DNA of 64,000 nt. It comes from an uncultured Gemmatimonadaceae bacterium (GTDB lineage Bacteria; Gemmatimonadota; Gemmatimonadetes; Gemmatimonadales; Gemmatimonadaceae). The stretch spans positions 2,144,001 to 2,208,000 of the forward strand of contig OY970320.1 of the NCBI GenBank assembly GCA_963716745.1, written 5' to 3'. Shown one piece after another: positions 1 through 64,000 of this stretch (position 1 is the first letter of the stretch; each line of letters starts with the position of its first letter). The position numbers and the translations under genes are program-made. A model generated the notes under the pieces. The model ran no database searches, was not told the DNA's origin, and saw nothing but the letters and a program-made list of their open reading frames with translations.

Positions 1-548
1 TTCCAGAGATCCTGCACCTCGGGCGGCGAGAGCACGGCCGTCGGCTCGTCGAGGATCAGGATCTTCGCGCCGCGGAAGAGCGCCTTCAGGATCTCCACGC
101 GCTGCGCTTCGCCTACGCTCAACTCGCTCACACGCCGCTCGGCTTCAACGCGCAGTCCGTAGCGCGCGGCCACGTCTCTCACTTCGGCCACCGCGCGCGC
201 GATGTCGAGTTGCGGGCCGCGGTGCGGCTCGCGGCCCAGCACCACGTTCTCGGCAACCGTGAGCGTGGGCACGAGCATGAAGTGCTGGTGCACCATGCCC
301 ACGCCGGCGGCGATCGCGTCGGACGTGCGCCAGCCGGTCACGTCGCGGCCGTCCACTTTGGCCGTGCCCGCGTCGGGCGCGATGAGCCCGGCGAGGATGC
401 GCATGAGCGTCGATTTCCCGGCGCCGTTCTCTCCTACCAGCGCGTGGATCTCGCCGTGCGCCACCGAGAGCGACGCGCCGGCGTTCGCGCGCACCGCGCC
501 GAAGCGCTTCTCGATGCCGGTGAGTTCGATCGCGAGTGCGTCGTTCAT
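1..548 (-). CDS. Sugar/nucleoside ABC transporter ATP-binding protein (runs off window start)
   Basis: Manual translation from ATG at 548: MNDALAIELTGIEKRFGAVRANAGASLSVAHGEIHALVGENGAGKST (Walker A), MVHQHF Q-loop, LSVGEAQRVEI signature, ILILDEPT Walker B; ATGA overlap with the upstream BMP gene. Confidence 0.9.
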   Translation of the reverse strand, partial: MNDALAIELTGIEKRFGAVRANAGASLSVAHGEIHALVGENGAGKSTLMRILAGLIAPDAGTAKVDGRDVTGWRTSDAIAAGVGMVHQHFMLVPTLTVAENVVLGREPHRGPQLDIARAVAEVRDVAARYGLRVEAERRVSELSVGEAQRVEILKALFRGAKILILDEPTAVLSPPEVQDLW

Positions 549-1584
549 CGCGTGCTCGGCACGATGATCTTCCCCGACGATGATCTCGCGCGCAGCGAAT
601 CGAGTCTCGCCTTCACGCTGTCGGGGATCAGCGCCTTGTTGTGTTCGTCGTAGATCCAGCCGACGCCATTCTCGGCGAGGCCGTACTCGTAGATGCCGCC
701 GTGGAAGGTACCGGCGCGCACGCGGCCGATCTGATCGTAGACCACCGCGTCCACGCCCTTCACCATCGACGTGAGGATGAACCCCGGCGCCTCGCTGTAC
801 TGATCCGCGTCCACACCGATCGCGAGCTTGTGCATCTCGCGCGCCGCTTCGAACACGCCGAGCCCCGTGGAGCCGCTCGCGTGGAAGATGATGTTCACGC
901 CCTGCTCGTACTGGCTGAGCGCGAGCTCCTTGCCTTTGCTCGGATTCCGGAACGCTTCCGGCGTGACGCCCGCGTACTGCACGAGCACCGTGCAGTCGGC
1001 GCAGACGTACTTCACGCCGGCGCGATAGCCGGCTTCGAACTTGTGGATGAGCGGGATGTCCATGCCGCCCACGAAGCCGACTTTCTTCGAGCCGCCCACC
1101 ATCGCCGCGAGCGCGCCCACGAGGAACGATCCCTGCTCCTCGCGGAATTTGAGCGCCGCGAGATTCGGCGGCGGCATGATGACTCTTGCCCGCGGAATCC
1201 ACCGAGAGCGCGTAATCCACGCCGGCGAAGCGCACGTCGGGATATTCCTTCGCGAGCGCATCGAGATCGTCGGTGAAGATGAAGCCGACGCCGATCACGA
1301 GACTCATCCTCTCCGCGGCGAGCAGCCGCAGCCCCGCCTCGCGGTCGGCGCCGTCGCCCGGCTCGATGAAGTGCACGCGCGCGCCGTAGTCGCGCATGGC
1401 CTTCTCGGCGCCCTTGTACGCGCCGTCGTTGAACGACTTGTCGCCGCGGCCGCCGACGTCGAACACCACGCCGATGTCGAGCGCGCCCTTCACCGGCGGC
1501 GCCACCGCGCCGGCGGGGTGGACTGAACGACAATGCCAGATGCGCGACCAGCAGCCCGCCGATCACGAGGAAGATCGTGCGCAT
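545..1584 (-). CDS. BMP family ABC transporter substrate-binding protein (frameshifted)
   Basis: Pieces in several frames: DVGGRGDKSFND, FREEQGSFLVG, KVGFVGGMDIPLIHKFEAGY, AIGVDADQ, TSMVKGVD; typical of the BMP/PnrA family. Confidence 0.85.
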
Positions 1585-1590
1585 CGAGCT

Positions 1591-4482
1591 CTATTGTGTG
1601 CCGATCTTAATGCGTGGCGCGTTCTCGCCGCCGAGGCGCTTGAGTGCCTCGTGTGAAGCTTTGACGTACGGTTGGAAGGCGGAGTCGGCGAACTGCCACG
1701 CCTCGGCAATGTAGAGATAGCTATCCACGGCGACCGCGCGGTCACCCAGGCGCTCGGCCACACGGGCGCGCTCGAAGATGAGCAGTGTGACGAACGTGCT
1801 GTTGTCGACGCCGTTCTTGTCGAGCACGTCCATCGCCTCACGATCGCGGCCCTTCGCCTCCAACAATTGAGCCAGCGTCAGATCGGAGTACCCGCACGAA
1901 TGGCAGATCGAATCCGGAAGCGTCTGCAACAGCCGCAGCGCGTCGACACTGTCCCGGCGTGCGAGTTGCAGGTTGGCCAGGAACAGCTGCCGGTAGAAGG
2001 GCGCGACTTGGCGGAACTCCGGATCCTTCCCCGATCGCGCGTATTCCTCCAACTGTCTTGTCATCTCTAGCAGGAACGTCGTGTCGTTGCGGGAGGCGAA
2101 GAAATCGAGCCAGCAGGGGACGCAGTCATTCTTCGCGATGAGCCGCGCCCTGATCGCGGTGATCGACTCGGCGGGATAGCCGCCCACGAGTGCGTAAACC
2201 GGTCTCTGCCAGCCGTGCGCCCTCGACGTCGCGAACGCCTCGCGCGCACGCCCGCGAACGAGCAGCTGGCTAGCGAGGCGCCGCCGCTCCCGCAGCGTGT
2301 CCGACAGGACGATCCACCCGCTGCGGCGCGACGGGGAGAGGAGGCTCGCCAGCCGTACGCCGGTCTGCGCAGAATCGGGATACCCAAGCATGGCGGCCGC
2401 GCCAAAGGTGAGTACATCGTTGCTCGCCGTGTCGAGCATCCGCATCGTCTCCGCGCTCGTGGCGGTCTTCGGGTCGGTGAGCCGCGCGACGACGCGCATC
2501 GCATCGGCTTCGCGGTCCGTGGGATTCTGCGCGAGGTACGCCTTCAGGTAGCGCTGGCCCGCCTCGAGTCCGCCCAGCCGGAATGCGAGCGCGATCGCAT
2601 GAAGGTATACCGGCGACACCGACGAATCCGCCGCGATCGCCCGGTCGAAGCTCGCCATGATCCTCTCGGGCGGCAGCCCGACCACGGGCCCCCATGCCCA
2701 GTGGAATTGCGCGTCGGCCTTCGCGTACAGAATGCCCGGGTCGCCCGGATAACGCCGGGCGGCAAGGTCCAGCGTTGCGAAGAGCCGCTGGAGCGTGCGC
2801 AGGTCTTGCCTGTCCTGCGCGCCCCACGCGAGTGTCTCGATCGAATCGGCGGCGATGAGCAGACTGTCGCGCGTCGAGAGGCCATGATTGAAGCGCCCGG
2901 CGCGCCGCTGGTAGACGATCGTGACACTGTCCTCTCCGCCGCGCGCCCAGCCGTTCGCCATGGCGACTCCGCGACTGGCGAGCGCAAAGGTGCTGTCGAG
3001 CGCGAGCGCGCGGGCGTAGGCCGCGAGGGCCGAGTCCCACGACGACTGCCGGTAGAACTGCTCCCCCTGCAAGAACGCCTTGAGCGCCGGAAGGGACGTC
3101 GTGCCAATGGACGAGAGGCGCTCCGCGCCCGGGGTCGTGCGGTTGAGCGCGCGCACCAGGCCGAAGGTGATCGAATCGGCGAGGCGGTCCACGCGTGCGC
3201 GCTGGTCCTTCCTCTCGATGCCATCGCCGATCGTCCGCGAGGTCCGCACGTCCACCACGGACACCGACGTGCGCACCGTATCGCCGCCGGCCGTGAGTCC
3301 GCCGTAGACCACATATCGCGCGCCCGTCGCGTTGCCCAGCTCGATGGCGGAATTGCGATCCGCGTGTCCGCTCCATTTGCGGATCACGATGCTCGGCGCC
3401 ACGGTGCGCAGCTGCCCCGCGCCGTCGAGGTTGCGCGAGAGCACGTCCACCATGCCGTCCTTCCACAATTGCATGTCCGCGTCGATCGCGTCGAACGGCG
3501 CGATGGCGAGCAGGTTGTCGTCCAGCGCGGGGCGCGAGCGCCACGTGGCGAACAGCGCGCCGGCGGCGAGCACCAGCGCGGCGGCCGCGCCGATCCAAAT
3601 GCGCTTGCGGCCGCCGCGTAGCGGGCGGTAGCGCGGCGCCGAGCGCATCGCGGAATTCCTCGGCCGTGCGGTAACGCTCGTCGGGCGTCTTCGCGAGCGC
3701 CTTCTGCGATGGCGGTGCTCACGTTGGCGGGCACATCGGGGCGCGCCTTGTTCACCGGTGGCGGCGGCGTGGTGAGATGCGCCGCGAGCATCGCCTGCGC
3801 GCTCGGTGCGCTGAACGGGAGCTGCCCCGCGAGCATCTCGTAGCCGACGATCGCGAGCGCGTAGAGATCGGCGCGCGCATCAATGTGCCGCTCACCGCTC
3901 GCCTGTTCGGGCGCCATGTAAGTGGGCGTGCCCACCGACATGCCGGTGCCGGTCACACGCGGCATGCCCGCGCCGCTGCGGGCCTCGTCGATCGCGCGCG
4001 CGACGCCGAAATCGGCGAGCACCGCGTGGCCATCTTCGAGCAGGATGTTCTCCGGCTTGATGTCGCGGTGGACGATCCCTTTGCGATGCGCGTATCCGAG
4101 CGCATCCGCGACCTCGCGCAGGATCCGCGTCGCCTCGTCCACGGGCATCTTGGGATGTTGCTCGAGATGCTGCCGGAGTGACTCGCCCGTGACGAACGGC
4201 ATCACGTAGTACAGCAGGTCGTCCTTGCGAGCCCGCGGCGAGGATCGGCAGGATGTGCGGATGCTGCAGATGCGCCGCGAGCTCGATCTCCTTCTTGAAG
4301 CGCGCCGCGCTCACGTCGCTCGCCAGCTCGGGCGGGAGCACCTTGATGACGACGCGCCGATTGAGCGATGCCTCCAGGGCCACGAACAGCCGGCTCATCC
4401 CACCGCCCGGGAGTTCGCGCTCCAGGCGGTACGCATCGCCCATCGCGGTCTGCAGGCGGGTCGCTAGAAAGACATCATTCAA
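1591..4482 (-). CDS. Ser/Thr protein kinase with TM segment and C-terminal TPR-like region (frameshifts near 4225 and 3680)
   Basis: GGGMSRLF, VVIKVL, HRDIKPEN, LADFG, GTPTYMAPEQ motifs in ORFs 3892-4626 and 3384-4205; ORF 1591-3648 has a TM helix (IWIGAAAALVLAAGALF), LAIAPF domain and helical repeats; TTG start at 4482 is inferred. Confidence 0.85.
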
Positions 4483-4556
4483 CTTCGGGGGGCCTTGGGA
4501 AGGGACGCAGAAACTTACGATTCGCGCGACTAGCGGTCGAGGGGGGAATCCTAGAT

Positions 4557-4789
4557 GGCGTGAGTATCGAGTCGTGCGTGTTGGACCACTGAAGGCGTGA
4601 GTGCCGAGTCGTGCGTGTTGGACCACTGAAGGCGTGCGTACCGAGTCGTGCGTGTTGGACCACTAAAGGCGTGAGTATCGAGTCGTGAGGGTTCGCACGA
4701 CTCAGTACGCACGCAGTTGGTGGTCGAACACGCACGACTCGGTACTCACGAGGTTGGTGGTCGAACACGCACGACTCGGTACTCACGCC
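4557..4789. repeat. 37-bp tandem repeat array (about 3.5 copies) followed by about 2.5 inverted copies, forming one large palindrome
   Basis: ggcgtgagtaycgagtcgtgcgtgttggaccactgaa starts at 4557, 4594, 4631 and 4668 (partial); reverse-complement copies run to 4789; symmetry centre at about 4691. Confidence 0.95.
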
Positions 4790-4836
4790 GTTGACCCCGC
4801 ATTGACGCCCTCATTCGGATTTCATACCCTCTCCTC

Positions 4837-5535
4837 ATGCGCTACCGCGAACTCAGCAGTGCCGAGATCCTCTCTACCATCGAAACCCTCGAGCGCCGCG
4901 TGGGCGAACGGTTCCCAGATTCCGGACTCCGCAAACTCTGCCTCGAGCTGCAATCGGTCGCGCGCGATGCCCAGCGCCGCGTGGAGACGATCGCCGAACC
5001 CAACCGCCCGCTGCGCATCGGCGTCGGCCTGCTCATTACGGCGGTCCTTGCGATCGTCTTCTCGGCGCTGCTCTCGCTGCACCTGCCCGCCACGGTGAAC
5101 GATTTCGGCAGCTTCGCGCAGGCGCTCAATGCCGGCATCAACGATGTGATCTTCCTCGGCATCGCGATCTTCTTCCTCGTGAGCCTCGAGCGTCGCATCA
5201 AGCGGCGGCGCGCCCTTCGCGCCCTGCACGAGCTGCGCAGCCTCGCGCACATCGTGGACATGCATCAACTCACGAAAGGGCCCGAGCGCGCAAGCATCAC
5301 CGCGGCCGAGGGCGATACGCCCAGCTCGCCCAAGCGCACGCTCACGCCCTTCGAACTCAGCCGCTACCTCGACTATTGCAGCGAGCTGCTCTCCCTCGTG
5401 AGCAAGATCGCCGCGCTCTACGTGCAGCGCTTCGAAGACGAAGTCGTGCTGAGCGCCGTGAACGACCTCGAGTCGCTCACCAGCGGATTATCCAGGAAGA
5501 TCTGGCAGAAGATCATGATCCTGGATGTCACCTGA
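4837..5535 (+). CDS. Hypothetical membrane protein (2 TM)
   Basis: 232-aa ORF with GC3-rich codons and two hydrophobic segments; LHELRSLAHIVDMHQLTK and RYLDYCSE look like conserved blocks. Confidence 0.75.
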   Translation: MRYRELSSAEILSTIETLERRVGERFPDSGLRKLCLELQSVARDAQRRVETIAEPNRPLRIGVGLLITAVLAIVFSALLSLHLPATVNDFGSFAQALNAGINDVIFLGIAIFFLVSLERRIKRRRALRALHELRSLAHIVDMHQLTKGPERASITAAEGDTPSSPKRTLTPFELSRYLDYCSELLSLVSKIAALYVQRFEDEVVLSAVNDLESLTSGLSRKIWQKIMILDVT

Positions 5536-5553
5536 AGCAGGTGTTAGGTACTC

Positions 5554-5601
5554 GGCGCTAGCGGACGCACGCTAGCGCCTAACGCCGAGCGCCTAACGCC
5601 C
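5554..5601. repeat. Heptamer tandem repeat (ctagcgc/ctaacgc/cgagcgc)
   Basis: cgctagcgcctaacgccgagcgcctaacgcc shows 7-bp periodicity. Confidence 0.6.
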
Positions 5602-5622
5602 CTCGCTCGTATCTTCCACCCC

Positions 5623-6288
5623 ATGCCCCTCGCCCAATTCATCGCCGCCGCACTCGTCCTCGGCGCGCTGCACTCGTTCGGCCCCGACCATCTCGCGGCG
5701 GTCAGCGTGTTCGTGAGCCGGCGGCCGGACTGGCGCCACGCGGCCGGCCTCGGCGCGCGCTGGGGAATGGGCCACTCGGCCGCCATCCTGCTTCTGGGCG
5801 GCGCGGTGGTGCTGTCGGGCATTCGCCTGCCCGAGCGGTTCGGCGCGGCCGCCGAGCGCGTGATCGGCGTCGTGTTGATCGCGATCGGGATCTCGGCGAT
5901 GTGGCGCGCGAAGAAACTCCACGCGCATGTGCACACGCACGAAGGCAGCACCCACTGGCACGTGCACTCGCACGCGAGCAGCCCGTCGCATGACCACGGT
6001 CACCGCGCGCTCTTCGGGATCGGCATGCTGCATGGACTCGCGGGCACCGGCGTGCTCGTCGCTGCGCTTCCGCTGGCGATCGAAGGATCGAAGGCGAGCG
6101 GACTGCTCTATCTCGCCGCTTTCGGTGTTGGGACGATCTGCTCGATGGCGCTCTTCGCGGGCGCCGCGGGCCACCTGCTCACCGTCACGTCGGCCGGGCG
6201 CGCGTCCTTCCAGCGCAACGCGCTCGGACTGGCGGGCATCGCGAGCGCCGTCGTGGGCATCTGGTGGCTGGCTTCCGGTGGCAACTAA
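5623..6288 (+). CDS. UreH/HoxN-like nickel/cobalt transporter family membrane protein
   Basis: LHSFGPDHLAA, WGMGHS, His-rich loop HAHVHTHEGSTHWHVHSH, LHGLAGTG; about 6 TM helices. Confidence 0.8.
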   Translation: MPLAQFIAAALVLGALHSFGPDHLAAVSVFVSRRPDWRHAAGLGARWGMGHSAAILLLGGAVVLSGIRLPERFGAAAERVIGVVLIAIGISAMWRAKKLHAHVHTHEGSTHWHVHSHASSPSHDHGHRALFGIGMLHGLAGTGVLVAALPLAIEGSKASGLLYLAAFGVGTICSMALFAGAAGHLLTVTSAGRASFQRNALGLAGIASAVVGIWWLASGGN

Positions 6289-6406
6289 GCGCGAGCCCCC
6301 CGCGACGCCGCCGTGCGACATTTGCGGAGGGCCCACGTGGTGGCGCAATTGCAAGCTGATCTGCAAGCGTTGCGGCGCGATCCTGATGACGTGCGGCGAT
6401 CTCTAA
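6278..6406 (+). CDS. 42-aa Cys-rich zinc-finger-like microprotein
   Basis: GTG start overlapping the upstream gene end: MATKREPPATPPCDICGGPTWWRNCKLICKRCGAILMTCGDL; two CxxCG motifs, 6 Cys. Confidence 0.7.
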   Translation: MATKREPPATPPCDICGGPTWWRNCKLICKRCGAILMTCGDL

Positions 6407-6440
6407 CTACAGACTCAGACTGTAGACTGAGACGTTAGAA
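6404..6440. repeat. Heptamer repeat arm, family A (actacagac...agacgttag)
   Basis: taactacagactcagactgtagactgagacgttagaa begins at the TAA stop of the microprotein; related arms at 19605, 20499, 54509, 55896, 56817. Confidence 0.7.
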
Positions 6441-6522
6441 GCCCGACTCGCGCCTGGCCAGTACCATACGCTCAGGCTGCCAGTACGCGCCCCTTCAGCG
6501 GTACTAAGGCCTACTCCCGCGT

Positions 6523-7606
6523 CTAGTACGTCGACCAGTCGTCGAGCCACACATTACTCAGCGGCACCAACCCTCCGAACTTCCCGAGCGCCTTCGACAC
6601 CGAGCACGAGTTGTACTGGAAGGTCTTGTTGCCGTTTCCGACGCTCCCCACGCCGACGGAGTCCACGTTGGCGCCGCTGCCAAGCTTGTCATCCAACCCG
6701 GTCACGACGGTGCCGGTGACCGTATTGTTGCCGTTCGAGACCAGGTTGTTCCCCACCAGAATGATGCCGTCCCAGTTGACGTTGCCGTTCAGCGTCAGCT
6801 TGCCGGTCACGATCAACGTGCCGTGGCCGCTGCCCGGCAGCGCCAGATCGCCGTTCACGAAGATCACCGGGTAGGCATTCGGGTCGCTGAAGCTGGGCCA
6901 CGCCTGCGAGGGGTACGACACATCCGGAGTGATCGCCGTACCCGCTCGAGATGCCGTTCCAGTCGATCTTCGTCGCGGCCTCGGCCTGCGACTGCGTGCC
7001 AAGGCTCAGGATCGGCGGACTGCCGGTCGGCACCGACGCGCCGCCGTTCTGCGTGTAGCCGGGGTTGGTCGGGTACCGCGACGCCAGCGACGGACGGCGC
7101 CGCCGCACGCGTCCACGCCGCTCAGCACGCCCGAGCCGCCGTTCTTGTGCAGGCCGCTCAGACTGGTCCACGCCGCACCCGTGCCGATCGTCGCGCTCTT
7201 CCATAGCGCGTACTCGGCAACGCTGCCGCTCGGCCGACACCATGCCGGACACGAACTTCTGCGTGCGCACGCCGTGCGACCGGATGACGTAGATGGGCGA
7301 CGAGTTGCCCACCGCCGGGCGCACCTGCGTGAGCACCACGTCCGCGTAGCCATGCGCGAACACGACGCGCGTCGACTCGCTCGCCGCCGGCACGCCCGAG
7401 AACCCGTAAGTAGTGCGGCCCGTGAGGAATCGCTCGAGCCCGCTCTCGGCGATCGCCGTCGCATCCGTCGCCGAACGCGAGTCGTCCGTCACCTTGCGCT
7501 CCGTGGAGATGAGCGTGAATGCGCCGGTGAGCATGACGAGCAACACGATGCTGACGAGCATCGCCATCGGGATCGTGAATCCGGGTCGCTGCTGGAGACG
7601 CGGCAT
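6523..7606 (-). CDS. PilX-like minor pilin / pilus assembly protein (frameshifted)
   Basis: MPRLQQRPGFTIPMAMLVSIVLL (G|F cleavage site, no Glu+5, as in PilX/GspK), AIAESGLE, and C-terminal beta-repeat NGDLAL/GTLIVTGKL/GIILVG; pieces in several frames. Confidence 0.75.
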
Positions 7607-7620
7607 GGAGTACTCTGGGG

Positions 7621-8467
7621 TTAGTTGAGGCGGTTGCGGAAGAAGACTGCGGTGTTGACCGTGGTCGTGATCGGACCGCTCGACCCGACCGGCGTATTGA
7701 TGCTGCGCGCGGCGAGCACGAACTCGAACCCGCGAATGTTGGAAAGAGGCGACGGCACGGCCACCTGGGACGTGTCGCGATTCAGCACGAAGAACTTGAA
7801 GGCGGCGCTGCTCGTGAACGGGCTCACCAATTCGTCGGTGGCGCCCGTGCTCACGACTGTGCGCCAGAGGCCGATCGCGCCCGGCACGGCCGTGGACGCC
7901 TTGAACTCGTACGTGAGCTGCTCCTCGAAGAACATGAAGGAACCGACTACCGCGCCCGCCGGCATCGCCGGCGTGACCGCGATCACCTTGCCCTTCGTCA
8001 TCGTGGTGATGCTGTTGGTCGTGCACACCGACGCAGTGCCGCTGGCCACAGTGACGCCGGTCTCTTGGTATGTGTACACGCCGAGCGTATCGCGCCACGC
8101 GTAGCCCTTGAGGCCCGCGTTGGCCCACTCAGTAGAGTCCACTGGGGCGACACTCACCGTAGTCACGCCACCACTCGTGCCGCATACCACGCCCACCGCG
8201 TACGGCGACCGTACGGTCAGCTGCGGTGGAAGAGGCCGAGACCACACCGTTCGTGGCTTCCACCATGCGCAGATCGGAGTCGATCATGTTCATCGCGCTG
8301 CGCGTCACGCTGCGCGTGCCGCGTTGCGCGGCCGCCTTCTGGAAGAGATGCGCCTGCGTCACCAGGAGCCGTGTCATCGCGGCGCCAAGGATGGCGATGA
8401 TGATGACCGCGATGATCATCTCGGCCATTGTGAATCCGCGGCGCGCGGCCAGGCGCATGGTCTTCAT
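7621..8467 (-). CDS. PilW-like prepilin-type N-terminal methylation domain protein (frameshift near 8225)
   Basis: MKTMRLAARRGFTMAEMIIAVIIIAIL; continues in ORF 7621-8247 ending TAVFFRNRLN. Confidence 0.8.
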
Positions 8468-8889
8468 TGTGTGTTGAACGGGTTGACGCCCGACGCCGAC
8501 GTGCGCTGGACGATCACCGTGTCGGGACGCGCCGTCGTGCCCGTGAGCGTCCGGATGATCGTCACCTGCTTCACGCCGGAACTCGGCGTCGTGACCGTCG
8601 CGCACGCCTTGTTCGGCGTGGGTCCGGTGGTCACCGTCACGCATCCGGCGTGCGCGTCGAGCGAGTCGTAGTTGAGCGCCACGAAGCGATTCACCTGACG
8701 CAGCATGGTCGCGTTCCCGTACGAGAGGCGCGCGACATCCAGCGTGCGGCGCATCACGTTGTAATCGAGGCGCGCGACCGAGATGATCGCGATGGAGATG
8801 AGCGTCATCCCGACGAGCGTCTCGACGAGCGAGAACCCGCGGCGGTTTGGCCGCCGCGCGGAGCGGGTACCTGCGCGGAGTGTCATCAT
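8464..8889 (-). CDS. PilV-like prepilin-type protein
   Basis: RRGFSLVETLVGMTLISIAI type IV pilin N-terminus; 4-nt overlaps with both neighbours. Confidence 0.85.
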   Translation of the reverse strand: MMTLRAGTRSARRPNRRGFSLVETLVGMTLISIAIISVARLDYNVMRRTLDVARLSYGNATMLRQVNRFVALNYDSLDAHAGCVTVTTGPTPNKACATVTTPSSGVKQVTIIRTLTGTTARPDTVIVQRTSASGVNPFNTQ

Positions 8890-9329
8890 GGGACCAGCCG
8901 CACCTGGGCGGCCCGGCTCATTGTGATCTGGCGGTTGTAACCGCCCAGCCCGAACGTGATCGTCACGGCCTGCGAGACCGTGCCATTCGGGAAAAGGTCG
9001 AATTGGTTTACGGAGCCGCTGAGCGTCGTGAGGTGGTATTCCGACGTCAGTCCGAAGAGCTTCTTGGAGAGCTGCGTGCCGGCGGCGCGGTCGGTGACCG
9101 TGAGCGTGAACAGCGTCGGGTCGATCGTCACCCGCACCGGCTTGCGCTCCCGGTCGGCGAGCGAGGATGCCATCTCCAGGTCGCCCGAGATCACGGATGA
9201 GGCGGCCATGACGCGCGAGTGATTCACCTGCCGCGTGAATTGCGGGAAAGCCATCAGGCCAGCGATCGCCGAAATGACGATCACTACCATTAGCTCTATC
9301 AGTGTGAATCCCGCTCGGGTCGTGCGCAT
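8886..9329 (-). CDS. FimT/GspH-like minor pilin
   Basis: MRTTRAGFTLIELMVVIVISAIAG; C-terminal FPNG...ITMSRAAQVR; RBS ggaggg upstream. Confidence 0.88.
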   Translation of the reverse strand: MRTTRAGFTLIELMVVIVISAIAGLMAFPQFTRQVNHSRVMAASSVISGDLEMASSLADRERKPVRVTIDPTLFTLTVTDRAAGTQLSKKLFGLTSEYHLTTLSGSVNQFDLFPNGTVSQAVTITFGLGGYNRQITMSRAAQVRLVP

Positions 9330-9352
9330 AAAAAAATCCCTCCGGATCTCCG

Positions 9353-9443
9353 TTCGGTGGCTCGACCGGCCTGGCGACCTTTCGATCGCGTTAGCCTCGT
9401 AGCTTTGCGTCCCCGACTTTCGGCGGGTTTGCCTTTTTCCCGG
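9353..9443 (-). ncRNA. c-di-GMP-I (GEMM) riboswitch
   Basis: Minus strand reads cgggaaaaaGGCAAAcccgccGAAAgtcgggGACGCAAAGctacgaggCTAAcgcg...ccggtcgagccACCG. It has the P2 GAAA tetraloop, GACGCAAAG junction and P3 receptor, and ends about 25 nt upstream of the pilin start. Confidence 0.9.
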
Positions 9444-9583
9444 GCCCAGAGGGCCTTCGTCTATTCTGCATCTATAACTACGGACACAATCTCTGCACCT
9501 ATGACGAGCCTAAGCAAGTGCGGCAACGCCGAGCGCGTGATAGTAACGGCCGCAGGAATGACGCGCTCGTTTCCGGACCTGGA

Positions 9584-11610
9584 TCACGATCCGCCGGGGC
9601 CCTTTCCCGAGCCCGCCTCCAGCTGCTGAGCGAGCTCCCTGGCGGCCGTGACCGGCATGTCGCACGAATAATTCCGGCACACGTAGGCCGTGGCGACGCC
9701 GCCGAGCATTAGGCGGTCCTTAAGGAGCGCCGTTACCGGCGGATCACTCGGCGCTGCGCACGCCAGTACGAGTGACGGCAGGTAGTGTTGGGATACCTGT
9801 TCGAGCAGCGCGCGCGTGTCCGCCGCATTCGGGTCCCCCACGATCGCGATCTCGAGCGCGCCGTTGAGTGAAAGCTCGGCCGCGCCCAACAGGTGCCCGA
9901 ACGCCGGCCCGTATCGCGCCATCGGCTCGGCCAGCGTGTCGAGCACCCACGCCGCGCGGCGCCGGTAGTCGCGGCGGTCGTCCACTTCCGCGATCCTGAG
10001 GAGCAGCTCGACGGCGAGCGACGTGCCCGACGGCACCGCGTTGTCGGTCACCTCGCGTGGGCGTGTGATCAGACGTTTCGGCATCGCGCGCGGTGTCGAA
10101 GAACGCTCCCGCCGCCTCGTCCCAGAACCACTCGTTCATCGACTCTGCGATGTCCCGCGCGCGCGTGAGCCAGACGGGATCGAACGTGAGTTCGTACAAG
10201 GCGAGCGCGGCGAGGCCCACCGCCGCGTAGTCCTCCAGGAAGCCGCCGATCGCGGTGGTGCCGTCAGTACGTACGCGCATCACGCGGTGGTCTCGCACCA
10301 TCTCCCTGAACAGGAATTCCCCGTTCTGCACGGCCAGCGCGCGGTAGTCCGCGCGCCCGAAGATCCGCGCGCAGTCGGCGACGGCGCGCAACATGAGGCC
10401 GTTCCACGCGGCGAGTACCTTTTCGTCACGGCCGGGGCGCACGCGGTTCGCACGCGCGGCGAGCAGCGCGGCGCGGGCACGGACCACGGTCGCATTCGCC
10501 GCGGGCTGGCCGGCCACGAACAGGATGTTCTCGCCCTCGAAATTCCCGCCGGACGTGACTCCGAAGTGCGCTTTCATCGCCAGCGCATCGGCGCCGAGTG
10601 CCGCGTCGATCTCGCGCTCGCTCCACACGTAGAACTTGCCTTCGTGTCCTTCGCTGTCGGCGTCGAGGCTCGAGTAGAACCCGCCTTCGGATGACAGCAT
10701 CTCGCGGCGCACCCACTCGATGGTCTCCTGGGCCGCGGCGAGACATTCGGCGTCGCCCGTGGCCTGCCAGAGATGCGCGCCGAGGCGCGCGTAGAGCGCG
10801 TTGTCGTACAGCATCTTCTCGAAGTGCGGCACCAGCCAGATCGCATCGACCGTGTAGCGGTGGATGCCGCCGCCGAGCTGGTCCGTGATGCCGCCGCGCG
10901 CCATGGCGAGAAACGACTGGCGCGCGATCTCGAGCGCGTGCGCATCGCCGGTTCGCCGCCAGCGGCGCAGCGCGGCGTCGAGCGACATCGTTTGCGGGAA
11001 TTTCGGCGCGCCTTCGAAGCCGCCGTGTTTCGCATCGTAACGCTCGGCGATCGAGGTCCACGCGCGGTCGAGCGTCGCGGCGGTGAGCGGGCCGGTGGAC
11101 TGCGCGGGATCGGCGGCGTGGGTGTAGAGATCGCGCACGCGCTGCGTGGTGGCGTCCACGTCGCCGCGTCGTTCGCGGTAGGCGTCGGACACCGACTTCA
11201 GCACGCGCGTGAAGCTCGGCATGCCGTGGCGGTCCTCAGGCGGATAGTACGTGCCGCCGAAGAAGGGCACGCCATCCGGCGTGAGGAACACCGTCATCGG
11301 CCAGCCACCGTGGCCGGTCATGGCTTGGACAGCGGTCATGTAGATCGCGTCAAGATCAGGGCGCTCTTCGCGGTCCACTTTGATGTTGACGAATCGTTCG
11401 TTCATGAGCGCGGCGGTCGCTTCGTTCTCGAAGGACTCGTGCGCCATGACGTGGCACCAGTGGCACGCTGCAATAGCCAATACTCAAGAGTATCGGCTTG
11501 TCGGATTCCTTCGCGCGTGCCAAGGCCTCCGCGCTCCATTCGTTCCAATGGACCGGGTTCCCGGCGTGTTGGCGGAGATAGGGGCTGCTACTCTGCCCAA
11601 GCTTGTTCAC
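9584..11610 (-). CDS. Thioredoxin domain-containing protein, YyaL/SSP411 family (frameshifts near 11475 and 10075)
   Basis: [78 protein letters not shown]. Confidence 0.92.
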
Positions 11611-11612
11611 GT

Positions 11613-11638
11613 TCGGGATTCGGGGCTCGGGACTCGCT
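11613..11638. repeat. Heptamer repeat arm (cgggatt/cggggct/cgggact)
   Basis: cgggattcggggctcgggactcgc; the reverse complement closely matches 62553-62580. Confidence 0.6.
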
Positions 11639-11678
11639 GGGGAGTAGTGAGTGCGCTCATCAATCGGTAAGTTGCTCC

Positions 11679-12056
11679 ATGCTCTTCGGGATCGCAGTGG
11701 GCGGCGCGGCGGGGACGCTGGCGCGCTGGTGGTTGGGCGGGCTCGCGCAGCGATACAGCATCGCGTTCCCCTATGGGACGCTCACGATCAATGTAACCGG
11801 GTCGCTGCTGCTGGGGTTCCTCGTGCGCTACATGCTCGCGACGCCGGCGAGTCCCGAGTTGCGCGCCGCGCTCACGATCGGATTCTGCGGCGGGTACACC
11901 ACCTTCTCGACATTCAGCTATGAGGCGGCGGCGCTGCTCGAGAGCGGCAGCTATGCGCGCGCCTTCACGTACATGGCGGCGAGCGTTCTCCTTTCGCTGG
12001 CCGCGACATTCGCGGGGTTCGCGATCGCGCGCGCGGTGCTCGCGCCGCGCGGCTGA
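11679..12056 (+). CDS. crcB: Fluoride efflux channel CrcB/Fluc
   Basis: [39 protein letters not shown] motifs. Confidence 0.95.
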
Positions 12057-12073
12057 CCCCAGGGAGACGACCC

Positions 12074-12418
12074 ATGCACGGACTGTCCGGAGAGCGCGTG
12101 CTCATGCGCATCCATATCGGCGAATCGGACCGCTGGAAAGGGAAGCCGCTCGAAGAGGCGATCGTGAACGTGCTGCGCGAGCGCGGGCTCGCGGGCGCGA
12201 CGGTGTTCCGCGGGATCCTGGGCTTCGGCGCCACGGCGCGCGTGCACACCGAGAAGATCCTGCGGTTGTCCGTGGACCTGCCGGTGGTCGTGGAGTGCGT
12301 CGACACGAAGGAGCAGATCGACGCCATCCTGCCGGTGCTCGATGAGATGATCGGCGGCGGGCTGATCACGCTGGAGAAGGTGCAGGTGATCGCGTACCGG
12401 CCGGGCGAGAAGAAGTGA
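12074..12418 (+). CDS. DUF190 domain protein (PII-like)
   Basis: RIHIGESDRWKGKPL, LAGATVFRGILGFG, LSVDLPVVVE; commonly adjacent to crcB. Confidence 0.9.
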   Translation: MHGLSGERVLMRIHIGESDRWKGKPLEEAIVNVLRERGLAGATVFRGILGFGATARVHTEKILRLSVDLPVVVECVDTKEQIDAILPVLDEMIGGGLITLEKVQVIAYRPGEKK

Positions 12419-13647
12419 CCTGGCCGGCACTCCGGCCGTTGCGCCGGTGGGCGTGGCCGGCGGCTGTTTCCGCGCTGCTTCTGCTCATGTGGCCATTCGC
12501 CCGATATCCGCTCGCGGGCGCCGGGCCATACGATGCGCAGCTCGTTCGGCCTGCGCTCTACGTGATCCTCGCCCCGATGAGCAATGTGCTGGACGCTCTC
12601 TCGTTGCTGTCGGTGCCGCAGCTCATCGCGTTGGGCGTGTCGCTCATCGCGTGGTATACGGTGTGGCGCGTCGCGCGATGGCGGATCTCGGGCACGAATG
12701 CGTGGTGCGAGTTCTGCGTCGGCGTGCGCGCGCTGCTGCTCCTCATACTCACGGTGCTCCTCGCCGCCGTAATGCCCAGGCCCATGGCGCGCCTCGCGAT
12801 GCTGAACCGCGACGACCTTGTGCTCGACGTCCATAGTCACACGAACTTCTCGCACGACGCGCGCGCGTCGTTCACGGTGCAAGACAATCGCGCGTGGCAC
12901 CGCGCCGCCGGGTTCGACGTCGCGTACATCACCGACCACCGCTGCTTCGATGGCGCTGCCGAGGGGCTGCGCGGCAATCCGAAACTCGCCGGCGACGGCA
13001 CGGTGCTCCTCAGCGGCATCGAACTGCCGCCCGATGAGTCGCATCTCGTCGTACTCGAACCACCAAACGCGGCGGCGCCGGCTGCGCTCTTCGACCCATG
13101 GTGCGTGCGCGCCACGGCCGGCCGCGCGCTCGCAACCTGGCCGGTGCGCATCCAGACGATCCCCGAAGATTTCACGAGGCTACGACTCGCGCTGGCGGCC
13201 TCGGACACCAGCGTCACCGGCATCGAGATGTCGGATGGCGCGCCGCGAGGGATCGCGCAGGCTCAACGCGATCGCGTCGAGATCCTAGGCTATGCGCACA
13301 CGTATCACCTCGCGCTCCTCGCAGGCTCTAACAATCACGGCTGGGGCCGGACCGCCGTCGCATGGACTGTGATGCGCATCCCGGGATGGCGCGCGCTCAC
13401 TCCCGATTCCCTCGGCGCCACGATCGAGCGGAAGATCCGCACGCAGCGCGATCTCGCGTCGCACGTGATCGAACGCCGCGCAGTGTACGGCCCGCCCGAG
13501 CCGTCGGCGTGGCTGCTCATGGCGCCGGAAGTGGCGCTCAACATGGGCATCACGATCACGCCCTGGGAGCGCGTCTCGTGGATCGTGTGGGCTTGGTCGA
13601 TCGCTCTCATCGCAGCCGTCGTGCCGCGCAGGGAGTGGAAGACGTGA
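12415..13647 (+). CDS. Membrane protein with PHP-like metallo-hydrolase domain
   Basis: N-terminal TM helices then DVHSHTNFSHD, ITDH, SGIE, GSNNH. Confidence 0.7.
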   Translation: MTWPALRPLRRWAWPAAVSALLLLMWPFARYPLAGAGPYDAQLVRPALYVILAPMSNVLDALSLLSVPQLIALGVSLIAWYTVWRVARWRISGTNAWCEFCVGVRALLLLILTVLLAAVMPRPMARLAMLNRDDLVLDVHSHTNFSHDARASFTVQDNRAWHRAAGFDVAYITDHRCFDGAAEGLRGNPKLAGDGTVLLSGIELPPDESHLVVLEPPNAAAPAALFDPWCVRATAGRALATWPVRIQTIPEDFTRLRLALAASDTSVTGIEMSDGAPRGIAQAQRDRVEILGYAHTYHLALLAGSNNHGWGRTAVAWTVMRIPGWRALTPDSLGATIERKIRTQRDLASHVIERRAVYGPPEPSAWLLMAPEVALNMGITITPWERVSWIVWAWSIALIAAVVPRREWKT

Positions 13648-15155
13648 CACCCGGCAATCGCTCCTCGCCCATCACGATCGCGATCGGCGTCGCTGTCGCG
13701 GCGTTCGGCCTCCGCCTCGCGATGGCCGCGATCATCACGCCGTTCCCCGACGAGACCTACTATTGGGAGTGGTCGCGCCGCCTGGCCGGCGGATTCTTCG
13801 ATCACCCGCCCGGCATCGCGGTCGCCATCCGCGCGGGCACGGCGATTTTCGGCAATACCGCGTTCGGCATTCGGGTGGTCCCGGTGCTGCTAGGGCTCAT
13901 CGCGGTGCTCTCGGTGATCGAGCTGGCGCGCCGGCTAGCCGGCGACGACGGAGCGCTGCGCGCCTCGATCGTGCTCGCCTGTCTCCCGCTCGCGGGCGCC
14001 GGCCTCGTGCTCGCCACGCCCGATGCGCCATTGCTTTGCTTCAGCGCGCTCGCGCTCCTCTGCATCGAGCGCGCTGTGAGCGATGAGACGGCGCCCCGCT
14101 CCGCACTCGCGTGGTGGGCGCTCGCCGGCCTCGCCTGCGGCGCGGCGATGGCCTCGAAATACACCGGCGTGCTGCTCCCAGTGTTCACGCTCATCGCCAT
14201 CGTCGCGATCCCATCGCTGCGCCGCCAGCTCGCGACACCCGGACCGTACCTCGCCGTCGCGCTCGCGTCGCTCGTCATGATCCCCGTGCTCCGGTGGAAC
14301 GCGCACCACGACTGGATATCGTTCCGCTTCCAGCTCGCACACGGCCTCGGCCCCGTCCGCGGCACGGGGATCAAGCGCGAGGGCGATCTGCTCGGCGGAC
14401 AACTCGGACTCGTCACGCCGATTCTATTCGCGATGATGGCAGTTGCGGTGGGCCGTGCGCTCAAGCCGATGCACGATGCACGAAGAACAATGTTCGCATC
14501 GATCTCAACACTCACGTTCCTGTTCTTCGTCTATAGTGCGTGGCGCCGTCCCGCCGAAGCGAATTGGCCGGCGCCCGCGTACATCCCGGCACTCGCGTTG
14601 CTCGCGGCATACCCCGAGTCGAGCACGTGGAAGAAATGGCTCACCGCGGGTTGCGTGCTCGGCGCGATCATCGTGATCGCGACTTACATCCAAGCCGTTG
14701 CGCCCGTCTTCCCGATCGCAGCGCGCAAGGATCCCATGGCGCGCGCCGCCGGGTTCAACGAGCTCGGTACGCGTGTCGCGACACTGCGAGATTCTGTCGC
14801 ACGCGGTGGCACGCCGGCGCTCGTCGCCGCGCAGAAATACCAGGATGCGTCTGAACTCGCCTGGTGGATGCCCGGTCATCCTGATATCCTCTCCATCAAC
14901 ACCGGCTATCGCGCGAATCAGTACGATCTGTGGCCGCAGTTGCGCGATCGCGCGGAGAGCGGCAGCGCACTCATTGTCGTGGGGCCGGCGGACGGCGCCG
15001 ATTCGCTGATCGCGATGAATCCCGGTCTCACGGCGCTCGCGCTGCACTACAAGCAGGTCACGCTGCTCGGCATTTTCGATCTCGGCCGCGGCGGCTCGGT
15101 CCGGGAACGGAAACGCATCTGGCTGCTCGATCCTCTCACCAGTCCATTGCCATGA
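13644..15155 (+). CDS. Glycosyltransferase family 39 / ArnT-like membrane protein
   Basis: PDETYYWEWSRRLAGGFFDHPPG, ATPDAPL, SKYTG, WNAHHDWISFRFQ, ANWPAPAY. Confidence 0.88.
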   Translation: MTPGNRSSPITIAIGVAVAAFGLRLAMAAIITPFPDETYYWEWSRRLAGGFFDHPPGIAVAIRAGTAIFGNTAFGIRVVPVLLGLIAVLSVIELARRLAGDDGALRASIVLACLPLAGAGLVLATPDAPLLCFSALALLCIERAVSDETAPRSALAWWALAGLACGAAMASKYTGVLLPVFTLIAIVAIPSLRRQLATPGPYLAVALASLVMIPVLRWNAHHDWISFRFQLAHGLGPVRGTGIKREGDLLGGQLGLVTPILFAMMAVAVGRALKPMHDARRTMFASISTLTFLFFVYSAWRRPAEANWPAPAYIPALALLAAYPESSTWKKWLTAGCVLGAIIVIATYIQAVAPVFPIAARKDPMARAAGFNELGTRVATLRDSVARGGTPALVAAQKYQDASELAWWMPGHPDILSINTGYRANQYDLWPQLRDRAESGSALIVVGPADGADSLIAMNPGLTALALHYKQVTLLGIFDLGRGGSVRERKRIWLLDPLTSPLP

Positions 15156-16531
15156 CGTCACAACTCGCCCCCGATCTCGAAGCGTTCCTCGCGAAGAACG
15201 ACAAGAAGTCGCACGAGGAACTGTTCGAGCTGCTGCGCATCCCGAGCGTCAGCGCGCGCTCGGAGCACACGCCCGACATCAGGAAATGCGCCGAGTGGGT
15301 GAAGGCGGCGATCAAGACGGCGGGCATGAAAGCCGAGATCATGGAGACGGGCGGCCATCCCGTGGTGCTGGGCGAATGGCGCGGGGCGGGGGAGAAGGCG
15401 CCCACCGTGCTCGTGTACGGTCACTACGACGTACAGCCCGCGGAGCCGCTCGACCTGTGGACGACGCCGCCCTTCGAGCCGGTGATCCGCGACGGACGCA
15501 TCTACGCGCGCGGCTCGGTGGACGACAAAGGGCAGCTATTCCTGCACATCAAGGCGATCCAGGCGCATTTGACCGCGCGCGGCAAGCTGCCGGTGAACAT
15601 GATCCTGCTGGCCGAGGGCGAAGAGGAAGTGGGCAGCGAGAATCTCGAGAAGTTCATCGAGAAGCATTCCGAGCGTTTGGCGTGCGACTATGTGGTGATC
15701 TCGGACTCGTCGATGTTCGCGCCGGGACTGCCGAGCATTCTGAGTTCGCTGCGCGGGCTCGCGTACTTCCAGATCGACGTGCAGGGCGCGGAAGGCGATC
15801 TGCATTCGGGGAGTTACGGCGGCGCCGTGGGGAATCCGGCCACCGCGCTCGCGCGGATCATCGCGAGCTTCCACGACGCCGACGGTCACATCGCGATCGC
15901 GGGATTCTATGACAAGGTGCGCGCCTGGGACGCCGCGTCGCGCGAGGCGCTGCGCAAGCTGCCGTTCAGCGAGAAGACCTTCCTGGAGGAAGCGACCGCG
16001 CCGAGTGCCGTGGGAGAGAAGGGGTACTCGACGCTCGAGCGCGTGTGGTCGCGTCCGACGTGCGAGGTGAACGGATTATTGAGCGGCTACACGGGCGAGG
16101 GCGCGAAGACCGTGCTCCCGGCGAAAGCGATGGCGAAGGTGAGCTGCCGTTTGGTGCCCGATCAGTCGCCCACCGAGATCGAGCAATTGATGAAGGCGCA
16201 CATCAAGCGCGTGACCCCGCCCGGCGTGAGCGTGAGCGTGCAGCATTTGCACGGCGGCCGTCCGTGGCGCGCGGAATTGAACGGTCCGCTCTTCGACGCC
16301 GCACGCCGCGCGCTCAAGACGGCGTTCGCGAAGGAGCCGGTGATCGTCGGCGAGGGTGGATCGATCCCTGTTGTCGGCGATTTCCAGCGCGTGCTCGGGG
16401 CGCCGGTATTACTCGTAGGATTCGGCTTGCCCGGGGAGAATGCGCATGCGCCGAATGAGTGGATGAGTGATGAGAATTTTGTGAAGGGGATGAGGGCGAT
16501 CGCGGCGTTGTGGGATGAACTCACGGCGTGA
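15152..16531 (+). CDS. M20 family dipeptidase
   Basis: YGHYDVQP, ARGSVDDKGQ, EGEEEVGS, DLHSG, GEGGSIP, AHAPNE. Confidence 0.95.
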   Translation: MTSQLAPDLEAFLAKNDKKSHEELFELLRIPSVSARSEHTPDIRKCAEWVKAAIKTAGMKAEIMETGGHPVVLGEWRGAGEKAPTVLVYGHYDVQPAEPLDLWTTPPFEPVIRDGRIYARGSVDDKGQLFLHIKAIQAHLTARGKLPVNMILLAEGEEEVGSENLEKFIEKHSERLACDYVVISDSSMFAPGLPSILSSLRGLAYFQIDVQGAEGDLHSGSYGGAVGNPATALARIIASFHDADGHIAIAGFYDKVRAWDAASREALRKLPFSEKTFLEEATAPSAVGEKGYSTLERVWSRPTCEVNGLLSGYTGEGAKTVLPAKAMAKVSCRLVPDQSPTEIEQLMKAHIKRVTPPGVSVSVQHLHGGRPWRAELNGPLFDAARRALKTAFAKEPVIVGEGGSIPVVGDFQRVLGAPVLLVGFGLPGENAHAPNEWMSDENFVKGMRAIAALWDELTA

Positions 16532-16803
16532 ACTGCTAACTACTGTCACCTGCACGCTTCACGTCGCAGTCAACAGCAAACAGTCACGAGTGACTGCCAG
16601 TCTACAGTCAACAGCTCACAGTTCACAGAAAACACTTCAATGCGACAGCGGGCCTCTCGATCCTGAATCGGAATCGAGAGGCCCGCTCGCTACATGATCC
16701 GTTTTCTGTGACCTGTTGACTGGTGACTGTCGACTGGCAGGTACTCGTGACTGTTTGCTGTTGACTGCAATGTTAAGCGTGCAAGTGACAGTAGTTAGTA
16801 GTT
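16531..16803. repeat. 273-bp imperfect palindrome with heptamer-like arms and central GC-rich hairpin (likely bidirectional terminator)
   Basis: aactgctaactactgtcacctgcacgctt... pairs with ...aagcgtgcaagtgacagtagttagtagtt; central agcgggcctctcgat...atcgagaggcccgct; fills the whole gap between two convergent stops. Confidence 0.92.
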
Positions 16804-18336
16804 AGAGCCCCGAGAGAAGCGCATCATTATTCGTCGTCGCCCCGATTCTCTTGATCAACCACTCCATCGCCGCCTGCGGCGGCATTTGCCCCAATCCGCG
16901 ACGCAACGTATACACCGCATCGATCTGATCGGGCCGGAAAAGCTTTTCTTCCTTCCGCGTACCAGAAGTCGCAATATCGATCGCAGGATAGATCCGCTTC
17001 TCCGCGAGCGAGCGATCGAGCTTGATCTCGCAATTGCCCGTACCCTTGAATTCCTCGAAGATCACGTCGTCCATGCGCGAACCGGTCTCCACGAGCGCGG
17101 TGGCGATGATCGTGAGCGAGCCGCCGCCGTTCTCCGGCGCCACGCAGCGCGCCGATCCGAAGAAGGCTTTGGGCTTGGCCATCGCCGTCGCATCGAGCCC
17201 GCCCGACAGCGTGCGGCCCGTGCCGCGCTCCACGGAGTTGTACGCGCGCGCCATGCGCGTGAGCGAGTCGAGCACGATCACCACATCGCGCCCGCTCTCC
17301 ACCAGCCGCCGCGCGCGCTCCAGCACCATCTCCGTCACCTCGGTGTGCCGCTCGGCCGGCTGATCGAAGCTCGACGCGATCACTTCGCCGCGTCCCCACG
17401 AGATCATCTCGCTCACTTCTTCGGGCCGCTCGTCCACGAGCAGCACCAGCAGCGCCGCCTCGGGATGATTCAGCGCCACGCCCTCGGTGATCGCCTGCAG
17501 CAGCATCGTCTTGCCGGCGCGCGCGGGCGCCACGATCAGCGCGCGCTGGCCGTAGCCGATCGGGGCGATGAGATCGATCGCGCGCCGTGTGAGCTCCGGG
17601 CCGCCCTTCGCGGGCCGTCCGGTCTCGAGCGTCAATTTGCGGTCAGGATACGAGGCGATGAGCGCGGTGAAATCGGCGCGCTTGAGCGCCAGCGCTGGAT
17701 CGCCTTCGTTGATCGTGAGGATCTCGGCGACCACGGTGCGGCCGCGATGATCGTGCCCGGTGCTCGCTTCGATCAGGTCGCCGCGGCGCAGCGCGAACTG
17801 CCGCACCACATGCAGCGGAACGAACGCGTCGTCGGCGTCGGGAGGTAACTCTCGGCGGCGCGGCGAATGTATCCGCCGTCGCGGCCGGCATCGAACCAAC
17901 CCACCGTGGCGCCATCCGCGACGATCGGCACCGGGGGGCCAGAAGGCACGTGCTGCTGATTCTGATTCTGCTGCTGATCAGGGCGGGGTCCGCCGCGCCC
18001 GCGTCCGCGCCGTCCGCGGCGCCCGTTATTGCGTTCGTTGTGCTGCGGTCGATGCTGGTGGCGCGGCTGCTGCTGGCCGCCCGTATTCATCTCTCCACCG
18101 CCGCCGCCTCCCCCTCCACTCTCCGAAGGCCCCGCGCCCTCGCCGCCGCCCGTCGCATCGGGAGCGCCTTGCTCCGTTTTCACGACGAATGGGCCGCCGC
18201 CGCTCTCGTTGGACGGAGTAGGCTGGTCGTCGCGGTACGGACTCGATTCCATGTTCGGATCACGGTTAGGGTCGCGATTCGGCCGGTGCGGTCTATTCCC
18301 GCGGCCGCGCCGTGGCGGGCGTCTGCGTTCGTTCAT
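16802..18336 (-). CDS. rho: Transcription termination factor Rho with long low-complexity N-terminus (frameshift near 17840)
   Basis: APIGYGQRALIVAPARAGKT, LLVDERPEEV, LDSLTRMARAYN, TALVETGSRMDDVIFEEFKGTGN, SGTRKEE; N-terminus lies in ORF 17773-18555 from ATG 18336. Confidence 0.93.
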
Positions 18337-18695
18337 GCTTCGTGGCTGTCTGCTGGAAGGTGTGCGTCGCGCAGCGCCGCGCCGTCCCGATTGGACGGAT
18401 GCCGGCCGCGCCTCGTACTTCGATGTGTTGCTGCGATGTGGTGCACGGACTAAGGAACTGTGGGCCCGCGGGGCGCGGACACTACACGCGCGCTCCGGGT
18501 TGCGACCAGCCTTGGTGCATTGCGCGACGCTCACTTTGCGAGCGCCAGGCGGCACCTACTGGGCCCTGCGAATCTGACTGGGATGGCCGACGGTCACCAG
18601 CTCCGCGGCCCCCTCAATTCTCGCCACTCTCGCGCGATTCCGCAACACCCAACCGGTTCGAGCCCTCTCACCGAACAGGCACCGGAAAGCACGCA

Positions 18696-18956
18696 CTACC
18701 TTGGTATCTTCTCTCCCACCGCCCGCTCGAGATCGCGCACCAGCCCGATGATGCGGCGCATGATGTCGATCATGCGATCCACCGCCGCGCCCTGCTCGGG
18801 ACCCAGTCCCGGCTCGGTGCGCAGTAACTGCGCCTCGGCCAAGAGCGCGGCCAGCGGATTGTTGAGCTGATGCTGCACGAGCGCCGTCAGCCGTTGCAAC
18901 TCAGGCGACGAGAGCGGCTCCTTCCCATCGGACGAGGCTTCTTTGGACGGCGTCAC
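18696..18956 (-). CDS. Stand-alone HisKA (dimerization/phospho-acceptor) domain protein, 86 aa
   Basis: H-box VQHQLNNPLAALLAEAQLL followed by a second helix; strong SD gaggagg before GTG at 18956; no ATPase domain. Confidence 0.75.
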   Translation of the reverse strand: MTPSKEASSDGKEPLSSPELQRLTALVQHQLNNPLAALLAEAQLLRTEPGLGPEQGAAVDRMIDIMRRIIGLVRDLERAVGEKIPR

Positions 18957-19001
18957 GCGCGGTGCCTCCTCACGGGTCAGTACTATATCTTCAGGACACT
19001 C

Positions 19002-19602
19002 ATGGGTTCCCCGAGGATACCGGGCGGCACGGCCGCCGAGATCGCGCGCGCTGTCGAGAGCTACCGCGAGACGAACGATTTCTCCGTGCTGCTCGACGAA
19101 TTGCTCGCCATCTCCGCGGATGCCGACCTCGACGAACTCATCGCAGCGGTGGAGCCGTATCGCACCATTCCGGAGATCGCGGGCCCCGTGTACGAACGCG
19201 TGGTCGCCGAGCGGCCCAACGATGCGCGCGCGCTCGTGACGCTCGCGAACTCGTACTGGCTGAGCGGCCGCGGCGCGGAGGCGACGGGTGAGCTTGCTGC
19301 GCGCGCGATGGCCGCCGATCCGGAGAATCGTGCCGCGTGGCATTCTGTGGGCCCTCACTGAGCCGGAGCCGCGCGAACGCATGATGCGCTGGAAACAAGT
19401 GACGGAACGATTCCCCACCGACGATCTCGCGCGCGCGACGCTCGCCGATGCCGCCGCGAGCGTCGCCGGCGCCGAGCGCGATCGCGAAGCGCTGCAACTC
19501 GCGATCCGTTCGTACGATCAGCTGCTTCGAACCGCCGGCGCCCCGGAACAGAAGGCGGCCCTTGAGTCGGCACTCACTACTCTGCGGGCGTGGAATCTCT
19601 GA
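19002..19602 (+). CDS. Helical/TPR-like hypothetical protein (frameshift near 19345)
   Basis: MGSPRIPGG...YERVVAERPNDARALVTLANSYW...AADPENRAAW, continuing LWALTEPEPRERMMRW in another frame. Confidence 0.7.
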
Positions 19603-19604
19603 AC

Positions 19605-19690
19605 GACAGACTGAGACGTTAGACCTAGACGCTAGCATGCGACGATAGAACGCAGTCTAACGTCTAAGTCTGACGTCTCAGTCTGTAGTA
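19605..19690. repeat. Family A heptamer palindrome between convergent genes
   Basis: acagactgagacgttagacctagacgctag...ctaacgtctaagtctgacgtctcagtctgt. Confidence 0.85.
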
Positions 19691-19691
19691 T

Positions 19692-20474
19692 TCAGTGAAA
19701 GTGGAACATGAACGGCATTTGCACCCACTGCTGCACGGGACAGCCGCCGGAGAGCGCCGGTGTCCAACGATATTGTGCGACCGCCGCGATCACGGCGTCA
19801 ACGTATTCCTTGTGTTTCCCCTCTACCGCGCGAACGCTGTCCATCACCGGGCGCCCGTCGCGATCGACGAGCACTTGCACCACCACGTCATCCTCGACGC
19901 GCGCGTCCTCCAGTTTCTTTGGCCACTTGGGATAGATGTTCGTCGCGATGATGTGCGCCGGCCGGTCGATGGGGTTGAGCGGGCGCAGCGCGATGAGCCG
20001 CATCGGATAGAACCCGAGCGACGGATCGAGCGAGAGTTGGATGCGCATCTGCACGGTATCGCGCCCATCGGTGGAGTAGAAGCTCACTTTGTCCGCGCCC
20101 ATCGCGGCGGCAGCGTTGAGCAGCGCCGAGTCCAACCGGGCGTCCGCGGTCGTGAGCTTGAGATACACGCGGTCGGTGCGGCCGTCCGCGCTCTCGGTGA
20201 ATCGCACTTCGCCGAGCATCGGCATGAAGCCGCCCGTCGCGCCGCCGCGCAATTTCACCATGGTCGCGGCGGCCGCCTCCATGGAGCTCAGGTCCATCGG
20301 CTGGATGAACCGCGCGACGTACTCCTGGAGAAGCGAACCGCGGATCCGCCGCAGATCGGCGCGCTCCGTCGTATCCTGCGGGATCGACGCGTAGACGGCC
20401 ATGAGGGAACTCACGCCGTGCGGCTTTCCGTCTGGGCCGCACTGCGCCGGAGCCGCAGTGCTGCCCAGGCTCAT
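19692..20474 (-). CDS. TonB C-terminal domain (energy transducer TonB family) protein
   Basis: YPKWPKKLEDARVEDDVVVQVLVDRDGR...YRWTPALSGGCPVQQWVQMPFMF; start codon uncertain. Confidence 0.75.
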   Translation of the reverse strand: MSLGSTAAPAQCGPDGKPHGVSSLMAVYASIPQDTTERADLRRIRGSLLQEYVARFIQPMDLSSMEAAAATMVKLRGGATGGFMPMLGEVRFTESADGRTDRVYLKLTTADARLDSALLNAAAAMGADKVSFYSTDGRDTVQMRIQLSLDPSLGFYPMRLIALRPLNPIDRPAHIIATNIYPKWPKKLEDARVEDDVVVQVLVDRDGRPVMDSVRAVEGKHKEYVDAVIAAVAQYRWTPALSGGCPVQQWVQMPFMFHFH

Positions 20475-20498
20475 CGCGCCAAGCGCGATCAGAGTCGG

Positions 20499-20612
20499 AA
20501 CTACAGACCTAGACGTTAGACCTAGACGTTAGAAGGCGGACGCTAGACGTGAGATACTAGATGTGTTCGCAGTTGTATTCTAAGTCTAGGTCTAGCGTCT
20601 AGGTCTGCACTT
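20499..20612. repeat. Family A heptamer palindrome
   Basis: aactacagacctagacgttagacctagacgttag...tctaggtctagcgtctaggtctgcactt. Confidence 0.85.
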
Positions 20613-21003
20613 AAGCTCGTGCCCTTCGCAGCGCCATGTCCTCCAGGACACCGAGGAGCGCCGCCAGATCGAACGGCTTCGCGACCAGCACGCACCCGCA
20701 CGCATCGATCAGGTCCATCGCGTGATCGCTCGCGTCGCCCGTCGTGAATACCGTGCGGCCGCGCAATTGGGGTTGCAGGCTCGACGCCAGCTCGAACAGC
20801 ACGTCGCCGCGCATGTCGGGCACCCGCAGGTCCACGACCATGAAATCGAAATGCTCGCTGCGCAGCAGGGAGAGCGCTACCTCGCCGCTCTCGACCGCGC
20901 GCACATCGTACCCGCCGCGCGTGAATGCGATCGTCAGTGCACGGCAGATGGACGGTTCGTCGTCCACCACCAGGATCCGCGCACGCTCATTGTACAGCCT
21001 CAT
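20611..21003 (-). CDS. Single-domain response regulator (receiver only)
   Basis: ILVVDDE, DFMVVDLRVPDMRG (phospho-Asp), VFTTG, AKPF; no output domain. Confidence 0.92.
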   Translation of the reverse strand: MRLYNERARILVVDDEPSICRALTIAFTRGGYDVRAVESGEVALSLLRSEHFDFMVVDLRVPDMRGDVLFELASSLQPQLRGRTVFTTGDASDHAMDLIDACGCVLVAKPFDLAALLGVLEDMALRRARA

Positions 21004-21787
21004 CGTCCTTCGCTCCGTGACGGCGCATCATCGCCGTTAGCACTTCCATGAACCGATCGGGCGGCAACCGCTCCCGAAGGGTCGACGGGGAGTGGCCCGT
21101 CGTCGCCCGCACTTGCCGCGAGAACACGCGCGGCGAGGCATACCCCAACTTCCTCGTGATGTCTTCCAGCAGGAACCCTTTCTCGCCCAGGTAGTGGTAC
21201 GCCTGCGCCAGCCGAGCGGTGAAGATCAATACTCTCGCGGATGCGAGTTCCTGCTTCACCAGCCACCGGTCGAGATTCCGGCGCGTCATGCCCGCCGCGT
21301 GGGCGAGCGATTCGACGCCTTCGATCAGGTGCGGCGATTCGTACATGCGCATGAGCGCCCGTTGCAGCAGCGGCATCGCGCCTTCCAGCCGGTCCATGAT
21401 CGACTCGAGCGCTTCGCCACCCAGCCTTCGCGCGGGCAAACGCTCGAGCAGATCCTTCAATCGCCGCGGTTCATCATCGAATCCACGGAGCACCACGTGA
21501 CGCACGCCGCGCTGCGCGAGTGTCACGGTCGTCCGCAGCGTTTCCGCCGCGAGCGACGTGTAGACCACCACCGGCAACGTCGGATATCGCTCCATCAACT
21601 CGTACAGCGGCTCGATCTCCGTGCTGCCATCGACCCGAGGGTCGACGACGAGCACATCCACCGGCGACCGTCGCACGAGAGTGATGAGCTCGGTCCAACC
21701 GATGACACCGGTCAGACCATGCTCATCGCCCAGCACGCGGCGGAGATAGACGAGGACGGGAGGAGAGAGGCGGGCGGCGACTTCCAC
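20987..21787 (-). CDS. AraC-family regulator with atypical receiver-like N-terminal domain
   Basis: C-terminal LEDITRKLGYASPRVFSRQVRATTGHSPSTLR AraC HTH; N-terminal VDVLVVDP / PVVVYT receiver-like strands. Confidence 0.85.
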   Translation of the reverse strand: MEVAARLSPPVLVYLRRVLGDEHGLTGVIGWTELITLVRRSPVDVLVVDPRVDGSTEIEPLYELMERYPTLPVVVYTSLAAETLRTTVTLAQRGVRHVVLRGFDDEPRRLKDLLERLPARRLGGEALESIMDRLEGAMPLLQRALMRMYESPHLIEGVESLAHAAGMTRRNLDRWLVKQELASARVLIFTARLAQAYHYLGEKGFLLEDITRKLGYASPRVFSRQVRATTGHSPSTLRERLPPDRFMEVLTAMMRRHGAKDDEAVQ

Positions 21788-21803
21788 GGGGGGACACTAA
21801 GGT

Positions 21804-21829
21804 TGTCCTAAAAAGGCACCTTACTGTCC
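21804..21829 (+). promoter_or_regulatory. Candidate AraC-type direct-repeat operator TGTCC-N16-TGTCC
   Basis: tgtcc at 21804 and 21825 (21-bp period); the same arrangement occurs upstream of the TPR gene. Confidence 0.45.
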
Positions 21830-21912
21830 GAAAATGCGTGTTTGCCCCGCCGAATGCCACGGTACCTTGCGCTCGAGTGGAATTCCGGTCCCAACCCTCG
21901 CGCGAGGCTATC

Positions 21913-22047
21913 ATGATCCGTCGCCTGTTCGCCCTTCTCGTTCTCGTCGCCGTCGCGTCCACCGCTTCGGCCTGCACTTCACCCACCGCGCCCCACGCGG
22001 ACTGTGCCGTGACGGGCGGAAGTGGGAACTGCTCGGTCAGTCGCTGA
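21913..22047 (+). CDS. 44-aa exported peptide with signal peptide and C-terminal Cys loop
   Basis: SD gagg then ATG: MIRRLFALLVLVAVASTASA-CTSPTAPHAD-CAVTGGSGNC-SVSR; basic n-region, hydrophobic h-region, ASA|C cleavage site; GC3-rich codons; followed by a hairpin. Confidence 0.8.
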   Translation: MIRRLFALLVLVAVASTASACTSPTAPHADCAVTGGSGNCSVSR

Positions 22048-22069
22048 CCCTCACTCCATAGCACGACTC

Positions 22070-22101
22070 GAAGGGCCGCGGGTGCCAACCCGCGGCCCTT
22101 C
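22070..22101. terminator. Hairpin between convergent peptide and TPR genes
   Basis: gaagggccgcggg tgccaa cccgcggcccttc, perfect 13-bp stem. Confidence 0.8.
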
Positions 22102-22110
22102 GTGCATCGC

Positions 22111-23355
22111 TCACGCTCTGATCCCGGCCAGTTCCCTCAGTTTCTGGACGCCGGCCGCCGCTTCCTCCACCATCGCCGACGCGGGCGCCGGCACCGGCGC
22201 GCTGATCGGCACGCCGTCCTTCAAGTCCCCCAGCGCCTGCTCGGCGTGGAAGACGATCTGATTCAAGTGATGCTGCTGCGCGATCTCAAGCGCGCGCTCG
22301 AACGCCACGCGCGCTTGCTCCGGGCGGTCGAACATGCGGCAGCCCTGGCCCGCGTAGAAGAAATACCACGCTGAGAGCACCGGCGGCATCGGCGCGGTTG
22401 ACAGTTCACGGCGATACTGCTCGAAAACGGGCTCGAAGCGATCCGCGGCCGCGAGCTCCATGAGATTGATCGTCGCCTGCCATCGCGTGAATTGCTCCTG
22501 CGCCGTGGCCGCGAGCACGAGATTCGCATCGCGCGCCGCCGTGCGCAGTCCGATCTCGAAGAAGCTTGCCGCGAGGTCGGCCAGCACGCGGTCGCGTGAC
22601 GCGTCGCTGCGCACATCCTGCAGCGCCATGTATTGCATCGCGATCGCGGCGTCGTAGTCGCCGCGACGGTGCGCGGTGTGCGCGCGGTCCTGCAGCGCCA
22701 TCGCGCGAATCTCCATCATCCCGAGTTGCTCGGCGTCGAGGATCGTCTGGTCGAGGATCGACTCAGCCTCGGGGAGGTTGCCGCGGTCGGTGAGCACGTT
22801 CGCTTCGCCCATGCGCGCCTTGAGCATGCTCATGATGTCGCCGGTGAGCGCCGCCACTTCGCCGGCGCTGCCGTAGGCGGCCCACGCGTCGTCCCACCGC
22901 GCGAGCGTGCGCGAGCACGCGGCGATCATGAGATTCGCGTGGATCACTGAGTCGGCGTCGTTGAGCGGATGCGCGTGCGCGAGCACCGTGCGGTAGACAT
23001 CCGCGGCGAGCGCCCATTCGCCGTCCAGCTGCAGCGCGCGCGCGTACGCCATGAGGCGCGGCGTGACGATGCGCACGCTCGCGAACGCGCCGTCGGGATC
23101 CATCGCCTCGAGCACCTTGGCGAGCAGCGCGCGCCCGGTGGTGCCGGGCTCCATGGCGTCGACGGCCTCGCGTACCGCGCGCATGCCCCATGCGTCGGCC
23201 GCCGCGACGTCGGGCCCTTCCATCACCCAGGCATCGACGAGACGCAGCGTGACGAGTCCCGCGCTCACGGCGCGGAACGATGGGCTGCCCTCCTCGAGTT
23301 CGGCGAGGCGCTCGAAGTAGGGGAGATGAGAGAGCGGGATCCCGGAACGATTCAT
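22111..23355 (-). CDS. Cytoplasmic tetratricopeptide-repeat protein (about 414 aa; no signal peptide, no HTH seen)
   Basis: Serial TPR-like helices (AYARALQLDGEWALAADVY, GEANVLTDRGNLPEAESIL, RAHTAHRRGDYDAAIAMQ, AGQGCRMFDRPEQARVAFERAL); ATG 23355 preferred, ORF extends to 23391. Confidence 0.8.
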   Translation of the reverse strand: MNRSGIPLSHLPYFERLAELEEGSPSFRAVSAGLVTLRLVDAWVMEGPDVAAADAWGMRAVREAVDAMEPGTTGRALLAKVLEAMDPDGAFASVRIVTPRLMAYARALQLDGEWALAADVYRTVLAHAHPLNDADSVIHANLMIAACSRTLARWDDAWAAYGSAGEVAALTGDIMSMLKARMGEANVLTDRGNLPEAESILDQTILDAEQLGMMEIRAMALQDRAHTAHRRGDYDAAIAMQYMALQDVRSDASRDRVLADLAASFFEIGLRTAARDANLVLAATAQEQFTRWQATINLMELAAADRFEPVFEQYRRELSTAPMPPVLSAWYFFYAGQGCRMFDRPEQARVAFERALEIAQQHHLNQIVFHAEQALGDLKDGVPISAPVPAPASAMVEEAAAGVQKLRELAGIRA

Positions 23356-23401
23356 GGAGCGCAAGCTTGGCACGGGCGACATCGCCATCAAGCTCGAATC
23401 A

Positions 23402-23427
23402 GGACATCCGGGGGACGAATTAGGACA
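23402..23427 (-). promoter_or_regulatory. Candidate operator TGTCC-N16-TGTCC upstream of TPR gene
   Basis: ggaca at 23402 and 23423; minus strand reads aatgtcctaattcgtcccccggatgtcctgattcg. Confidence 0.45.
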
Positions 23428-23437
23428 TTTTAACTAC

Positions 23438-23539
23438 GCGGGAAGCGGGAAGAGGGAAGCGCCGCGATGAGCGAGAACGAACGTCAACCCCACGCATCCC
23501 GCGCTCTCATCGCGGCGCTTCCCGCTTCCCGCTTCCCGC
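23438..23539. repeat. Family C heptamer (cgggaag) inverted repeat; right arm forms the last codons of the deacetylase gene
   Basis: gcgggaagcgggaagagggaagcgccgcgatgag...ctcatcgcggcgcttcccgcttcccgcttcccgc; same arms at 39329-39493. Confidence 0.88.
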
Positions 23540-24448
23540 ACTCACGTAGCGATCGCCTTTCTTATCCAGCTTGATCGATCTCCTTCTCAAGTTCATTCGC
23601 CCACACTTCCACGCGCGTGATGGAGTGCGGATCCCATTTCGGATCGAAGGGCGAGCTTGCGCGGGGCCACCGGCGACTTCGAGCACGGCGGCATAGTCGT
23701 ACGCGAGCACCTTGCCCGTCTTCGGGTTCTTCCATTCGCCCTTCCAGGCGAGCGACCGGTTCTTGGGCCAGGAGCCGAGGGGCAGGCAGAAGGTGAGCAC
23801 CTTGTTTCCAGGCACGGCCGAATCGATCGCGAGCTGGCCGCGCGCGATCTGCTCCTGCACCACCGCGTCGGAATATTTCCCGAGCTGCGCGTGCCAGAGG
23901 GTGTGATTGCACAACTCGAATCCGTGGTCGTACAGCCAACGCACCTTCTTGAATCGCCACGATGACTTCTGTCCTTCGACGCCGGTGTAGCCGAAGAAAT
24001 TGTGGCCGGCGTTCGCGCCGCTCAGCAGGCAGAAGGTGGCCTTGTTCCCCCAGTCAGGATGCGTCTTCTGGAACTCGATCCAGATGCCGATGGCGCTGGT
24101 GGAATCGATGACGAGCTCGCCATTGCGCTCGATGTACCGGAACTGCGATGGCGATGCATCGTCGAACGTGAAGACGACGGGCGAGAGTCCCGCCGGGAGG
24201 TCGATCTTCTTCGCGAGCAGGTCGGAGACGTTCACCGGCCGATACCCGCGATCGTACATGAACTGGAGATCGCGCTTGAAATGTTCGCGCGACACGGTGA
24301 ATCGGGCTTCGTAGGTGCCGATAACGTGGTACTCGAGGATCGGGATTCTTCCCATCTCATTCGGCGGGAGCTTCTGAACGGCGGGCTGTCGGCTGTCGGC
24401 TGTCGCGAGCACTACTACCAACGCTGCAGCAATGGACTTCCAGATCAC
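23507..24448 (-). CDS. Polysaccharide deacetylase family protein (probable local compensating frameshift near 3' end)
   Basis: IPILEYH, PVVFTFDD, ATF, ELCNHTLWH, FCLPLG; signal-like N-terminus from GTG 24448. Confidence 0.85.
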   Translation of the reverse strand: MIWKSIAAALVVVLATADSRQPAVQKLPPNEMGRIPILEYHVIGTYEARFTVSREHFKRDLQFMYDRGYRPVNVSDLLAKKIDLPAGLSPVVFTFDDASPSQFRYIERNGELVIDSTSAIGIWIEFQKTHPDWGNKATFCLLSGANAGHNFFGYTGVEGQKSSWRFKKVRWLYDHGFELCNHTLWHAQLGKYSDAVVQEQIARGQLAIDSAVPGNKVLTFCLPLGSWPKNRSLAWKGEWKNPKTGKVLAYDYAAVLEVAGGPAQARPSIRNGIRTPSRAWKCGRMNLRRRSIKLDKKGDRYVSAGSGKREAPR

Positions 24449-24543
24449 GTTCGGCTCCGAAATGAGATGAGGGCAGGGAATGTTCCCCGCCCTCAAATCT
24501 AAGCCGTTCGCCCGCGACAGCCGACAGCCGACAGTCCGCCGTT
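24377..24543. repeat. Family B heptamer (gacagcc) 31-bp inverted repeat pair enclosing the deacetylase start
   Basis: aacggcgggctgtcggctgtcggctgtcgcg (24377-24407) and cgcgacagccgacagccgacagtccgccgtt (24513-24543), 30/31 complementary. Confidence 0.92.
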
Positions 24544-24549
24544 AGCAGT

Positions 24550-25779
24550 CTACACGATGCCGACAGGCACTGGCGTGTAATCCGGGAACACCGTCGGGAG
24601 CGGAGTGGCGCCGAGGTGCCCGGTGAGCAGTTCATAGAACACCGAACGAAAATCCGTCGTGAGCGCGAGGTCTCGCCCCTCGTACAACTGCTCCTTCGCG
24701 AGCCCGGGCCACTTTCCGTGCACTTTGTGCCCCTTCACGTGGCCGCCCACGACGAACAACGCGCCGGCGTGGCCGTGATCGGTGCCGCCGTTCCCGTTCT
24801 GCCGCGCCATGCGGCCGAACTCGGACATCGACACGATCACAACGTCATCCATCTTGTCGCCAAGGTCGGCGACGAGCGCCGCGATCGCCTGCGCGAAATC
24901 GGTGAGCCGCCCGGCGAGCTGTCCCGTCGCCGCGCCCTGGTTCACATGCGTGTCCCACCCGCCCACATCGGCGAACGCGATCTCGAGCCCAACGTTGCTC
25001 TTGATGAGCTGCGCGATCTGCCGGAGGTTCTGCCCGAACGGCGACTTCGGATATTCCGCGCCGTGCTCGGGTGCGTAGCGCTGCGGATCCGCCGAGCGGA
25101 GCATCTTCACCGCGTCGAACGTCTCGGTGCCGGTGCCGTGGATGAGATCGGCGGAGCCGGTACGATAGAGCGCCTCGAGACGCTGCGCATCGTCGCCGGT
25201 AGCGCGCACGGTGAAATCGCTCACGCTCGACATCGCGATCGTGGCCGCGGGCCCTTGGAGGATGCGCGGCGTCTGTGGCGAGAAGGCCACCGCGCGGAAT
25301 GGCGACGTGTTCACCGCGCATTCCGCGCACGTGCCCTTGGCCGCGAGATACCGGTTGAGCCATCCGTCGCTCGTCGCTTTCACATCGGGCGTGCCCGTCT
25401 CCATGTAATCCTGCGCGTCGAAATGCGAGCGCGTATTGCTCGGACTGCCCACGGCGGTGACGGGCGCGAGCATGCCGTTCGCCCACAGCGGCTGCAGCGG
25501 CGCGAGTGCCGGGTGCAATCCAAAGAAGCCATCGAGATCGATCGTGGCGTTCGCCGCGATGCCGATGTTGGGCCGCAGCGCGTAGTACTCGCGCTCGCCA
25601 TGCGGTACGAGGATGTTCAGTCCGTCGGCGGCGCCGCGCTGGAAGAGACAGATCAGCACTTTGCCTTTCTTCGCTCCGCTGATCCCCTGCGCGAACACCG
25701 CACGACGGAGGAACGTCGGCGACAAGCCCATCGTCACGAGCGCGAGCGCGCCCGACCGCAAGAATACCCGTCGCCGCAT
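24550..25779 (-). CDS. DUF1501 domain protein (Tat-like signal)
   Basis: MRRRVFL, FQRGAADGLN, RSHFDAQ, GGWDTH, SEFGR, GTDHG. Confidence 0.92.
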   Translation of the reverse strand: MRRRVFLRSGALALVTMGLSPTFLRRAVFAQGISGAKKGKVLICLFQRGAADGLNILVPHGEREYYALRPNIGIAANATIDLDGFFGLHPALAPLQPLWANGMLAPVTAVGSPSNTRSHFDAQDYMETGTPDVKATSDGWLNRYLAAKGTCAECAVNTSPFRAVAFSPQTPRILQGPAATIAMSSVSDFTVRATGDDAQRLEALYRTGSADLIHGTGTETFDAVKMLRSADPQRYAPEHGAEYPKSPFGQNLRQIAQLIKSNVGLEIAFADVGGWDTHVNQGAATGQLAGRLTDFAQAIAALVADLGDKMDDVVIVSMSEFGRMARQNGNGGTDHGHAGALFVVGGHVKGHKVHGKWPGLAKEQLYEGRDLALTTDFRSVFYELLTGHLGATPLPTVFPDYTPVPVGIV

Positions 25780-25790
25780 GATGCCCTCCT

Positions 25791-27837
25791 TCAGTATCGC
25801 TGGAATTCCGGCGCGCCGAGTGCGAGGCCGACGATCTGCGCGAACCCGGTGAGGTCCACCGGTCTCGCGAGCGGATCGCGGCCGCGTCCGACGCCCGTTT
25901 TCATCAACCCACCGCCGCCGCCCTTCGCGCCGGGTGCGCCCATGTCATCGCCGTTCCCCGCCGGCGCGGCCGCCATGCCATCGCCGGTCGACTGCGCGCC
26001 CATGCCGCGCATCGACGCGTCGACATCGGCGAGCGCTGCCAGCGAATCGGCGAGCGCCTCGGACACGCTATCGTGTTTCGGCGCACTCGCGAGCATCGGG
26101 TTCACGCCATTCATCAGGATGCCGCGGGTCTCGGGACCCGCTTCGCCCTGCAAAATGAGCGCGATCACGCCCTCCACCTGCTGCTCGTGCGACTCGCGCA
26201 TGAGCGCTTCACCCGGCGGCCAGTTCGCGAGCACGGCGCCCGGCACATGGCCGGCCGCGACGGCCAGGCCGAAATTGATGCGATTCAAGATCGCGCCCGT
26301 GTTGATCCAGCTGTCGCCCACGAGCGGGTATCCGTCGGGCGCTTGATGCAGATAGAGCGGCTCGCCCAGCCGCGCGATGATCTGCGCGGTGCGCGGCGTC
26401 GGATCGGGTGCGGCATCCACGGCGCGCAGCGCGCTCGCCACGAGCCGCAGCGGCGACTTCACCTTGGTGTGGTACGCCGCGCGCGAATAGAACTCGGGAC
26501 TCGTGAGGATCACGCGCAGCGTCTCACGGATGTCTCCGCCCGTCTCGGTGAACTTAGCCGCCGCGGCCTCCACCAACGCGGGCGGCGGCGTGTCGCTCAC
26601 GAACCGGATCGCCATTTCCCGCGCGATGTGCGTCGCGGTGTGCGGATCGTTGGCGAGGATGTCGAGCACATGCTCGCCATCCTCGAGCCCTTTGCCCGCC
26701 GGCAGATAGTGGCCGAGCACGACCTTCGATCCCGCATCGTGCCAATCGGGATGGAAGACGAACACGCCGACCTTCTGCGGCTTGTCGATCGACCATCCGG
26801 TGAATGCGCGCGCGACCTCGATCACATCTTCCTGCGTGTATCCGCCGTCCACGCCCAGCGTGTGAAGCTCCAGCAGCTCGCGCGCGTAGTTCTCATTGAG
26901 ACCGCGCGCCGGCGCCGCGCCGGGTGCGAATCGGCGCCGCGCGCGGCCGCGGGCGGCCGCGCCTGCGCACCGCCGCCGCGCTGACCGCCACCCATCCCGC
27001 CGCGCTGTCCGCCGCCCGCGCCGCCCGGGTAGGCGCCGCCGGCGCCGGGATGACCGCCTCCGGTACTGCGCCGCCTCCGCCCCCCGCCGCCGGCGCCGCC
27101 GCGAGGGTCGGTTCGTTCGCGTTCGCCCGGCTCTCCCAATTATCCAGATAGAAGAGCATGGCCGGACTCTGCGCCACCGCGCCGAGGAGACTGCGGAACT
27201 TGCCCAACGCATATGGACGGATCGCCATCCGCTCGTAGGCGGGCAGGTAGTACCGCTCCGGCCCCTTGCCCGCGAACACGTTGAAATGATTGAACCAGAA
27301 ATCCACCATCACTTCGTCCAGCTGCCGCTCGCTGATCAACGCTCGGCCGACCTTCGCCGCTTGCAGGTCGGTGAGCAGTTTGCGCGAGCGCTCCGCTTCC
27401 TTCTTCATCGCGGCCGAATCGGCGGCCGTCGGAGCGGCGCCCGCAGCCTTCTTCTCCTGGCCGGGCGTCGGGATCTCCGACAGCAGCGACGGGATGCTCG
27501 TAGTGAGCAGCGGGAATTGCGCGACGAACTGGTCGGCGGCCGGGTCATGGATGCGCGCGGGCTCGAGCTGCCGATACACCCAGCGGTCCACGCCCATCGC
27601 GCGCACAGTGTCGTACAGCCCCGGCCGCGGCCCCCACGTGAGCCGCTCGATCGCCTGCTTCACTTGCTCGTCGGCGTTGAGTTCGCGCGCCGCGATCTGG
27701 TCGGCCGACGGCAGCGCCACATGCACCGCCGCCTCCTCAGGCGCCGGCAATTCCGGCGCCGAAGCACTTTCCGGCGGCGGCGCGCTTGAGCAAGCGCCGA
27801 GCAAGGCCAATGCCGCGATTCCGAGGCGTGTCATCAT
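25791..27837 (-). CDS. DUF1800 domain lipoprotein (frameshifted in Gly/Ala-rich insert at about 26900-27100)
   Basis: LLGAC lipobox, RLTWGPRPG, DFWFNHFNV, PAMLFYLDN, NENYARELLELHTLG, ARAFTGW, KVKSP, PEFQRY. Confidence 0.9.
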
Positions 27838-27875
27838 CAGGTAAGACGAACGGGGAAGGAGTTCGTTAAGGACAG

Positions 27876-28225
27876 AACGGCGTGAGTCGTGAGCCGTGCG
27901 TCGTGAATGGCATGAAAACAAATGGCCGGCTGCAGGGAGGTAGATACCCCGCACCCGGCCATAGGTTGTTATGCCAGAAGGCCATAACGGCGTGAGTCGT
28001 GAGTCGTGCGTCGTGAAACGAATGACAACAAATGGCCGGCTGCAGGGAGGTAGATCCCCCGCACCCGGCCATTTGTTGTTATGCCAGAAGGCCATAACAG
28101 CGTGAGTCGTGAGTCGTGCGTCGTGAGAGGAATGAAAACAAATGGCCGGCTGCAGGGAGGTAGATCCCCCGCACCCGGCCATTTGTTGTTATGCAATTCA
28201 CGACGCACGACTCACGACTCACGCC
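27876..28225. repeat. Three tandem 110-bp units (heptamer arm plus long hairpin) closed by one inverted arm
   Basis: Units start at 27876, 27986 and 28096; each has cgtgagtcgtgagycgtgcgtcgtga plus aacaaatggccgg-ctgcagggaggtagatcccccgcac-ccggccatttgtt; inverted arm at 28198-28225. Confidence 0.95.
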
Positions 28226-28228
28226 CTT

Positions 28229-28924
28229 TTATTCGTCCACTGTGTACCCCACTCCCCTGACAGTCTTAATCAGCGGCTGCCCCTTCGACTCCCCGAGTTT
28301 CTTTCGCAGATAATTGATGTACACATCCACGACATTCGTGAGTGGATCGAGCCGGTGCTTCCACACGTGCTCGCCGATCATCTCGCGCGACACCGCGCGG
28401 CCCGCGTTCCGAATCAGATACTCCAGCAGCAAGTACTCCTTCTGCGTGAGCGCGATCTCCTTGCCGCCGCGCTCCACGCGGCGCGTGATCGGATCGAGCG
28501 ATACGTCGCGCACGGTGAGTCGCGCGCTCGCGGTCGCGATCTGCGAGCGGCGCAGCAGCGCCTTCACGCGCGCGATCAGCTCCGCATGCTCGAACGGTTT
28601 GGGCAGATAGTCGTCGGCGCCGGCGTCCAGGCCGCTCACGCGGTCGGTGACGGTCCCGCGCGCCGTGAGCATCAGCATCGGCGCGAGGAATCCGCGGGCG
28701 CGCAGATCGCGTGCGACCGCGTGGCCGTCCTTGCCCGGCAGTCCGACGTCGAGGATCACGAGCTGCGGCGCGAAGTCCAGCGCCGTGGCCACGCCCTGCT
28801 CGCCGTCCTCGGCGCGGAGCACACGATAGCCCTCGGCTTCCAGGATGCGGCGGAGCACCGATTGCAGGTCGGTGTCATCTTCGACTACGAGTATGGCGGC
28901 GGCGCGCGCGGTGACTGGCGTCAT
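28229..28924 (-). CDS. OmpR-family response regulator transcription factor
   Basis: ILVVEDD, ILDVGLPGKDG, LTARG, GADDYLPKPF, LTQKEY, NVVDVYINYLRKK, TVRGVGY. Confidence 0.95.
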   Translation of the reverse strand: MTPVTARAAAILVVEDDTDLQSVLRRILEAEGYRVLRAEDGEQGVATALDFAPQLVILDVGLPGKDGHAVARDLRARGFLAPMLMLTARGTVTDRVSGLDAGADDYLPKPFEHAELIARVKALLRRSQIATASARLTVRDVSLDPITRRVERGGKEIALTQKEYLLLEYLIRNAGRAVSREMIGEHVWKHRLDPLTNVVDVYINYLRKKLGESKGQPLIKTVRGVGYTVDE

Positions 28925-29002
28925 CGCGCATAACGATACGCCCCGTGAGCGCCACGGCAAGTCGGCCGTTGCGCCGCGAAGTGCCTCCGCTAGACTACGG
29001 GC

Positions 29003-29449
29003 GTGATCCGCCAGACGATCCGCGACGGAGCGAGAGCCGGCGCCGTGGCAGCCGCGGCGATCGCCGGCGCGCTCATCGCGCTCGGCCGCGCGCATGGCGC
29101 CGCGATGCAGCCCATGAATGCGATGTCGCACATCGCCGCCGGGAGCCGCGCCTACTATATGGAGCGGTTCGGTGCGCTCACGCTGGTGGCCATCCTCATA
29201 TTCGTCGCCGCGGTGATGGCGTGGGCGATCGCGCTCTCGTGGCTCACGCGCACACTGCGTGGACGCGCGCTGTTCGCAGCGGCGCTCGCGTTCGCCGGAG
29301 CGACGTGGTTCATCGACACGCAGTTCGCGTCGGAGAAGATCAGGCCCGGATTCGAAATGGCGCTGTCCGGCGCGGAGATCGCGTTCGTCTTCCTCATGCT
29401 GGGCGCGACCACGGGCTGGGCGCTCGATCGCGAGCGGAACAAAACGTGA
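29003..29449 (+). CDS. Hypothetical 4-TM membrane protein
   Basis: 148-aa hydrophobic ORF with typical codon usage. Confidence 0.65.
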   Translation: MIRQTIRDGARAGAVAAAAIAGALIALGRAHGAAMQPMNAMSHIAAGSRAYYMERFGALTLVAILIFVAAVMAWAIALSWLTRTLRGRALFAAALAFAGATWFIDTQFASEKIRPGFEMALSGAEIAFVFLMLGATTGWALDRERNKT

Positions 29450-29548
29450 CGCTTGCTCGCGACCTGCATAGGATTGGCACTTTGCGATTGGAACTCGGGA
29501 ACTAAGTTCACCGTCATGCATTCCAGTGGTGGACGCGCGCGATCCGTC

Positions 29549-29564
29549 TGGCACCGGACTTGCT
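29549..29564 (+). promoter_or_regulatory. Sigma-54 (-24/-12) promoter
   Basis: TGGCAC-CGGAC-TTGCT, exact consensus TGGCAC-N5-TTGCW, about 66 bp upstream of the 29631 ORF. Confidence 0.7.
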
Positions 29565-29630
29565 CTTGAATGGAGCGACCGCGGTCGAGCCTCACTGAAC
29601 GAATGCGCCGCGTTAACAAGGAGGGTGTGA

Positions 29631-30146
29631 ATGGACTTTCTTGTCATGCTGGAGGACCCCGTGGAGAGCGCGCCGCTCGCGCGGGTGGATTCGGTTCCCG
29701 AAGGTGAAGCCTCGTCGTCGCCGGTACGGGACGTGGTGACACTGTACGGGACGCCAAGAGTAGAATCGCTGGCGCTCGCGCTGGCGGCCGCGGTGGAGAG
29801 TCACCGCGTTGACAACGCGAGCAGTTCGGCGATGCATTTGGGGCTATGGCCGGAGCGGGGCGCAGTGGGCGACACGGCGTTCCGCGACAGCACCACCGGC
29901 GAGCTGGTCACGCGGGATCTCTTGATCCCGTTGGACGTGCTCACGGCGACGGCCGATCAGTTGCTCGTGGAGTTCGGGGCGTTGCTGCGAAAGCTCGTCG
30001 CCGGGCTCGCGATGCCGGACTGGCCCGAGGGAGCGTGGCGTGCGATCTCCCTCACCCTTCCGCGACCGGTGTTGGCCGGCGCAGAAGTCGCACTCGATGA
30101 TATGCGGCAGGCAGACCAGTTCACCTTTGAATACGAGGACGACTAG
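29631..30146 (+). CDS. Hypothetical acidic protein
   Basis: 171-aa ORF with strong SD (aaggagagg), sigma-54 motif upstream and terminator downstream. Confidence 0.7.
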   Translation: MDFLVMLEDPVESAPLARVDSVPEGEASSSPVRDVVTLYGTPRVESLALALAAAVESHRVDNASSSAMHLGLWPERGAVGDTAFRDSTTGELVTRDLLIPLDVLTATADQLLVEFGALLRKLVAGLAMPDWPEGAWRAISLTLPRPVLAGAEVALDDMRQADQFTFEYEDD

Positions 30147-30182
30147 CGAGTCATTCCGCGTCAGAGTGTGTCATGTAGTGTC

Positions 30183-30218
30183 CGCGGGGGGCGTCGAGAC
30201 TGACGCCCCCCGCGTTTC
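30183..30218 (+). terminator. Intrinsic terminator-like hairpin
   Basis: cgcggggggcgtc gagact gacgccccccgcg tttc. Confidence 0.75.
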
Positions 30219-30220
30219 AT

Positions 30221-30325
30221 CTGAACTACCGGGAACCGGTTGCCGGGAACCGGTATGGCATGAAAACGCATGACATGTGTTGTCATGCCTCACCGGTTCC
30301 CGGTAATCGGTTCCCGGTGGTTCAG
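30221..30325. repeat. Heptamer (ccgggaa/ccggttg) palindrome
   Basis: ctgaactaccgggaaccggttgccgggaaccggt...accggttcccggtaatcggttcccggtggttcag. Confidence 0.85.
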
Positions 30326-30402
30326 GAGGACTGTGCAATTGCCCACGTGCCGGTCGTCAAATGAGAACGCAGTGAATCGCGCATTCTCGCAGTAACTCGG
30401 AG

Positions 30403-31110
30403 GTGTTCATGTTCCGCCACGCACTCGCAGCACTCCTGTTCGCCGGCGCGGTCTCCGCGCAGGCCGCGACTCCCACTGTGATCAGCGTCGGCAGTCGTGC
30501 CGAGGTGCGCATCCCGGCGGACCACGCGACGCTGGTGGTCGCCGTCGAGACGCGCGCCGCCACCGCGGCCGCCGCGGGGAGTGAGAATGCGCGCATCAGC
30601 AATGCCGTGCTCGCGGCGCTCAAGGGCGGGGGGGTGGAACAATCGCAGATCGGCAGCGCCGGCTACATCGTGCGACAGAACTGGCGCTACAGCTCCACCG
30701 ATCGCCAGCAGAAACTCGACGGCTATATCGCCGAGAACTCGATCCGCATCGAGATCACCAAGCTCGACCGCATTGGCTCGTACATCGACAGTTCACTTGC
30801 CGCGGGCGCGACGCGCGCGAGTGATCTGACTTTCAGCGCGACCGCGAGCGAACAGGCGCGTCACACTGCACTCGCGAATGCGATGGCGATCGCGCGCGGC
30901 GACGCCGCCGTGATGGCGAAGTCGGCGGGAGGCTCGCTCGGAAAGCTCCTCAATGCGAGCAGCCAAACGATGACCCCGATGCCCCAGATGCGCATGTCGA
31001 TGGCCGCGGCCGCACCAATGCAGGAGCAGAGCGAATCCACTCCGATCCTGCCCCGCGAGATCCTCGTGACCGCGACGGTATCGACCCGCTGGCAGGTCGA
31101 TTTCCCGTAG
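30403..31110 (+). CDS. SIMPL (DUF541) domain protein
   Basis: Signal peptide; ISVGSRAEVRIPADHATL, ALANAMAIARGDA, LGKL, VTATVSTRW. Confidence 0.88.
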   Translation: MFMFRHALAALLFAGAVSAQAATPTVISVGSRAEVRIPADHATLVVAVETRAATAAAAGSENARISNAVLAALKGGGVEQSQIGSAGYIVRQNWRYSSTDRQQKLDGYIAENSIRIEITKLDRIGSYIDSSLAAGATRASDLTFSATASEQARHTALANAMAIARGDAAVMAKSAGGSLGKLLNASSQTMTPMPQMRMSMAAAAPMQEQSESTPILPREILVTATVSTRWQVDFP

Positions 31111-31143
31111 TTGTCGTCGGCCCCGCGCGAAAAACGGGTTGAG

Positions 31144-31303
31144 AGGTAGTTCACGGAGCCGAAGGAGCGGCGCGGTGGCCGGCGCCGCCGCGCTCAGCGA
31201 GAAGCGAGAGACTCGCGCGCAGTTCGCGCGAGGCTCGAAGCGGTTCGAGCGAAAGCGGCGAAGCCGGCTGCCGCGCCGCGACGATCGCCCCGCGGAACTA
31301 CCT
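31144..31303. repeat. GC-rich imperfect palindrome (REP-like) between convergent genes
   Basis: aggtagttc...gcggcgcggtggccggc...gccggctgccgcgccgc...gaactacct. Confidence 0.65.
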
Positions 31304-31308
31304 ACTCA

Positions 31309-32835
31309 CTACTCCCGCCAACGCGCGCCCATGCGCGAGATGAACTCATTCGCGATCTCCGGCCCCCAACTCCCCGCCTTGTAGTTCGGGAAGTGGTCCG
31401 GATTCTTGTGCGCCCAGTACTCGATGATGGGATCCACCGCGCTCCACGCGGCCTCCACTTCGTCGCTGCGCGTGAACCGCGTCGCGTCGCCCAGCATCGC
31501 GTCGAGCAGCAGCGTCTCGTACGCGTCGTGACTCAATGACCCGAACGCCTCGTCGTAGCCGAAGTCCATGAGCACGCTCGCCGGCCGCATCCCCGGGCCC
31601 GGCGTCTTCACTTCGAAGCTGATCCCGATCTTCTCCTCGGGCTGAACGCTGATCGCGAGCACGTTCGGCGCGATCTCCTCGCCGTCGGCCAATGGGAACA
31701 TGAGATGCGGCGGCTGGCGGAACTGGATCGCGATCTCGGTCGTGCGCCGCGCCAGCCGTTTGCCCGACCGCAGGTAGAACGGCACGCCCTGCCAGCGCCA
31801 ATTGTCCACCATGAAGCGCACCGCGGCATACGTCGACGTCCCCGATGTCGGACTCACCCCCGGTTCTTGCCGGTACCCCTCGTACTGCCCGCGCACGACG
31901 TACTCGTGCATCTCGTCAGCGCTCGGACTGCGCAGCGCGCGCAGCACTTTCACTTTCTCGTCGCGCACGGCGTCGGCGCTGAACGTCACCGGCGGCTCCA
32001 TCGCCGCGAGCGTCAGCAGCTGCAGCAGATGGTTCTGGAACATGTCGCGCACGACGCCCGCCTGCTCGTAGTACCCGCCGCGATGCTCCACGCCCACGCT
32101 CTCGGCGGCGGTGATCTGCACGTGATGCACATGCTGGCGGTTCCACACCGGTTCGAAGATCGAGTTCGCGAAGCGGAACATCAGCAGATTCTGGACCGTT
32201 TCCTTTCCCAGATAATGATCGAGCCGGTAGATCTGCCGCTCCGAGAACGCCGCCTGCACTTCGCGATTGAGCGCGCGCGCACTCTCGAGACTGGTGCCGA
32301 ACGGCTTTTCGATGAGCACTCGGCGGTACGGCTTGTGATCGGGCCCCGATGTGCGTGGTGCGACGCCGCTCAATGAGAGCTGCGCGATGGTGGCGGCATA
32401 GAGCTGCGGCGGGATCGCGAGATAGAACAGATGACCGCTCCCCTCCGGCAACGCGCAGCTCTCCAGCGCGCTCTTGAGGCGCGCGTACGTTCCCGGATCG
32501 TTCAGCTCACCCTGCACATAGAACAGTTGCTGCTCGAGTGACAGCCATGTACGCGCATCGGGCGTGCCGCCGCCGAACTCGGTCACGCCCTTGAGCATGC
32601 CGGCGCGGAAGCTCGCGGTGTCCAGCGCTTCGCGCGCCACGCCGATCACCGCCATCTTCGCCGGCAGCACGCCGTCGGCACGCAGATGATAGAGCGCGGG
32701 CATCAACTTGCGGCGCGTGAGATCGCCGCCCGCGCCAAAGATCACCAGCGCGCACGGCTCGGCCTCGCGCCGCGTGCCCGTGATCGCGGGCATCGCCGTC
32801 GTGACGCGCACCTGAACACTCGGACGCCCCGTCAT
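31309..32835 (-). CDS. zwf: Glucose-6-phosphate dehydrogenase (copy 1)
   Basis: [55 protein letters not shown]. Confidence 0.95.
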   Translation of the reverse strand: MTGRPSVQVRVTTAMPAITGTRREAEPCALVIFGAGGDLTRRKLMPALYHLRADGVLPAKMAVIGVAREALDTASFRAGMLKGVTEFGGGTPDARTWLSLEQQLFYVQGELNDPGTYARLKSALESCALPEGSGHLFYLAIPPQLYAATIAQLSLSGVAPRTSGPDHKPYRRVLIEKPFGTSLESARALNREVQAAFSERQIYRLDHYLGKETVQNLLMFRFANSIFEPVWNRQHVHHVQITAAESVGVEHRGGYYEQAGVVRDMFQNHLLQLLTLAAMEPPVTFSADAVRDEKVKVLRALRSPSADEMHEYVVRGQYEGYRQEPGVSPTSGTSTYAAVRFMVDNWRWQGVPFYLRSGKRLARRTTEIAIQFRQPPHLMFPLADGEEIAPNVLAISVQPEEKIGISFEVKTPGPGMRPASVLMDFGYDEAFGSLSHDAYETLLLDAMLGDATRFTRSDEVEAAWSAVDPIIEYWAHKNPDHFPNYKAGSWGPEIANEFISRMGARWRE

Positions 32836-34805
32836 GTGGCTGCCCTGGCCGTGGTGCGCGGACGCGGCGCGGTGAGCCGGCGCCATGCGCGCAACGTCTC
32901 GGCGACGCTCCACGCTTGCGCGGGACAGCCGCGCGGTGTGTGCGGTGCGTCGCCATCGAAGATCTCGGAGATCTGCTCCATGCACGCCTCGTCGAGGTGT
33001 CGTTGCAGTCCGCCGAACTGCGATTGCAGTCGTGCGCGGCCGGCCGCGGTGTCGCCGTCGCCGTAGAGCGACGCGTCCACGTAGGCGCCCATGAGCCACG
33101 GCCACACTGTCCCTTGGTGATAGGCCGAGTCGCGCGACTCGGGATCGCCCTCGCAGCGTCCAAGATATCGCGGATCCGAGGGCGCAAGCGTGCGCAGGCC
33201 CACCGGCGTGAGTAAATGCTGCGTCACGAACTTCACCATGCGCGACGCCTGCGCGCGCGCGAGCAATGGATAGGGGAGCGACGCCGCGAACAACTGGTTC
33301 GGCCGGATGCTGAGATCGCGTCCACCGTCGGGCGCGATCACGTCGTACAGCGAACCCGTGCCCTCGTCCCAGAACGTCGCGAGGAACGCTTCGCGCGTTC
33401 GCTCGGCGAGGCGGCGCGTCTTCGCGGCCTCCTTCTTCGTGCCGCGGCGCGCCTGGATGTCGCTAAGCACGCGCCGCGCGTTGTACCAAAGCGCGTTGAT
33501 CTCCACCGCCTTCCCGCGGCGCGGCGTGATCACACGGCCGTTCACACGCGCGTCCATCCACGTGAGCGCCAGGCCGTCGGCGCCCTGCGTGATGAGCCCG
33601 TCGGCATCCTCGCGGATCCCGAAGTCGGTGCCGGCGGAGTACGCGAGCACGATCGCTTCGAGCGTGGCGCCGAGCGGTCCATCGCCCACCGCCGGATCGC
33701 CGCCCGCGGCGCGGAAATGGTGCAGCGCCACCGCGAACCAGAGGCTCGCGTCCACGGTGTTGTACTCGGGAGGGCCGCCGCTGTCGGAGAATCGATTCGG
33801 CAGCAGCCCGTGGCGGATGTGCGACGCAAATGCCGCGAGCGTCCGCGCGGCGTCATCGATGCGATTGGTGGCGCGCGTGAGACCGGGCAGCGAGATCATC
33901 GCATCGCGCCCCCAATCGCCGAACCACGGATAACCCGCGATCACCGATACGCCCTTGGCCCCGCGCTGCACGGTGAACGCGTTCGCGGCCACGGCGAGAC
34001 GGCGCGCGAACACATCGCCCTCCGGCGCCGGCGCGGCCAGCGCGGCGCGCCGCTTCACCTCCGCCGCCTCGAGGGCATCCGCGGCGGCCGGCGCCTTGTC
34101 CGACGCGGTATAGATGAGATCGCGCGAACGGCCCGGCGTCAGCGCGAGCTCCAGCACGAACGGCGCGAACGCATCCTCGCGCGACGCGAGGCCGCGCTCG
34201 AGCTCGCGCAGGTATTCGAACTGCCGGAACCACTGCGGGTCGTCGCGCAGCTTCGCGTCTCCATAGTGCAGCGTGAGCGCCGCGCCGCCGGCGGACGATG
34301 TGCACTTCGCGCTCGTCGTACCCGCGGCGACGCTCAGCCTCCACCCATCGGCCACGCTGCGCCGCGCATGATGGTCGCGGCACACGAAGAAGGGGCGCAC
34401 CGCCAGCGTGCACGGCGGCCCGGCAAGGAGTCTGTAGCGCACTACCGTCGTATTCGCGCCGCGCAGCATGAACACGCGCCGTTCAATGCGCGTCGCGTCC
34501 AGTTTGTATACCCACGTGGGGAATGGCACGGCGCTGAACGACTCGACGTGCGTCCAGCCGTCGGGCGACACGGCGCCCGGATACTGGTGCGACGAGAGGT
34601 ACGCCGGCGCATCGCCGGCGATCCATTCGTCGCATCCCGAAACGATGAGCTCGCGCTCGGCGGGCGATCCAGCCGCGGCCGCGAGCAGTCCGTGGTAGCC
34701 GCGCGTGCCGGCACCCGCGACGGTGCCCATGGCGTACCCGCCCAAGCCGTTCGTCTCAAGCCACTCGAGCGCGGCGAGGCCGGTGTAGTCCGAGGGCAGC
34801 GTCAC
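32832..34805 (-). CDS. Amylo-alpha-1,6-glucosidase (glycogen debranching enzyme)
   Basis: EWLETNGLGGYA, IAGYPWFGDWGRD, LTWMDA, IRPNQ, YHQGTVWPWL, QAWSVAE. Confidence 0.92.
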   Translation of the reverse strand: MTLPSDYTGLAALEWLETNGLGGYAMGTVAGAGTRGYHGLLAAAAGSPAERELIVSGCDEWIAGDAPAYLSSHQYPGAVSPDGWTHVESFSAVPFPTWVYKLDATRIERRVFMLRGANTTVVRYRLLAGPPCTLAVRPFFVCRDHHARRSVADGWRLSVAAGTTSAKCTSSAGGAALTLHYGDAKLRDDPQWFRQFEYLRELERGLASREDAFAPFVLELALTPGRSRDLIYTASDKAPAAADALEAAEVKRRAALAAPAPEGDVFARRLAVAANAFTVQRGAKGVSVIAGYPWFGDWGRDAMISLPGLTRATNRIDDAARTLAAFASHIRHGLLPNRFSDSGGPPEYNTVDASLWFAVALHHFRAAGGDPAVGDGPLGATLEAIVLAYSAGTDFGIREDADGLITQGADGLALTWMDARVNGRVITPRRGKAVEINALWYNARRVLSDIQARRGTKKEAAKTRRLAERTREAFLATFWDEGTGSLYDVIAPDGGRDLSIRPNQLFAASLPYPLLARAQASRMVKFVTQHLLTPVGLRTLAPSDPRYLGRCEGDPESRDSAYHQGTVWPWLMGAYVDASLYGDGDTAAGRARLQSQFGGLQRHLDEACMEQISEIFDGDAPHTPRGCPAQAWSVAETLRAWRRLTAPRPRTTARAAT

Positions 34806-36046
34806 TTGGTCGAAGCCGCGGTGCGTCGCACCGCGCGTGGTTGGCGGCCGGCGACACGTTCGAGCCCGCAGCGCACGCGCAGATCCTGGATCACGTGCAT
34901 GTAGTAGATGTACGCGTCATAGGGCGAGCCGTACGGGCTGAAGTACTTGTGCACATCGCCATCGGCGAACCACTTGAGACACATATAGTAGAAGTGATCG
35001 CTCGTGAGCAGGCGGCGCCAATCCTGCACGAGCGCCGCGTCGCCGAGCGCCAGCACCGGCGCGCGCAGCGCGTAGATCGCCTGCGCAGCCTCCGTTTGCA
35101 AGCTGTTCCCGAGCCAGGCGGTGAGATCGCGATCCACATCGGCCCACGAGATCCAGTCGGGGCAGCTGAGCACGCTTCGCGGAGTGAGATCGTGCACGAG
35201 CTCGGAAGGCGTGGCGAAGCGCAATTCTGGATACCGCAGGATCTCCGACGGCAGGTCGCGCAGGAACTCGAAGATCCCCGTCGCCTGCCATTGATGCTCG
35301 CCGAACGTCTCGTAGTCGAGGAAGAGGTTGACCGTTTCCATCGAGCCATCGAGCGCGCGCACCCACGAGGCGAACTTCGACGCCGTGAGCGGCCAATCCT
35401 TCCAGCTCCGCTCCGAGAAGCGGAACGCGATGTCGTCGGACAGCTGCGCGTGTTTGGTGAGCACCACCAATTCTTCGGCCCCCGCGGCTCGGAACGCCTG
35501 CCCGGGCGAGCGGCCCGCGAGCACGCGCGGCACGCCGTCGGCGAGCACGCCCTTGAAGCCGAGCCGCGCGACGCGTTGCGCGAGCTGGTCGCTGTAGATG
35601 AGCTCGGTGTTCCGGAACACAGTGGGTGCGACGCCCGTGAGCGTCGTGATGCGCGCGGTGTGTGCGGCCACTTCCACATCGAATTCCTCCCAGTCGCTCA
35701 GCGCGCTCAGCGAATGGTCGTCGGTCTCGGCGAGGAATTCCACACATCCGGTGCGCGCGAGCGCCTCGAAGCTCGCCACCACCTCAGGCGCGTGCGCAGC
35801 GAGCTGATCGAGCACCGTGCCGGTGACGCTGAAGCTCACTTTGAATCGGCCGGCATGGCGCTCGATGAGTTCGAGCAGCAAGCGGTTCGTGGGGATATAG
35901 CACTTGGCCGCGACGCGCTTCAGGATGCCGGCGTTCTTCTCTTCGTCGAAATACTGCGGACGCTTCCCCACGCCCACATCGAACGTGGAGAAATGCCGCA
36001 GCCGGTACGGCTGGTGCACCTGGAAGTAGAAGCAGACGGCGGCCAC
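34802..36046 (-). CDS. Glycoside hydrolase family 57 alpha-amylase
   Basis: FQVHQPYRL, FRNTELIY, LSDDIAFRF, DYETFGEHQW, SWADVDRDLTAWLGN, TSDHFYYM. Confidence 0.92.
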   Translation of the reverse strand: MAAVCFYFQVHQPYRLRHFSTFDVGVGKRPQYFDEEKNAGILKRVAAKCYIPTNRLLLELIERHAGRFKVSFSVTGTVLDQLAAHAPEVVASFEALARTGCVEFLAETDDHSLSALSDWEEFDVEVAAHTARITTLTGVAPTVFRNTELIYSDQLAQRVARLGFKGVLADGVPRVLAGRSPGQAFRAAGAEELVVLTKHAQLSDDIAFRFSERSWKDWPLTASKFASWVRALDGSMETVNLFLDYETFGEHQWQATGIFEFLRDLPSEILRYPELRFATPSELVHDLTPRSVLSCPDWISWADVDRDLTAWLGNSLQTEAAQAIYALRAPVLALGDAALVQDWRRLLTSDHFYYMCLKWFADGDVHKYFSPYGSPYDAYIYYMHVIQDLRVRCGLERVAGRQPRAVRRTAASTK

Positions 36047-36047
36047 G

Positions 36048-37196
36048 CTAGCGCCCTCCGGCCAGCAGCGGCGCGTACAGCTCCGCGATGCGCTTGCCCG
36101 CGCGCTCCCAGCTCCATTTCTCCACGCTCGCGCGGCCGCGCGATGAGAGTTCGTGGCGCAGAGTGGGATACGTGAGCGCCGCGAGGATTCGGTCGGCCAT
36201 CTGCCGCACGTTCCAGAAATCCACGAGCAGCACATCGCGCGCCACCTCGGTCACGCCGGCGCCGCGGTCGAGGATCACCGGCGTGCCCGCACGCAGCGCC
36301 TCGAGCGCCGCGATCCCGAACGGCTCGCTCACGCTCGGCATCACGAACACGTCGGCGCTCGCGAGGAGACGTGCCGCGTCGTCGGGCGGCACGAAGCCGG
36401 TGAACAGGATGCTCCGTCCCAGTTGCAGTCCCGCGACATGCTGCATCAGGCGGCCGCGCATGTCGCCATCGCCGGCCACGACGAACAGCACCTCGGGCTC
36501 GTGTTGCAGCACCAGGCGCGCCGCCTCCACGAAATAGTCGGGGCCCTTCTGAAAGGTGACGCGGCCGAGGAAGAGCACCATCGGCCGGTGCGGCTCGTCG
36601 TCATCTTCGTCGGCGATCCACGGTGCGACCGGGTCCACGGAATTGTGTACCACGCGCACGCGCGGACGATCGGCGCCGTAGCGTCGCAGCAGCAGATCGC
36701 GCGTGAACGCGCTCACGGCGATCACCACCGCAGCGCTCCGCACCGCCGCATGCTCGATCTCCAGCACGCCTGGGTTGCCATGCTCGCCCGCGCGGTCGAA
36801 CTCCGTGGCGTGCACGTGCAGCACCCACGGCTTGTGATGTTCGGCGGCGATGCGCATCGCCGCGGGTGCGGTGAGCCAGTCGTGCGCATGGATGATGTCG
36901 AACGCCACTGTGCGCGCGATCGCCGACGCGACCTCGGCGTACCGCTCCACCGCGCCGAACATCCCGTAGCGCCCGGCGCCCGATCCCTCGTAACCGCCGG
37001 GCACGTCATCTTCGCCGTCGAACACGCCATGCACGGTGAGATGCCGCGCGCCGGCCGCGCCCTCGGCGTTCGCCACTACCAACTGCACCCGGAGCCCCGC
37101 GGCGAGCAATCCGCGCACGATCCCGGCCGTGGCCGGCGCCAGTCCGCCGGTCACGTGGGGCGGATATTCCCAGCCGAGCATCAGGACGGTGGTCAC
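36048..37196 (-). CDS. Glycosyltransferase family 4
   Basis: MLGWEYPPHVTGGL, HAHDWLT, LGRVTFQKG, PSVSEPFGIAALEA. Confidence 0.92.
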   Translation of the reverse strand: MTTVLMLGWEYPPHVTGGLAPATAGIVRGLLAAGLRVQLVVANAEGAAGARHLTVHGVFDGEDDVPGGYEGSGAGRYGMFGAVERYAEVASAIARTVAFDIIHAHDWLTAPAAMRIAAEHHKPWVLHVHATEFDRAGEHGNPGVLEIEHAAVRSAAVVIAVSAFTRDLLLRRYGADRPRVRVVHNSVDPVAPWIADEDDDEPHRPMVLFLGRVTFQKGPDYFVEAARLVLQHEPEVLFVVAGDGDMRGRLMQHVAGLQLGRSILFTGFVPPDDAARLLASADVFVMPSVSEPFGIAALEALRAGTPVILDRGAGVTEVARDVLLVDFWNVRQMADRILAALTYPTLRHELSSRGRASVEKWSWERAGKRIAELYAPLLAGGR

Positions 37197-39224
37197 GGCA
37201 CGGCACGAAGGATGTCCGTGAGTCGCCCGATGCGCGCGGTCTCCTGGCCACAGGTCGGGCATACGGAGAAGCGTCCCGAACGCACGATGTATTCGCGCAC
37301 CGCGCGCACGTAGGCCGCATGGCTCCACGTGAGCGGTGACACGGAGAGCGGCTCGCCGGTGTACGGATCGAGTTGCTCGGCCATCACGCCCGACGTGAAC
37401 GCGCGATCCGCGGCCCACATCAGCAATTGCTTCGCTTTGGCCAACTCCTCGGTATTGCGCGCCTTCAGCACGTGGTAGCGCGCCATCCACAGCGTGCAGA
37501 TGAACCACGGATTCCCGGGCACGCGCTTCGTGTCGGTCTTCTCCACCTGGTGGTAGTAATCGTTCTCGTAGCGCGCGAGCCCGCCGATGTCGGTCTTCAC
37601 CCAGAGGCGCTCTTCGACTTGGCGCAGCGTGGACGCCACATACGGCGAATCGATCGCGAGCACCGAGAATTCCGTGAGCGCGTAGAGCGCCGAGTCGATC
37701 GTCATGTCGAGCGTGTATCCCTTCGTGCCGGGAGTGGCCATGCGCGCGAATCGCTGGTCGGACTCACTCCACATGATCGACATCATCGCCTCGAGCATGC
37801 GCTCGGCGCCGGCGTGGCAGCGTGCGGCGCGCTGCTCTTCGCCGAACGCCGACGCGACCTGCGCCGCGGCGCGCAGCCCGGAGATCACCGTGCACACCGT
37901 GTAGAAATGCACGCCCCAGCGCTCTTCCCACAGGTCCCACGAGGGCAGGGGAAGGCCGGTGGCCTGGTCCACGTGACGCAGCAGGAAATCCGCGGGACGT
38001 GTGACGAGCGCGCGGTAGAACGGCGCCGTCTCCTCCACGCGCTGGAAGAGCGTGAAGTACTGCCACATCGCCCACACCACGAGCGCCGTTTCATCCTCCT
38101 GGATGGGCAGCACCGTGTGGCCGTCGCGCATCGCGCCGTGCCACGAACTCGCGACCATGCCGTCGGGATTGTACTTGTGGCGCAAGATAGCCCTCGGGCG
38201 TGACGGCCTTCGTGCAGAACTCGAAGAACTTCGTGGCCGCGCCCATGTGGCCCGTGCTCATCAGCGCCGACATCACGAGTGCGCCGTCGCGCGGCCACAT
38301 GTACGCATACGTGTCGCGCGCGATCTGCGCGATGTCGGAATCCGTGGCCGCGATCACCGCGCCGTCGTGGTCCACGTGCGAGCGGATGATGAGCAGGCTC
38401 TGGCGGTAGCGCTCCACGACGTTCGCCGGCAGATCGGCCGGCACGCGCTGTTCGCGGCTCACCCACAGCTGCCAATAGTGGCGCGTGCGGCGGAGCAGCT
38501 CTTCCGGCGACTTGGTGCGCAGCACCTGATCGATGGTCGTGACTTCCGCCATGTCGCGGCCCGCCGCCATCCAATAGAACACCTCGCGCTCGGCGTTCGC
38601 GCCCACCGTAACCGAGATGCCCATCGTGGAGTCCACCGAACCCTGCGCGATCGCGTTGCCGCTCAAGTTGCCGTCTTCCGCGTCGCGCCACGTGCCTTCC
38701 GCCGAACCCACATCCTTCGTCCCGCACGCGTACGACGTCATTCCGAACTGATCGCCAATGCGGCAGTTCATCAGGAAATAACGGTCATCCTTGTAATGGA
38801 TGAGCGAACCGGTCTCCGGCGAGAACATCGCGGTGTCGCCTACTTCATGCCCGAGGATCCGGAAGTTGTGATGATAGAAGAGCCGCACCTCGCGCGCACG
38901 GTCGGCGAGATTGTGCACGAGCACGCGGCGCACGAGGACGTTCTCGTAGAAATCCACGGCGTCGCAGCAATTGAGCGTGATGCCCAGTTCGTGGCTGGTG
39001 GCCGTGACTTCCGTCGACATGGCATCCTCGGCATAGCGCATGTCGAGTTCCCAGTCGGGCCCCATCCAGCGGCATTTTCCGTCGACGAACACGCCGAAGC
39101 GGAACGGGCGGCCGACGGCGTGATTCTCCTTGCCGACGCGCGGGAAGTAGATGTCGCGGAGAACGTACTGGCGGTCGAAGGCGACGTGCAGCCGGCCATT
39201 CGAGAGCGGAAGGTCACGCGGCAT
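37193..39224 (-). CDS. Glycoside hydrolase family 15 (glucoamylase-like; frameshift near 38185)
   Basis: YAYMWPRDG, HKYNPDG, QEDETAL, WDLWEE, ARYENDYY, AEQ, SPLTWSHA. Confidence 0.9.
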
Positions 39225-39328
39225 GCGCGGGGCGGTCTGAGAGCAGGCGCATCTTCGTGCCTAGGTGCCGTAGTTCGAGGGACTCGCAATGTACCTTGCG
39301 CGCGGAGCGGGACGCTAGACGGCTGAAC

Positions 39329-39493
39329 GGCGCGGGAAGCGGGGAGCGGGAAGCGCTGCGAAACCCGCGCGGAATGCGCGCCCGAACAAACGCCCCTTGC
39401 CGCCCGACTGGGGAGACGCATCTTCGTGTCCTCTGGGCGTACCGCGCGTCCCCTGCAGTTGCGCGGCGCTTCCCGCTTCCCGCTTCCCGCGCC
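39329..39493. repeat. Family C heptamer inverted repeat pair in the divergent promoter region
   Basis: ggcgcgggaagcggggagcgggaagcgctgcg (39329-39360) and cgcggcgcttcccgcttcccgcttcccgcgcc (39462-39493). Confidence 0.88.
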
Positions 39494-39497
39494 CGAA

Positions 39498-40097
39498 ATG
39501 CCTTCCGCCCCCCTCCCTCTCCTCTATCTCGCCCGCCACGGGGAGACCGAGTGGAGTCTGTCTGGCCGCCATACCGGGCTCACCGACATCCCGCTTACCG
39601 AGCGCGGGGAGCAAGGAGCTCGCGCCCTCGCGGCCCCGCTCGGCGGGATCGCCTTCGAACAGGTGTTCACGAGCCCGTTGCAGCGCGCCAAGCGCACCTG
39701 CGAGCTCGCTGGATTCGGGGCGAGCGCCGCGGTGGACCCCGATCTCGTCGAGTGGGATTACGGGAATTATGAGGGCCGCAAGACGGATGAGATCCTCGCC
39801 GAGCGTCCCGGCTGGCAGCTCTTTCGCGATGGGTGTCCGGGGGGCGAGTCGCCGGCGCAGGTGGGTGCGCGTGCCGATCGCGTGATCGCGCGCGTGCGCG
39901 CTGCCGCCGGCAACACGCTCCTCTTCTCGAGCGGCCACTTCCTTCGCACCCTCTCGGCGCGCTGGCTCGGACTCCCCCCGGGCGATGGCCGGCTGCTCTA
40001 TCTGAGCACCGCCACCTTGAGCACGCTGGGGTACGAGCATAGTGTCACTGAACCGGTATTGCGCCTCTGGAATTCAATTCCCGCCACGCGGACGTGA
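39498..40097 (+). CDS. Histidine phosphatase family protein
   Basis: LARHGETEWS, SPLQRA, EWDYG, GGES; second His position reads SSGH. Confidence 0.92.
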   Translation: MPSAPLPLLYLARHGETEWSLSGRHTGLTDIPLTERGEQGARALAAPLGGIAFEQVFTSPLQRAKRTCELAGFGASAAVDPDLVEWDYGNYEGRKTDEILAERPGWQLFRDGCPGGESPAQVGARADRVIARVRAAAGNTLLFSSGHFLRTLSARWLGLPPGDGRLLYLSTATLSTLGYEHSVTEPVLRLWNSIPATRT

Positions 40098-40101
40098 TCC
40101 A

Positions 40102-41187
40102 ATGAAAGCCACCCAGACACTCCACGACCTCGGCCAAAGCCTTTGGCTCGACAATATCACGCGCGGCCTGATCTCGAGTGGCACGCTGCGACGCTACATC
40201 GACGAGCTGTCGGTGACCGGGCTCACGTCGAACCCGACGATCTTCGATCTCGCGCTCAAGGGCAGTGCCGACTATGACGCCGACATCGCGAAGAAGCTGG
40301 GCGAGGGGAAATCGGGCGAGAAACTCTTCTTCGAACTCGCGATCGACGACCTGACGCGCGCCGCCGATCTCTTCCGTCCGGTGCACGACAAGACGGCCGG
40401 GGTCGACGGCTGGGTGTCGCTCGAGGTGTCGCCGCTGCTCGCGTTCGACACGAAGACCACGCTCGACCAGGCGGTGCAGCTGCACAAGCGCGCGAACCGC
40501 CCGAACCTGTTCATCAAGATCCCCGGCACGAAGGAAGGAGTCCCCGCCATCGAGGAGGCCATCTTCGCCGGCGTGCCGATCAACGTCACGCTGCTCTTCT
40601 CGCGCGAGCAGTATCTCGCGTCGGCCGAAGCGTACCTGCGCGGCATCGAGCGGCGCATCGCGGCGGGTCTCTCGCCGAACGTGACGTCGGTCGCGAGTGT
40701 GTTCATCAGCCGTTGGGACGCGGCCGTCGCGGCGAAGGTGCCACCGGAGCTCGTGAACAAACTCGGCATCGCGATCAGCCGGCGCTGCTACAAGGCGTAC
40801 CTCGATTTCATCCAGACGCCGCGCTACCTCGCCGCGCTCAACGCCGGTGCGCGGCCGCAGCGGCTGCTGCTCGCGAGCACCGGCACGAAGGACCCCAAGG
40901 CGAGCGACGTGATGTACATCGAAGCGCTCGCCGCGCCCTTCACGGTGAACACGATCCCCGAGAATACGCTCAAGGCGTTCTACGATCACGGCAAGCCCGG
41001 CGCGACGATGCCGCGCGATGGCGGCGACTGCGAGCAGGTGCTCGCGCAATTCGCGAAGGCCGGCGTGGACATCGACGCTGTGGCGGCGAAGCTGCAGACG
41101 GATGGCGCCGCGTCGTTCGTGAAGTCCTGGAACGAGCTGCAGTCCGGCCTCGAGAACAAGAGTGCGGCGCTGAAGAAGGCCGGCTGA
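40102..41187 (+). CDS. tal: Transaldolase
   Basis: GQSLWLDNI, GLTSNPTIF, VSLEVSP, FIKIPGT, NVTLLFS, ASTGTK. Confidence 0.95.
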   Translation: MKATQTLHDLGQSLWLDNITRGLISSGTLRRYIDELSVTGLTSNPTIFDLALKGSADYDADIAKKLGEGKSGEKLFFELAIDDLTRAADLFRPVHDKTAGVDGWVSLEVSPLLAFDTKTTLDQAVQLHKRANRPNLFIKIPGTKEGVPAIEEAIFAGVPINVTLLFSREQYLASAEAYLRGIERRIAAGLSPNVTSVASVFISRWDAAVAAKVPPELVNKLGIAISRRCYKAYLDFIQTPRYLAALNAGARPQRLLLASTGTKDPKASDVMYIEALAAPFTVNTIPENTLKAFYDHGKPGATMPRDGGDCEQVLAQFAKAGVDIDAVAAKLQTDGAASFVKSWNELQSGLENKSAALKKAG

Positions 41188-41188
41188 G

Positions 41189-41845
41189 ATGGACGTGCTC
41201 GCGGTGGACGTGGGCGGCACGAACGTGAAGATCCTCGCATCGGGCCAAACGGAATCGCGCCGCTTTCCGTCGGGCACCGGCCTCACGCCCAAGAAGATGG
41301 TGTCCGGCGTGAAGAAACTCGCGCGCGGTTGGCATTTCGACGCCGTGTCGGTGGGCTATCCGGGCCTCGTCATTCGCGGCAAGCCCATCGCCGATCCGCA
41401 CAATCTCGCGCCCGGCTGGGTCGGCTTCGATTTCGAGAAAGCGTTCGGCTGCCCGGTGCGCGTCATCAACGACGCCGCGATGCAGGCACTCGGCAGCTAC
41501 AACGGCGGCCGCATGCTCTTCCTGGGACTGGGCACCGGGCTCGGCACCGCACTCATCGAGAACGGCGAGCTCGAACCGATGGAACTCGCGCACGTGCCCT
41601 ACAAGAAGGCCACGTATGAGGATTACGTCGGCGCGCGTGCGCAGGAGAAATTCGGCAAGAAGAAATGGCGCAAGAACGTCGAGGAAGTGGTCGAGAACCT
41701 CCGCGGGATCTTCGAGCCCGACGACATCGTGCTCGGCGGCGGCAACGTGAAGCAATTGAAGGAGCTGCCGGAGGGATGCCGCGCCGGCGACAACGCGAAC
41801 GCGTTCGTGGGCGGCTTCCGCATGTGGGAGGCGCGCAAGGAATGA
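41189..41845 (+). CDS. ROK family / polyphosphate glucokinase-like sugar kinase
   Basis: DVGGTNVK, GYPG, NDAAMQA, LGLGTGLG, ELAH, LGGGN. Confidence 0.85.
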   Translation: MDVLAVDVGGTNVKILASGQTESRRFPSGTGLTPKKMVSGVKKLARGWHFDAVSVGYPGLVIRGKPIADPHNLAPGWVGFDFEKAFGCPVRVINDAAMQALGSYNGGRMLFLGLGTGLGTALIENGELEPMELAHVPYKKATYEDYVGARAQEKFGKKKWRKNVEEVVENLRGIFEPDDIVLGGGNVKQLKELPEGCRAGDNANAFVGGFRMWEARKE

Positions 41846-43465
41846 CCGCGACCAGCCGAGCGCCCGTCATGGAGCGCACTCCGCGCGCACGCGGAGAAGG
41901 CGCGCGCGCTCTCGCTGCGCGAGCTGTTCGCCGGCGATCCCAAGCGGGGCGAGCGCCTCACGCTCGAGGCGTGCGGACTCTTCGTGGATTATTCGAAGAA
42001 TCGCGTCACGGATGAGACGCTGGCGCTGCTCGTGAAGCTGGCGGAGGATTCGGGGCTGCGCGCGCGCATCGACGCGATGTTCCGTGGCGACAAGATCAAC
42101 ATCACCGAGGATCGCGCGGTGCTGCACGTCGCGCTCCGCGCGCCGCGCAACGCCGTGATCATGGCCGACGGGAAGAACGTCATGCCCGATGTGCACGCCG
42201 TGCTCGACAAGATGGCGGCGTTCAGCGATCAAGTGCGCAGCGGCGCGTGGAAGGGGCACACCGGCAAGCGCATCAAGAACGTGGTCAACATCGGCATCGG
42301 CGGCTCGGATCTCGGGCCGGTGATGGCGTACGAAGCGCTGCGCTTCTATAGCGACCGCTCGCTCACCTTCCGTTTCGTCTCCAACATCGACGGCACCGAC
42401 ATCGCCGAAGCGACGCGCGATCTCGACGCCGCCGAGACGATGTTCATTGTCTCATCCAAGACATTCACGACGATCGAGACGATGACCAACGCCGGCACCG
42501 CGCGCGATTGGCTGCTGCGCGCACTCGGTGGCGATGCGAAGGCGGTCGCGAAACACTTCGTGGCCGTGTCCACGAACGAACAGAAGGTGCGCGAGTTCGG
42601 CATCGACACCGCCAACATGTTCGGCTTCTGGGATTGGGTGGGCGGCCGCTACTCGATGGACTCGGCGATCGGCCTATCGACCATGATCGCCATCGGCCCG
42701 GAGAATTTCCGCGCGATGCTGGCCGGCTTCCACGAGATGGACGAGCATTTCCGCACCGCGCCCTTCGCGCAGAACCTGCCCGCGCTGCTCGGCCTGCTCG
42801 CGATCTGGTACAACGATTTCTTCGGCGCACAGACCGTGGCCGTACTGCCATATGAACAATATCTGAAGCGCTTTCCCGCGTACCTGCAGCAGCTCACGAT
42901 GGAGAGCAACGGGAAGCACGTGCACCTCGACGGCGCACGCGTGGACGTGGACACGAGTCCCATCTACTGGGGCGAGCCCGGAACGAACGGCCAGCACTCG
43001 TTCTACCAGCTGATCCATCAGGGCACGCGGCTCATTCCGTGTGATTTCATCATCTTCATCAAGGCGCTGAACACGGTGGGGCGCCATCACGACATCCTCG
43101 TCGCCAACGTGCTCGCACAAACGGAAGCGCTGGCTTTCGGGAAGACAGCTGACCAGGTACGCGCCGAGGGCACGCCGGAATGGCTCGTGCCACATCGCGT
43201 GTTCGAGGGGAATCGCCCGTCCAATACGATCATCGCTGAGCAACTCACGCCGCGGTCGCTCGGTGCGCTCGTCGCACTCTACGAGCACAGTGTGTTCACA
43301 CAGGGCGTGATCTGGAGCATCGACTCGTTCGATCAGTGGGGCGTCGAGCTGGGCAAGCAGCTCGCGCAGCGGATCATTCCGGAGCTCGAGGGCGCCGCCG
43401 ATCCCAAGCTCACGCACGACAGTTCCACCAACGCGCTCATCCGGCGCTACAGGAAACTCAAATAG
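41842..43465 (+). CDS. pgi: Glucose-6-phosphate isomerase (frameshift in first about 10 codons)
   Basis: [56 protein letters not shown]. Confidence 0.95.
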
Positions 43466-43496
43466 TGAACGGCCACGCGCCGACCAAGGAGATGTC

Positions 43497-44540
43497 ATGC
43501 AACTCGCAATGATCGGACTCGGCCGCATGGGCGCGAACATGGTGAAGCGCCTCACCAAGGGCGGACACGACTGCGTGGTCTTCGACCGGTCGCCGGACGC
43601 CGTGAAGGATCTCGCCAAGGGCAAGATCGTCGGTGCCAGCTCACTCGAGGATCTCGTCAAGAAGATGAAGAAGCCGCGCACGCTCTGGCTCATGGTGCCG
43701 GCGGCCGTGGTGGACGCGAGCATCGCGAGTCTCACGCCACTGCTGCAGGACGGCGACACGATCATCGACGGCGGCAATTCCTACTATGTCGATGACATCC
43801 GCCGCGCCACGACGCTCGCCGCCGAGGGCATCCACTACGTGGACGTCGGAACGAGCGGCGGCGTGTGGGGGCTCGAGCGCGGCTACTGCATGATGATCGG
43901 CGGCGAGAAGAAGGTCGTGAAGCGGCTCGATCCGATCTTCGCCACCCTCGCGCCCGGCATCGGGAAGATCGAGCGCACGCCCGGACGCGAGAAACTCGGC
44001 GGCACCGCCGAATCAGGCTACCTGCATTGCGGCCCCAACGGTGCCGGCCACTTCGTGAAGATGGTGCACAACGGCATCGAGTATGGTCTCATGGCCGCGT
44101 ACGCCGAAGGACTCGGCGTGCTCGCCGAGGCGAACATCGGCAAGAAGACGCACGAAGTGGATGCCGAGACCACGCCGCTGCGCGATCCCGAGCACTATCA
44201 GTACGACCTGAACCTGAGCGACGTGACCGAAGTCTGGCGGCGTGGCAGCGTGATCAGTTCGTGGCTGCTGGATCTCACCGCTGCGGCGCTCGTGAAGGAC
44301 GAGAAGCTCGGCGAGTTCGGCGGCCGCGTGTCCGACTCGGGCGAAGGCCGCTGGACGATCAAAGCCGCCATCGACGAGGGCGTGCCCACGCCGGTGCTCA
44401 CCACCGCGTTGTACGAGCGGTTCAGCTCGCGCGGCCAGGCCGACTATCAGAATCGCATCCTGTCGGCCATGCGCTTCGCGTTCGGCGGGCATCTCGAGAA
44501 ACCGGCCGATGCCGCGCCGGCCAAGAAGAAGAAATCATGA
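43497..44540 (+). CDS. gnd: Decarboxylating 6-phosphogluconate dehydrogenase (short type)
   Basis: [46 protein letters not shown]. Confidence 0.95.
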
Positions 44541-45922
44541 GCGACCAGGTCCACTCCGGCGCGCTCGTTTTCTTCGGCGCCACCGGCGATCTCGCGTACA
44601 AGAAGATCTTCCCTGCGCTGCAGGCGATGATCAAGCGTGGGCATCTCGACGTGCCAGTGATCGGCGTGGCGAAGTCGTCGTGGAACTGCGATCAGCTGGT
44701 CGCGCGCGCCAAGGACAGCCTCGAGAAACATGGCGGCATCGACCAGGCCGCTTTCGCGAAGCTCGTGAAGCTCCTGCGCTACGTGGACGGCGATTACAAC
44801 GACGCGAGCACCTACGAGAAGATCAAGAAAGAACTCCGCGGTGCCGAGCGCCCCGCGCACTATCTCGCGATCCCGCCGGTGCTCTTCGGCGTCGCCGTCG
44901 AACACCTGCGCAACGCCGGCCTCACCAAGGATGCGCGAGTGATCGTCGAGAAACCGTTCGGCACCGACGGCGACTCCGCTCGCGCGCTCAATACCATCCT
45001 GCTGAGCGCCTTCAAGGAAACGTCGATCTTCCGCATCGACCACTACCTGGGCAAGCGACCGGTACACAACATGCTCTTCTTTCGCTTCACGAACCTTTTC
45101 CTCGAGTCGTTCTGGAACCGCGAGCACGTCGAGAGCGTGCAGATCACCATGGCCGAGGATTTCGGCGTGCAGGGGCGCGGCGCGTTCTACGACGAGACCG
45201 GCACCACACGCGACGTAGTGCAGAACCATCTCTTCCAGGTGATGTGCAACGTCGCGATGGAGCCGCCGGTGCGCACCGACAGCGAATCCATCCGCGACGA
45301 GAAGGTGAAAGTGCTCAAGGCGATCCCCACGCTCCAAGTGGCGGATATCGTCCGCGGCCAGTTCGACGGCTACCTCAAGGAGGCGGGCGTTAAGCCCGGC
45401 TCGGTCACGGAGACCTTCTCCGCCGTGAAGCTCGCGATCAACTCGTGGCGGTGGCAGGGCGTGCCCTTCTACATCCGCGCGGGTAAGTCACTGCCGGTCA
45501 CGTGTACCGAACTCTTCGTGCGGCTGCGCCGCCCGCCGGCGCTTTTTCCAACGAACGGCCAGCGCGGGAACTACTTCCGATTCCGCATCAGCCCCGACGT
45601 CACCACGGCCGTGGGCATGAACGTGATGGCGCCGGGCGAAGAGATGCGAGGCGCCCTCGCCGAAATGGTGGCCAGCTCGCATCCGGCCGCCGATGAGATG
45701 GATGCCTATGAGCGTGTGCTCGGCGACGCGATGGTGGGCGACGCGACGCTCTTCGCGCGCGAGGACTACGCCGAGGAGGCGTGGCGCATCGTGGACCCCG
45801 CCCTCAAGGCGAAGACGCCGGTGTACCCGTACGCGCCGGGCACGTGGGGTCCCAAGGAAGCCGACCGGATCGCGCCCGACGGCGGTTGGCACGACCCCGT
45901 GCTCGACGCGCCCGCGACGTGA
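44537..45922 (+). CDS. zwf: Glucose-6-phosphate dehydrogenase (copy 2)
   Basis: [52 protein letters not shown]. Confidence 0.95.
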
Positions 45923-46611
45923 AGATCGAGGTCCTGCCCGACGATATCGCGGTCGCCTCCCTCGCCGCCGAGGTCATCGCCGGCGACGCGCGCGCGGCGA
46001 TCGGCGCGCGCGGCGTGTTCACGCTCGCGGTGAGCGGCGGCAACACGCCGTGGCAGATGCTGCGCGCGCTCGCGCAGCAGCCGGTGCCGTGGAGCGCGGT
46101 GCATTTATTCCAGGTGGACGAGCGCGTCGCGCCTGATGGCGATAGCGCCCGCAATCTCACACACATCCGCGAGACGCTGCTCAACGCCGTGAACATTCCG
46201 GTGCAGAACGTGCACCCGATGCCGGTGAACGACCCCGATCTCCCGGCCGCGGCCGGACGCTACGCCCACGAGATCGAGAGCAGCGCCGGCGCGCCGCCGG
46301 TGTTCGATGTCGTGCATCTCGGGCTTGGACCCGACGGCCACACCGCGTCGCTCGTGCCCGGCGATCCCGCGCTGCTCGTGACGAACACCGAGGTCGCGCT
46401 CGCGGGTCCGTACATGGGCCATCGCCGCATGACGCTCACCTATCCGGTGCTCGATGGCGCGCGCCGCGTGCTGTGGCTGGTGACGGGCGCCGAGAAGGCA
46501 CGCATGCTCGCGCTGCTTCGCGCGGGCGATCGCACGATCCCGGCGGGCCGCGTGAGTGCCGAGAACGCCCTCGTGCTCGCCGACCGCGCGGCCGCGTCGG
46601 CTCACGGATAA
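45919..46611 (+). CDS. pgl: 6-phosphogluconolactonase
   Basis: AVSGGNTP, VDERV, LGLGPDGHTASL, RMTLT, VTGAEK. Confidence 0.93.
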   Translation: MKIEVLPDDIAVASLAAEVIAGDARAAIGARGVFTLAVSGGNTPWQMLRALAQQPVPWSAVHLFQVDERVAPDGDSARNLTHIRETLLNAVNIPVQNVHPMPVNDPDLPAAAGRYAHEIESSAGAPPVFDVVHLGLGPDGHTASLVPGDPALLVTNTEVALAGPYMGHRRMTLTYPVLDGARRVLWLVTGAEKARMLALLRAGDRTIPAGRVSAENALVLADRAAASAHG

Positions 46612-46624
46612 CGGGAGAGCGAAC

Positions 46625-49336
46625 ATGCCATTCATGGCGCCGGCACCGGCGAGCAATTCCGTGGAACAGAAGCGCATGCAAGCGCTCAAGGCCGGCACCG
46701 AGCCATGGCGCCGATGGGGGCCGTACGTGTCCGAGCGGCAGTGGGGCACCGTGCGCGAGGACTACAGCGCGGACGGGAACGCGTGGGATTATCTCACACA
46801 CGACCAATCGCGCAGCCGGACGTTTCGCTGGGGCGAGGACGGCATCGCCGGATGGTGCGACGACCAGCAGCGCCTGTGCCTCACGCTCGCGATGTGGAAC
46901 GGCGTGGACCCGATCCTCAAGGAGCGCCTGTTCGGTCTCACGAACAGCGAGGGCAATCACGGCGAAGATGTGAAGGAGATGTACTGGTACCTCGACGCCA
47001 CGCCGAGCCACTCGTACCAGAAGATGCTGTACAAGTATCCGCAGCGGGAATTCCCCTATGCGAAACTCGTCGCGGAGAACAAGGCGCGCGGCCAGGACCA
47101 GCCCGAGTTCGACCTGATCGACAGCGACGCCTTTGACGACGACCGCTACTTCGACGTGTTCGTGGAGTACGCGAAGGCCGGGCCGGACGACACGCTCATG
47201 CTCGTCACGGTGCACAACCGCGGTCCCGACGCGGCGGCGATCCGGCTGATCCCGCAGCTCACGCTGCGCGACACGTGGTCGTGGGCACCGAACGCGCACA
47301 AACCATCCATGAAAGCCGAGCGCGGTGCGATCTCCATCGAACACGAGACGCTCGGCAGCTTCCGGCTCGACGCTGACGCCAAGCCACAGCTCCTGTTCAC
47401 CGAGAACGCGAGCAATGCGCCGCGCCTCTGGGGACACACCGGCGTCGCCGGTCCGTTCAAGGATGCGTTCCACGAGTATGTCGTGAACGGCAAACTCGAC
47501 GCCGTGAGCACCGCCATGCGCGGCACGAAGGCTGGTGCGCTCTACCACATGGAGGTCCTCGGCGGCGCGTCGGCGCAGGTGCGCGTGCGCTTGCGGCCAG
47601 CGGCCGGCGTGCAGTCGAACGCGTTCGCCGATTTCGACGAGACGATGGCGACGCGGCGCCGCGAGGCCGATGCGTATTACGATGAGCTGCAGCATGGCCT
47701 CGAGGACCCCGACGTCCGGCTCGTGCAACGGCAGGCGTTCGCCGGTATGCTGTGGACCAAACAGTTCTACTGCTACAATGTCACGCGCTGGCTGGATGGC
47801 GATCCCACGCAACCACCGCCGCCGGCCGCGCGCAAGCAGGGGCGCAACAAGGATTGGGGGCACGTGGCCGCCGCCGAGATCATCTCAATGCCCGACAAGT
47901 GGGAATACCCGTGGTTCGCGGCGTGGGATCTCGCCTTCCACTGCTACGTGTTCGCCGACATCGATCCGGAATTCGCGAAGCACCAGCTGATCCTGCTCGC
48001 GCGCGAGTGGTACATGCATCCCAACGGCCAGTTGCCGGCTTACGAATGGGCGTTCGGCGATGTGAATCCGCCCGTGCACGCGTGGGCCGCGCATCGTGTG
48101 TTCCAGATCGACCAACTGCAGCGCCGCCGAGAGAACCCCGACGATCCGGGCGATCTCGAGTTCCTCGAGCGCGTGTTCCAGAAACTGCTCCTCAACTTCA
48201 CCTGGTGGGTGAACCGCAAGGACGAGCAGGGGCGGAACATCTTTCAGGGCGGCTTCCTTGGCCTCGACAACATCGGCGTCTTCGACCGCAGCCAGGCGCT
48301 GCCCACGGGTGGGTATATCAACCAGGCCGATGGCACGAGCTGGATGGCCGCGTACTGCCTGAACATGCTGCGCATCGCGGCGGAGCTTGGCGTTCACAAC
48401 CACGCGTACGAGGACATCGCCAGCAAATTCTTCGAGCACTTCCTGTCGATCGCCGCCGCGATCAACGGCGAGGGCGACAACGCGATGGGGCTCTGGGACG
48501 AGACCGACCAGTTCTACTACGATCACATCAGCCTGCCCGACGGCCGAAACATCCCGCTCAAGCTGGAATCGCTCGTGGGGCTCACGCCGTTGTTCGTGTG
48601 TCAGCCGGTGGATCCGGTTGTGCTCGCCAAGCTTCCGCACTTCACGCGGCGCATGGAGTGGTACCTCGCGAACCGCCCCGAGATGGCGGCCATGGTCTCG
48701 AACTGGAAGGAGCCGGGCGTGGGCGACTGGCGACTGCTCTCGCTCCTGCGCTCGCATCGCATGACCGCGCTGCTGAGCAAGATGCTGGACGAGCGGCACT
48801 TCCTGTCGGACTTCGGCGTGCGGTCGATGTCCAAGGTGCATGAGCGCGCACCGTACGAGCTGAACATCGACGGCGCACGCTACGAGGTGATCTACGCGCC
48901 CGCGGAATCGACGAGCACATTGTTCGGCGGCAATTCGAATTGGCGCGGGCCGGTGTGGCTCAACATGAATCTGCTGCTCATCGAGGCGCTCGAGAAATTC
49001 GACTATTACTACGGACCCGACTTCAAGGTGGAATGCCCCACCGGCTCCGGGAACATGGTCACGCTCCGCGGCGCCGCGCTCGAGATCGTGCACCGGATCA
49101 CGCGCATCTTCCTCAAAGGCGCGGATGGAGAGCGCCCCGTGCTCAAGAGCCATCCGAAATTGTCGGGCGATCCGCACTTCCGCGACTACGTGCACTTCCA
49201 CGAGTACTTCCATGGCGACACCGGCCGCGGGCTCGGCGCGTCGCACCAGACTGGATGGACCGGCGTGGTCGCGCGCCTGCTCTGGCATGAGACCGGACGG
49301 CAGGGGATCGCCACCCAGCGCGAGGTCGCGCGGTGA
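46625..49336 (+). CDS. MGH1-like glycoside hydrolase (GH63) glucosidase
   Basis: WGPYVSERQWGTVREDYS, MPDKWEYPWFAAWDLAFH, GGFLGLDNIG, NSNWRGPVW, FHEYFHGDTGRGLGASHQTGWT. Confidence 0.9.
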   Translation: MPFMAPAPASNSVEQKRMQALKAGTEPWRRWGPYVSERQWGTVREDYSADGNAWDYLTHDQSRSRTFRWGEDGIAGWCDDQQRLCLTLAMWNGVDPILKERLFGLTNSEGNHGEDVKEMYWYLDATPSHSYQKMLYKYPQREFPYAKLVAENKARGQDQPEFDLIDSDAFDDDRYFDVFVEYAKAGPDDTLMLVTVHNRGPDAAAIRLIPQLTLRDTWSWAPNAHKPSMKAERGAISIEHETLGSFRLDADAKPQLLFTENASNAPRLWGHTGVAGPFKDAFHEYVVNGKLDAVSTAMRGTKAGALYHMEVLGGASAQVRVRLRPAAGVQSNAFADFDETMATRRREADAYYDELQHGLEDPDVRLVQRQAFAGMLWTKQFYCYNVTRWLDGDPTQPPPPAARKQGRNKDWGHVAAAEIISMPDKWEYPWFAAWDLAFHCYVFADIDPEFAKHQLILLAREWYMHPNGQLPAYEWAFGDVNPPVHAWAAHRVFQIDQLQRRRENPDDPGDLEFLERVFQKLLLNFTWWVNRKDEQGRNIFQGGFLGLDNIGVFDRSQALPTGGYINQADGTSWMAAYCLNMLRIAAELGVHNHAYEDIASKFFEHFLSIAAAINGEGDNAMGLWDETDQFYYDHISLPDGRNIPLKLESLVGLTPLFVCQPVDPVVLAKLPHFTRRMEWYLANRPEMAAMVSNWKEPGVGDWRLLSLLRSHRMTALLSKMLDERHFLSDFGVRSMSKVHERAPYELNIDGARYEVIYAPAESTSTLFGGNSNWRGPVWLNMNLLLIEALEKFDYYYGPDFKVECPTGSGNMVTLRGAALEIVHRITRIFLKGADGERPVLKSHPKLSGDPHFRDYVHFHEYFHGDTGRGLGASHQTGWTGVVARLLWHETGRQGIATQREVAR

Positions 49337-50953
49337 ACACGGTACTGCTCTCGCGTGGGCAGTTCGCGCTCACGATCGCGTTCCACTTCATCTTCCCGCC
49401 GATCACGATCGGGCTGGGGCTCATCCTCGTGGTCATGCAGGGGATGCGGCTGCGCACGGGCAATGCGCTCTACACCGGCATGGCGCATTTCTGGACGAAG
49501 ATCTTCGGGCTCATCTTCGCGATCGGAGTAGCCACCGGCATCCCCATGGAATTCCAGTTCGGCACGAACTGGGCGAACTACGCGCGGTTCGTCGGCGACA
49601 TCTTCGGCAGCCCGCTCGCCATCGAAGGCGTTTACGCGTTCTTCCTCGAGTCGGGGTTCCTCGCGATCCTGCTCTTCGGGTGGAACAAGGTAGGCCCCAA
49701 GATGCATTTCCTCGCGACGTTCCTCGTCGCGCTGGGGGCGACTTTCAGCGCCATCTGGATCATCGTCGCGAATTCATGGATGCAGACGCCCGCCGGCTAT
49801 CACCTCGCGCGCATGGTGAAGGAGATCGCGAGTGGCCAGCAGTTCCCGATGAGCGCCGACCTGGGTAACGCCGCGTTCACTGTGAAGGAGATCCCATTGC
49901 CGGCTGGCTACATCGTGCAGCCATCGGAGATGGGCGATGTGCGCGCGGTGGTGGACGATTTCGCGAAGGCGATCCTCAATCCCTCCACGCTCGACCGGCT
50001 CACGCACACGATCATCGCGTGCTGGATCATTGGCGCGCTCGTGGTCGCGAGCGTGAGCGCGTACTGGCTGCTGCGCGGGCGGCACCTGCCCACCGCGCGC
50101 GTGTCACTCAAGATCGGGCTTGGCGTCGCCGCGGTCGCATCGCTGCTCCAGATGGTCTCGGCGGATATGACGGCGAGTGGCGTCGCACGGCACCAGCCGG
50201 AGAAGCTCGCGGCGATCGAGGGACTCGCGGCCACCACCGCGAATGCGCCGATGGCCATCGGGGGCGTCGTGCATTGGCGGCGCGATTCCGCGGGGCGCAT
50301 CACCGGACTCGACCAGCGGACGCTGAAGGTGCCGAGCCTCTTGAGCATCCTGGTGTCCGGTGATTTCCTGGACCCGGCGCGCGGCGCGAAGACCGTCGTG
50401 CCGGGGCTCAACGACTTGCCCACCGATTCGTTTTTGCTCGCGCGCCATCCCGGCGCGAGCGCGTCGGAGCTCGCGGCGATCCGTCCGAGCTATTGGCCCA
50501 ACGCGCCGCTCGTGTTCCAGACGTACCATCTCATGATCGCCATCGGCGTGTTCCTCGTGGGGATGACGCTCTTCGGACTTCTCCTCTGGAAACTCGGCCG
50601 ACTCTGGGAGGCCGACCGCCCGAGCATCCGCGCCTTCCTCTGGCTGCTCGTGTTCTCGCCCGCACTCGCGGAGATCGCGACGCAGGCCGGATGGGTCACC
50701 GCCGAAGTGGGCCGCCAGCCATGGATCGTGTACCAGGTGCTGAAGACCGCGGACGCGACCTCCGTCGTGGTGAGCAGCGGGCAGGTGGAGCGCTCGATCG
50801 TGCTCTTCTGTCTCATTTACGCTGTTGCTCGGCGCGTTGTTCGTCACGCTGTTCACGCGCATCGTGCACAAAGGGCCACCGCATGACGGGCCGGACACCG
50901 GCCTGCCCGAGAAGTTCGAGGTGCTGTCGCTCAAGACGGAGCGCGAGGCATGA
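49333..50953 (+). CDS. cydA: Cytochrome bd ubiquinol oxidase subunit I (frameshift near 50830)
   Basis: AFHFIFPP, EFQFGTNW, AFFLES, ANSWMQTP, QPEKLAAIEG, EVGRQPW; last TM helix continues in another frame to TGA at 50953. Confidence 0.93.
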
Positions 50954-51972
50954 TGGACCTCAACACCATCTGGTTCATGCTCGTGGGCGTCCTGCTCACC
51001 GGCTACGCGGTGCTCGACGGATTCGACCTCGGCACCGGCGCGCTGATCCTGTTCGTGCGGGATGACACCGAGCGGCGGATCTTCTACAACGCGATCGGTC
51101 CGGTGTGGAACGGCAACGAGGTGTGGCTCGTGACGGGCGGCGGCGCGCTGTTCGCGGCGTTCCCCAACGTGTACGCCACGGTGTTCTCCGGATTCTATGA
51201 CGCGTTCATGCTGCTGCTCACGGCGCTCATCTTCCGCGCGGCGGCCATCGAGTTCCGCGGGCAGTATCCCGGCGCGCGCTGGCGCGCGACCTGGGACACG
51301 GTGTTCGCGGTGGCGAGCATCTCTGGCGCGCTGGTCATCGGCGTCGCGATGGGCAATCTCGTGTGGGGCATTCCGCTCGACGCGCACCACGAATTCCACG
51401 GCGACTTTCTGCACCTCATCAAACCGTACACGTTGCTCGTGGCCCTCACCGGTCTCGCGCTCTTCGCGATGCACGCGAATCTCTATCTCCTGCTCAAGAC
51501 CGAGGGTGCGCTCCAACAGCGGCTCGCCGCGTGGACCAAGCGTACGATCCCTACCTTTCTGGCGCTGTTCGCCGTGCTGAACGTGGTCACGCTCCTCGAA
51601 CGGCCCATGGTGCACGAGGCGCTCCAGTCACGCCTCCCGGCGCTCGGGGCCATCTTCATAGTGTCGGTGCTCATCACGTTCAACATCGTGCGACTCGTGA
51701 AACGCGAGCGATACGGCCTTGCGTTCATCAGCTCCGCCGGATCGATCGTTACGCTCATGATGCTGTTCGGCGCCGCGATCTATCCCAATCTTGTATTCTC
51801 GTGGCCCGAGCCGGCAAACAGTCTCAACATCGTGAATGGCGCCTCCACCGCGCCGTCGCTCAAGTTCATGCTCGTGGTGGCCGCCATCGGCGTGCCGATC
51901 GTGCTCGCGTACACGGCGTCCATCTACTATGTGTTCCGCGGCAAGGTCACGCTCACCGATCACTCGTACTGA
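50950..51972 (+). CDS. cydB: Cytochrome bd ubiquinol oxidase subunit II
   Basis: YAVLDGFDLG, IGPVWNGNEVWL, FAAFP, AIEFR, YYVFRGKV. Confidence 0.95.
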   Translation: MMDLNTIWFMLVGVLLTGYAVLDGFDLGTGALILFVRDDTERRIFYNAIGPVWNGNEVWLVTGGGALFAAFPNVYATVFSGFYDAFMLLLTALIFRAAAIEFRGQYPGARWRATWDTVFAVASISGALVIGVAMGNLVWGIPLDAHHEFHGDFLHLIKPYTLLVALTGLALFAMHANLYLLLKTEGALQQRLAAWTKRTIPTFLALFAVLNVVTLLERPMVHEALQSRLPALGAIFIVSVLITFNIVRLVKRERYGLAFISSAGSIVTLMMLFGAAIYPNLVFSWPEPANSLNIVNGASTAPSLKFMLVVAAIGVPIVLAYTASIYYVFRGKVTLTDHSY

Positions 51973-51991
51973 ACGAAGTCGTGAGGGCACC

Positions 51992-52450
51992 ATGAAGATC
52001 GGCATCGCGACGGATCACGGCGGATTCCCGCTCAAGGAAGCACTCGTGGCGCGACTCCGCGCCGCGAAGCACGAAGTGGTGGATTTCGGCGCGCATGCGC
52101 TGAACGATGGCGATGACTATCCCGATTTCGTCGTGCCGCTCGCGAATGCCGTAGCCGCCGGACAAGTCGAGCGCGGCATCGCTTGCTGCGGCAGCGGCGT
52201 GGGCGCGAGCGTCTGCGCCAATAAGGTGCCGGGCGTGCACGCCGCGCTCATCGCCGACCACTTCTCGGCGCGACAGGGCGTGGAGGACGATCACATGAAC
52301 ATCATCTGCCTCGGCGCGCGCACAGAAGGCGTCGAGCTCGCGTGGGACCTCGTGCAGAACTTCCTGGCGTCGCAGTACAGCAGCGCCGAGCGTCACCTGC
52401 GGCGCCTGGCGAAGGTCGCGAAGTTGGAAGCCAAGCATTCATCCAAGTGA
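51992..52450 (+). CDS. rpiB: Ribose-5-phosphate isomerase B (RpiB/LacA/LacB)
   Basis: IATDHGG, DDYPD, CGSGVG, ANKVPG, RHLRR. Confidence 0.92.
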
Positions 52451-54511
52451 ACACCGTGGCGAACACCGACATCTCGCAGATCTCCATCAATACCATCCGC
52501 ACTCTCTCCATAGATGCGGTGCAGCAGGCGAAGTCGGGGCATCCAGGCACGCCCATGGCGCTCGCGCCGCTCGTGTACACGCTGTGGAATCGCGTGATGC
52601 GCTTCGACCCGGCCGATCCCATCTGGCCCAACCGCGACCGCTTCGTGCTGTCGAACGGTCACGCGAGCATGCTGCTGTGGAGCGTGCTGCATCTCACCGG
52701 CACGCGCGCGGTGAACGCGGAGTACGAGACGGCTCGGCGATCCCGCCGTGTCGCTCGAGGACATCAAGCATTTCCGCCAGCTGGGCAGCAAGGCGCCGGG
52801 CCATCCCGAATATCGATTCACTTCCGGCGTGGAGACGACGAGCGGCCCGTTGGGGCAGGGGATCGCGACGAGCGTCGGCATGGCGATCGCGGAGCGCTGG
52901 CTCGCCGCGCGCTACGACCGGCCAGGCTTCGACATCTTCGACTACGACATCTTCGCGGTGTGCGGCGATGGCTGTCTCATGGAGGGAGTGGGTGCCGAGG
53001 CCGCGAGTCTCGCGGGGCATCTCGCGCTGGACAATCTCTGCTGGATCTACGACAACAACCACATCACCATCGAAGGCAACACCAACATCACGTTCACCGA
53101 GGACGTGGCCGCGCGATTCATGGGCTACGGGTGGAACGTGCTGCGCGTGGGCGATGCGAACGATCTGGGCCTCATCCAGAACGCGATCGCGACGTTCAAG
53201 AAGACCGTCGGCCGTCCCACGATAATCATACTCGACAGCCACATCGGGTACGGTTCGCCCAACAAACAGGACACCGCCGCGGCGCACGGCGAGCCGTTGG
53301 GCGAGGAAGAGGTGAAACTCACCAAGCGCGCCTACGGATGGCCCGAGGACGCGAAGTTCCTCGTACCCGATGGCGTCCGCGAGGATTTCGCGAATGGCGT
53401 CGGCGCGCGTGGTGCAGCGGCGAACGCGGCGTGGAAGGCACTCTTCGCGCAGTATCGCGCGAAATTCCCTGCGCTGGCGGACGAGATCGACCAGATGCAG
53501 CGGCGCGAGCTGCCGAAGGGCTGGGACAAGAACCTTCCGGTGTTCCCGGCGGATGCGAAGGGCATCGCCGGCCGCGACGCGAGCGGCAAAGTGCTCAACG
53601 TGCTCGCGCAGAACATCCCGTGGCTGCTCGGCGGCTCGGCCGACCTCGGCTCATCCAACAAGACCACGCTGCTGTTCGAAGGCGCCGGCGACCAGGAACC
53701 CGCGACCCCGCAGGGGCGCAATTTCCATTTCGGCATCCGCGAGCACGCAATGGGCGCGGCGCTGAATGGCATGTCGCTCACCAAACTGCGTCCGTTCGGC
53801 GCGACGTTCTTCATTTTCAGCGACTACTGCCGGCCTACCATCAGATTGTCGGCGCTCATGGAATTGCCCGTGATCTGGGTGTTCACGCACGAAGCGATGA
53901 GCGATGGCGAGGACGGCCCCACGCACCAGCCGGTGGAGCATTTGGCGTCGTTGCGCGCGATGCCGGGCATCATCGTATTCCGGCCGGCGGATGCGAATGA
54001 AGTCGTGGAGGCGTATCGCGTGATCATGGGCCTGCGGCACGAGCCGGCCGTGCTCGCGCTGAGCCGTCAGCCGCTGCCGACCCTGGATCGCACGAAGTAC
54101 GCGAGCGCGAGCGGCGTCGCGAAGGGCGCCTATATACTCGCCGATGCACCGGGCGGGAAGCCGGACGTGATCCTCATCGCGACCGGCAGCGAAGTCGTGC
54201 TCGCCGTGCAAGCGCACGAGCAATTGATCGCCGCGGGCATCAAGAGCCGCGTCGTCTCGATGCCGAGCTGGGAACTCTTCGATCATCAGACGCCTGAATA
54301 TCGCGAACAGGTGCTGCCGCGCGCCGTGCGTGCGAGCGTTTCTATCGAGCAGGCGTCAACAATGGGATGGGAGCGATATGTGGGGGACGGCGGGAGAATG
54401 ATCGGGATGAAGACGTTCGGGGCGTCGGCGCCGCTGAAGGAACTGGAGAAACATTTCGGTTTTGAGCCGGGGGCGATTGTCACAGTGGCGAAATCACTGC
54501 TCGAGTCGTAA
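52447..54511 (+). CDS. tkt: Transketolase (frameshift near 52730)
   Basis: [56 protein letters not shown]. Confidence 0.95.
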
Positions 54512-54532
54512 CTGCAGACCTAGACGCTAGTT
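54509..54532. repeat. Family A heptamer arm starting at tkt stop codon
   Basis: taactgcagacctagacgctag; inverted relative to arms at 55896-55935 and 56817-56858. Confidence 0.7.
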
Positions 54533-55069
54533 CCTAACTGCGGACTGTCGGCTGTTGGCTGTCGCGTGCTACTGCGTGGCCATTGGGGCGATCGCTTTCG
54601 AGAGGCGTGTCAACATCCGGCCGACGTGGTCGATCAGCGCGAACGCCTTGGCACTTACACGGTACTCGACGTATGCGGCGCGCACGGCGATCTCCAAGTG
54701 CGTGTCGAGTTCCATCAGTGAGCCTCGCGCGATCGAGATGTGGCGCGCATAGGCTCGCGGGTAGTACTGGCCGTGGCCCTCGGCAATGTTCGCCGGCACC
54801 GAAGCCGCTGATCGCCTGATCTGATCGGCGAGCGACCTTCGCTCAATGCGCGGGAGACGGTCGGCGATCTCATAACACTCTAGCGCCAACTCCATCGAGC
54901 GCTGCCAGACGACGAGATCGCGATGTCCGTGATAACTCGGAGATCCACTCATATCGCGACGATATTCCCGGTCACTCCAATGATCTTCATCGATCCATCG
55001 CGCGACGTGCCGTCGCTTGGCGCTCGCCCGTGGCAGGCGACAGCCGACAGCCAACAGTCCGCCGTTAGG
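54533..55069. mobile_element. Putative element: four-helix-bundle gene bracketed by 33-bp family B heptamer inverted repeats
   Basis: cctaactgcggactgtcggctgttggctgtcgc (54533-54565) and gcgacagccgacagccaacagtccgccgttagg (55037-55069), 30/33 complementary; no transposase, so mobility is only inferred. Confidence 0.5.
54569..54952 (-). CDS. Four helix bundle protein (23S rRNA IVS protein / bAvd-like family)
   Basis: HRDLVVWQRSMEL, LPRIERRSLADQIRRSAASVPANIAEG, IARGSLMELDTHL. Confidence 0.93.
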   Translation of the reverse strand: MSGSPSYHGHRDLVVWQRSMELALECYEIADRLPRIERRSLADQIRRSAASVPANIAEGHGQYYPRAYARHISIARGSLMELDTHLEIAVRAAYVEYRVSAKAFALIDHVGRMLTRLSKAIAPMATQ

Positions 55070-55071
55070 CT

Positions 55072-55875
55072 TTAGAAATGAAATCCAAACGCAATCTCCG
55101 GCCCAAAGATGTTCATATCATAAATGAACGTGTCACTCCCGCTCCCACTCGAATACGTGAGTCCCAGCCACCTATACTGCACCGAAGTCTCGAACAGCTT
55201 CGAGAATCTATATCCCACCGACGGCATCACCTGGTAAGTCCAATTATTCCCGCTCGTCGCGCCGATATCGGCGAACAACAGCACGTGCCACTTCTCGGCA
55301 TCCACGGGGGTCCAGCGGAATCCGAGCACCGGCAGCGCCCAGGTCTTGCTCTTCGTGGCCTCGCGTGGGGTCGGGCCCGGCGTGAGCAGCTCGATCTCGC
55401 CATGCGCCTGGATGCTGTTCACCAGGATCCCCGCAGCCACCTCGAAGCCGTGGCTCAGCTCCTTGAGGATGAACCCCTCGCCCGCGTACTGCTTCATGGT
55501 CACGGAGCCCGTCACCCAGAGCGTGCCCGGATCCGTCGGCTGATTCAGATCCATGTAGATCTGGTCGATCACGAACGACCACTGCCCCTTCCGCGCCTGC
55601 ACGTAGAGCATCGCGCCGAAATGCAGATGTGAGAAGATGTCGTTCGCACTCGCGTCCACGTGCAGCAGCGGGAGATTCCCGATCCCCGTGGTCCCCTGCA
55701 TAGTGGGCATGAGCAGATACGGCGCGATGGTCCACTGCCAAGCGTTCGGATCCGCCGGCGGCGCCCACTCACCCACCGCTGGCGCGAGTGCATAACGCGT
55801 CGCCTGCCCCGCCACCGGCAATGCCGCTGCCGCAATGAGTGCGATCAGTAAGGAGACACGATGTTTCGCGCGCAT
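55072..55875 (-). CDS. Outer-membrane beta-barrel protein
   Basis: Signal peptide, WQWTIAPYL, amphipathic strands, C-terminal GPEIAFGFHF. Confidence 0.8.
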   Translation of the reverse strand: MRAKHRVSLLIALIAAAALPVAGQATRYALAPAVGEWAPPADPNAWQWTIAPYLLMPTMQGTTGIGNLPLLHVDASANDIFSHLHFGAMLYVQARKGQWSFVIDQIYMDLNQPTDPGTLWVTGSVTMKQYAGEGFILKELSHGFEVAAGILVNSIQAHGEIELLTPGPTPREATKSKTWALPVLGFRWTPVDAEKWHVLLFADIGATSGNNWTYQVMPSVGYRFSKLFETSVQYRWLGLTYSSGSGSDTFIYDMNIFGPEIAFGFHF

Positions 55876-55895
55876 TTGAACCTCAGCTGAGAGAG

Positions 55896-55935
55896 CAGTC
55901 CAACGTCTAAGTCTAACGTCTAAGTCTGCAGTACC
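55896..55935. repeat. Family A heptamer arm
   Basis: caacgtctaagtctaacgtctaagtctgcagtac. Confidence 0.8.
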
Positions 55936-55938
55936 GAC

Positions 55939-56739
55939 TCAGAAATGAAGCACGACGGCAAGCTGCGGCCCATACGTCGTCGTCCGGTACTGAAGATACC
56001 CCTCATCGTGCGTCGTCGGTGTCGGCGGCTGGCCAATGCTGTACTCCACGTAGAGCACCCGGTACTGCGCGGAGATCTCGAACGTCTTGTTCAGCTTATA
56101 ACCGGCGGCCGGCAAAAGCTGCCACGTGAAATTATTGCCGCTCCAGGCGCCAACGTCGCCGAACACGGCCACGCGCCACCGCGCGCCGTCCACCGGGGTC
56201 CATCGCGCGCCGAGCACCGGCGTGACCCACGCGTGCGGATAGTTCTCGCTCACGTCCTCCAACGTGACCAGATCGCCTTCGACCTCGCTGAACGTGCCGT
56301 TCAGGATGGTGCCAATGCGATGCCCATTGATGCCGGCCGTCACTTCCCACGCTCTGGCGATGCGCCGGAAGAGGTACGCATCGAGCATGGTCTGATTGGT
56401 TGTCATCGTTCCGTCCAGCGTTTGGTCGCCATTGCTCACGAGGGGATACGGCTCGATGGTCTGCGTGAGCGACACGTTGCTTGCGTTGAGCGCGAACGAC
56501 CACGGACCGCTGTGCACCTCGAAATAGATGCCGCCGCCCACCTTCAGGTCGCTGAACGGCCCGGGCGACGCCCGGTTCACGCTCGCCGCCGGGAATTCCT
56601 CGATCGCCACGGTGCCGGTCATGCCCGCGAACATGACATACGGCGCCACAGTGAATGTGTAGGGCGCATCCTGCGCCCCCGCCGCCCCAGCGAATGAAAC
56701 GAGCGTGATACCGAAGATGATCGAAGAAGTGAGCCTCAT
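55939..56739 (-). CDS. Outer-membrane beta-barrel protein, paralog of 55072-55875
   Basis: Shared TVAPY, PVLGARWTPVD, GNNFTWQ, QYR and C-terminal GPQLAVVLHF. Confidence 0.8.
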   Translation of the reverse strand: MRLTSSIIFGITLVSFAGAAGAQDAPYTFTVAPYVMFAGMTGTVAIEEFPAASVNRASPGPFSDLKVGGGIYFEVHSGPWSFALNASNVSLTQTIEPYPLVSNGDQTLDGTMTTNQTMLDAYLFRRIARAWEVTAGINGHRIGTILNGTFSEVEGDLVTLEDVSENYPHAWVTPVLGARWTPVDGARWRVAVFGDVGAWSGNNFTWQLLPAAGYKLNKTFEISAQYRVLYVEYSIGQPPTPTTHDEGYLQYRTTTYGPQLAVVLHF

Positions 56740-56816
56740 GTTCCTCTAGTTGAAGGTTGCGTCGAGTTGCGATCCAAGAAGATGACAGGAAGTCACGGTT
56801 GTTACAAAGATTATCC

Positions 56817-56858
56817 CGCCTTCTAACGTCTAAGTCTAACGTCTAAGTCTGTAGTACC
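56817..56858. repeat. Family A heptamer arm
   Basis: cgccttctaacgtctaagtctaacgtctaagtctgtagtacc; near reverse complement of 20499-20538. Confidence 0.8.
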
Positions 56859-56923
56859 AGCCCTTGCCCCCCGCCGAATCTGCAAGTACGATAAAAAAAC
56901 ACAATTCGCCGAGAGCACTGACC

Positions 56924-59035
56924 ATGAGAGAATTCGGCAGCCGGGAGATCCGCAACGTCGCGGTCGTCGGACATGGTGCGAGCGGGAAGACCACTTTGGT
57001 CGACGCGCTCGCTTTCGTTTCCGGGGCCTCCAAGCGGCACGGCACGATCAAAGAGGGCTCGGCCCTCACGGACTTCACCCCGGAAGAGATCGAGCGCAAA
57101 TATTCGATCAACCTCGGCTGCGCCTACGCCGAGTGGATGGACAGCAAGATCAATCTCATCGACGCCCCGGGCTATGCCGATTTCGCGGGCGATGCGATCG
57201 CGGGCCTCGCGGCCGCCGACGGCGCGCTGGTCGTGGTGAGCGCCACCGCCGGCGTCGAGGTCGGCACCGAGACGATGTTCCGCGAAGCGGTGAACCGGAA
57301 GGATCCCGTGCTCTTCGTGGTCTCCCTGCTCGACAAGGAGCACGCGTCGTTCGACCACGCCTACGAGAGCATCAAGGCGCGACTCACACCGAACGTCATC
57401 CCGGTGGAAGTGCCGATCGGCGAAGGGTCCACCTTCCGCGGCATACTGAACCTCTTCTCGCGGAAGGCCCACCTCTATAAGAAGGGCACGAAGGCCGGAG
57501 AGTATGACGAGACGGACGTCCCCGCCGACCAGCAGGCGATGTTCGACAAATACTACGAGCAGCTCATCGAGACGATCGCGAGCACGGATGACGCCATGCT
57601 CGAGCGCTATCTGGAAGGCAAGGAGATCGGCCGCGACGAAGCGATCGCCGCCATGAAGGAAGGCATGAAGCGCGGTGAACTCTTCCCGCTCTTCTGCGTG
57701 AGCGCTGAGCAGACCTTCGGCACCCGCGCGCTGCTCACGAAGATCGTGGAACTCATGCCGAGTGCGTACGAGATGGAAGAGCTCCACGCGCTCAAAGGCG
57801 CCGAGGGTGACAAAACCGTGGAGATCCACGCGAAGGACGACGCGCCCTTCGCCGCCTGGGTGTTCAAGACGCAATCGGAGCCGCACGTGGGCGACGTGTC
57901 GTTCTTCCGCATCCTCTCCGGCGTGGTGGTGAACGGCGCCGAGGTGTTCAACGCCACGCGGAACGGCGTTGAGAAGCTCGGCCACATCGCGGTTGCGCAG
58001 GGGAAGGACCGCGCCGAGGTGACCAAGCTGCACGCCGGCGACATCGGCTGTGTGGCCAAGCTCAAGAACACGCACACGAATGACACACTGAGCACCAAGG
58101 AACATCCGGTGCGCCTGCCGGCCGCGAAGTTTCCCGAGCCGCTCGTGGAGTTCGCGGTGCATGCGTCGGCGCGCAACGATGAAGAGAAATTGCAGGCGGG
58201 CTTGCACCGTCTGCACGATGAGGATCCCACCTTCGAGATGCACTACGATCCCGAGACGCACGAGACGATCGTCTCCGGACTCGGCGAGCGGCACCTCGAA
58301 GTGAACATGGCCAAGCTGCACCGGAAATTCGGCGTCACCGGCGAACTCACGAAGCCGCACATCGCGTACCGCGAGACGATCCGCGGCAAGGGCGAAGGGC
58401 AGGGGCGTCATAAGAAACAATCCGGCGGACGCGGACAGTTCGGCGACTGCTGGGTGCGCTTCGCGCCGCTGCCGCGCGGCGAGGGCTACGTGTTCAAGGA
58501 TGAGATCGTGGGCGGCGCGATCCCGAACAAGTTCATCCCGGCGGTGGACCGCGGCATCCAGGAAGCCTCGGCGCGCGGGATCCTCGCGGGCTATCCGCTG
58601 GTGGACTTCACCGTGGAGTGCTTCGACGGGTCGTACCACTCGGTGGATTCGAACGAGATGAGCTTCAAGATGGCTGGCATTCTCGCATTCAAGGCCGTCG
58701 CGCCCAAGTGCAAGCCGGTGCTGCTCGAGCCGCTGGACGAGCTCGAGATCAGCACGCCGGGCGATTATCTGGGCGACGTGATGGGCGATATCTCGGCGCG
58801 CCGCGGGCACATTCTGGGAAGCGATACGCTCGCGGACAACCGCGGCACGCTCGTGCGGGCCGTGATCCCTCGCGCGTCGCTGCACTTGTACGCGACCGAC
58901 CTGAGCTCGATGACCCACGGCCGCGCGACGTTCACGCGCAAATTCCGCGGCTACGAAGAAGCCCCGGGCGACGAGACGCAGCGCATCATCTCCGAATCGG
59001 CCAAGAACACCGACGAGGTGATGGCCGAGGCTTGA
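56924..59035 (+). CDS. fusA: Elongation factor G-like GTPase (EF-G2 type, outside str operon)
   Basis: IRNVAVVGHGASGKTT, LIDAPGYADF, EDPT, GLGERHL, YRETI, KKQSGGRGQFG, DGSYHSVDS, LLEP. Confidence 0.9.
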   Translation: MREFGSREIRNVAVVGHGASGKTTLVDALAFVSGASKRHGTIKEGSALTDFTPEEIERKYSINLGCAYAEWMDSKINLIDAPGYADFAGDAIAGLAAADGALVVVSATAGVEVGTETMFREAVNRKDPVLFVVSLLDKEHASFDHAYESIKARLTPNVIPVEVPIGEGSTFRGILNLFSRKAHLYKKGTKAGEYDETDVPADQQAMFDKYYEQLIETIASTDDAMLERYLEGKEIGRDEAIAAMKEGMKRGELFPLFCVSAEQTFGTRALLTKIVELMPSAYEMEELHALKGAEGDKTVEIHAKDDAPFAAWVFKTQSEPHVGDVSFFRILSGVVVNGAEVFNATRNGVEKLGHIAVAQGKDRAEVTKLHAGDIGCVAKLKNTHTNDTLSTKEHPVRLPAAKFPEPLVEFAVHASARNDEEKLQAGLHRLHDEDPTFEMHYDPETHETIVSGLGERHLEVNMAKLHRKFGVTGELTKPHIAYRETIRGKGEGQGRHKKQSGGRGQFGDCWVRFAPLPRGEGYVFKDEIVGGAIPNKFIPAVDRGIQEASARGILAGYPLVDFTVECFDGSYHSVDSNEMSFKMAGILAFKAVAPKCKPVLLEPLDELEISTPGDYLGDVMGDISARRGHILGSDTLADNRGTLVRAVIPRASLHLYATDLSSMTHGRATFTRKFRGYEEAPGDETQRIISESAKNTDEVMAEA

Positions 59036-59043
59036 TCGTTCCG

Positions 59044-59610
59044 TTCCGAGCGCCCGTCGTGTTCCTTGCGCCGGAACACTTATCACGGTTCATGTTTAAC
59101 GGGATGCGGCGGAAGAAGCACGGATTGACTCCGAGCGTGATGACGATTCGTCGCAGCGGATCAAGTTGTTGATTTTGTTGTTAACAACAAAAACACAACG
59201 CCGATCACGAACGATGATCCGATCCGCCGGATGGAGACAATCCGCGCTTCTTCCGCCGCATCCCGTTAAACATGAACCGTGATCCATGTGTTTGAGCGCA
59301 TGGAGGCCAACGAGCGCTTCGGATCCTGCAATGTCGCGCTCGTCATGCTCTTTGCACTGGAACACGCATATCACGGTTCATGTTTCAGGGGATGCAGCGG
59401 AAGCAGCACGGATTGTTTCCTAGCGAGGTGAGAGCGCATCGCAGCGGGTCGGGTGGTTGTATTTGTTAACAACGACAACACGGCGCCGACCGCGAACGAT
59501 GAGCCGATCCGCCGCAGGGAGACAATCTGAGCCCCTTTCCGCCGCATCCCGCTAAACATGAACCGTGATACTTGTGTTCCGGTGCAACGATGCCGACGGG
59601 CGCACGGCAC
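59044..59610. repeat. Two tandem 200-bp palindromes within outer inverted arms (BIME-like)
   Basis: atcacggttcatgttt...aaacatgaaccgtgat at 59082-59283 and 59370-59569, each centred near tgttaaca; outer arms gcgcccgtcg...ccggaacac and gtgttccgg...cgacgggcgc. Confidence 0.92.
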
Positions 59611-59692
59611 CAAGTTGCCGTTATCCTGCACGGGAGCCATTTTCGAAGTCCGGAAAAGCGCTCAGCTCTCAAACCACGATCCCAGGTCTCAG

Positions 59693-61222
59693 ATGCCCCG
59701 TGTGATTCGTACGGTCTCCATTCTCGCTCTCCTCGCAACGGTCACCGCAATCGATGCGCAGGCGCCGGCCAAGAAGGCCGATCCGCTCGCGGGCTTCGAC
59801 GCCTATGTCGCGAAAGGGATGAAGGACTGGGACGTCCCCGGCATGGAGATCGCCATCGTGAAGGACGATTCCGTCACCTTCATCAAGGGCTACGGCGTGA
59901 AGACCGTTGGCGGACACGATTCCGTGAACATCCACACGCTCTTCGCGAACGCGTCCACCACGAAAGCGTTCGGATCGTACGCCGCGATGCTCATGGTGGA
60001 CAGCGGCAAACTCTCGCTCGACACGCGCGTCGCCGACCGGATGCCGCAGCTGCAGCTCATGTCACCCTACGTGACCTCCGAGCTCACCGAGCGCGATCTG
60101 CTCACGCACCGCAGCGGTCTCCCGGAAGCGGGTTATCTCTGGTACGGCACGTCGTACGATTTCAACGAGATCGCCAAGAAGCTCCGCCTCGTGAAGCCCA
60201 CGTACTCATTCCGCGAGCATTTCCAGTACCAGAACGAGACGTACGCCGCGGCCGTGTTCATCGCGGCGCTCGCCGCGAAACAGGATTGGGAGGCGATGTT
60301 CAAGAAGGACATCTTCACGCCGCTCGGCATGAACGAGACGGTCACGAACACGCAGGCCGCGGTCGACTTCAAGAACGTCGCCACGCCGCACTTCCGCATC
60401 GACGACACCGTGCGCGCCATCGATCGCTATCAAACGGACAACATCGGCCCCGCCGGCGCGATGTACTCGAACGTGTCCGACATGTCCAAGTGGCTGCGCT
60501 TCCTGCTCGACAGCACGCGCGTCGGCGGCAAGCGCATGCTCAGCGCCGCGAATTTCGCCGAACTCTGGCAGCTGCAGCAGATCGTCGGCCCCGATGAGTT
60601 CTATCCCACCGCGCGCCTCACGCATCCCAACTACACCGCGTACGGACTCGGCTGGTTCCTCGAGGATTATCGTGGTGAGGCCGTGGTGTTCCACACCGGC
60701 AGCATCGACGGATTCGTCGCCATCGTGGGACTCATCCCCAGCCGCAAGCTGGGCGTCGTGATCTTCGAGAATCTCGATCACGCCGAGCTGCGTCACGCGC
60801 TCATGTACACCGTGTTCGACCGTTACATCGGCGGCGGCACGCACGACTGGAGCGCTGAATTGAAGAAGATGTACGACGCGGCGCATGCGCGTCGCGCGGA
60901 AGCCGTGGCCGCTGAGGCGAAGAAGCGGGTGATGGGCACCAAGCCCAGTTTGCCGCTCGCCGCATACGCGGGCACGTACAAGGACGAGCTGTACGGCAGC
61001 ACCGTGATCAAGCTCAAGGACGGCAAGCTGTGGGAGGACGATCCGTTCACGAGCGCCACGATGGAGCATTGGAACTACGACACGTTCGAGATGAAGTACA
61101 CGAAGCGCTGGCTCGGCACGCAGCTGGTGACGTTCGTGATCGGTACCGACGGGAAAGTGTCGGGATTGGATGTGGGTGATGGTGTGATCATCGCGCGCGC
61201 GCCGGATGCGAGTAGCAAGTAG
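59693..61222 (+). CDS. Serine hydrolase (beta-lactamase family) with C-terminal DUF3471-like domain
   Basis: Signal peptide; ASTTK (SxxK), LLTHRSG, YQN, HTG; PLAAYAGTY. Confidence 0.9.
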   Translation: MPRVIRTVSILALLATVTAIDAQAPAKKADPLAGFDAYVAKGMKDWDVPGMEIAIVKDDSVTFIKGYGVKTVGGHDSVNIHTLFANASTTKAFGSYAAMLMVDSGKLSLDTRVADRMPQLQLMSPYVTSELTERDLLTHRSGLPEAGYLWYGTSYDFNEIAKKLRLVKPTYSFREHFQYQNETYAAAVFIAALAAKQDWEAMFKKDIFTPLGMNETVTNTQAAVDFKNVATPHFRIDDTVRAIDRYQTDNIGPAGAMYSNVSDMSKWLRFLLDSTRVGGKRMLSAANFAELWQLQQIVGPDEFYPTARLTHPNYTAYGLGWFLEDYRGEAVVFHTGSIDGFVAIVGLIPSRKLGVVIFENLDHAELRHALMYTVFDRYIGGGTHDWSAELKKMYDAAHARRAEAVAAEAKKRVMGTKPSLPLAAYAGTYKDELYGSTVIKLKDGKLWEDDPFTSATMEHWNYDTFEMKYTKRWLGTQLVTFVIGTDGKVSGLDVGDGVIIARAPDASSK

Positions 61223-61245
61223 GGACGGCAAGGACAAACTGCTTT

Positions 61246-61333
61246 GACAGGATTAACATGATTGACCTGATGAATTGCAACGGCTTGAATGCGTTGGTGC
61301 TGCGTGCATCACTTCAATCATGTTAATCGTGTC
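61246..61333. repeat. Inverted repeat built from 9-bp units (gacaggatt)
   Basis: gacaggattaacatgattga and tcaatcatgttaatcgtgtc, 19/20 complementary. Confidence 0.75.
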
Positions 61334-61466
61334 GAGATGTTTTTTGATCTTTTTGTGCTTCGAGGAGATTCGAGCGCACATGGGACTCGGTCGCGAAAAT
61401 TTTAATGTTGTCTTCGGAGTGTATTCGGTTTTTTCGGCGCTACTATAGTAAAGTGTGAGGATCAGG

Positions 61467-61880
61467 ATGCCTGTCTCTAAGCTGGCTGCGAAGATGAAGC
61501 TGAAGCCGGGGCATCGCGCGGCGTTGGTCAACGCGCCGAAGGGGTACGCGAAAGAACTGAGTCCACTGCCGGCCGGCGCAAAGATCGCCGCGAAACTCAC
61601 CGGAGAGTTCGACTGGATCCAACTCTTCGCGCGCAATGAAGCCGAGCTGCGCAAGCTGGTGCCGGGCGCCGTGAAAGCGCTCAAGCCCGAGAGCATGCTC
61701 TGGCTGTCGTTCCCGAAGGGCGGCTCCAAGATCCAGACGGATCTCACGCGTGATCAGGGGTGGGATTCGCTCAAGCCATTCGAGATGAAGTGGATCACGC
61801 TGATCTCCGTGAACGACACGTGGAGCGCGTTCGCGATCAGACCGCACCGCGCGGGCGAGAAGAAGCAGGGGTTCCGATGA
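61467..61880 (+). CDS. Hypothetical protein (DUF3052-like)
   Basis: LAAKMKLKPG, LWLSFPKGGSKIQTDLTRD, ISVNDTWSA. Confidence 0.75.
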   Translation: MPVSKLAAKMKLKPGHRAALVNAPKGYAKELSPLPAGAKIAAKLTGEFDWIQLFARNEAELRKLVPGAVKALKPESMLWLSFPKGGSKIQTDLTRDQGWDSLKPFEMKWITLISVNDTWSAFAIRPHRAGEKKQGFR

Positions 61881-62428
61881 ACATCCGGTTCGGCGCCGTC
61901 GCCGCTATTCTGCTCTGCGCCGGCATCGCCTGCGGGCGCGACACAGCGCAACCGGCCAAGCCGCAGTCGCCGCCGCTGTCACCCGAGGAAGTTGTCTCAG
62001 CGATCCTGAAGGCCGTCGCGCCATCCTCGGCAGAGGAGCCATCGGACTCCCTCTTCTCCGAGGCGCCGAACTGCGACCAGGAATATGAGAGCGACGTGCT
62101 CGTGTTCCCGGCCAAGTTCAAGATCACCGGTTCGCAACTGCTTCACGACACCGCGGTGGTGCATACGCAGATCGTGTCCGTCGGCGAGCGCGTCGCGAAT
62201 GCCGCGAACGATAGCGTCGTCGTTCGGCAGATCACGCGCACGGGCGAGGCCACGTGGACGCTGCTGCGCGACGCGCCCTCGGGACGCTGGCAAGTGTGCG
62301 GTGACCCGCGCGGAGTCGCCGTCTACTTCGGCGTGCTCGACGATCTCGACACAGGTGTGACCTGGGCCGGCCAAGCATCCGCCGTGCGGTTGCGCGCATC
62401 GGCCGACTCGGCGAACCGGATTCCGTAG
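61877..62428 (+). CDS. Hypothetical lipoprotein
   Basis: MNIRFGAVAAILLCAGIAC lipobox; ATGA overlap with the upstream gene. Confidence 0.65.
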   Translation: MNIRFGAVAAILLCAGIACGRDTAQPAKPQSPPLSPEEVVSAILKAVAPSSAEEPSDSLFSEAPNCDQEYESDVLVFPAKFKITGSQLLHDTAVVHTQIVSVGERVANAANDSVVVRQITRTGEATWTLLRDAPSGRWQVCGDPRGVAVYFGVLDDLDTGVTWAGQASAVRLRASADSANRIP

Positions 62429-62552
62429 CTCCCGCAGCGCCGGGACACCGTCCGCTCGTGGGACGCCCAGTCCCCACTCCGAACACCCACTCGCCAACCA
62501 TCGGCCCACTCGCGGAGTCTAACCACGCGTTAGACCGCTTATTAAGCAGTTA

Positions 62553-62580
62553 GCGAGTCCCGAATCCCGAATCCCGAACC
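62553..62580. repeat. Heptamer arm (cccgaat)
   Basis: gcgagtcccgaatcccgaatcccgaacc. Confidence 0.65.
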
Positions 62581-62590
62581 TAAACGCTCA

Positions 62591-62606
62591 CGGCATACGT
62601 TTTGCT
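62591..62606 (+). promoter_or_regulatory. Sigma-54-like promoter
   Basis: CGGCAT-ACGTT-TTGCT (GG-N10-GC), about 48 bp upstream of the HlyD gene. Confidence 0.55.
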
Positions 62607-62653
62607 TTTAGGGAGGTGAACATCCGTGGTGCCCCTAGCCTAAGGTTAGAGAT

Positions 62654-63899
62654 TTGGACGTCGCTCGCGCCCCCAAGAAGAAGACCTCGAAATACGTCGC
62701 CATCGGCGGCGGTATCTTCGCGCTCATCATCGTCACGGTCGCACTCGGCCGGCTCAAGCCCGCCGCGCCGTCCGTGGAGATCGCCACGCTCCTCATCGAC
62801 TCGGTGAAGCAGGGTGACCTCTCTATAGAAGTACGCGGGCCCGGCAACCTCACGCCGGAACACATTCGCTTCATCACGGCGCAGGCGAGTGCCCGCGTCG
62901 ACCGGCTCATCGCACAATCGGGCCAGAGCGTTCCCGCCGGCGGCGTGCTGCTCACGCTCTCCAATCCCGACGTCGAGATCCAGGCGCTGCAGGCCGATCA
63001 GGCCTACAACCAGGCGCGATTCGATCTCTTCGCGATGCGCACGAACTTGAACGCGGCGCGGCTGGCGCAGGAAGGCACGGTCGCCACGACGCGCACGAAC
63101 TACATCGCCGCCACGCAGGACGCGGCGGCCGCCGAGTCGCTCGTCACGAAGAATCTCATCTCCCCCTTCGACGCGAACCAGAAGAAGGCCGCGGCGCAGG
63201 AATACGAGACGCGTCTGCGCGTGGAGAAAGAACGCCTCGCGCTCATGACGTCGAGCGTGGACTCGCAGATCGCCGTGCAAACGGACCAAGTGAAGCGCCT
63301 CAAGTCGATCGCGGAGCTCGACCGCTCGCGCGTGAATGCACTGCAGGTCACGGCGCCCGACGCCGGCATCGTCCAAGACCTCACGATCCAGCTCGGCCAG
63401 TGGGTCACGGAAGGCACAACGCTCGCCAAGGTCGTGCAGCCGGGCACGCTCAAGGCCGTCATTCAGAATTCCTGAAACACAGGCCAAGGATGTCGCCGTA
63501 GGCCAAGAGGCCGACATCGACACACGCAACGGTATCGTCCACGGCCATGTCTCACGGAAGGACCCCAGCTCCGTGAACGGCACGGTCACGGTGGACGTGA
63601 AAATGGAAGGTACGCTCCCCCCGGGCGCGGTGCCCGATCTCTCCGTGGATGGCACGATCAGGATCGCGTCGCTCAAGAACGTCATGTACACCGGCCGCCC
63701 CGCCTACGGTTCGGGCACGGGCATGGTGGGTCTGTTCAAGGTCGTGGAGAACGGCAGCGCCGCGATCCGCGTGCAAGTCCAGCTCGGCAAGAGTTCAGTC
63801 ACAACGGTAGAGATCCTGAAGGGCCTGAACATCGGCGACAAAGTGATTCTGAGTGACATGTCTCAGTACGACAACGTGGAACGCGTACGCCTCAAATAA
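62654..63899 (+). CDS. Efflux periplasmic adaptor subunit (HlyD/MacA family; frameshift near 63465)
   Basis: TM anchor, EVRGPGNL, coiled coil, APDAGIV, PDLSVDG, GLNIGDKVILSD. Confidence 0.88.
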
Positions 63900-63913
63900 C
63901 TCCGGAGCGCACA

Positions 63914-64000
63914 ATGGCAACGACTGGCGATCAGGGCTTGATCAGACTGCAGGGGATCCAGAAGGTCTTCTATACGGACGAAGTAGAGACGCACGCGCTC
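63914..64000 (+). CDS. ABC transporter ATP-binding protein (MacB/LolD-like; runs off window end)
   Basis: MATTGDQGLIRLQGIQKVFYTDEVETHAL. Confidence 0.8.
   Translation, partial: MATTGDQGLIRLQGIQKVFYTDEVETHAL

What the first reader, a model, noticed from the sequence alone, without database searches (positions are those of the whole stretch)
21913..22047. Unannotated 44-aa peptide with modular signal / TSPTAP linker / C-x8-C loop (CAVTGGSGNC)
Seen: the likely start is ATG 21913 with SD gagg, inside a longer ORF call. Residues 1-20 form a textbook signal peptide ending ASA|C, which could be an SPase I site or a non-canonical lipobox at Cys21. A Pro/Thr linker follows, then Cys31-Cys40 enclosing a Gly-rich GGSG. 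Inference: the mature product is a disulfide-closed 10-residue ring, either lipid-tethered or released, acting as a signal or RiPP-like ligand. No modifying enzyme is adjacent.
Basis: partly seen in the sequence, partly recalled or inferred. Interest (0 to 1): 0.7.

Follow-up and report, generated by a model that had tools for sequence, protein, structure and literature searches.

The report
Disulfide-ringed lipopeptide signalling cassette, Gemmatimonadota
This overlooked 44-residue gene is real, conserved and inherited with two regulator genes across many Gemmatimonadota; it likely encodes a tiny membrane-anchored protein whose variable tail, often predicted to be closed by a disulfide, would act as a cell-to-cell signal like those described in Gram-positive bacteria, though binding is untested.

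Summary
The ORF is real. A convergent short lipobox gene follows 128 of 137 homologous TPR genes (3 of 130 control windows), under purifying selection (dN/dS 0.25). It sits in a Gemmatimonadota cassette: receiver, atypical receiver-AraC regulator, peptide, TPR protein. Invariant Cys21 points to lipoprotein (SPII) processing, not SPI. The extra cysteines are all-or-none (two in 97, none in 35, never one, of 132), which supports a disulfide but makes the ring optional. Ringed and linear tails share similar cores, and five homologues repeat their tail motif in tandem. A 21-bp AraC-type direct repeat precedes the peptide gene (101 of 120) and the TPR gene (54 of 113). Best reading (0.5): a Rap-Phr-like circuit in a diderm, where AraC drives peptide and TPR, and the released tail is re-imported and binds the TPR. 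RiPP reading not supported. My paper searches found no description. This scan noted the same cassette on other DNA at least eight times; the cysteine analysis and the TPR-side operator are not in the notes I saw.

The parts
21913..22047 (+). 44-aa pre-prolipopeptide gene
21913..21972 (+). Signal peptide, residues 1-20 (basic N-region, hydrophobic core, lipobox ending Ala20); predicted SPII
   Evidence: sequence; weak NCBIfam hits of the peptide family are mostly to lipoprotein families
21973..21993 (+). Cys21 (predicted lipid anchor) and tether +1..+7 ending in T-A-P; the most constrained part (dN/dS 0.07)
   Evidence: Pro at +7 in 98 of the 121 peptides with the motif
22003..22032 (+). Cys31-Cys40 loop; predicted disulfide ring around the putative 8-residue ligand core
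21904..21907 (+). Shine-Dalgarno GAGG
21804..21845 (+). 21-bp direct-repeat operator (half-sites start at 21804 and 21825), predicted AraC-family site facing the peptide gene
   Evidence: (101 of 120; best site in the genome, 50.8 bits against 13.6 for the next)
21841..21868 (+). Predicted promoter: -35-like hexamer 21841-21846 overlapping the operator, -10-like hexamer 21863-21868
   Evidence: (TTTAC..TAnnnT with a 16-nt spacer in all 55 regions that matched the pattern); not found by the sigma-70 consensus scan
22069..22102 (.). G+C-rich hairpin between the convergent peptide and TPR genes; probable terminator, but no U-tract
   Evidence: -38.4 kcal/mol, z -6.0; one search found no consensus terminator
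22111..23355 (-). 414-aa all-helical TPR protein with no signal peptide and no HTH (likely start ATG 23355; the ORF call extends to TTG 23391); putative receptor / anti-activator
23386..23427 (-). Second direct-repeat operator (half-sites start at 23427 and 23406) facing the TPR gene, followed by a -35-like hexamer 23391-23386 and a -10-like hexamer 23368-23363
   Evidence: (54 of 113 homologues; 0 of 565 shuffles)
20987..21787 (-). 266-aa regulator: atypical receiver domain plus AraC double HTH, divergent from the peptide
20611..21003 (-). 130-aa single-domain receiver with canonical phosphorylation residues, overlapping the AraC stop
   Evidence: (42 of 42 loci with >=3.8 kb flank)

Best explanation
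The ORF is a conserved gene in a four-gene regulatory cassette and likely encodes a small lipoprotein whose C-terminal tail is a peptide signal, predicted to be closed by a Cys31-Cys40 disulfide here and likely read by the neighbouring cytoplasmic TPR protein, which would control the neighbouring AraC-type activator. Shown: the gene, its selection, its linkage to the TPR and AraC genes, the all-or-none cysteine pair, and conserved direct repeats in front of the peptide and TPR genes. Inferred, in order: (1) the AraC protein binds both repeats and activates both genes; (2) the precursor goes out by Sec, is lipidated at Cys21 and cut by LspA; (3) the two tail cysteines are oxidised outside the cytoplasm, stapling a 6-11-residue core; (4) a protease releases the tail from the tether; (5) the tail is taken up by an Opp/OPT-type transporter, the ring opens in the reducing cytoplasm and the core binds the TPR groove; (6) the unliganded TPR holds the AraC protein (and perhaps the single-domain receiver) off, and peptide binding frees it, giving a positive loop through the peptide and a negative loop through the TPR, as in Rap-Phr-ComA. 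Steps 1-3 are well supported. Steps 4-6 rest on analogy and weak covariation.
For: Linkage: 128 of 137 TPR genes have the convergent peptide and 121 of 133 the AraC gene behind it. Of the 47 best hits of a peptide profile in 151 genomes, 46 lie beside TPR matches listed (my comparison of coordinates); the 47th lies beside an AraC gene at a contig end. Paralogous TPR genes in one genome mostly carry their own peptide (e.g. L018/L143, L163/L164/L165). The tail varies by TPR clade while signal and tether are fixed. Five homologues repeat a 7-9-residue tail motif two or three times, the pattern of duplicated pheromones in RRNPPA propeptides (PMC11343458, abstract). The window's loop core resembles the thrice-repeated HTIGSGN unit of L172. 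Cys-free tails match the ring core of their nearest ringed relative better than shuffles in 21 of 26 cases, 12 of them against one relative, L009. Operator: 21-bp period overlapping a -35-like box, as for ExsA sites at -44/-65 (PMC12648661, passages). AraC residue 173, in helix 169-178, ranks first among columns 1-250 for operator base 5 in both half-sites: Asp with C in the first half-site 28 of 28; Tyr with A in at least one half-site 36 of 37; Glu/Ala with GG 22 of 22. The rule carries over to the TPR operator, found with that base neutralised: Tyr with A in the first half-site 17 of 18, Asp with A 0 of 29. TPR: confident all-helical model (pLDDT 92.8). Rap proteins align at Z 20.1-20.2. 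Arg150, Arg257, Asp261 and Asn298 are conserved at positions that face the groove by TPR register (register rule recalled). Tail change tracks groove change (partial rho 0.31) but not outer (-0.10) or core (-0.13) positions, and the signal peptide does not (-0.26). Machinery in the genome: Lgt, two LspA, VKOR, an Opp/Dpp-type operon and an OPT-family transporter.
Against: The groove covariation is borderline: 55 of 1000 random position sets did as well. The tail tracks the TPR only slightly better than the AraC protein (partial 0.25 against 0.13, 45 pairs). The operator-residue rule rests on only 1-3 independent changes, too few for a sign test. The TPR fold is generic: LGN scores higher than any Rap (Z 23.7). 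No protease or transporter gene is among the neighbours I examined, and a lipid-anchored precursor must be cut and its tail must cross the inner membrane. The genome's Opp-type operon shows frame breaks in this assembly. In L029, L179 and L180 the cysteine pair lies before, not around, the repeated motif, so the ring is not always the ligand. The tandem operator has no clear third site in the genome, so the circuit's output is unknown. The TPR-side operator was not found in 24 of 24 loci of family f2. Nine of 137 TPR genes, eight of them distant (<250 bits), had no detected peptide. Against its closest relative (L002) the window's peptide shows 4.7 non-synonymous and 0.3 synonymous changes.
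Confidence: 0.5

Rival explanations
1. The lipopeptide is the cassette's output, not the TPR's ligand: a small envelope lipoprotein induced by the AraC regulator that acts on a periplasmic or membrane target (for example a sensor kinase feeding the single-domain receiver), with the disulfide as ordinary structural stabilisation. The TPR senses something else.
For: Lipid anchoring keeps the product in the envelope, away from a cytoplasmic TPR (inference). The tether motif also occurs in 14 of 109 ordinary lipoproteins of this genome. A canonical receiver and a small HisKA-type ORF lie close by. Covariation with the TPR groove is borderline.
Against: No membrane-receptor gene was among the neighbours tested across loci. 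Tandem repeats of a 7-9-residue tail motif and clade-specific tails fit a released ligand better than a folded effector. The near one-to-one pairing with paralogous TPR genes would be unexplained.
Confidence: 0.2
2. Export-sensing partner switch: the TPR binds the tail of precursor that has not yet left the cytoplasm, so the cassette reports Sec/Lgt/LspA capacity or envelope state within one cell, as ExsE export is read by ExsC-ExsD-ExsA. Once exported, the disulfide would lock the tail in an inactive form.
For: Needs no release or re-import. The AraC activator, tandem 21-bp sites and a co-induced partner match the ExsA architecture (PMC12648661, passages). An optional ring fits an off-switch.
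Against: A general export sensor gives no reason for clade-specific tails, tandem tail repeats, or several paralogous cassettes with distinct tails in one genome.
Confidence: 0.15
3. The signal comes from the signal peptide, as with the enterococcal cCF10/cAD1 pheromones cut from lipoprotein signal sequences (recalled), and the mature tail is secondary.
For: The precursor is a lipoprotein; its signal sequence is under purifying selection (dN/dS 0.28).
Against: Signal divergence does not track the TPR groove (partial -0.26). The repeats and paired cysteines lie in the tail.
Confidence: 0.05
4. A RiPP precursor whose Cys/Gly/Ser-rich core is modified by enzymes encoded elsewhere.
For: Short, Gly/Ser/Cys-rich variable core behind a conserved N-terminal part; 2 of 25 TPR proteins match the cyclophane-RiPP TPR model HaaT weakly (best E 1e-4).
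Against: The N-terminal part is a lipoprotein signal, not a leader. No tailoring enzyme appears among the nine ORFs scanned or the conserved neighbours tested. Strict pairing of cysteines fits a plain disulfide. The HaaT match is one of several generic TPR hits.
Confidence: 0.04

Closest known systems
Rap-Phr of Bacillus and its mobile elements (HTH-less branch of RRNPP/RRNPPA), e.g. RapC/RapF-Phr-ComA, RapH-Spo0F, Rap pLS20, Rap phi105
   Same: Stand-alone cytoplasmic TPR protein of about 400 aa without HTH beside a short exported propeptide with a variable C-terminal core; occasional tandem cores (PMC11343458, abstract); a separate transcription factor or receiver as probable target (Rap represses ComA when unliganded, PMC4771773, passages); structural match Z 20.1-20.2. 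211 of 2,734 RRNPPA propeptides with a predicted route were SPII (PMC9765709, section 9).
   Different: Diderm host; convergent gene pair with a separate promoter for the peptide; lipobox in all 132 (a feature of the detection filter); optional disulfide ring; the target would be a receiver-AraC protein; no RRNPP entry among the 60 best of 85 PDB sequence matches; LGN/Pins fit better structurally.
ExsA-ExsD-ExsC-ExsE of Pseudomonas aeruginosa
   Same: AraC-family activator on tandem sites 21 bp apart overlapping -35, controlled by a protein partner and a small exported protein (PMC12648661, passages).
   Different: Here export is Sec/lipoprotein, the partner is a TPR protein, the AraC N-terminal domain is a receiver fold, and the small protein is hypervariable.
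Small bacterial lipoproteins (LptM, YgdI/YgdR, colicin lysis proteins, DUF4223)
   Same: Size and lipobox; weak profile hits.
   Different: Hits are weak (best E 7e-4; atlas scores below 0.9) and probably reflect the signal; none shares the tail or the regulatory context.
agr autoinducing peptides of Staphylococcus (recalled)
   Same: Small cyclic peptide signal with autoinduction.
   Different: AIP is a thiolactone made by AgrB and read by a membrane kinase; here the ring is a predicted disulfide, optional, with no AgrB-like gene among the ORFs scanned.

Membership tests
RRNPP/RRNPPA (Rap branch) | Cytoplasmic TPR protein of 250-500 aa | tested here: met
   414 aa, TPR_12 E 2e-10, all-helical model, no signal peptide in the sequence; size window from PMC10075063 section 17
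RRNPP/RRNPPA (Rap branch) | Adjacent 10-100-aa ORF with secretion tag within 400 bp | tested here: met
   44 aa, 63 nt from the TPR stop; 128 of 137 homologues; tag called by my own lipobox rule, not SignalP
RRNPP/RRNPPA (Rap branch) | Sequence or specific structural homology to known receptors | tested here: inconclusive
   Rap Z 20.2 (rmsd 5.8, 297 aligned), tied with unrelated TPR proteins and below LGN Z 23.7 (rmsd 5.4, 290 aligned); Foldseek ranks the first Rap entry 30th
RRNPP/RRNPPA (Rap branch) | Mature peptide binds the TPR groove and switches the receptor | tested here: inconclusive
   Covariation only: partial rho 0.31, 55 of 1000 random sets as high
RRNPP/RRNPPA (Rap branch) | Extracellular maturation and re-import by Opp | not testable with these tools
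   Opp-type operon (frame breaks in this assembly) and an OPT-family gene are present, unlinked
RRNPP/RRNPPA (Rap branch) | Host in Bacillota | tested here: not met
   78 of 80 named relatives are Gemmatimonadota records
Bacterial lipoprotein (SPII) | Basic N-region, hydrophobic core, lipobox with invariant Cys at +1 | tested here: met
   Lgt and LspA in the genome
Bacterial lipoprotein (SPII) | Lipidation and globomycin-sensitive cleavage | not testable with these tools
   needs experiment
RiPP | Dedicated modifying enzyme linked to the precursor | tested here: not met
   none among nine neighbouring ORFs or the conserved neighbours tested; enzymes elsewhere in the genome were not searched
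AraC/XylS activators | Double HTH domain and tandem sites with 21-bp period overlapping -35 | tested here: met
   HTH_18 E 1.5e-12; repeats; binding itself untested
Canonical response-regulator receiver (N-terminal domain of the AraC protein) | Acidic pair after beta1, phospho-Asp, Thr/Ser, Lys | tested here: not met
   Asp49 (106 of 108) and Thr77 (96 of 108) kept; no acidic pair at 5-9 and no conserved Lys at 98-107; residue roles recalled

The most novel reading that the evidence does not exclude
Gemmatimonadota independently evolved a Rap-Phr-like communication system that suits a two-membrane cell: the pheromone is made as a lipoprotein, stapled by a disulfide while outside, and unlocked by reduction on import, where a TPR anti-activator releases an AraC activator that induces both signal and receptor. 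The ring has been gained or lost repeatedly as a removable protective or redox-gating device.
Probability: 0.3. Interest if true: 0.85.

Novelty: new variant of a known kind. Interest (0 to 1): 0.7.

Why it matters
Intracellular peptide signalling by TPR receptors is described for Bacillota (PMC10075063, PMC9765709, passages read). A counterpart in a diderm phylum would extend it across an outer membrane. The TPR family was found in 142 of 301 sampled genomes of the phylum, so this would be a widespread, unannotated communication or envelope-sensing system in a little-studied group. It gives directly testable pieces: defined ligand candidates (ring versus linear), a receptor, an activator and two operators with a residue-base rule, all of which could be rebuilt in a laboratory strain. 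The all-or-none cysteine pair raises a testable question of redox-dependent signal activation.

Tried and rejected
Expression: no RNA holder listed; no evidence either way, and no reads were laid. Pfam gave no family for the peptide; NCBIfam gave none for the window's peptide and only weak, mostly lipoprotein, hits for homologues; the atlas listed only sub-0.9 look-alikes. The consensus promoter/terminator scan found nothing in 21600-22300. No TPR relative in viral contigs (28 pattern hits, none confirmed). DsbB not found in this 89.8%-complete genome; VKOR found. No second copy of the TPR gene in the window's genome; its second AraC paralogue (L032) has no TPR match or lipobox peptide within 1.5 kb. 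No RRNPP chain among the 60 shown of 85 PDB sequence matches; this does not exclude remote homology. Regulon search: beyond the two cassette sites, tandem-site scores were at shuffled background. Spurious-ORF reading rejected. SPI cleavage judged less likely. Paper searches for a description of this cassette (listings and abstract starts only, at most 20 rows each) showed none; the library lacks most subscription journals and I opened no supplements. Look-ups of earlier scan notes by sequence, by place and for the disulfide wording returned nothing.

Full report
Observation. The finding is in the sequence as described. Window 21913-22047 (+) gives a 44-aa ORF inside a 69-aa GTG call, with GAGG 5 nt before the ATG and cysteines at residues 21, 31 and 40. 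It lies divergent from a receiver-AraC gene (20987-21787, -) that overlaps a single-domain receiver (20611-21003, -). It is convergent with a TPR gene (22111-23355, -) across a 34-nt hairpin. The window lies in a 3.29-Mb single-contig genome, 89.8% complete; 78 of 80 named relatives of the TPR gene are Gemmatimonadota records.

The gene is real. I gathered 182 loci and searched them with a TPR profile. Of 150 distinct TPR-bearing frames, 145 held the C-terminus and 137 also had at least 300 nt downstream. 128 of these 137 carry a convergent 39-66-aa lipobox ORF (99 of 99 at >=400 bits, 20 of 21 at 250-400, 9 of 17 below), against 3 of 130 upstream control windows. The AraC gene follows in 121 of 133 loci with enough flank. 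The counts include the window itself and one row (L006) from a genome marked unpublished (G012); no conclusion depends on that row. The reciprocal search with a peptide profile put 46 of its 47 best hits beside TPR matches (one search compared by hand) and the last beside an AraC gene at a contig end. Over 30 non-overlapping pairs, dN/dS is 0.25 (signal 0.28, tether 0.07, loop 0.25, Cys-free tail 0.38). Against this, the window's peptide differs from its closest relative by 4.7 non-synonymous and 0.3 synonymous changes, on small numbers.

It is a lipoprotein precursor. Met1, Ala20, Cys21 and Pro27 are invariant in 27 aligned peptides. Ala is at -1 in 131 of 132 distinct peptides, as in 86 of 109 predicted long lipoproteins of this genome, and 54 of 132 have L/I/F/M at -3. 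My detection required a lipobox, so its universality among the 132 is built in; what is not built in is that 128 of 137 loci pass. The genome has Lgt and two LspA. The tether motif [TS][AG]P lies within +2..+11 in 121 of 132 peptides (Pro at +7 in 98) and in 14 of 109 other lipoproteins.

The ring is probably a disulfide, and it is optional. Beyond Cys21, 97 peptides have exactly two cysteines, 35 have none, and none has one or three; independent placement would give about 45 with one (kin are not independent). On a quick maximum-likelihood tree of 124 TPR proteins (8 peptides left out for incomplete TPR), the state changes 10 times, 7 forced by well-supported branches, always both cysteines together. 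Spacing is 6-11 residues and the second Cys is within three residues of the end in 86 of 97. VKOR is present, DsbB not found. Ringed and linear tails share a hydrophobic-then-Gly/Ser core: L009 is a ringed member of an otherwise Cys-free clade with a near-identical core, and 21 of 26 Cys-free tails matched their nearest ringed relative's core better than shuffles, 12 of the 26 against L009. Five peptides repeat a 7-9-residue tail motif, as some RRNPPA propeptides do (PMC11343458, abstract). In three of them (L029, L179, L180) the cysteine pair sits before the repeats, so the ring is not always around the presumed ligand.

The AraC protein probably drives both peptide and TPR. Upstream of the peptide, 101 of 120 distinct regions hold a direct repeat with a 21-bp period, running into a -35-like box and a TAnnnT box. 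The window's copy (21804-21845) is the best in the genome, 50.8 bits against 13.6 next and 7.8 shuffled. ExsA binds two sites 21 bp apart overlapping -35 (PMC12648661, passages). A second repeat faces the TPR gene (23427-23386, -): 54 of 113 homologues, against 2 on the opposite strand, 0 inside the gene and 0 of 565 shuffles, but 0 of 24 in family f2. Residue 173, in helix 169-178 of the model, is the column most tied to operator base 5, and the same rule holds at the TPR operator where that base was neutralised in the search. Only 1-3 independent changes underlie it, so it is suggestive, not significant. In isolation the window's TPR-side site (15.1 bits) is near shuffled background, and no third site stands out: the circuit's output is unknown. 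The AraC N-terminal domain has a receiver fold but lacks the acidic pair and the lysine; the stand-alone receiver keeps them.

The TPR protein is a plausible but unproven receptor. It is all-helical (pLDDT 92.8), with no signal peptide or HTH. Structure search ranks LGN/Pins first (Z 23.7, 23.1), with Rap phi105, Rap pLS20 and RapH at Z 20.1-20.2 among unrelated TPR proteins, so the fold does not establish RRNPP membership. With groove positions assigned by TPR register (recalled convention, not model contacts), tail divergence tracked groove divergence in 49 non-overlapping pairs (partial rho 0.31; outer -0.10; core -0.13; signal-peptide control -0.26), but 55 of 1000 random position sets did as well. 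The tail followed the TPR only slightly more than the AraC protein (0.25 against 0.13, 45 pairs). One distant homologue is fused behind an ECF sigma factor (P0054), which fits a ligand-controlled regulatory domain. The family is wide: 142 of 301 sampled genomes of the phylum at E<=1e-15 (only five candidates per genome were scored), AraC partner 116 of 301 at E<=1e-40, 847 cluster representatives at E<=1e-30.

Mechanism. Most likely (0.5) the cassette is a Rap-Phr-like circuit: AraC induces peptide and TPR; the lipopeptide is exported and its tail stapled, released and re-imported; the core binds the TPR and frees the activator. Unliganded Rap represses ComA in the same logic (PMC4771773, passages). 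The genome has an Opp-type operon, with frame breaks in this assembly, and an OPT-family transporter, neither linked. Rivals: an envelope effector that is output rather than ligand (0.2); an export-sensing partner switch (0.15); a signal-peptide-derived pheromone (0.05); a RiPP (0.04).

Comparison and novelty. It meets the operational 'relaxed' RRNPP_detector description (PMC10075063, section 17), and SPII propeptides occur in a minority of RRNPPA systems (211 of 2,734; PMC9765709, section 9). Homology, binding and import are not shown and the host is a diderm, so I file it as working like Rap-Phr, not as a member. Six paper searches (listings only) showed no description. Earlier notes of this scan describe the same cassette on other DNA at least eight times; they are unchecked AI notes, not support. 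My reading was recorded before I saw them and the peptide operator was found earlier; the covariation test came after. The short notes I saw do not mention the cysteine pairing or the TPR-side operator.

Verdict. A real, conserved, unannotated lipopeptide gene in an undescribed regulatory cassette. Interest 0.7; new variant of a known kind.

Noticed in passing
window 18696-18950 (-): Small stand-alone HisKA (DHp-like) ORF with the conserved His motif; a match was found in 33 of 42 loci with long flanks (loose threshold), in some as the end of a longer protein. With the single-domain receiver it may form a phosphotransfer pair.
   Followed up: partly
window 18870-19361 (+) and 19288-19602 (+): A 163-aa TPR ORF and a 104-aa ORF without Pfam match, each conserved beside the cassette in 39 of 42 loci; rho follows in 27 of 42. 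The cassette sits in a stable chromosomal neighbourhood.
   Followed up: partly
window 19692-20474 (-): TonB_C-domain protein inserted between the receiver and the small TPR gene; found in 0 of 42 long-flank loci, so probably lineage-specific.
   Followed up: no
window 23363-23355 (-): The -10-like hexamer of the TPR promoter ends 7 nt before ATG 23355, suggesting a leaderless TPR transcript in this genus.
   Followed up: no
L220:2606-3396 (G147:C32): Three tandem paralogous ringed lipopeptide genes with no TPR or AraC match in the 6 kb fetched.
   Followed up: no
L228, L222: Rearranged versions: TPR and AraC genes on the same strand with the lipopeptide upstream (L228, 616-codon TPR frame between two AraC matches) or divergent (L222).
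   Followed up: no
P0054: 644-aa protein with ECF sigma-70 regions 2 and 4 fused in front of this TPR family.
   Followed up: no
G000:C1:2688174-2693900 (-): Opp/Dpp-type ABC operon with several frame breaks, possibly assembly indels.
   Followed up: partly
genome-wide, G000: [TS][AG]P is enriched just after the lipid cysteine in ordinary lipoproteins (14 of 109 at +2..+11 against 0-4 in five later windows), perhaps a sorting or glycosylation motif of this phylum.
   Followed up: partly
L116, L125: Two cassette-bearing records titled Casimicrobiaceae and Actinomycetota; their TPR proteins are 47-50% identical to the window's, as in Gemmatimonadaceae records, so mis-binning or a label error is likely.
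   Followed up: no
G000:C1:1436787-1437470 (L032): Second receiver-AraC paralogue (29% identity) next to an ornithine carbamoyltransferase-like ORF and pilin-like ORFs (names recalled from the sequences), with no TPR match or lipobox peptide detected.
   Followed up: no
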